From Saccostrea cucullata (lineage: Eukaryota), in contig NW_026928448.1 of assembly GCF_032062105.1 (NCBI RefSeq), positions 124,001 to 188,000 on the forward strand: 64,000 nt of DNA, read 5' to 3'. Below, piece after piece: positions 1 through 64,000 of this stretch. The notes beneath the pieces were generated by a model. The model had not been told where the DNA came from. It worked only from the letters and a program-made list of their open reading frames with translations, and did no database searches. A program made the position numbers and the translations under genes. Each line of letters begins with the position of its first letter. The first letter of the stretch is position 1.

Positions 1-1465
1 TAACATATTACTTGGTTTTTACTTACAGTTTACCACTAATTACTAGCAATTACTAAAATATTTTTAAATTGCTATATTTAATTGTTTTACTTAAAATAAT
101 AAATTATTTACTGCATCAAGGAAGATTCAGAGCAGCTGCAGAACAAATTACTTAAATCTGGTAGTCTAATTACTATATATATACTATAATGAAAAAAAAA
201 TAAAGATATCAGAATTTTATTTTAATTCCTACATATAACTAATTTTTTTTTAAACTTCGTTTCGGGGGTACATAGTTTTTGTCGTGTCCATCTGTCTATC
301 TCTCTGTCTGTCTGTTTTTCTGTTTGCCCGCAAAAACTTTAACCTTTCCCATAACTTTTGATTTAGCGGAGCTATGGCTTGCATATTTCACATGTCCATT
401 CCTTTTGACAAGACCTATCTTTGAGAATCGCCAAATGTGACCTTGACCTTGGAGTTTGACGCACTTTTAAAAAGCAAACCTTGACTTTAACTTTACAAAG
501 GTTGGGGTTAGTGCATTCATACTTTACATATTTCATCGTTGTGACAAGACCTTTCTTTGGGTACCACCAAATCTGACCCTTTGTCCTTGACCTTGGAGTT
601 TGATCTGCATTTCAAAGTTGGTAAACTTGAACATAACTTCTGAAGGGTTGGGGCTAGTGCTTTCATATTTCAGATATATATTTTTTGTGGCAGGACCTTT
701 CATTAGATACCAATAACATTGACCATTTGATTCAACTGATTTACTTAAAACAATAATTTATTTACTGAATCAAGGAGAATTCAGAGCAGTTAGTTAAACG
801 TTAGTCTAATTACTATCAGGATTGAATTCTTAAATTTTCATATTAATTGTCTGTGAGGAGGAGTTATCTTTCTTCTAAATATTCCTTCATGTAAAAAAAA
901 AGTTATACTAATTAAAATGCTGTATTAAGTACTTGAAACTTTAAACCATTTTTAAAATGGTCCTTAAAAATATACAAATTATTCAATTTAGAAGGCTTTT
1001 GATGTTGGAATTAAATGTTTTATTGCTAAATATAATAAAATAATTACAAAGAAATAATGTCGATTTTAGTAAATATGATAAGTACTTCATTTACTTAGTA
1101 ACTTCTAAATAAGTTCTCCTAAGTAATTACATTCTAGATTTTAATTAATTTCAGAATTACATTTACTTAGTAATAATTCATTAAACCTAGTAAATAGAAA
1201 GCATATCATCTCTAAATTAAGTAATAATGATTTATTAAAAATGAGTAGTTCATTTACGAAGTAATATAATTCCTATTAAGTATTGATACTTAGTAAATCA
1301 TTTTATAAGTAAATGAATTCACCCTAATTACTGATTATGTTTACAATTACTAACAGTGATAGTCATTTACTTGCTATTCTGACTAAATGGATTACTAATA
1401 ATTACTAGTTTTTCTTAATCTAATATCTTATTTTAAAAGCAACGAGTAAAACTTTTTTTAGAGTG
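1..1465. mobile_element. Possible right part of a non-autonomous CACTA/EnSpm-like element, rich in TAGTAA/TTACTA subrepeats and interrupted by a HINE
   Basis: Ends in TTTTTTTAGAGTG (reverse complement CACTCTAAAAAAA) at 1465. Dense agtaa/ttact motifs. An ~80-90 bp segment (85-177 vs 740-818) is duplicated on either side of the HINE. Confidence 0.3.
255..730 (+). mobile_element. Helentron-associated interspersed element (HINE), bivalve satellite-like type
   Basis: GGGGGTACATAG start, CTGT microsatellite, then about three ~160-bp monomers containing AACTTTAACC..CATAACTTT and TGACCTTGACCTTGGAGTTTGA. Same architecture as 56445-56891. Confidence 0.7.
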
Positions 1466-1619
1466 AAAATGGATGGATAGTTTCAAATGTGAAATTGCTT
1501 TTCAATGTTATTATTTTTTGTTGCACATTAATTAATTAATTAATTAATTAATAATATTGGTATCACATCGTTTACAAAATTCTCTCAGTTTTGTTTCTTA
1601 ACCTGAGGACATTTATTTA

Positions 1620-3900
1620 TTAAGCAGTGTGACTTTTTTGGAAACCCGTATCTTGATTTGACTCATCATTCTTTGTAGCATTTGCAGATTTATTCGCTAA
1701 CTTTTATTCTTTACATATAGTGTTCAATAATATTCTTGAACTTTACGTACAAACATTTTTATTAGATTAGCAGTCCTACCTGATTAAATAGGATATTCCA
1801 TTTTTCCTCCAGTTTTGCTAGCCTTGCCTTTTGTCTCTCCACAGCCCGGGGGGAGGTGGGGGTCGCCATTACCTACAAAGATACACGGCACTACTCATCA
1901 CACTCTCATTATGTAGGGCTTACAAGCCTCTGCTAAAATGCTCGTCTTTTTAAATCACTGAATGGAATGTTCTTATTAATTGTTCATTAAAAACTGAGGA
2001 CAGGGTATGAAATAATATTGAAGGATAAAAATCCTGTCGAATCACGATTGAACTTATCAAATGAGTATCTATTTCCTGTATTTTGGAATTTAATTGTAAC
2101 CATTATATTTTTAAATTTTTGTTCCAGAGGAGGTAAGGATTTTAAATTCCAAAATAAAGGAGCACAAGATACAAAGAATTTTATACCCCAGCATGCTATT
2201 TATTTACTTCCCCCAGAAGAACGGGCTTAATCACCCGATAATCTGACATGGGCTCTCTTCTTAATGACATCAACGACCGTTAGCCTCATTGTCAACAGAG
2301 GAATCTTTGTTGTACAAATTGTTGGGACAATTAATGGCTATGTTTACAAATAAACTGTATGCATGCGACCTAGTTGGTCCCATTTCAAGTTCAAATTGTG
2401 GCTCATTAATGATAAACAATTTATCCAACGGATTACTTTAACAGGAATCCTGAAAGATATTACAGATCAATGTAGAGTCATGTTGATTTCAAGACACATT
2501 TCGGAGAGCGATATTTTAGATTACCGATTTATTTCATGATATATTTAAGGAGGTTGAGTGTTTGCAAAACTGTAAGACTGTCAGTAAAATATTAATTCAT
2601 TGTAAATAATTTATCAATTAAAAAGAGAGACCAACCCGATACATGTAGATCACACGAAACAATGCACGTTGTCATTTCATGTTTTGAGTTACGATTACTT
2701 TGACAGACAAGATGGTTCCACTCTTTAAAGGTTGGTGAAAGGTGTGACTACAAGATACAATCGTATAATTGTTGAAATTTACACAATATGATCAGGTTTC
2801 TTTGTCGGAGTACCAAATTAGCACCTACAAACTTTATAACAATAGCTCCTTATTTAAAGAAAAATATATCACAAGGTGACACGATTGAAAAAAAAAGATC
2901 CATTAAAGAAATTTGGTGTTACTTCGCCCACTACCTGAAATCACAAGAAAGAATTCTGTTCGTCCTCGAGAAGTTTTGAAACAATATTTGAGAGCTTTGA
3001 GATAAAAATCTCACTCAAAAAAGCAATTTACATTTTCTGAATGAAAAATTTTAAATATCACTTTATCTTACTTGTAATATTGCATTTTAAACATAAGTGT
3101 ACTGTGGACAAAATCTAGACCTTTGGTTTTTTACAGATTTCATAACTATTTAACAAATACAGAATGTTAAACAATTTGAGACAAGGAAGGAAATCTGAAA
3201 AAACAGTTAAGAAGGGCACTACTTGATAGTATATTTAGTTTACTTTGAGAATTTTTTTTATCGTTTTACACCCTGAATTGCCCTGAAATTATTATTAGGT
3301 ATCAATTTGCAAACTGCTAAACAGCAATGCACTGATAGATTTTTCATGTTTCAGAAAAATTAACGACGTAAATTTTAGATGTCAAAACCTTCTGAAATCA
3401 GAAACTTGACTGGTGTCAAAGTTAAAAAATGTTCTTAATCACCATTTGATTGGTGAAGCAAATATTTCCATGCCAAAACCAAAGAGCTGTTGCAAACTGA
3501 AAGTAAACATCGTTCTCTGGAAACAACTTGTAATCTGGGTACTTCAAAATAATCCTTTTACTTTAAGTCTCACAATCTCCCTTGTTAAAGGTACTTCTGT
3601 AAAACCTCTGCCTGTTCGAGATAAAGACGTCCCATTGATGTTTTCAGCAGTTTCCTTGTTTGACCGATTAGAATTAAATACGAAATCCTTACCATTTAAA
3701 AGTTGCTCGGAAATTGAAAATAGAGGAATCCGACTGCATTCCGTAACAATCAGTGGAGGTTCTAGAATTTTGGTCAAATTGATACGATTATAACACTGGG
3801 GTGTTTATAATACCTGTCAAAATTAAGAGGATACGCTTAATGACATTTTCTACATGTCTTTTTACTTTTCTGCTGAGTCTTTTTTCTGTCCGAAAAATGA
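1620..3900 (-). pseudogene. Heavily decayed leucine-rich-repeat gene (Toll-like-receptor-type ectodomain)
   Basis: Minus-strand fragments read GTSLSRTGRGFTEVP (LRRNT-like), SQSKLNILSSSALLN, VHLCLKCNITS and LQLNSKIQEID, broken by many stops and frameshifts. 3455-3850 is clearly homologous to 16304-16700. Boundaries are approximate and no TIR domain could be confirmed. Confidence 0.5.
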
Positions 3901-5271
3901 GATTACATCATTTGCTAATTTCTTGTTATATCCTCCAGATTCTGAAACCGTTTACCTATATTTATTTAAATGAAAGTACAAATACCACTTTGTATTTAAA
4001 ATTGTACTTTTGAAGAAATGTGCTTAAAATGAAAACGCTATGAATTTCCAAGTTCCCTTTCAAATGCTATAACACGAATAAATAACAAAAATGCTTTGTA
4101 TAGCAAACATTTTTTTTCTTTTTCTCCTTGTGTGTAAATGTGCGTTTCCACATTCTCCTTATATTTTCATGTACATACCCCATTAGCGATTCTCTCTGTG
4201 ATGTCATTCAACTTTAATTAAATGGGATTCTTTCACCCTTTTTTGCAGAATTTAATGAATGAAGAAACATATTATTCTAAAGATTACCGCTTTACATATA
4301 CATAAATCATTGCTTTTTGCATCGCTAAGCTTTCCATCCAACATCTCAATAACTTTCAATCCTTTATCAATTTATGATTTATGATAAAGGATACCACCCC
4401 GTTTTATAAATCATCCGCATGCCGGAAAATTTTCTATTACAAGTTCTACGACATTGTTTAAATTAACAATCGATTATTATTATTAATTATGATAAATATA
4501 TGCGACAGAACTATTTTAACACTTTTAGAAAATGATGTACAACATTTTATATTTTACACAAAAATGAACTTAAAAATTTTTCTTAGACAGAAAATTATCT
4601 TTAAAGTTTTGAACAATTTTCGAAATGATCTACTTACTTGTGTATTGCAGTGTTCCTCTTTTGAAATTCACAAATACATCGCTCACGAAGAGGAGGGGTT
4701 GTTAACTTTAGTACACATATGCTAGTTTACTAGGTAAACAGGTAACATTGTATGGTTAGCTTCGACAAAATAGTCACAAGTGGGCTTCAACTATTAAACT
4801 GATATCCACCGGGGGGTACACTGGGGTCCAGCCCCTTCCAGACAGAAATGCGGACGTTTGAAATATTGTCGTAATATCTTGGGTCTCCTTGAGAGATATT
4901 TTTCTCCCCCAAAATAAACACTCAGTTCTAAGTTATGTAAATAATTACCCCAGACCTCCACACAATGATGTTTCCTTTTACTACATAAAGAAGTCAATTT
5001 AAAAAATTTAAATAACGAGTAAAGTGCAGCGACATTGTTTTCCCCGCATGTGTTGACTTGCGGCTGGGATATGAACATGAAGAAATAACACACAGAGACT
5101 GGAGATGTGTATTTTGTATACTTTTCATTTACACTTGCAATTGAACAAATACACTTGAGAATAATAGAACTGTTTTGCAATGTTATTTGGAATTGATTTA
5201 CAAATAAAAGGTTACAATACATTGCTACTTTGTCCTGATTTCTCTGCTTCCACATGCTTATACTTGAGCTG

Positions 5272-5298
5272 AGAGAGGGAGAGAGAGAGAGAGAGAGA
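5272..5298 (+). repeat. (GA)n microsatellite
   Basis: Direct reading of the sequence. Confidence 0.9.
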
Positions 5299-6789
5299 AT
5301 ATTTATGTGAAGTTAGTTGTATAATGAAAAGAAGTAAGTTAAATGGGCTGACATGATATGGTACCAGTTATGAAACACTCATGCATGTGCTAGTGTCAGA
5401 AAGCTTTTACCTTAAAATTTGTATGAAAAATTTATAAATTTAAGATTAATTTATGTTAGAGACTAAGATGCAGAGAAAAAAATCAATTGCCTGATTTACC
5501 GAATTTTATGCTTTCTTAACGATTTATTCGTGCACCGTAAAAGTCGCCTAATGAATTATTCAACCAAAGGATCCAGACCCCCCTGTGTTCAAAGATCTAT
5601 CAATTCCCAAACGTATCTTTATCAACACTTGATCAATATCATCTGAGGAAAAACAATCATTTTCATATTTACAAAAATAGGATCTCTCAACCTGTACAGA
5701 ATGTCTAAACAGACAATTTACAGGCTGCAATCTTTAGACCTTGTAGAGTAAATTTGTTATAGATAGGATCGCACGAGGTGAATTGTCGTTATTTGATCAT
5801 TTCCAAAGTAAAAGTAAATAAAAACAAAGAAAGATGATCAGTTAATGAGTTAGGTAAACAATTAACAAAATGAGTTTCAATATACTAGAGGCATTTTAAT
5901 AGGTTCTGTCAACGTGAAAGTGATAGAGGACTTTTAAGTGCGGATTTAATAACGGTTTAATTTACCCCTGATTTTAAATTCTTAAGCGCACAGAGTCCTT
6001 TGATAGGATATTGTATGTCATGTGTGAAACAAGTGTTTTATTTTCAAAATTTAATGAATTAACATTAACGACTACTGTCAAAGACCAGCATAGTGTTTGT
6101 GTTGTGTGGTCCGTGGAAAGGAAATGCAGGATAGCATCAACTTATTAGTCACATTAATATCAAACCAAAAAAAGAAATCAAGTCCTTAATCAAATACTGT
6201 AATCAATATTCGTTTAAATAACAAAAAAGAATAAAGAATAATTAAAAGCTCCAGAGAGGTAGGTCATGAAATTTTAAAACTTTGAATTGCCAATTTATAT
6301 CAAGATCAAACATTTGTATGCCCCATCTCAGCAGATATAATGAAGCAACATAAATGACTGGACTTAATCAATCAAATTTAGTTATAATTAATTCGCCTAG
6401 TCAATATAAATTTAATAATTACCAGACGGTTTAAATTTCATAAAGTTTTTTTTTTATTTTACTAACTGTTCACAAGTAGAAAAAACTGTTACAAGGGAAT
6501 ATTCATCGGAAATAACTATTACAATATTATCATTTTTTCGGTTTTATTCAATACTTATTGGTCATGTAACACAAATAAAAATTTACATAGCATTTCTGAG
6601 TTTGCTGTGTATTTGAATATTTTATTTTTCCTTCAATTTAGAACATTGCCTTTGTGCATATACCAGGTATTATATGTAGCAATAAAAAAGCAAAGAGATG
6701 GTTCATACACAATAATGTTACACAACAATGACGCAAAGTCCACTTCCAACAGACACAACCAAAATGCCTTTTGTTACTTGATTTACCAT

Positions 6790-7825
6790 TTGTTAAGAAA
6801 CAAGAATTAGTATAAGCTATCCACAAAAGGTGAAGTTTCTTCCCAGATAACAAATGTCTGTACGTATACTTGTTATTGTAGGAAGCGTGAGATTTTTTTT
6901 AAGTGACTATCGATGATGACATTTTTCTATGCGATTTTTGTCTCATGTATCTCACAAAAGAAATAGGGTAAGAAAAGTGTACATCATACGACCTGAGGTT
7001 TGTGTATCTTCCTAATAAAGTCATTAAGCAAATGGAAAGATAAAGGGTCCGGTGCTGTTTGTAAGTTGTAACCCATAATATGATACTTAGAAGAGACATG
7101 CAGAAGTTTTGACTCCCGAGAGGGTATTCTTAGTAAGGGAAAGGTGAAACAATTTGAGGAGGATCTTCTTGTTATCTCCATCGTGTTATCAGTGATACTG
7201 CACTGTCTATTTTCTGTAAATGCAGGCATTTAACTTGCTTGATTAATGAGACGAGCTTTATAATTTTCAGAGTTAAGAACAGCCAAGGTTCAATGAACAG
7301 TTGATCATGAGGATATCATATGGATAACATCCCGTCATATCGTACTTAAATTTGATTATCAAATTCAAGTTTGTACAATTAATCCTGATGTCTCATCCTT
7401 CACGAACTCCACACTTTCTGACGGATTCTGCAAACCGATGTTTGGGATCCAAATATCATTAATTGGATGTCTAGATGCTATTGCAGTACCATGTAGTCAT
7501 TTGGATATAGCCGTTGTATTACCATAGTCACTCGGGATCTTAAAGATAGAATGGTCTATTCAGGATAAATTTAGTCTACCGGCTACAAAAGGTCCGCTAC
7601 TTCATAGTAGTTTTGTATTGTAGGAAACTTGGGGGAATCATAAACAGTTTATGGTAAAGCATGGTTTGCTATCGGCCTCAAAGTCTTTTTATCCATATAC
7701 CATTCTGTCTTGAAGATCGAATTTAATTTTCAAAGTTGTCTCGTGTTTGTCATTGTTGTTTGACCACTTCCAAAGTGTGCTTGCTTTTAAAATCAGTGCG
7801 TTATTATTTAATGAACTTTCCATCA
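6790..7825 (-). pseudogene. Intronless nicotinic acetylcholine receptor-like pseudogene
   Basis: Minus strand gives TTLKIKFDLQDRMVYG*..KTLRP, PINDIWIPNIG, MPAFTENRQ..DNTMEITRRSS and SYDVH. These are colinear with the intact genes at 23803 and 27200 (LQDKLLNGYKKTLRP, PIDEIWIPNIG, MHTFTENGQ) but contain stops, frameshifts and deletions. Confidence 0.85.
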
Positions 7826-8452
7826 CTAAACATGTAACGTGCTCTTGCTTTCTCAAATGTTCATAATTTCATTGTGATTGTGCGTCAAACAATGAAAGGG
7901 AAAAAACACCAAGTTAATCCTTCACGAAAATACACCCTCTGCCTTAAATTTACACATCGGTTAGGAATCATTTTATTTTTAGGGTTTGTAATAAATGTGT
8001 AAAATTTAGAATTCATTAATAATCATAAATAATCTATCATAATTCATGAATAATCGATGTTAAAGCTTTTTCACAGATATTATGATCTAGCTTTTAAACA
8101 AAAATCCATGCCATGTCTATGTCAATATGACGAAGGACACCATCCGTTATTTAAGATAAAATGATTATATTTTAAAATGTGATTTGGTTGCATAATGAAA
8201 ACAAATGTTATTAACTACCTTAATTGTAAATTCATAGTGTCTTTTTCAAGTATGAAAAATAAGATTAAAAGTAGTCGTTGTATCAGATTCATAAACATTT
8301 GATGTCATTCAAGAAAATTAACATGGAAGAAAATAAAATTTTAAGGACATCTTGTTAAAAATCAAATAACAGTACCAGGAGAATGAATGGAAATGAATCA
8401 GCTTGATTGCTGGAATTTCCATTCTTAATATAATGTTTTTCTGTATGTGAAT

Positions 8453-8781
8453 GGGATTACGTCGATCTCTTTATCGAGGCATGTATTCGCCAGAAACCTG
8501 TTCGGCCCAGGGGCATTGAGAAGCGGTTAAAATCCGATTGGTAATAAACCCCTAATAGTTTACTTAGCGTCTTGATATTGGGCCATATAACAACTTTGTG
8601 GCCTGGATTATCAGTTTCTAGATAAACAAACCGTTTAGAGAGAAACCGTTCATTTATAATCAGACCAATACCACAGACGGCAATAAATGGAAGCCTCATC
8701 ATTGAACTGGAAATACCTGATTAAATTGTCCCTACGGCCCGGGCGAGGTCTTATAATTATGTATTATAGTCATTTAATCCC
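8453..8781. mobile_element. Possible MITE
   Basis: GC-richer island bounded by GGGATTA...TAATCCC. No TSD seen. Confidence 0.25.
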
Positions 8782-10477
8782 CTAAGCAGGTACTGCATAC
8801 CTAATTGGGATTTATTTCTCTAGTGCAAGTTGGTTTCCATTTTTTTAAAAAGAGAAACGTGATTTTAGAAAACCAAATATTTTTTTTTAAATTACACACC
8901 AGCAAGGTGGAATTATATAAGATAAAAATCATTGCTATAACTGTTCTTTACACAATGGAATGGCATTTTAAAAAACAAAAAAAATCACTATGTAATGCAC
9001 TTAATCTTTTTAATCCTAATAAAAAGAATATAGAGGGTAATGAACATACAATGCAGTTGTGATAACAAACACAGCATACTATTTTGAGGACTTGAACCAT
9101 TGGTCAGTTTAAGTTAATCAAAACGAGAAATAAAATTTAATTGAATTTGAAAATGAATATGTTATCCATAGAAAGTTTAGTTTTAAGGTGATCAAGTACT
9201 TTTTAAAATAAAATAAAGAAGAAATATTTTTTTTATTTCTGTTAACGATAGTGATGTCTTTTTTCTTGCAGATTGTAATTTTTTTCCGAATGCAGTTTAA
9301 TTTGAAGTGAAAAGAGTTTAATTAATCTAATGTTTAAATCACAAAATACATATCGTTTTGAAGTATTTTTCACTTTCATAAAAAGTTGATACACGACAGT
9401 AGCTAAGCAATTCTAATAAATAAATGATTCAATTTTTTCCAAGCTAGCATATATTAACTGCTACCATTCAGCAAGCAGTTTTAAAATCAAATAATAATCC
9501 TAATGCTTTTTAAACTTACCCAGAAGGGTACATCATATTGATTCTGGTAGATTCTTCCGTAAAACTGAGCTCTCTGTAAAAAACGGATCTGAAATGCTTT
9601 TGGAAAGAAGATCCATGATCCTAGGACATAGATAGGCTTCTACGGAATCTGCCAAGAGGTTAATTAAGTTTTTGAACGAAATTCAAGACTTATAATAACT
9701 TACGATTCAATATGTAGTAAGATTTAATTATTGAAAATTAGATTAAATACTTTAAGCTATTTAAATAAAATAAGATTAAACACTCAAGGCCTGGAGTCAA
9801 ATACACACAATAACGTATAATCCCCCTTTCTGTGTTCTTGAGCTGCGAGGAGTTAATCTAATTTCAACCCAGGGCAGGACTTGGGAAAATGTCACCAGTA
9901 ATTATAAACAACTGGAGATAAGAGCTTAATAAAGTTTTTGTAACCTGGTGATTGATTTACTAAATTTTTATAACAGAAGGATACTAGTAGTTTACATAAC
10001 TTTTTAAATAAAAATATATATTATCTAATGCAATTTGGGACGTCCTTTAATGATGTCACTTAACACAGAGTGCTCTGTGTGACAACGTTTGTTGTATCCG
10101 TCTACTGTATCCCTTGGTGTACATGTAATAGGGTGAGATTTTTCAATATATATCATATTCTAAAGAGCATCTAAATCCATCCATATGAACACTGCAATAT
10201 TAAATAAATGATGAGTCCATTAGTGACTGTACACTGAAGTATATTTTATAACGTACCAACCCGAATATATACCGATGCTTCAAAATAATACCTTATATAA
10301 GGAGTTGTTTGTAAGACCCACTATCTAGACTGAATTTTAGCGGAACTGGGAACAAGTGGTAACCCAATGTATACCCATTGCTCCCTTTCTAAGGAGAAAA
10401 TTCTTCAGAATGAAACGCAAAAATGTCAGTTTTGAATATTTTTAACATTCCGAACAACCAAAATGACTTCGAATTAC

Positions 10478-13400
10478 TTTAAACATATTTTATTGAGTAT
10501 AATTCAATCAGGATTGGGCAACAGGCAGTGCCTATGTATACCCTCTCCTTGTATAATTGGTCAAGATACAAATTAGTAGGAAATAATACATGAACATGAT
10601 AATCAATAAAATTATAATGAAAAATAAAGATTCACAATCAAGTATTATTTATCAGTATTATATCTAAAAAAAAAAATGACAACCCCCTAACTGTATGCAT
10701 ATTATTTACATACTGTTCCAGCTTAAAAATAATACAAATATTTGAAAAAAAATATGCATTTAATAGAATATTTAATATAACAGTGTCCCTAATTTAGTCT
10801 TTTAGAAGATTTAATAAATTCCTGTACATATGAAAATATTTTACAATTTGTTTGATAAGAGTATTGAGATTTTCCTCTTAGTAGAGCGTCGAGTTCAAAA
10901 ACAACATCAATATCATTTAATTTCTTTACCAATATGTTTCTTTCAACATTATACGATGGGCAGTTGATAAAATAATGTTCAGTATCTTCAGTATGAAATC
11001 CACACTTTTGACATGATTGAATATCTGATAAAAAATGATTTTTTAAATGTGCATTAAGATTACTAGCATTGTTTCGCAACTGACAATGCAAGATATTTTC
11101 TTTTCTATTACCAAAGTTAAAGTACCTACAAGGTTTATTAGTTGCTCCCCAATTCTTAAGTTTTGCTTTAAAGATAGCTAATGATGGAGAGTTTTTTACA
11201 TCTTCACTAAGACTGTTCCAAAGTTTTACGGTTGAGGGAATAAAACTATTATAGTATGACATTGTTTTACAAACTGGTATACATAAGTTATTACATCCAG
11301 ACCTTAGGTTGTAAGCATGTTGAACAGGAAAACAAGGTTGAATCAAATTATACAAATAATCAGGTGCAGAACCATTAATCATTTTATACATCAATTGAAG
11401 TTTGTGTTTTTCTCTTCTAAGATATAATGGTTCCCATCCTAGTTCACCATACAAACAAGTTCTGGATGAATTAACTCTAAGCCCAGTAATAATTCTGGCA
11501 GCTTCTATCTGAACTTTTTCGAGCAATTCTGAACTACTTTGGGTACAATTATCCCATACAACATCAGCATATTCTAACATTGGTCTTATAAAGGCAAAAT
11601 AAATTTTTATTAGTGAATTTCTATCAATACTATGTTTCAGTAACCTAATTATATTTAATCTTTTACATGCCTTTTCATATATATATTCAATGTGTGATTG
11701 TTCCAAGAACCATCTGCTTGAAATTGTAATCCTAAATGAACATGAGTATTTGATTGTTTTATATAATCACCTCCATATCCAAACTGAATATTAGGATAAC
11801 TTATTTGTTTTCTAGTAAAATCAACATTAACAGTTTTTTCACTATTAAAATCTACAGCCCAAGCTTTGGACCAATTTCTTATCTTTTCAAGATCTTGAGT
11901 AAGGGACATTGTTGGAGCATTGATATCATTGTCTATAATAGCAAACAAAGAAGTATCATCAGCAAACAGTCGATTATTACAAGATATATCTTTAGCTATA
12001 TCATTTATATATAACAAAAACAAGAAGGGACCCAGTACAGACCCCTGGGGTACCCCAGCATCTATTGTTTTACATGATGATGAAAAGCCTTCTAAATTCA
12101 CTCTTTGTTGTCTTTCAGTAAGATAGTCTTCAATCCAACCCAGTATATTACTTCTAAATCCAAAGTTTTTAAGTTTGAAAATCATTCCCTTATGCCATAC
12201 CCTGTCAAAAGCTTTGGAAATGTCACAAAATATAAAGCGTATATCTCTGCCTCTGTCAAGGTTTGACATAATTTTATCATATATTTCAACTAATTGGTTA
12301 ACAGTAGAATCCCCAGGTTGGAACCCAGATTGGTATTTACACAATAAGTCATGTTCCTTAATATGATTAAACATATATTTAAAAAGTATTTTTTCCATTA
12401 GTTTACATATAGAACAAGTCAATGATATTGGTCTGTAATTATTAGGTTGTTGGGGACAGCCTTTATTTTTAAAAATAGGTGAAATATGTGCTTGTTTCCA
12501 TATGTATGGAAGAACTTTATTTGTAAGTGAAAGGTTAAATAATCTACATAGAGGTTTATATATGGAATAACGGGTTTCCTTTAATATTCTGGGAGAAATT
12601 CCATCTGGTCCACATGGTTTAGAGGGATCAAGTATGCTTAACTGATCAAGAACATCTTGATCATTTATTTCAAAATCACAGAAGTAGTCTGGAGGTCCAG
12701 CTCCATGTTCGGGCAAATCTGGCTCATTTTCAATATGTGATATATTAGAGAAAAAATTATTAAATTCTTCAGCTTTATCAATTGGATGAATCAATATTCT
12801 ACCATCTTGTGATTTGATAGAGGATGGGGGAGAACTTTGTTTCTTTAACCTTGCAACGGATTTTGCTATACGCCACCACTTTCCTGGTGGAATAGATTTG
12901 TCAATGAGTTGAGAGACAAGTTTAATTTTGTACTCCTTCCTACTTTTCCGTACTAAGTCTATTACTTCGTTACGGACTTGTCTGAATTTTTGCCAGTGTA
13001 ATGGATTTTTAGTATGCTTTGCCTTTTTATGAATTCTTTTTCTTTGCCTCATTTTCCTACGAATTTCTGTGGTAATATATGGTTTATCTGATGGACGTAT
13101 TGTAATTTGCTTTTTTGGTATATGTTTATCTACTAAGGTTAGGTAAGTGCATGTAAAATTTTCATAGACTTCATTCATATTATTAGAGGTAAACACTTTT
13201 TCATCCCAATTAACATTTTGTAAGTCATTGTTTAGGTCTTGATAATTTGCATTATTATAATTTCTAATTGTGCGTTTGAAGGCATGTTGCTTATATGTTT
13301 GAAATGAGATTTCTGTAGAGACAGGTGAATGAGAACTACAAATGGGTTCATCGACTACAACACTCTTAACTTTGGATGGATCATTAGTTAACACTAGGTC

Positions 13401-14750
13401 TATGCAAGTTCCAATATCAGTTGTAAAATTGGTAGGCTCTAAGACAACATTACTTAAATTAAGTTGTAGTAGTAGGTTTTGAAATGTATTATTCCCAGGA
13501 GCTAACATGTTTACATTGAAATCGCCTAACAAAAACAATTTCATCTCTGTATCTAGAGCTCTCTCTACAGTACTTGTAAACCTATCCCAAAAATCAGACC
13601 CAGAGTTGGGAGGTCTGTAGATGACTCCAACCAAAAACTTTTGATTTTGTGACTGGATCTCTGCCCATAAAATTTCAATATCAGAAAAATTTAAATCATT
13701 TCTAACTTTAAAATTTAATCTAGTTGAAATGTACAGTGCAACTCCTCCACCATATCTATTTCTGTCTTTTCTAACTGGTTGATAATAACCATCAAGTGAA
13801 AGATTACTATTGTCAATACTCTGATCTAAGTGAGTTTCAGTAATGGCAATTATATCATTTCCTGAAAATTCATTTCTAATAATATCAAGTTTAGGGGGTA
13901 AACTGCATACATTGTTGTGCACAATACTTATGTGTTTTTTTTATAATCTGCTGGACCTGGGTTTGTTTCCACACATCCACATATTAGTAATATTGTAATC
14001 ATAGTGATATTAAAGTGATTATTTGAGATATTAAAGATTTTTATGAAATAGTAAACAGGATACTGTTCACATTTTTGGTATTTGTTACTAATCAATGAAA
14101 AAACATTTGAACTGACATCTCTAGCTACATGTAACTGGAGGATAATAATGAAATGAAATATAGTATGCAAGTAATAAGCTGGAACAAAACTAAATGGAGA
14201 AAAATAAAACAAAACTAAATGGAATTCAAACAAGAGTAAACAAAAAATGAACAAAAAATATATGCAAATGAAAAACAAACTTTGTAGAACAAAAAGTGTT
14301 AACATATGTACACACACTGCATTTATTGGAGTCTGAAACAGTTGTAGTAGGAATACTGTAGGAATATTGTTTAAGCACTGTAAATTTCACAGGTTTTAAA
14401 CCCAAGCAAACAATTTCCAAAAAAGTCAAATTGCTGAATGTATCCATAGAACAAATTCGAGCAACAATTACTAGCCCATGACTCCAGTATTAAACATACA
14501 CACAAAAGGATTAAGATGATTCTTAAGCATATAAGTATTGAGAGACTTCGAATTACCATATCTATATATGTTGAATTCCGAAAATTCATAAAAATCCTTA
14601 CAAATAAAGATACAAAGAAAGTTCCAGTAAATGTTCTACCAAGCTTCTTTCTGTACTCTTCACTAAAATTTAAACAGTGGTGAAGGAGAAACTTCAGTTT
14701 CAGGAGCAAAAGTATATTCGAGAGGTGTTGTAAATCAGAATTGGATACTT
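10478..14750 (-). mobile_element. CR1/L2-clade non-LTR retrotransposon, near full length
   Basis: APE endonuclease plus RT ORF (next feature). 3' UTR ends GGAGAGGG..AGGCACTGCCT..GCCCAATCC..AATAAAAATATGTTTAAA at ~10478-10550. Hydrophobic upstream ORF fragments span 13928-14709. The 5' boundary is approximate. Confidence 0.9.
10789..13990 (-). CDS. LINE ORF2 (APE endonuclease + reverse transcriptase + C-terminal Cys/His domain), split by two frameshifts (~13930 and ~11695)
   Basis: ITETHL, GGGVALY, YRPP, GDFN, CIDL and SSH (endonuclease); YRPISLT, QSGF, DISKAFDRVWH, GVPQGSVLGP and LFADD (RT); CQKC..EDTEHYFINC at the C-terminus. ORFs 11655-13922 and 10789-11706 join across a 2-bp insertion. Confidence 0.9.
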
Positions 14751-15189
14751 ACTGAAAAATTAAATCATAATTTTTACCAAAGTCAACAATATAAAAAAAA
14801 TTACGACTTTTCAACTTTATTTACAACCATTTCCCACGATATTGATTAAAATTCCGGCGCCTTTTATATCATTGACAGCTAATTTTTCCAATAAAAATTG
14901 AACTCGTAAATTTACATATACCTTGTCATTGTCATTTGCAAAATTAGTTAAAAACATTCTGATTGTACATCAAAGTAGTGACGATATTACAAGTTTATAT
15001 TAAAAAGATGCTTGATTCTATTCTTATATCTATGTGGTTTTGGGAAAACAAGTTTCCGACAATCTTTTGGAATTCCCATTGGTACCAATTGCCCCCCGTT
15101 ATGAGCAGTCCTATTTGTTGTATTCATATGAACATTTGTTCAGAATTTTATACGTGAAAAGAAGAGAACACTTACCGTAGCCTTTAGAT

Positions 15190-15545
15190 ATACTGAGGAC
15201 GTATTGTCAATTAACAATAGTTATTTACATTTTTATGTCGATACGATATGTCAAGGTGAGCTCGAATGAAAGATACTACAGAGTCTGACTCATCTGTTTC
15301 ATATTAGGGTATTTAACTAGAAAAAAGACGTTAATGATAATTTAACAACCAAGCTTTATGATTAATTAAACGAGATGACTTTTCCATCGTCAACTCACTT
15401 ATGCAGCAATATACCTTCATCAGCTGCATACAGGGTTATATCTCCCAGTTTAATAATTTCTTAAACGACTTCAGTTATTCAAAAAACAAGGTAATGAAAC
15501 AAGAGTTTCAGAAGTCCTGTTAAAATTCATCATTTCCGAGCTTTT
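15190..15545 (+). mobile_element. Degenerate Penelope-like element RT fragment
   Basis: Translates with breaks as DVLSINN..ELE.KDTTES..LTTKLYD..RDDF..CSNIPSSAAY, the typical Penelope RT C-terminal region. Confidence 0.7.
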
Positions 15546-16129
15546 ATAGTCAATTCCTTTTTGAAGCATTTCTTAATACAACAAAAGAAAGTAAGCTTTA
15601 TTTTTTTCTTAATTTTTTTTGCTTACAAACACACTGAAAAATAGTCACAGAATATCATAAAAGACCAAGATTTGATGAACTTCATTTTATGCATTGTAAT
15701 CGTAAAGTAATTAAAAAATAATCATGATTTCAAGACCTTTTTTATGAGTAATTAATTAAATTACGATTACAACTGTACTTGTTATCAGAAAAATGCATGA
15801 TTATTGGTTACTCATATTTGCACCAAGCTTTGATTTCTCTCTGAATGTTATATTTTCTAAATGTCTGCAAAAATATTAGACATTGTCAAGTTCCTTTTCT
15901 TTCTTTTTTTTTTTTTATCTTTTTAAAAAAGAATTGTGTTGTCATGGTTCCTGAAATTGTAAAAAGTAAACTTGCAACTCTTTAAAAACACAGCCCTTAT
16001 CATCCCTCGGTTTTCTTTTATTTAAAACAAAATTCTGATGTGTGCAAACACAGAAGTTCCGCTTAAAGTAAACAAGTAGGATTTGTATGACAAAAATATA
16101 TTCGTGTTTATATTAGAGTTACCGTTCTT

Positions 16130-16740
16130 CTCTTGTATAACGTTAACACAAATGCTAGAGAGATGTATGCATGTAAAATATAAAAAAGATAAGTGTTAGA
16201 TTTATCGGTTGTTCATTTCAAAACCCTTATGAACTCAAAACACACGTTTATTTCTTTTACAATTGATATGATTATAACATCCTTAATTTTCATTTGATTA
16301 ATTAAGCAAATATCCTCATGCCAAAAACCAAAGAGCAGTTGCGTACTGATATTGAACAATAAACTTTCTCTGGGGTCATCAACTTGTATTCTAGGTACTT
16401 CAAATTAATCCTGTAATCTAAGATAGTCTTACAATCTCTCTTGCTACAGAGTAAAACCCTGCCTGTTGGAGAAGACTTTCCATTGATGTTTTCGACAGTA
16501 TCCTTGTTTGTACCGAATGAAATCAAATTCTTAATCCGTACGATTTCCAAGTTGCTAAAATGATTGGAATAAGAGAGCAATCAAAGGAGGTTACATGTTA
16601 TTTAATTGTGATTGTGTTTTTATATGTTTTAGAACATTGGGGCTGGTTATTACGCCTGCCGGAGTAAAGAGCTAGGGGATACGTTAAGTGACAATTTATA
16701 CTCACTGCTGAGTTTGTCTGTGTTTTACTCAATTCACTTC
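16130..16740 (-). pseudogene. Second remnant (5' part) of the LRR/TLR-like gene
   Basis: Nucleotide homology to 3455-3850. Translation TVENINGKSSPTGR..TILDYRINLKYLEYKL..SISVRNCSL has LRR spacing. Confidence 0.55.
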
Positions 16741-18020
16741 TATAAAATCAGTAAAAAAAGGTGAAAATTTGATGATTTTTAGAGATTTGTTGTTATAAAA
16801 GTAATTTTTTTCTCGAGCTCTGCGTTAGCACATGAGAAAAAGAGAGAAAGAGATTACTTTTGTTTGCAAATATGCTGGTCATGTAATTCAAAATAAACTT
16901 TGACGGCATACATGTATTACTTCTGATAAGAGAGATAATTTCGAAGTTCAAGTGATGATTACCACTCATGGTTTTCAGTTATCAGAGTTTCCTTACTGAC
17001 ACCTATGAGTAGTTAATATAACCAAATCTAACATCGGATGGAAACATAACCTATTTCTTTTGTCAATTTCTTTCTATTTGTTTTAATATACTGAACAATT
17101 TTTTTTAAATCCAATCGTAAAGGCCTAATAAATCGAATAAGGTCTGTCATTTTAAGCTTGGGGATCTATTTCAAAAAGGGTTTAATTTATGTTTCGAGTA
17201 CCAAATACAGAATTTTCAATAGCATTACAATTTTTTATTAGTTTTACAATATAGTTAAAATAAATTTTGTGCAATTTAGAGCATAGGGTCATTAGTCCTC
17301 AAGTAACCAAAGCTTTACCTTTTAATTGTAAAAAAATAAACATGCAAATATGGAAAAAATAAAATGTTGCATGGTTCTACTCTAGTTAAGGACAGAATAC
17401 CCAAAATCTTGAGAAAAATTAAAGTCTGAATTCAAACAACCTCTTGCTTTTTTGTCGTTTTAAGTTTCAAATTATTTTGCTAAATAATAAAATTGAATTT
17501 GCATTATCTTATTTTTAGGGATTTCATACCTCATATATAATAAATTACATAACCAAATAATAAATGATAAAGCAAAAGGTTTTAGATTTACATATTTTAA
17601 CAAATCAAATGCTTTCTAAACTAACCTAGAAAGTTACATCAAATTAAACCCTATAGAATTTACTTTAAAACCGAATTATGTGGAAAAAAGGATATAAACA
17701 TATTCAGATATAACATAAATGATACCCATATGTAGTTATAGATTAAAATGGCGATTTTAATACACTCTACTAGGAGTAAACTGAATTTTGAACGAAACTT
17801 AAAATTCAACATGTATTTAGTTTTAATTATTGAAAATTATATAAAAGTATTCAAGTTATTTTCTTAAGAAAAAATAATAAGCATCGGGTTAAATACGGGT
17901 GGATACGAGATCAATTTTACCATAAAAACCTTTGGGCTTTATAGATTACATCTCGTGACCAACCCGAATTTATGTCAGGATAGATGGTAAACAATTTCGA
18001 TCTTTCAACATCATATTAAT

Positions 18021-21000
18021 TTAATGAAATACAAGAGTGAGAGGTCCATTAATGGTGTTGTCAAAGGTATCGTGCTCAGTACGACAACATATGTCTATTC
18101 TGCTGTATCCCTTTCCATAAAAAGCGGGCCCTGTATCCACAACCTAAAGAAAAAGTCAGTTACTTTTTACAATGCTAAAAATATAATAATTAAATGTAAA
18201 ATGAAAAAAATAAACTCTTTATATAGTTTTGAATATTACTTCTCGGAAAAATGTAAGAACATTTTTTATTTCGTTTATTCCGTAAATGAAAGAAGTTTAA
18301 AGCATACATGTCTACACATGTACAATGTAATTTGGTCATACACTTTGTTCATTGAATCAATCTATGAAGTCTAAGTTTAGATTACCCGAATGGCTGGCCT
18401 TTGTCTTCAAAGAGACTTTAATTTAGAAGGCAACATGCCTGTTCGTTTTACCAATTTTTCATTGTTATAGAAACAATCGTGCAAAATAACACATTTGAAT
18501 CGGAGAAGGAGTTCGAATTTAATATGCTTTCGGGACAAAATTTTAGAAAACAGCTAAGTCAATCAATGATCAATGATTGTAATTGGAAACAAATACAAAT
18601 TAAGTGAGTAGTATTCTAAAGTAGAGTATTCATATATAATGTCGTTTAATTTGCATTCTGGGCTTTATTGTACATACAATGAAATCGATGAATCTGTTGT
18701 ACTTCCTATTCAATTCGGGGATGCAAACATGAGTTCCATAGGGAATCCCTGCGTGGTTATCCATAGCAACACTTACGTGATGAACTCGTCCCTCAAGATA
18801 ATCCTTCATACATAAGGAAAGAAGAAACTTGAAATATCTTGTAGCATATTGACTATGAATTTTGTGAAAAGAACAGAATATTAAGGATGACGTTTACTCA
18901 GGTTTCAGAAAAGAGAAAGAAAATTTTATAAAGTATAATATGTTAAATCAAAAATTGCAATAAATGAAAATATAACTAAGTTTTAACTCAATATCAATTT
19001 AAAAATTTAATATTTTATTATTTGAAGAAAATATACGGGATGAAATGTCAATGTATGGTAATGCAGAGGAAATTCGGACTAAATTTTTCATTTTTCATTT
19101 TTGTCAAAATCTTTTTATTTTTGCAATATTAATCATTATGTAAATGTTACACGTATTTTTAAATATCATTTTGCAGATATTATATGTATTTAAGGTAGGT
19201 CACTCGTCAGCCTTTTGGAAAAGTTCACGCAGAACTTCTTACTTCAAAACTATTTATAAAAATTCAATTTTTATAACATGTTTAATTTCAACAATGTTAA
19301 TGCTTTAGCATTCAACAAAAAAACTAAAAACGGCTCAAAAAGCTACAAAGAAGCAAGATTTGTGAGGGACTATTTTTTGTGGTGGAAGGATATTTAGCAG
19401 ATAATTCTGCAAATTTGCACATTTATTAAATTTAATATCTTGGACTTTTAGCCTCATATACTTTTACTCGGAGAATATTTTCCATTATGTTATTGCTAGG
19501 AATATTTAATATAGGTCTTAATTTATATTTTAGAACAAGTTTTACACCTTCCTTCAACAAACTTTACCAAAAAATGAAGATATGTCAAATTAGTCACTAT
19601 AAAATTAACACCATTTTTTGCCTGAAAATCACATATTTTGACCAATATTTTAAAATTAACATCACTGACCCCAACTTTTTCTTTCATTATTTTAAAGTAC
19701 TCGATACTTGTGACTAATCAGCACTTAAGTCGTAATAAGCTTGATTTAAAAAAATGTTTTATTGTCTATTTAATTTTTTAATACCCCAAAATATGTTACT
19801 TTTTAGTGCAAAAAGGTCACACAATAATTTACGCGCATTAACTTGCAAGTCTAGATTTATTCAATGATAAATATTATTCAAAATATTTTACGTAAAATAA
19901 GATATTTTTTTGCCATGGTTACATCTGATAAAATATAATAAAGGTTTAAGTAATCAACCTAAGAGTTAAAATTTAAATGCAAAAAGGTCAACTTCATTGC
20001 ACCGTAGATCAGTAAGATGAACACTGACCCCCTATTTTCTCTGCGATTTTGAGTCACTCTATATGAGTACTTATCCAAAATATACTTCTCAATAAATCCT
20101 TGATTTAAGAAATTTCACGAGTGATACCGGTATACCTTAAGCTCATAAATTATTTCAAATAATTGAATGATATGAAATAAAGAAATTCAATAAAATGAAC
20201 ATAAACCATTCCGGACAACATATCTCAATAATTTGATCATTGACCCCATTTATAATGTTAATACCATGAGAATTTGGGCAAAAAGGAAACCTAAGGCTAT
20301 AAATAATTTAGAGTTCTTATCAGTGAGATTTTTGTAATATTCGATTAAAAATGGGGAAAAATATAAATACGGCAGAGGAAATTCGGACTGTAATAATTAT
20401 CAAGTTTATGGCCAAAACTTCAATCGTTTCTTTATATGAAGCAATGCTGTTCCATTCCTATAACATTTTATTATTTGAAGAGTTTTGTTGCTTATAATAT
20501 TTTGTAAGTGAAGAAAAAAATGGTCATAGTGTAAAAATTGAGGTATTTCCCGCGAAATACTTAGGGGCCACTAGCATGAAAAGTAGGTCATTGACCTAGT
20601 AGTTTGAAATTGAAATTTAACATCAGAATTATAGATGTACAATGTGCAATAGGTGGTTTTTCATTCATATCAGTGGAATTTTTAGTCATCTGAGTAAAGG
20701 TATACCTTAAGCAAATTATTTATGTGTATCTTCTTCCTTTATTCTTATAGAACTGTTAAATACCTGTAGTGTTTGTAACTTGTGATCACGCATATCCACA
20801 AATCCCCCTTCAATGGGATCGTCCGCTGGGTAGTATCCCGTCCCCCGGGCATGGTGACGGTGATGGCCGTGGGTGCATTCTATGTTATTTATTGCCCCTG
20901 AAAGATAAAAGATTATCTTTCCTGTTTCAAATGGAGCTTTGTTTCTATTAATATTGTAGACAAAGCCAAATTTAGGCTATAAAATACATGTAGTTCTCAT

Positions 21001-21483
21001 TATAAAATCAAAATGTTGATACACGCCATTGGTCCTAGAATTAGAAAAATATTAAACAATACAAAAATTATTATAATGAATCTATAAAATAAAATATCTC
21101 TGAACATGTTTTAGACAGAACAAATATGTGTATTTAACTTGTGAGAAGGAATCCGGACTTTTGGGGGGAAATTGTTTGAAAAAATAATTTAGTGATAGAC
21201 TTTTATAATTAAATATAGATTCATATAAATACATTTCAAAATCATCTTTATAAGAATAAATACATTAAATTTTGAAATTAATGACATTTACAAACATACT
21301 TCTTTTCTTGAAATCCTTATAATAAACAATATGACAAATATTAATATTTGTGCTATTGAAAGATACACTTAAAAAAGAACAAAGTAAAGGCCTAGAAAAT
21401 AGAAATTGTAACTTTACAAGAATATCCATTGTACCTGAAGACAAACCGACTAGAAACACGAGAACAGTCACAAGACGGTACAT
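18021..21483 (-). CDS. Secreted 3D-domain (MltA-like lytic transglycosylase, double-psi beta-barrel) protein, 143 aa, 4 exons
   Basis: Exons 21483-21435, 20897-20764, 18803-18678 and 18143-18021, all GT-AG with consistent phases (1,0,0). Protein: MYRLVTVLVFLVGLSSGAINNIECTHGHHRHHARGTGYYPADDPIEGGFVDMRDHKLQTLQDYLEGRVHHVSVAMDNHAGIPYGTHVCIPELNRKYNRFIDFIVVDTGPAFYGKGYSRIDICCRTEHDTFDNTINGPLTLVFH*. It has a signal peptide and the 3D-domain motifs TGY, VAMD, IPYGT, DTG.A..G..RIDI. Confidence 0.85.
19194..20136. mobile_element. Non-autonomous DNA transposon with TTAA target site (Kolobok-like) in intron 2 of the 3D gene
   Basis: TTAA|GGTAGGTCACTCGT ... ACGAGTGATACCGGTATACC|TTAA. Internal direct repeats CACTGACCCC..TTTT at ~19662 and ~20022. 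Confidence 0.65.
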
Positions 21484-21985
21484 CTTTCTCGTTGTCTTAC
21501 AGACCTAGATGTTATGTAGATCATAATCTCTTATCAATATGGTTCAAACTAAATTTTCTCGGTTCTATTTTGAGGTTTCCTACATGAACATTAATATATT
21601 AAGGGAAATCAATATACTATTACTAACTATTTTCGTGTTGTTGATTGCATAGTTGTCATTTGTTTAAACTTCATCGGAAGTGGAATCGATTGCGCAAATT
21701 TGTTAAAACCTTACAGATGTTATTTCGGAAAATTCATATACTCAGCATATACTTAAAGACAGTTTATCATTTATAATAAACGCAATGCGTAATATCTTTG
21801 TATCCATATTGAATGTTATATTGTTAAAATGACAAATAGGCCCGATAGGCCGGGTGTTTAAATTCCTATTATATGTATATTTCTTGACAGCTGTTGTAAT
21901 TGTACATAACACATGTCACTATAATAAACCATTTACTTTCTTACTTACTTACTTATTTCTCAATGCAGTATACCAATAAAAAAAT

Positions 21986-22180
21986 CTATAAAGGACATTT
22001 TTGTCCCTGTTATATTTTCGCCCCTTTCGGCCTCTCATGGTTTGCCGAATTTAAGACGGGATGAATTACAAAGAACACTGAAAAATTTCTTAAACAGAAC
22101 TATGACTGTGCTAATTTAAATCAGTGCAAAATTGTTCGCAAAAGCAAAATAACTCAGGACGAAAATAACCCTGTATACAG
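21986..22180. mobile_element. Tc1/mariner-type MITE (CTGTATACAGGG family)
   Basis: Ends CGAAAATAACCCTGTATACAG|TA. Homologous to 29963-30166 and 35515-35585. Confidence 0.6.
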
Positions 22181-22714
22181 TATAGTTCACTGTTGTGGTA
22201 AGCTTCTTATGCCGATAGGTGACAAAAACAAAAAATGCCGAATTTTACTCCTTCCCCAAATGAAGCTTTGATTGTACCACATAAAGAATGTCCTGAAAAG
22301 CTATGATGTGAGCAGTGGTACATCAACAATGAATTGGAGGAATTATTACAAGCTCTAAGAAAGCATAAATAACAGGCAATTCCAGTGTAAAAAAAACACC
22401 AAATTTGCCTTCCCTTATGTAGCAATAATCCAACATAACCTTCATATGATGTTTTATGTTTTTCAACTGATTAGATATGCTTTGAATGTGATCTGTCTTA
22501 ATTAAAACCAAGACAATTTTCCAACAAATAAGTTAATTTTGAAGGGATTACAAAAACCTCGTTTAGGATCCGTTCTTTGCAGATTTTACGGTCGTTATAT
22601 GAAAACCTTGTATTTATTCCAACAAATGGATTCAATTTTGTCCAATATATGACATGGCATTTGTAACGTCATAAATCTGATACTAGATATAACAAAAGAG
22701 TATTTCCTCAACTT

Positions 22715-22795
22715 GAACAATACACTAACTCATGGCAGGTGTGGCTGATCAATCAGAGATGCATACACCTTCTAAGCTGTGATTCCACCTCTCTT
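22715..22795 (+). repeat. Penelope-associated interspersed repeat fragment
   Basis: CTCATGGCAGGTGTGGCTGATCAATCAGAGATGC..GATTCCACCTCT. A reverse-oriented relative lies at ~62195-62260. Confidence 0.45.
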
Positions 22796-23802
22796 TTAAA
22801 TATTGCCAAAGTATACCGGTTAATACATTTAAATGGTGTTTTGCATAAACATAAGACTTGTTAATTTAGTTAAATAAAATTCTAATAATCGAAATATAGT
22901 TCTTCATAAAAATTGGGGTTCGATTAATGAAAAATTAAAATTGATAAATTCAAAACGCTTGTTATTCACAAGGCTTGCAGAAAGAATATACACCAATTCA
23001 AGAACGAGTTAATATACTAGTAATAACAAAAAATAAAAGATGCTCTGTTTATCTCACCTGGATGAGATGACGAAGCACAAAGTGATGATGTCGTCTTGTT
23101 GCCGTTGATATGCCAAAAAAGTTATTTCTTGATTTAAGAAAACATGAAAACGTAGAATTATTACTGATCTGTTTAGTCTTGTAAATCTGCGGTAAATCTT
23201 TTGCTTGTAGAAGATTTTATTCTAACAGTCAATTTTGATTTTATTGTCATGAAACAGGGCAGATTACTGAACATAATGAGGCAAAATAAAATGTTAAACG
23301 TGAATATAAAAAAAGAGTAAATTTGCATGAATCAACATCAATTTGAAATATTGGAATATTGCAGAGCACCGATATCCAGATGCTTAACAAACCTATTCAA
23401 TGTGTTTGAGATTTTTTTTTCATATGATTTTAGGGAAATCTTACTACAAGGGAAGAGATACTGTAAATATTTAACCTTCCTATAAGATAAAAAACTATTG
23501 GTTCAGTTTCATATTAAAGGATTTATTCCATATTCCATTCTACACCATACAATACAAACGTATCTTATTATTTATCTTACCAGGAAACAATATCTTTGCA
23601 TATTGAAGCAATAAAGTACCGGTATGCAAAGAAAAAATTTGTAAAGACAAGTATGTTACACAAGAAAATTGACAAACTAATAAAGTATACATATTTAACC
23701 GGGACTGCCGACATTTCTGTGTCTTAACCGCAAAACAAACATTTCCAGTCAAAGGTTCATGAAAATGAATTCCAGGTTGAAAAATTTTGACAACGCTGCA
23801 AC

Positions 23803-25032
23803 CTATGTTTCAATCGTAACATAGAAAATGAAAACGATGATAGGAAGCATGGTGGAACAAATAAAAATGAATAAGAACAACTTGTCCAAAGCATATGCAA
23901 CTTCCTTCCAGGTGACCTTCTGATCTACGATGTCTTCACACGATCTGCCACGGTCTTCAGCGGGTTTAATTTTGATGTCGACAACAGATAAAAACTTTTT
24001 TTCGTGTGACTTTTGTCCCATAAATCTTACAAAGGCAACAGTGCAAGCAGAGAGGACATCACATGACCTGTGGTATATATTTATTACGAGGACATTGCAG
24101 ATTAAGATCATGGTGCTGTTTGCAAGTTGAAACGCAAAAATGATACTGAGGACAGAAAGCGGATTTGACGTCTGAGGAACCTTTTCAGTGAGGATAGTGA
24201 TGAAGACGGCAAATGACAGGAAACTAGTGATAGAAAAAGAAATTCTCTCCCCTGATTCGACCGGAAGTAGAAAGACCACCATATTTATTGACAAAAGAAA
24301 AAGAACCGGCAAAAATAGATTGACAATGAGGAAGGAAGATTTTCTTTTCATCTCCAGTTTAATTTCCATCGCTTTGTCAGTCATCATAGTGTCTAGAATT
24401 GATATCGCCCACTGTCCATTCTCAGTAAATGTATGCATTGTCGCTGTGGGTTTAGCGAGTTGCAGTTTAACTTCATAACCTTCATACTTGAGAACAGACA
24501 AGGTCAGCGAACAGTGATGGACATCAAAAGGATAATACGTCACATCCGGTTCACACATGATTTTTATCAGCCCATTAATCTGTAAATTAATAAATCCGTG
24601 ATTTGTAGCCGGTACTGTAAATCCTGCTACCTCAATCTCCATGAATGCTTCACTTTCTGCCGGATTTCGCACACCGATGTTTGGGATCCAAATTTCATCA
24701 ATCGGCAGTCTGGCGGCCGTTGCATTACCATAATCGCTTGGATTCCAAAAGATAGACTCGTCTTTCCAGGATAACTTAAGTCCACCATTGAAGGCAAAAA
24801 GACCACTGACTTCATTGTATTCTTGAATAGTGTGAAACTTGAAGGAAATTTTTACAATCAGTGGCTGATCTTGGTTTAATACTGGCCTTAAAGTTTTTTT
24901 GTATCCATTTAACAATTTGTCTTGTAGTGTTTTTTGTTGTTGGAGAGTCGAGAACTTTGGAGTTTTTGCTCCGAATACAATACATTGTGAAAAATATATA
25001 AATCCCAAAACTATACACCAGGTCCGATACAT
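23803..25032 (-). CDS. Intronless Cys-loop ligand-gated ion channel, nAChR-like non-alpha subunit (copy 1), 409 aa
   Basis: Signal peptide, YKKTLRPV, WIPNI, Cys-loop CEPDVTYYPFDVHHC, ENGQW, four TM helices, and ESGERISF before TM2. No vicinal CC in loop C. Confidence 0.95.
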   Translation of the reverse strand: MYRTWCIVLGFIYFSQCIVFGAKTPKFSTLQQQKTLQDKLLNGYKKTLRPVLNQDQPLIVKISFKFHTIQEYNEVSGLFAFNGGLKLSWKDESIFWNPSDYGNATAARLPIDEIWIPNIGVRNPAESEAFMEIEVAGFTVPATNHGFINLQINGLIKIMCEPDVTYYPFDVHHCSLTLSVLKYEGYEVKLQLAKPTATMHTFTENGQWAISILDTMMTDKAMEIKLEMKRKSSFLIVNLFLPVLFLLSINMVVFLLPVESGERISFSITSFLSFAVFITILTEKVPQTSNPLSVLSIIFAFQLANSTMILICNVLVINIYHRSCDVLSACTVAFVRFMGQKSHEKKFLSVVDIKIKPAEDRGRSCEDIVDQKVTWKEVAYALDKLFLFIFICSTMLPIIVFIFYVTIET

Positions 25033-25258
25033 TGTCTTGACAACTACTTAATATACTTTAAATTTCCAATACAACTTTTAAGTATACGGTTGTAGCTTTT
25101 GATCTTCCAAAAATCAATCTAGTCCGACCAATTATCAGTTATCAGTTGCAAATTAATGATGATGCCTTTTAAAAGCAGAGCATTAATATTTAATGATTTT
25201 GATAATCATTCTATATGTTATGTGCTCTTGATTTGTCAGATGTCCCAATGGGCCTTGT

Positions 25259-25314
25259 AATAGATAGATATATCTATTAATAGATAATAGATAGATAGAT
25301 ATATAGATATAGAG
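25259..25314 (+). repeat. GATA/TA microsatellite specific to duplication copy 1
   Basis: Absent at the homologous site (~28645) in copy 2. Confidence 0.8.
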
Positions 25315-49200: not shown

Positions 49201-52200
49201 TTGATAACGCATGATGCCAGATTGACTTGGACACCATCAGAAATCAGAAACCACGGACTACTCAACATGTATCCGAGTTAAAATATCTGTAGAAAAAAAT
49301 ACATATATGATTCAATCATTAATTACACTTATTCATTGATTGATTTTAAGAGAGTATTTGTGATTTTTTTTGTGATCGGAGTCAAGTTCATCTCATAATC
49401 AAGTATTACACCGAAGGGTATAAAAATACCGTATATAAATTCAAAAGAAAAAAGAACTGTATTGCTGACTTGACTAATAATAATTATATGTCAATATAAA
49501 TCAAATTCAATAATTACCTGGACGCTTGGAATAAGATAAAATGTGAACAATGAAGCGGGAAGTTAACTTTGTAAACGTAACTTATTTTCTTTTAAAAGGT
49601 AAATTTTCCCATTATCAGTTCTACACTTGATTTGTTTTAAAGATTTAACAAGAGTGTTTCACGTAAATGACAAAAAATATACAGATAAAATTCGAATAGG
49701 AAGAGCTACGTGTGCTTTTAAATCGACAAATGATGCAGATGTAGATGTTTTCGAACGCATTATCTAGGACCCTTACTATAAATGCTTTCATTAAAACATT
49801 TATTGATATGATATGTTTTTATTAAATACGATCCAGTATAGAGTCGCGATCGAGCATACATATTAAACTTTGATTAAGTGTGTTTTAATTATATCAAGGA
49901 AATAATTTATGAACTCGGTTCATTGAGGAAGGTGCTCAATGAAGCAGAGTAGGCAGTTTAAAGCGAGAAACCATTTCTTGGAAGACAAGCTTTAACATTA
50001 ATGGGTTTGATTTTCAGGAAAACAAATCTGGAGGGTGGGGATGGGTTGATTTTTCCTCTAACGGGCTTGACTTCCTCTCTACATGTACATGTAATGCAAA
50101 AATGATTAAATCACCTTTAAGTAGCAGAGGTTTCAAACTTCCCTTTTTGATTCAAGATTTATCATAAGTTGAAGATGGCAGGTTTTCGTAGATGGATCTT
50201 ACCAATGATAAAAATGATCTATATTGATATTACAAACTTTTATAATAGTTAATTTTTTACCACTTATAAAATAGATGATAGACATGGTTAAATAATAGAT
50301 TTGAAATTTTTTAAAATAAAGCAATATATTTTTTATTTCACCGTTAAACTTTGGCCCCTTACTGGCTTGTTTTGTTCAATACTGCGCATTTTTAAATTTT
50401 CTTCTTGCTGTAGGACCCGACTGTTCTGAGGTTAAAATGTATATAATGAAGACAAAACATATCCAATTACGAAACATGATCTTAACCACATGCGTTATGT
50501 TAGGTCGAATTTACATCCTGAATCAATGCACTATTTGGCTTTCTTTCAGAAAATAAAATTCACGTGAGAGTTAATTAATTGCAACTCACATGATGTCTTT
50601 ATATCTAAATGTGATCAATCATTCAAATCTTGTAATGTTTTCTTGGCAGAAACGGACGAATAGTCTTTTAAGTTTCGTGTGAAAAGGACTACAAACAAAT
50701 TATAAGACAAATTTAAAAGATTAATTACTCGCTTACGCACCAGGATCTAGACTTCACCTGATAACATTTATTCGTTGTCCTAATTTTAAAAAAAAATAAA
50801 ATGGATATTGTTTTTTTACCAGTTGAGTTTTTGGTGTCTGAAAAATAATATAAAATTATGTCTTTTCTTTTCCTATGCATTGATAAAATATTATTCGTCA
50901 GTAGATTTTGTTTCTTAAAATTATCAGGCAAAAATATCATATTTTGATGTCTTAAAAGTACATAAAAATATGTGTGATATTAAGATAGAACATTTCTGTA
51001 TATTATAATTGCTATGTGAAATAAGGAGGACTTTCTTTTTTAATATGATTGATAACAGGATCAGATCAGAATGCTACAACCGAATGCTTTAAAATATGCA
51101 CATAAAATCCTACATTGCATCCACGCAAACACTTTATTTACAATGTTCACATCAAAGTCATCGAATGTATTTTTTTCAAAAGCAGAAAACAACTTTATCT
51201 AACTCTTGAGGAAGTATACTGATCTACTACTCGGAAAGTAAATGGACAAAATTGCTTCCTGAGAGAGATAAAAAGGACGCTTAAATGATGGAAAGGATTA
51301 CAATGAAAAATCATTAACAATTTTAAAATGATAAGGAAGAGATGGATACATAGCCTAAATTTCAGCGTTAATATTCATCTGCATGTTTTGGTTTTTCGGG
51401 AAGTAAAGCTAATCAAAGATCAAATACGCGAATATAAATGTTTTTTTTTTAATTATTTGATATAGTTGAAAAAACATAAGGAAAATATGTGTATTTATCA
51501 TCAGAGTTCTGCAATAATTTAAGAACTCTGTGCTCAATTTAAATACACTTTTATCTTTAAATAAAATTTTTTTATAAATATTTTCCACATAAACATGGTT
51601 TCCGAGAAAATGTAAGCCAGAAATAAAGAACTATTTTTTGGAAACACCTGTGTCAACAAATTAACATCTCATTATTACTCCAAATAAATATCATAATTAA
51701 TAGATATATATGTAACTGTTATATATACATATATGAGAAAAAAAATGTCAAGTTGAATTGAATATGTACACACCAATAAATGATCATGTAATGTACAGAT
51801 GTAGCCTGTGAAAAGAAGGAAGATGAATTATAATAATGAAGAAGGTGGAAAGATCACAATATTCACCCAAACGCATTTCCTGTATAACTTTCTTTGGATG
51901 AACGGATATAAATATCTCTACTTTCCTCATTAGTACACGAAATACACCCAATAAGGAAACCTCAAGGGAAAAAAAAATATCGAATCTCACGTTCTGTGCT
52001 TGGCTACACTCATTGTTAACTTTGATTTTCGAAAATCAATTCGAGTTTAAGCCTAACAAGTTGTATGTACAAAATTATGACAGTGCATATTAATCTATTT
52101 AGCAATGTTTATACACTGCGATACTGCATTTTCAGGTCAAGAGCACATATATAAAAGTCTATTGGAGAGATATCAATTATAGTTTTTTATGATCATGTTC

Positions 52201-52235
52201 GATGTTCTCCGGCATGTTAGAATCAAGACCAATTA

Positions 52236-55200
52236 TCAGTAAAATTTCCCGGAAGTGACAAAGCCTCGTTCTCGAGAAGACTTAGTCGACTTGCAGTCTG
52301 TAAAATAGAAAGTTGTTTGAGAAAAACAAGAGCTAAGTAGAAACAAATGTATTTATTCTGTAAGAATGGTTGAACAATAAGGTAGAAAAGATTTAAATAG
52401 CTTAATATATAACAGACATTTTTCACGACAATTTTTTTTAAAATAATTATGTTACTATGGTCAAATAATATCTTACGTTAAATGATCTATCGAAGAAGAA
52501 AGCATTTTAATTTACATATATCTAAAGATCACCCGACTTTCCATTGTTATCAGCCGAATGTTTCTTCTTTAGTTTACTTACGCGACTTCTAAAGCTATCC
52601 CCCGACTCAGTACTGGCACTTCTTTGTAAGCTACTTCTGGAGCCATTATTGCCACTTCTTAAGCTACTCTCGGACATTTTTTTCAAGCTACCCCCCGACC
52701 CACTGCTCCTCAAACTGCCTCCAGACAAGCTATCAGCACCCCTCCTCATACTGCCCCCAGATCCACTGTCAGTGCTACCGTGGACGCCACTGTCTGTAGG
52801 TAAGGAAATGAAATACTGCTGTTTTAAATTTATTTCAGATTAATGTTTTCTTGATATATATATATTTTAAAATCAATACCTCTTTCAGGACATTTAGGTG
52901 GTAGGGACGGTGCCTGGATTTCTCTTTGAAACTGTAAGAATGTATTTAATCATTACGTTAGTTATTCTTTTTTATCTACTGACTTAACTATATTTCTTTC
53001 TTTTTAAAATCTGCTTTTACAAAAATGATTTGATTTGAATTAATAGAATGATAGAATGTTTAAACATGCTTACTTCAAGTCGTTTCACTGTGCATGTATT
53101 TTCTGTTTGAAAAAAAGGAACACCTTTTAAGAATATTTATGTAAAAAAAAAATTGCATGAGCTTTCACACAGGAAAAGTGTGCACGTGTACTTAAAGTCA
53201 GCAAGGATCTCCGAATCATACACAAGATTGAAAAAAAATATTTCACTTGTCTCAGGTTAAGTACGTAGATACCACGATACATCTATTTAGTTTAGTGTAA
53301 GAAAACAGCGTTCAGTAAGAGAAGGAAGTAAATAAATTGTGACCAGTCAAGAAGAAATTTGATAGGTTTTCTGATTTACGCTGAATCACTTAATAAATAC
53401 CGTAATTACAGATATATTGTATTACTGGCCAGCCAACTCGTGTATGCACTGAATTTATATCAGAATCATGATCAGTTAATGTCATTTTATCTTTTTAAGT
53501 GACTTAAAAAACCACGCATGTTGGGAAGTTTAAATCTTGACAGATAAAATAACATTAAAATTGATCAGAATTTTGAAATAAATACCTTCTTCTTCCATGG
53601 GAAAGGTCAGATAGTCCGAGTCTGTTTCTTCTAATGCAATATCTGAAAATATTTATAAATGATTATATTGAATATGATCACACATATTTGTCCAAACTCT
53701 GGGAGAAACATAACCCGTACATTTTGTTTTACTTGAGCCAATAAGCAGACATTATAACGCTGGTTGTAATAATTGTTTAAATTTAATTGTTGGTAATACG
53801 TTTCCTTTACTATGAATAGGACATCGCATGAATAATACAAATGCGAAAAGATTTTTATTTTTAAAAATCAAAACAGTAATATAAACAGCAGCATATGGAA
53901 TTTGGATTTAATATTTAGCCATTGAATAAATTTAATATAGCCTAGTATAGGGCTAACAGTGTTAATCTTTAAAAATACAGCTCATAAAAAAACCCTGGAG
54001 TTAAAAATTCATATTGAACAGTTATTTTCTCCAAACTTCTAGCTCCTTTATAAAGGAATCCAAACATAGCAAGTAAGTTCAATGCCATGATATTCAGCTT
54101 ATTTAACAGGAATTAGCTTTAGGGTACTAATCTCTTTTCCGCAATGCCTCTCATACAACTTAATTAAAAATTAAATGAAAATTTCACAGAAGTGACAGAA
54201 TCTTTGTCACACAGTGCCATTGGCCCATTATGCACATTTTATGTTTACTTTTTGATCCGACACAATTTTTCCTTTGGTTTCCAACGGAAAACCATTTACA
54301 CTGCCATTCTTTCTATACTATTGAGGGTAACCCACCTTTTATCCGCAACTCCTCTTTTACCAATAATAAAATTCACATACTGAGTATCTTTATTGCATAG
54401 TACCATTATGCATCTCCTATTTTACTTTTTGATATGGCACTTATTTTGAATATACCAGAGAAAAATACAGACTTTGCCATTATAATCAATAGAAGGCAGG
54501 GATCACAATACCTCTAGATTTAACTTTGTTGTTTTTTCAAACATTTATGCTTGAAGCTTTCCTAACTGATTCCTGTAACTGAGAAATAAGCTTAAAATGT
54601 GCTCCTATAAAAACCTTTAAAAAGGGCACAAACTTGAAAGGGATTTCTGTTTAACCCTTCTCACTGGCTTACCTTCCTTATGAGAGGGTTTCTAGGTATA
54701 CAACTTTTATTATAAGTACATTATGTGGAGTGTTTTACCCTTCGATGGTTTGGAGGCTTGCATTAGCTATGATTAAGGAAATTATAATAAGATACTCTGT
54801 GAAGGTCAGTGAGACTTATATCGTGTATATAAAGCAGATAACCAAGGTGATTTTTTTTTCAAATCAAGAAAAATCCCCTTTTTCATTGATATAAATATAA
54901 ATATTTATAAATATTTGATCCCACTTCGTACAGTTTACATATATACATATAAGTGACAAAAGCGTAAATATTGATGGAATATTATATCATCAAGTTTGAT
55001 AAGAAAAATGGTATATGTACAATATATGTTTGATTAAGGTATGTGCAACATAATGGTGATACAATTCATTGTCAAATTGTAATGTATTCAAACAATGCAC
55101 AACAGCAGTGATTTACCAAGTAAATCAATTTTATTTTTTTTACAGGTGAAGGTATTATACATGTAGATAGAATACTTGAGTGAAGCAAAGTACATAAAAT

Positions 55201-58200
55201 TTGACTCAAAAGTTATTTGTCAGAAATTATCTGTTATTCAAATGTGTTCTTGATATGTGTGATTGTAAACAAATGTTTTATACCTTGAAAGAATAGGACT
55301 ATAGCAACAGACAATGAATAACTACGTGAAGAGAATTCTGCGATTCTCAGAAATATTCTGCTAAAATCATAGACCTTTCCTTCAAAGCAGATCATGTTGG
55401 GTTTGCAAAGACGTTTTTTTATGAAAGCTTAAATATTCATTAAAACTTATCAAAAACTTTCATATAATGAAATGTAAGTTTAAATCAAAATTTGTGTTAT
55501 TAAAGTAACAATGGTGTTTACACCCACAAAAGAGCAAAATGATCAAAATCTACTCACTTATTTCTTCATAATCAGACACACACTCTGTATTCTGTAAATA
55601 CATTAAATAAAATAAGAAGTTAACACAGATAGAGAAAATATGATTCTCTTAAACATAGACCTAAAGCGCTTTAGGACTGTGTCTAAAACGTACATGTTTC
55701 TTGTTTTTCTGCTTTTTAATTTTACCAACCTGAATTTGCTCTGAAAGAGAACAATGACCTGCAAGTAGAGCAATCTCACTTGGAGTTCTGTCATCTTTGT
55801 TTTTTATCAACCTAGCGGCCTTATAACCAGGATATTTCATCAACGTCTCGCAGAACCGATGTAAACCGTATTTGGCACCAAAATGGAGGATAGTGGGAAG
55901 TTCGGAATCTGATGCATCGGCTGATATAACAACAATGAAATTTTAAAATTTAAAATCATTCGTTTTTAAAATTGCAAATGCCTTCTAATTTTACATTTTT
56001 GAAAATTTAAACTTTTTTTCATTATTTCATGTTCTTAATTGCTTTTTCACTTCCTATACATTTTTTGCATATATGTATACCCACCAAATATTTTCGAATT
56101 TTCCTCTTGATTCAAGTTTTCTAGACCGGTAAGTGGAATAGTATGAGTTTTGAAGTTGGAGAATTTCTCACTTAAAATCAGATCTAAAGCTTCGGGGTTT
56201 TCAGTTTTCATTGCTTTACAGATAAAATCGATGGGGTTTATGACGTCATCTAAGAGATCTGAGAGTAGCTGCATTTTAGGCCGAATTGTAAATGACGTTT
56301 TTCCCAAAGATGAGTCGTCAACCAGAACCTCCACTAAAACTTCTCCCTCCGGCATTCCTTAAATTAGAGTAAGAAAATTTTCTTGATCCTACATATGTAG
56401 TGTAATATAACAGTTTAGCATTCATCTATGAATTTTCGATAGATCCAGGGCGTATATTGTTTTTGTCCTGTCTGTCTGTCTGTTTGTTTGTTTGTCCGTT
56501 TGTTTGTTTGTCTCGAACTTTAACCTTCACCATAACTGTTAAAATGCCCTTATTAAGTCTTTTGTTTATAGTGCCACATTATATATGATATACTTTTGTC
56601 ATATTTAGTTTGCATATTTCACTAATCAGGTTCTTTCAAATGATACCAAGGTCAATGACCTTGACTGTGACCTATATGCTAAAAATAGCTTTTCTGAACC
56701 CTCACTATAACTTTTGAACCATGAGAGATTGAGATTTCATATTTAGTACGCATACACCAATCAATCAAGCTCTTTCGAATGACACCAAGGTCAATGACCT
56801 TGTGACCTTGACTGTGACCTTAATGCTAAAAATAGCTTTTCCGAACTTTGTTGCCGCCGGGCGCATAGTGTTTCACAAACACTTCTTGTTTCTACAGTAC
56901 TTTTAAAATAGTCTTTTGTTTATAGTGCCACATTATATATAATATAGTGTCGTTCAAAAGGATTATTTTAAATACTGAAAATACGCTTTTTCTAGAGGCT
57001 TCATTATTCTGCTAGATAAAAATTTAATGCTACTTAAAATCAAAGGTATAAATAATAGATTGCTAATTTAAAATAATTATGGATGTTATAACGCTGTGAC
57101 AAATATCTGCAAAAATATTGTGACTGTTTACATGACGTTTAATTTAATCTTACGCGGAAAAGATGCATTTACAGTATGGCATAGTTTATTGATAATATTA
57201 AGGAAATATCAAATTAAAATCTTGACATCCCAAAAAATGATGTTATAATCGTAAAAAGTGTACCCTTATAATTTAATTTTTCTTTAAGATCTAATGATGA
57301 GGGTGCAAAAATAAATGGGAGAAGGTTACTTTACAGTAACTGTACAGTTTTAAATAATCTGAAAGAGTTACTAGAGTGCCATATTACCTTCTGGGTTGAA
57401 TTTGTAAGCGGTTTCATTTAGTTTTAAACATTGCACTGTATTAGAAAGACCACATTGGTGTCTCAGACGGACGCTCATATTCTTGCCGTTCATTGTTTTC
57501 TTAAAGGTGATAATGACATCGTCTTTGGCCTGTAAGATTTTTTAAAAAAAATTAAAAATCAATATATTTATCAAGCACTGTATTTTTTACATGTCAAATA
57601 ATCTAAGGCTTAAATATTGATACCGTCCGGGAAATAAAAACATAGAGTTGCTGGTGATGATAAATAAAAATTTCTTCAGACAAATCAAAAATACAATGTA
57701 AAAGTAATACTCTCCTACCGTCCAAATCTCTTTCGGTGTCAGTTTGAAATTAACCAGAGTAGGAACTTGAAATGCTTTGAAATTCGTATCTATCAAAGCA
57801 AAAATCTGAAAACATGTCATTTTGAACTCCTCGTCGTTTTTCCCTGTACTAAGGCATTTCCAGCTAAGACTGTCCGGGCACTGATACTCCAAGACTCGTC
57901 TTGTGTTGCTATTTTTAACATCGATGACGTCATGATGTATTAAAGCTTGATTAACAGATCCTGATGCTATTTTCTTCAGAAAATGCTTAGGGCGAATTTC
58001 AAGTTCTTCTAACATTTCAGGTGTTAAAACAAGAATAAACACCTTGCTTTCTTCGGGGGGTCGTCTAATGCAGATATTGTGCTTACGAACTGTATATTTA
58101 AATTTATCCAAAGATGCGAGGATAAAATCACATATACTTTCGCCGTCATCGGCAAAGTAGAGAACAATACTATTATCATCTGAAAAAAGAGAATAAAAAG

Positions 58201-58326
58201 ATTAATGAACGTTCAAAACATATAAATTTCATTAAGCATGTTTAATTACATTAAGCTACTAAGTTCTCTCTCTCTCTCAGATTTTTTTTAATTAGAAACA
58301 AACGTCAACTTACTTTTGTTGTTCAT
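52236..58326 (-). CDS. BCAP/BANK1/Dof-family adaptor, gene B, ~520 aa, 11 coding exons
   Basis: Exons 58326-58314, 58179-57719, 57529-57388, 56357-56085, 55920-55730, 55591-55558, 53630-53586, 53102-53074, 52931-52880, 52793-52533 and 52297-52236, all in phase. SIVLYFADDGES..FILVLTPEML (TIR-like), PEGEVLVEV..NPIDFICKAM (DBB), LPTILHFGAKYGL..KNKDDRTPSEIA (ankyrin). The last exon is less certain; an alternative stop lies at 52522. Confidence 0.8.
56445..56891 (+). mobile_element. HINE/Helentron-derived element in an intron of gene B
   Basis: CAGGGCGTATATTG, CTGT/TTGT microsatellite, two TGACCTTGACTGTGACCT monomers, and a 3' end GCCGCCGGGCGCATAGTGTTTCACAAACACTTCTTGTT. Confidence 0.8.
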
Positions 58327-58729
58327 CCTGTTACATGTATTTAAATTTGAATGCTGTACAGCTGGAGTTGTTTTAACATTAGATAAGTGAGCGGTTTATC
58401 TGATAGAATATTTGCTATGATTGCAGTAGACAATAGTGAGCAAAAAGATTAACACATGCACCACGTGGTTTTATTGTGATGTTTGATTTTTTTTTTAATT
58501 CATATTACATTGATCGAGAAACAAAAAATGTGAAAAATCTTTTTTTAAAAGCTTTTGTTTTCTCGAGCTCATTTTTTATACTTGATCAAGACCTACAAAC
58601 CATCAGAAAAATGCTATATAAACATTTGATAATTTCGCAAATGTAGCGAAAAACTTTTTTTTTCGGCTGTTTCTCTTCTCGTTGTCGTTGCGTTTTGTTT
58701 TTATATTATATATTTCATAGGAGAAGATG

Positions 58730-59045
58730 CGGAAAAGAGATAGATACCCTTTAATATTATAGAAAGAATGACAGTGCCAATGTTTTGCTACGGGAAACCG
58801 ATATATAATATACATGTCGGATCAAAACAGTAAAATAGGAGGTCACAATGGCACTATGTTACAGAGATTCAGTGTAAGTCTCATTTCATTTTTCATTCAA
58901 TGGTATACGTATATGAAAGGAGTTGTGGATAAGAGATGGGTACCCCAAAACGCAACAGACGGACGGACGTACAGGAGGACTGACATCGCGATCACTACTT
59001 TGTACATGTATATACCCACCTCCACTTTTCAAGCGGCGGGAGACA
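58730..59045 (-). mobile_element. HINE-type element (GTCC microsatellite), inverted relative to 59845-60125
   Basis: GATAAGAGATGGGTACCCCAAAACGCAACAGACGGACGGAC is the reverse complement of the element at 59870-59920. Confidence 0.6.
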
Positions 59046-59279
59046 TATTCAAAGCATAATTTTTTTTCCAACCCCCCATTCTAAATTATAGAGAAAATAG
59101 TTTTAACCAATGCATTGCTTATAAAACAGTATTTCCAATTTATTAACAAAACAGACACGATGATTTTAGAATAACGACACATGGACCTCGGAGGATACTG
59201 CTAGGTAAGTACTAATTTTCTTGCCCTTTTTCCTTTCTGTGACTTTCATTATTTATTCATTTTACATGAATATTTGTAT

Positions 59280-59289
59280 GGGAAATTCC
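59280..59289. promoter_or_regulatory. Consensus NF-kB site upstream of gene B
   Basis: GGGAAATTCC, an exact match to GGGRNWYYCC. Confidence 0.35.
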
Positions 59290-59844
59290 TAGGACTATTA
59301 AGAAATTTTGGAAGTAAATTTATATACTAGGAAAATTTATTAATAGATTGTTATTTCCTTAAAAAAATTGTTTGTTTGTGCTTTACGTACCTTGTAAGTT
59401 TATTTCATTCTTAAGATATATCAAATTCCTGGAAATCATATATACTAACCTTTTCAGTTTACAATTAGGGAAATTCAAAATATAATAAATTTTTTTGGAG
59501 GGGGGTGGGGGTACGAATTCTTTCCAGTAAAATGTCTTTAATTAACTCTTCCTTTTCTTATTTATCTGTTTTTGTTTTACCGGCTATTGTTTTATTACCT
59601 TTAAAAGAAATTCCATTATAGGTAAATCATATTACTTCATATTACTTCTAATAATAAAAAACTTCAGCGAAAAATAAGAATAATTTGTTAAGTTCTTCCT
59701 TTTTTATTATCTTTGACATTTTTATGCAGCTCATCAATACAATTGAATAAGAAAAACAGAGAAATACATGTACATATATAACACGAGAATGCTAAAATAA
59801 TGCACACAAGTCATGTACTTCATCAATGAATAATAATTGAATTC

Positions 59845-60125
59845 AAGCGGGAGGGTATATAGTAATCGGTATGTCCGTCCGTCCGACTGTTACGCTTTGG
59901 GGTACCCCATCTCTTATCCCCAATTCCACTCATACCACTCAATGAAATTTGATTAAACTTTCACAGAATCTTTATTACATATTACTATTGTGCACCTTTT
60001 ATTTTACTTTTTGTTCCGACACATATTTTGGATTTTCCATAGCAAAACATGGACACTGCCCTTATATTCATTTGGGAGACGGGGTATCATTTAGTGAGCT
60101 CATTGCTCACAGTACCTATAGTTTT
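59845..60125 (+). mobile_element. HINE-type element
   Basis: GCGGGAGGGTATATAG, GTCC repeats, and a 3' end GGGGTATCATTTAGTGAGCTCATTGCTCACAGTACCTATAGTT with a terminal hairpin. Confidence 0.65.
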
Positions 60126-61282
60126 ATTTCGGCTGCTTCACTATTTTTTCATTCAACATGAATATTTATATGGACAATTCCTAGAATTTGTAAGAAAGTT
60201 TGGAAGTAAATTATATAGAGGAAAGTTTATAAATAGAATTTAATTTCTGATTTTCTATATTTAAAATTGTTTGTTTTCACTTTACTTTCTTGCAAGTTTT
60301 TTTCACTCTTAAAATACATGGATTTCTTGGAAATTATATATAACATTTTCCGTTTAAAATTAGGGAAGTTCAACATATAATAATACTTTTTTGTTTAGGA
60401 ATTCTTTCCAGTTAAGTGTCCTAAATTGACTCTTCCTTTTCTTATTTATCTGTTTTTGTTTTACGGGCTATTCTTTTTATTACCTTTGAAAGAAATTCCA
60501 TTTTTGTTAAAGAATATTACTTTTACGAAAAATAAAAATAATTTGTTCTGTTCCTCCCTTTTTTTATTATCATTGACATTTTTATGCAGCTCTTCAGTAC
60601 AATTGAATAAGAAAAACAGAGAAATACGTGTACATACATAACAAGAGAAAGCTAATTTAAATAAAAACAATATAAAACATATACTACATCAATAAATAAT
60701 ATTTGAATCCATGTAGGTGTTAAATCAATATAGTCCACAGAACACAGTCTCTAAGATAATTCAGATCTCATTAATTATATTTTTTGTGCTATTGTTAAAA
60801 ATAATTCTAAATTATTTTTTATATTTTCTGATCTTGCAAACATGCATAATTTATTAATAAATGAGCATAATAGCTCTTCTTTTTTAATAGTTTGACAATA
60901 TTTTATGTAATGCAAAAAATTATCGATATTATTTATATTATTGTGTCAACATTTGTAAATATTCTTGCAAGCTGTTAACAATTGATTATTTTTCTTAATT
61001 TTCAACAAATATAACTGATAAATTCGCAAAAAAAAACAATTCTAAAATATAATAACTACATGTAAATCAGATATTCATTGTTTTTGGAATACAAGTTAAC
61101 CCATTGATTTTCGAGAGGTTGGTCTTCAAGTCAACATTTATGCATGCATAAAATATATGTGTAAAATAGTTTATTTAATGACATATGTAACATATATTAA
61201 TAAGTGTATCCGTCTGAAAATAGACGAGTATATACAGTATAAATCTGGAACATCAAATCATATTAATACAGTTTTAACATAT

Positions 61283-64000
61283 TTAAAGTTTTGTACTTAA
61301 ATTTCCACAATAACCAATGTCATCTTTGAAAATCAAAGTCATGCGTGGTGTCATCTGTAATAAAAAAAAATTGTTGCATTTATAAGTTCTAGTATCACCG
61401 AGAACATCATTGAGATAAGATTTAATACAATAGAAAAAACAAATATTATGACTATAGATCTTTTAAGTGTACAATTTTACCAGTGATTCAGTTACATAAA
61501 AATAATTTTCCTTCATGAGTAAATTATTTGAATAAAAAATGAATTATTTATTAATAAATACATATTAATATATAACTTATATGCTTATAAAATAATTAAT
61601 GATACATATTAATGACTAAATTAAAGACTAATATTAATAAATAAATTATATATTAATTTTTTTATTACATACATTTGTATTTAATTTAGAATAAAAAATG
61701 TGTTGATTAGGAAATAGCAAAAAAAAAAGGCTTTGTCTAACCTGTTTAGGATCAAAAGACATAGAATCTTCTAAAGACGAAACACTAAGATCACTGGTGG
61801 CACTCTCTGTTAATGCACTGTCTGAAATGATATATTATTATATATAATTCACTTAATTTCTTAGACATTTAGCTTAAAATTCATGATCATTTTTTGGTAA
61901 TATTTGCTTACCTCTTTGGCTATTCTTTGAACGACGTCTTACAAAAAGATCCGAATCAGACTGGAATAAATAATAATTATATGATAATAATAAAATTCAT
62001 TTAATTGCAACTTTTTCCTTCTCTGTGCAAATAAGTATTATTTTCTGAATTTATATGAATATCATGAAATTCTATTAGTTACGAAGGGATTTGAAAAATG
62101 AAGTACACATTTTACTGAAATGTAAAGATAACAAACAGTTATCATTAAATTAAACAAATAATGAGCTGAGTAATCATGGACCTCTTAAAGATATTAGACA
62201 TGGAATCAGGTGCTATGAAGGAGTAGGTTGCCCCCTGTCAACCGGTACATCGGTCACACATCTGTAAGTGCATGTGTTTGCAGGTGTACTGAACTTGTCA
62301 TCAGTCTTTACAATACTAACGCATGAAATGAAGAAATTGGTAACAGTATTCAAATGTCAATATCAGGAACTTACCTGACGGTGAGGAAGAGGTGGTGGAC
62401 AACAACCCTTTTCCTGCCCTATATAACAATTAATTATAGTTAAAATACAGCCAACAAGCAACATTTTCATTGTCATAAAAAATTGTCATTAAAATTTACA
62501 AATATCATTTGGAAACTCCATTTCACATTAGTTTACATGTTCAATTTCTTTTATACAAATTTTAGCAAAACTTTCCAGTTTTAAAATGAAATTAGCTTTT
62601 CTTATATATGTTATAAAAAAAATCAAAAGTAATTTGTTCCCATTTACCTATTTCTAATATTCATATTTCAAATTATTTTGAAATTTTTAAAAGTAAAATC
62701 CATAATTTGAACTGAAACATTCTTAAATATTTGAAAAGGGAATTATTCCATATTTTACCTGTATTCACCTGCTTCATGGTCATATAGCCATCAGAGGTAT
62801 CACCTAAATGTACATTAGGCCAAAAAATTAAAAAGAATTAACCATTGAAACATTGTAGCATGAAATACCAAATTTCTGTCATTATATATTTTTTCCACAC
62901 TAAATTGGTATATAATCAGAGGAATATTTATGAAATACCGATCAGTTTACTGTCATCGCTTTGAAACGTTGCAAAGTTTTCAGGCGGTTGGATATTTGCA
63001 GCTATATCAGTATGACCTTCAGAGAGTGCAATCTGACTCGCTGTTTTGTCGTTCTTGTTTCTCATACAAACCGCAGCCTGGTATCCGGGGTATTTTTTAA
63101 GAGCTTCACAAAGTAGCTTTAATCCAAGTTTTGCACCGACGTGGAGAAGTGTTGGAAATTCTCTAGATGATTTCTTTTCTGTAAAAATAATTTTTCCCAT
63201 AATTCGTCCGATGTTTGGTCGTATTAATGACCGTTTGCAAATACAACCTATCTTTGGGTCGTATTATAACTGACATATTTCCTACCAATTGTAGGCAATT
63301 ATTTCTCTGTTATTTTGGCTACGGACTACTCAGTTTCTTTGAAAGAAATGTTTCGATGCAGAGGGTTGGCGGGAATTTGATTGTCGACAGAGTAAGCTTT
63401 TTTCCTCATCCACCTGATTTGAGGGGTCCTGGTCTCCGCCCTTTTCCCGATTCTTGATTTGAGATTTAACACTAATAATAAGTTTACTTTTACAAGATTC
63501 CATTTGAAGAATACTATTTAATAATTCTTTAAGTGATAGACTAATGGTATAGCTATAGCATGATCTATGAACTTGAATAAAAATAATTACATTTACAAAT
63601 TAGATTTTACCAGCCAAATTTATATAATATCAAAGTCTAAATGTCAGTATGGCACGTTATCTCTAATTGTTGATACTGCATTGTGTGGACAGGGGTCGGG
63701 GGGGGGGGGTATGTAAACAGATGCTTGTAAACGATGACCGTTACTTTTACCTATGCTGATACACTGTAGATAAATTTCTAGATTTGTCTATAAGGTTTAC
63801 TCTCTCATTACATATGATTTTCTGAACGATAATCCCTGAATGTATACCAGTCTGATTTAACAATATTAAATCAGCTGTTGAACTAATTATAACACAGTTT
63901 TATTATACTCACTCCACAAATGATCTCTAAAGTCTAACATCTCCAATCCTGAAAGGGGATTACTTCCGCTGGTCCCATTGGTTAGAATGTCTACAAGTTC
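61283..64000 (-). CDS. BCAP/BANK1/Dof-family adaptor, gene C (3' part; continues beyond the window)
   Basis: Exons >64000-63964, 63178-62951 (FPTLLHVGAKLGL..YPGYQAAVCMRNKNDKTASQIA ankyrin), 62803-62759 (GYMTM), 62418-62375 (CCPPPLPHRQ), 61960-61912, 61821-61742 and 61354-61283. The last exon is uncertain. Confidence 0.8.

What the first reader, a model, noticed from the sequence alone, without database searches (positions are those of the whole stretch)
18021..21483. Hidden 4-exon animal gene encoding a secreted bacterial-type 3D/MltA-like peptidoglycan lytic transglycosylase
Seen: four short exons (49, 134, 126 and 123 nt) splice through GT-AG sites in consistent phase into an uninterrupted 143-aa protein with a signal peptide. 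The ORF track shows only exon 1. Known: the motif order ARGTGYY ... VAMD ... IPYGTHVCIP ... VVDTGPAFYGKGYSRIDI matches the bacterial 3D domain (Pfam PF06725; TAY..IAVDP..IPLGT..DTGGAIKGNRIDI). All three name-giving aspartates are present, and the last corresponds to the catalytic Asp of MltA-type enzymes. Animals lack peptidoglycan and this is not a c-, g- or i-type lysozyme. Inference: a domesticated, probably horizontally acquired, secreted antibacterial or digestive cell-wall enzyme in an immune gene cluster. The introns and intronic transposon exclude bacterial contamination.
Basis: partly seen in the sequence, partly recalled or inferred. Interest (0 to 1): 0.93.

Follow-up and report, generated by a model that had tools for sequence, protein, structure and literature searches.

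The report
Ancient bacterial wall-cutting enzyme in oysters
Oysters, other molluscs and at least some arthropods carry a small, unstudied secreted protein with the fold and active site of a bacterial enzyme that cuts the bacterial cell wall, so it is probably a very old borrowed antibacterial enzyme unlike the known animal lysozymes.

Summary
The four-exon gene is real. Exons of 49/134/126/123 nt splice in phase to 143 aa, and RNA reads show all three junctions. It is not hidden: it equals RefSeq XP_062615906.1 (Saccostrea cucullata, 'uncharacterized'), and UniRef already calls some mollusc orthologues '3D domain-containing'. The Pacific-oyster orthologue's model (pLDDT 90) best matches the lytic transglycosylases YuiC (Z 10.1) and MltA (Z 9.3). 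All five YuiC catalytic-site residues are kept in the oyster and nearly all relatives; the Pfam 3D score is below cut-off. Bivalves, gastropods, a chiton and a millipede share the same intron positions, so the gene predates the mollusc-arthropod split. Bacterial relatives are up to 67% identical, mostly Myxococcota and Bdellovibrionota, and many carry peptidoglycan-binding domains; abalone copies carry a bacterial SH3. Best reading: a secreted MltA-type lytic transglycosylase against bacterial walls, acquired once from bacteria in deep time. Activity is untested. The tree makes animals one clade (94/91) but does not show nesting within bacteria (AU p=0.86). The 'immune gene cluster' claim is unsupported. 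I found no paper on the family, and the scan's index held no earlier finding of it.

The parts
21435..21483 (-). Exon 1 coding part: start codon and signal-peptide-like segment (residues 1-16), phase-1 donor
   Evidence: hydropathy peak 2.9; junction reads; a phase-1 intron after the signal peptide also occurs in limpet, chiton and millipede
20764..20897 (-). Exon 2 (residues 17-61), with T36 (20841-20839) and Y38 (20835-20833), the inferred equivalents of YuiC T91/Y93
   Evidence: PMC4499186
18678..18803 (-). Exon 3 (residues 62-103), with D76 (18761-18759), the first 3D aspartate; 126 nt in every animal checked
18021..18143 (-). Exon 4 coding part (residues 104-143 and stop), with D106 (18137-18135) and the inferred catalytic D120 (18095-18093)
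20898..21434 (-). Intron 1, 537 nt, GT-AG, phase 1
18804..20763 (-). Intron 2, 1960 nt, GT-AG, phase 0; position shared with limpet, chiton and millipede; 216 nt in S. echinata
18144..18677 (-). Intron 3, 534 nt, GT-AG, phase 0; position shared with limpet, chiton and millipede
18885..20706 (.). Older non-coding element in intron 2: degenerate terminal inverted repeats, TTAA on both sides, GG...CC ends (Kolobok-like by my recollection of such termini, not tested)
   Evidence: pair I2; one other partial copy at 80-81%
19194..20136 (.). Younger ~940-nt TTAA-flanked element nested in the first, with at least 39 other copies at 88-93% identity
   Evidence: loose read ends at 20124

Best explanation
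The gene encodes a secreted, stand-alone 3D/MltA-type lytic transglycosylase. Shown: the spliced, expressed gene; the double-psi beta-barrel model of the orthologue; conservation of T36, Y38, D76, D106 and D120. Inferred by analogy with YuiC and MltA: the glycan binds in the barrel groove, D106 holds the N-acetyl group at subsite -2, and T36 orients D120. D120 protonates the glycosidic oxygen and then activates O6, so the strand is cut without water to give 1,6-anhydro ends. Because the animal has no peptidoglycan, the likely substrate is the wall of ingested or invading bacteria (digestion and defence). The gene most likely entered animals once from bacteria before the mollusc-arthropod split, gained a eukaryotic signal peptide, cysteines and introns, and was then inherited vertically.
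For: Fold: YuiC Z 10.1, rmsd 2.5 over 96 residues; MltA Z 9.3; expansin/kiwellin 6.8 or less; GH45 about 4-5. hhalign puts VAMD, DTG and RIDI on the matching motifs of a canonical 3D protein (E 1.3e-4). The three Asp are in 91/91 bacterial and metagenomic domains; D76 and D106 are in 36/36 animal domains and D120 in 34/36, the two exceptions being first repeats of tandem two-domain proteins. 26 of the 120 top hits carry PG_binding_1 and 6 non-animal hits carry SH3_3. Abalone copies carry SH3_3 at E 1e-11. All 9 listed exonic read differences are synonymous. Animals form one branch at 94/91. Introns are shared with a millipede. Bacterial relatives reach 67% identity and come from 11 named phyla.
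Against: No activity data exist for any member. The Pfam 3D score is below the 23.8-bit cut-off for all animal proteins scanned. The oyster protein has Pro at the YuiC S154 position, whose backbone NH binds product (Pro occurs there in 8/36 animal and 2/91 bacterial domains). YuiC also cuts chitin oligomers, so the fold does not fix the substrate. The AU test does not reject bacteria as a clade sister to animals (p 0.86). My word-based searches missed the arthropod clusters that the Atlas shows, so absence from other eukaryotes is poorly tested.
Confidence: 0.68

Rival explanations
1. The same active site acts mainly on the animal's own or dietary chitin or chito-oligomers (shell, gut lining, cuticle) rather than on bacterial walls.
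For: YuiC converted penta-NAG to an anhydro product and MltA binds chitohexaose. The family is kept in chitin-rich phyla and appears expanded in arthropods (25-29 of the 30 nearest Atlas clusters carry no common Pfam family; the top three are 100% eukaryotic and mostly Arthropoda).
Against: No chitin-binding domain turned up in the Pfam scans of animal members. The fusions seen are SH3b-type or small cysteine-rich domains. Bacterial sister proteins carry PG_binding_1.
Confidence: 0.15
2. It is a non-lytic peptidoglycan-binding or weakly processing protein (a sensor, opsonin or symbiont manager) rather than a killing enzyme.
For: Low read depth in the two raw-read runs. Some animal repeats have lost the catalytic Asp. 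In Mytilus edulis the gene lies head-to-head with a PGRP-domain gene. Aphid RlpA is a precedent for host DPBB proteins in symbiosis (PMC9116674).
Against: All five catalytic-site residues are intact in every single-domain animal copy, which binding alone would not need.
Confidence: 0.12
3. The gene is not a bacteria-to-animal transfer: it is either an old eukaryotic gene lost widely, or the close bacterial subfamily took it from animals.
For: The tree does not resolve nesting. The close bacterial subfamily is rare: 80 loci from 185,579 genomes with one pattern. Eukaryote sampling was incomplete.
Against: The bacterial copies are intronless and spread over 11 named phyla. The wider 3D family and the more distant relatives are bacterial or phage. 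No credible non-animal eukaryote appeared among the listed hits; the one algal label is a 1.6-kb contig that groups with bacteria.
Confidence: 0.15

Closest known systems
Bacillus subtilis YuiC / SpsC group (3D domain, Pfam PF06725; PDB 4WJT; PMC4499186)
   Same: Signal peptide plus a stand-alone 3D catalytic domain; best structural match (Z 10.1); same order T-x-Y, D, DTG, D.
   Different: 23% identity; 14 residues between the second and third Asp against 11 in YuiC; a different insert; extra cysteines; Pfam score below cut-off; animal host that has no peptidoglycan.
MltA lytic transglycosylases (E. coli, Neisseria, Burkholderia LtgG)
   Same: Double-psi barrel catalytic domain (Z 7-9.3); catalytic Asp equivalent (E. 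coli D308).
   Different: Lacks MltA's large inserted domain and lipoprotein anchor; 143 aa against 330-400 aa.
Uncharacterised bacterial subfamily (Myxococcota, Bdellovibrionota, Vulcanimicrobiota, Melainabacteria and others)
   Same: 43-67% identity over the domain, with the same family motifs; the true sister sequences.
   Different: Intronless; many fused to PG_binding_1, SH3_3 or CHAP, or with lipoprotein-like leaders; some are leaderless 116-120 aa proteins. I found none characterised.
Aphid RlpA1-5 (DPBB_1, PF03330; PMC9116674) and bivalve phage-type lysozyme (PMC5303276)
   Same: Animal genes of bacterial or phage origin for peptidoglycan-active proteins that gained introns or fusions.
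   Different: Different families; confined to aphids or to two bivalve subclasses, whereas this gene spans Mollusca and Arthropoda with shared introns.
Database labels: RefSeq XP_062615906.1 'uncharacterized'; UniRef K1PL29 '3D domain-containing protein'
   Same: The same protein and its orthologue; the domain name is already assigned automatically.
   Different: I found no function, origin or family-level description in ten literature searches.

Membership tests
3D domain (PF06725) / MltA-type lytic transglycosylase | Pfam gathering score of at least 23.8 bits | tested here: not met
   Single exons gave no hit. The M. gigas orthologue scored 15.5 bits, E 0.021. 34 of 66 family members hit 3D, and one bacterial member passes at 26.5 bits.
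3D domain (PF06725) / MltA-type lytic transglycosylase | Double-psi beta-barrel fold like YuiC and MltA domain A | tested here: met
   Model of the orthologue (86% identical over the core), pLDDT 90: YuiC Z 10.1, MltA Z 9.3; Foldseek probability 1.0.
3D domain (PF06725) / MltA-type lytic transglycosylase | Three conserved aspartates in order (YuiC D129/D151/D162) | tested here: met
   D76/D106/D120, aligned to a canonical 3D protein by hhalign and conserved. Equivalence rests on motifs and aligned ranges, not an atom-level superposition.
3D domain (PF06725) / MltA-type lytic transglycosylase | Thr that orients the catalytic Asp, and the neighbouring Tyr (YuiC T91/Y93) | tested here: met
   T36/Y38 are present in 34/36 animal domains; T or S plus Y in 91/91 others.
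3D domain (PF06725) / MltA-type lytic transglycosylase | Cleaves glycan to 1,6-anhydro products | not testable with these tools
   Needs a recombinant assay.
Animal lysozymes (c-, g-, i-, phage-type) and PGRP amidases | Lysozyme-like or Amidase_2 fold and profile | tested here: not met
   No such Pfam or structure hit.
RlpA / expansin / GH45 DPBB proteins | Closest structural and profile match to these branches | tested here: not met
   They score Z 6.9 or less, below YuiC and MltA; no DPBB_1 hit.
Horizontally acquired animal gene | Integrated in the animal genome, with introns, and expressed | tested here: met
Horizontally acquired animal gene | Animal clade nested within bacterial diversity | tested here: inconclusive
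   Nested in the best careful tree (enclosing branch 88/86), but AU p 0.86 for the sister arrangement.
Horizontally acquired animal gene | Absent from other eukaryotes | tested here: inconclusive
   Only molluscs and arthropods were named, but the searches were word-limited and missed known arthropod clusters.

The most novel reading that the evidence does not exclude
Protostome animals have kept, since before the mollusc-arthropod split, their own lytic transglycosylase borrowed from bacteria, possibly predatory ones. Besides weakening bacterial walls it would release 1,6-anhydro-muropeptides, the tracheal-cytotoxin-type fragments that PGRP receptors detect (my own knowledge, not tested), so the host would make its own alarm signal from bacterial walls.
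Probability: 0.2. Interest if true: 0.88.

Novelty: new variant of a known kind. Interest (0 to 1): 0.66.

Why it matters
The animal wall-cutting enzymes I know of are hydrolases (lysozymes) or amidases; the aphid RlpA proteins are the only lytic-transglycosylase-type precedent I found. A conserved MltA-type enzyme across Mollusca and Arthropoda would be a further class of animal antibacterial or digestive enzyme, one that could escape bacterial lysozyme inhibitors and yield immune-active anhydro-muropeptides (both inferred). It would also be a very old domesticated bacterial gene. The protein is small, secreted and single-copy in this oyster, so the claim is cheap to test.

Tried and rejected
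Pfam scans of single exons gave nothing. A sequence-profile search of the PDB gave no significant hit. No relative was found in viral contigs; PHROGs and NCBIfam gave only weak hits for bacterial members. Ten literature searches found no paper on this family. Rejected: bacterial contamination (spliced reads, conserved introns); a chance ORF or pseudogene (synonymous-only differences, intact orthologues); recent oyster-specific transfer (shared introns); immune gene cluster (neighbours differ by genus); prophage or secretion-system context for the bacterial relatives (none obvious in nine loci read by ORF lists only). The 127-row careful tree did not finish, so the quick tree was used. The organisms behind the Logan records P0009 and P0067 could not be identified. 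My first exon boundaries were wrong and were corrected.

Full report
Observation. The gene lies on the minus strand. Exons 21483-21435, 20897-20764, 18803-18678 and 18143-18021 (49, 134, 126, 123 nt) join through GT-AG introns of 537, 1960 and 534 nt in phases 1, 0, 0 to a 143-aa frame with no internal stop. The N-terminus is hydrophobic, as expected of a signal peptide (simple hydropathy only; no dedicated predictor was available). RNA-seq runs labelled as the same species show all three junctions at these positions: two raw-read runs give 5, 17 and 12 junction reads in total, and one contig of a third run spans exons 2-3. The reads differ from the window at several exonic sites, so they come from a divergent population or sister lineage; the nine exonic differences listed are all synonymous (more differences were not shown). 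The gene is single-copy in this assembly.

The gene is not hidden. Its four exon pieces match RefSeq XP_062615906.1 of Saccostrea cucullata, 'uncharacterized protein LOC134277601', at every residue compared. UniRef names the orthologues in Magallana, Mytilus, Patella, Lottia and Littorina '3D domain-containing protein'.

How the searches were done. Fold prediction and homology searches used the Magallana gigas orthologue P0057 (38/44, 38/42 and 31/40 identical per exon) and other database proteins. Exons were joined only inside local scripts, to check the frame and codon positions. One slip: the database record P0246, which turned out to equal the joined model, went by its id into one Pfam scan, which amounts to the joined search I was told to leave out. 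It gave only a weak 3D hit (E 0.13) and no conclusion rests on it. P0246 was also a row in local trees and alignments. The window has no N, and no contig looked human.

Fold and active site. The AlphaFold model of the orthologue has mean pLDDT 90. Against 48,161 PDB representatives the best matches are B. subtilis YuiC (Z 10.1, rmsd 2.5, 96 residues), a diffocin baseplate protein (9.7) and MltA enzymes (9.3 to 7.1). Expansins, kiwellin and GH45 score lower, and Foldseek agrees. In YuiC, D162 is catalytic and is oriented by T91; D151 binds the -2 sugar; D129 is the third aspartate; and a 1,6-anhydro product was seen in the crystal (PMC4499186). The oyster protein has T36, Y38, D76, D106 and D120 in that order, and hhalign puts its VAMD, DTG and RIDI motifs on those of a canonical 3D protein. 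The three aspartates are invariant in 91 bacterial and metagenomic domains. In animals D120 is lost only in the first repeat of two tandem-domain proteins. Formal Pfam membership fails, at 15.5 bits against a cut-off of 23.8, so this is a divergent subfamily that should work like a 3D enzyme but is not a threshold member of PF06725.

Distribution and age. Named animal members come from bivalves, gastropods, a chiton and the millipede Chamberlinius. The ESM Atlas returns arthropod-dominated clusters as nearest by features (0.94-0.96) and by shape (TM 0.88-0.90); I could not fetch their sequences. Exact splicing of five genes shows the same two phase-0 introns (after TLQ and before VVDTG), the same 126-nt exon between them and a phase-1 intron after the signal peptide in oyster, limpet, chiton and millipede. 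The simplest reading is one intron-bearing gene in the mollusc-arthropod ancestor. Animal copies share cysteines that are rare in the bacterial ones.

Bacterial relatives. A scan of species genomes gave 80 loci: 39 Myxococcota, 12 Pseudomonadota, 9 Bdellovibrionota, 6 Vulcanimicrobiota and others, at 43-67% identity over the domain. Many carry PG_binding_1, SH3_3 or CHAP domains, which points to peptidoglycan as the ancestral substrate. The share of phyla rich in predatory bacteria suggests a prey-lysis role, but this is a lead only. Abalone copies carry a bacterial-type SH3 domain, and others carry a small cysteine-rich N-terminal domain.

Tree. Animals form one branch at 94/91 in the careful 61-row tree, lying among the bacterial subfamily when rooted on distant relatives. 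A tree with the bacteria held together as sister to animals is not rejected (AU p 0.86) and scored higher than the quick free tree. A single origin in animals is therefore reasonably supported, while donor and direction are not shown. Bacteria-to-animal transfer is inferred from the bacterial and phage breadth of the 3D family and from the substrate.

Context. The nearest genes are two intronless Cys-loop receptor ORFs 2.3 and 5.7 kb upstream; DBB-domain exons lie 20 and 35 kb away. The receptor neighbour is kept in S. echinata. Crassostrea virginica has a polyketide-synthase neighbour, Ostrea edulis has none within 10 kb, and Mytilus edulis has a PGRP-domain gene head-to-head. 'Immune cluster' is not supported. 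Intron 2 is long because of two nested TTAA-flanked elements; it is 216 nt in S. echinata.

Mechanism and verdict. Most likely this is a secreted lytic transglycosylase that cuts the walls of ingested or invading bacteria to anhydro-muropeptides (0.68). The rivals are a chitin-directed role (0.15) and a non-lytic binding or signalling role (0.12). Separately, there is about a 0.15 chance that the origin is not a bacteria-to-animal transfer. Ten literature searches found no description of the family, though the library omits most subscription journals. The chemistry and the idea of borrowed wall-cutting enzymes in animals are known (PMC9116674, PMC5303276), and databases already attach the domain name. 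What appears new is an MltA-type family conserved across two phyla with shared introns. Novelty: new variant of a known kind. Interest 0.66.

Noticed in passing
window 23803-25032 and 27200-28429 (-): Two near-identical intronless 409-aa Cys-loop (nicotinic-receptor-like) ORFs in tandem upstream of the gene; one such neighbour is conserved in S. echinata.
   Followed up: partly
window 41479-41820 (+) and 56047-56355 (-): DBB-domain exons of two oppositely oriented BCAP/BANK-like genes.
   Followed up: partly
window about 34650-34760, 35065-35180 and 36305-36410: Three similar ~105-nt elements with matching ends and a variable middle, already noted by the scan (s1-711502) as possible structured RNAs; I only read the sequence.
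   Followed up: no
window 10789-13922 (-): LINE-type element with endonuclease and reverse-transcriptase domains, split over two overlapping frames.
   Followed up: partly
L096:1-1785 (Mytilus edulis): A gene with DUF4559 and Amidase_2 (PGRP) domains lies head-to-head with the orthologue, about 3.2 kb away.
   Followed up: partly
L093:8799-21037 (Chamberlinius hualienensis): Three clustered copies with the same exon structure, plus a fourth copy on another scaffold; the millipede proteins have a short extra cysteine-containing C-terminal tail.
   Followed up: partly
P0009 and P0156: Animal proteins with two tandem domains in which the first has lost the catalytic Asp (Val or Asn), possibly a binding module next to an active one.
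   Followed up: partly
L022, L033, L038; P0061, P0069, P0074: Leaderless 116-120 aa stand-alone bacterial members with no obvious operon context; how they would reach peptidoglycan is unexplained.
   Followed up: no
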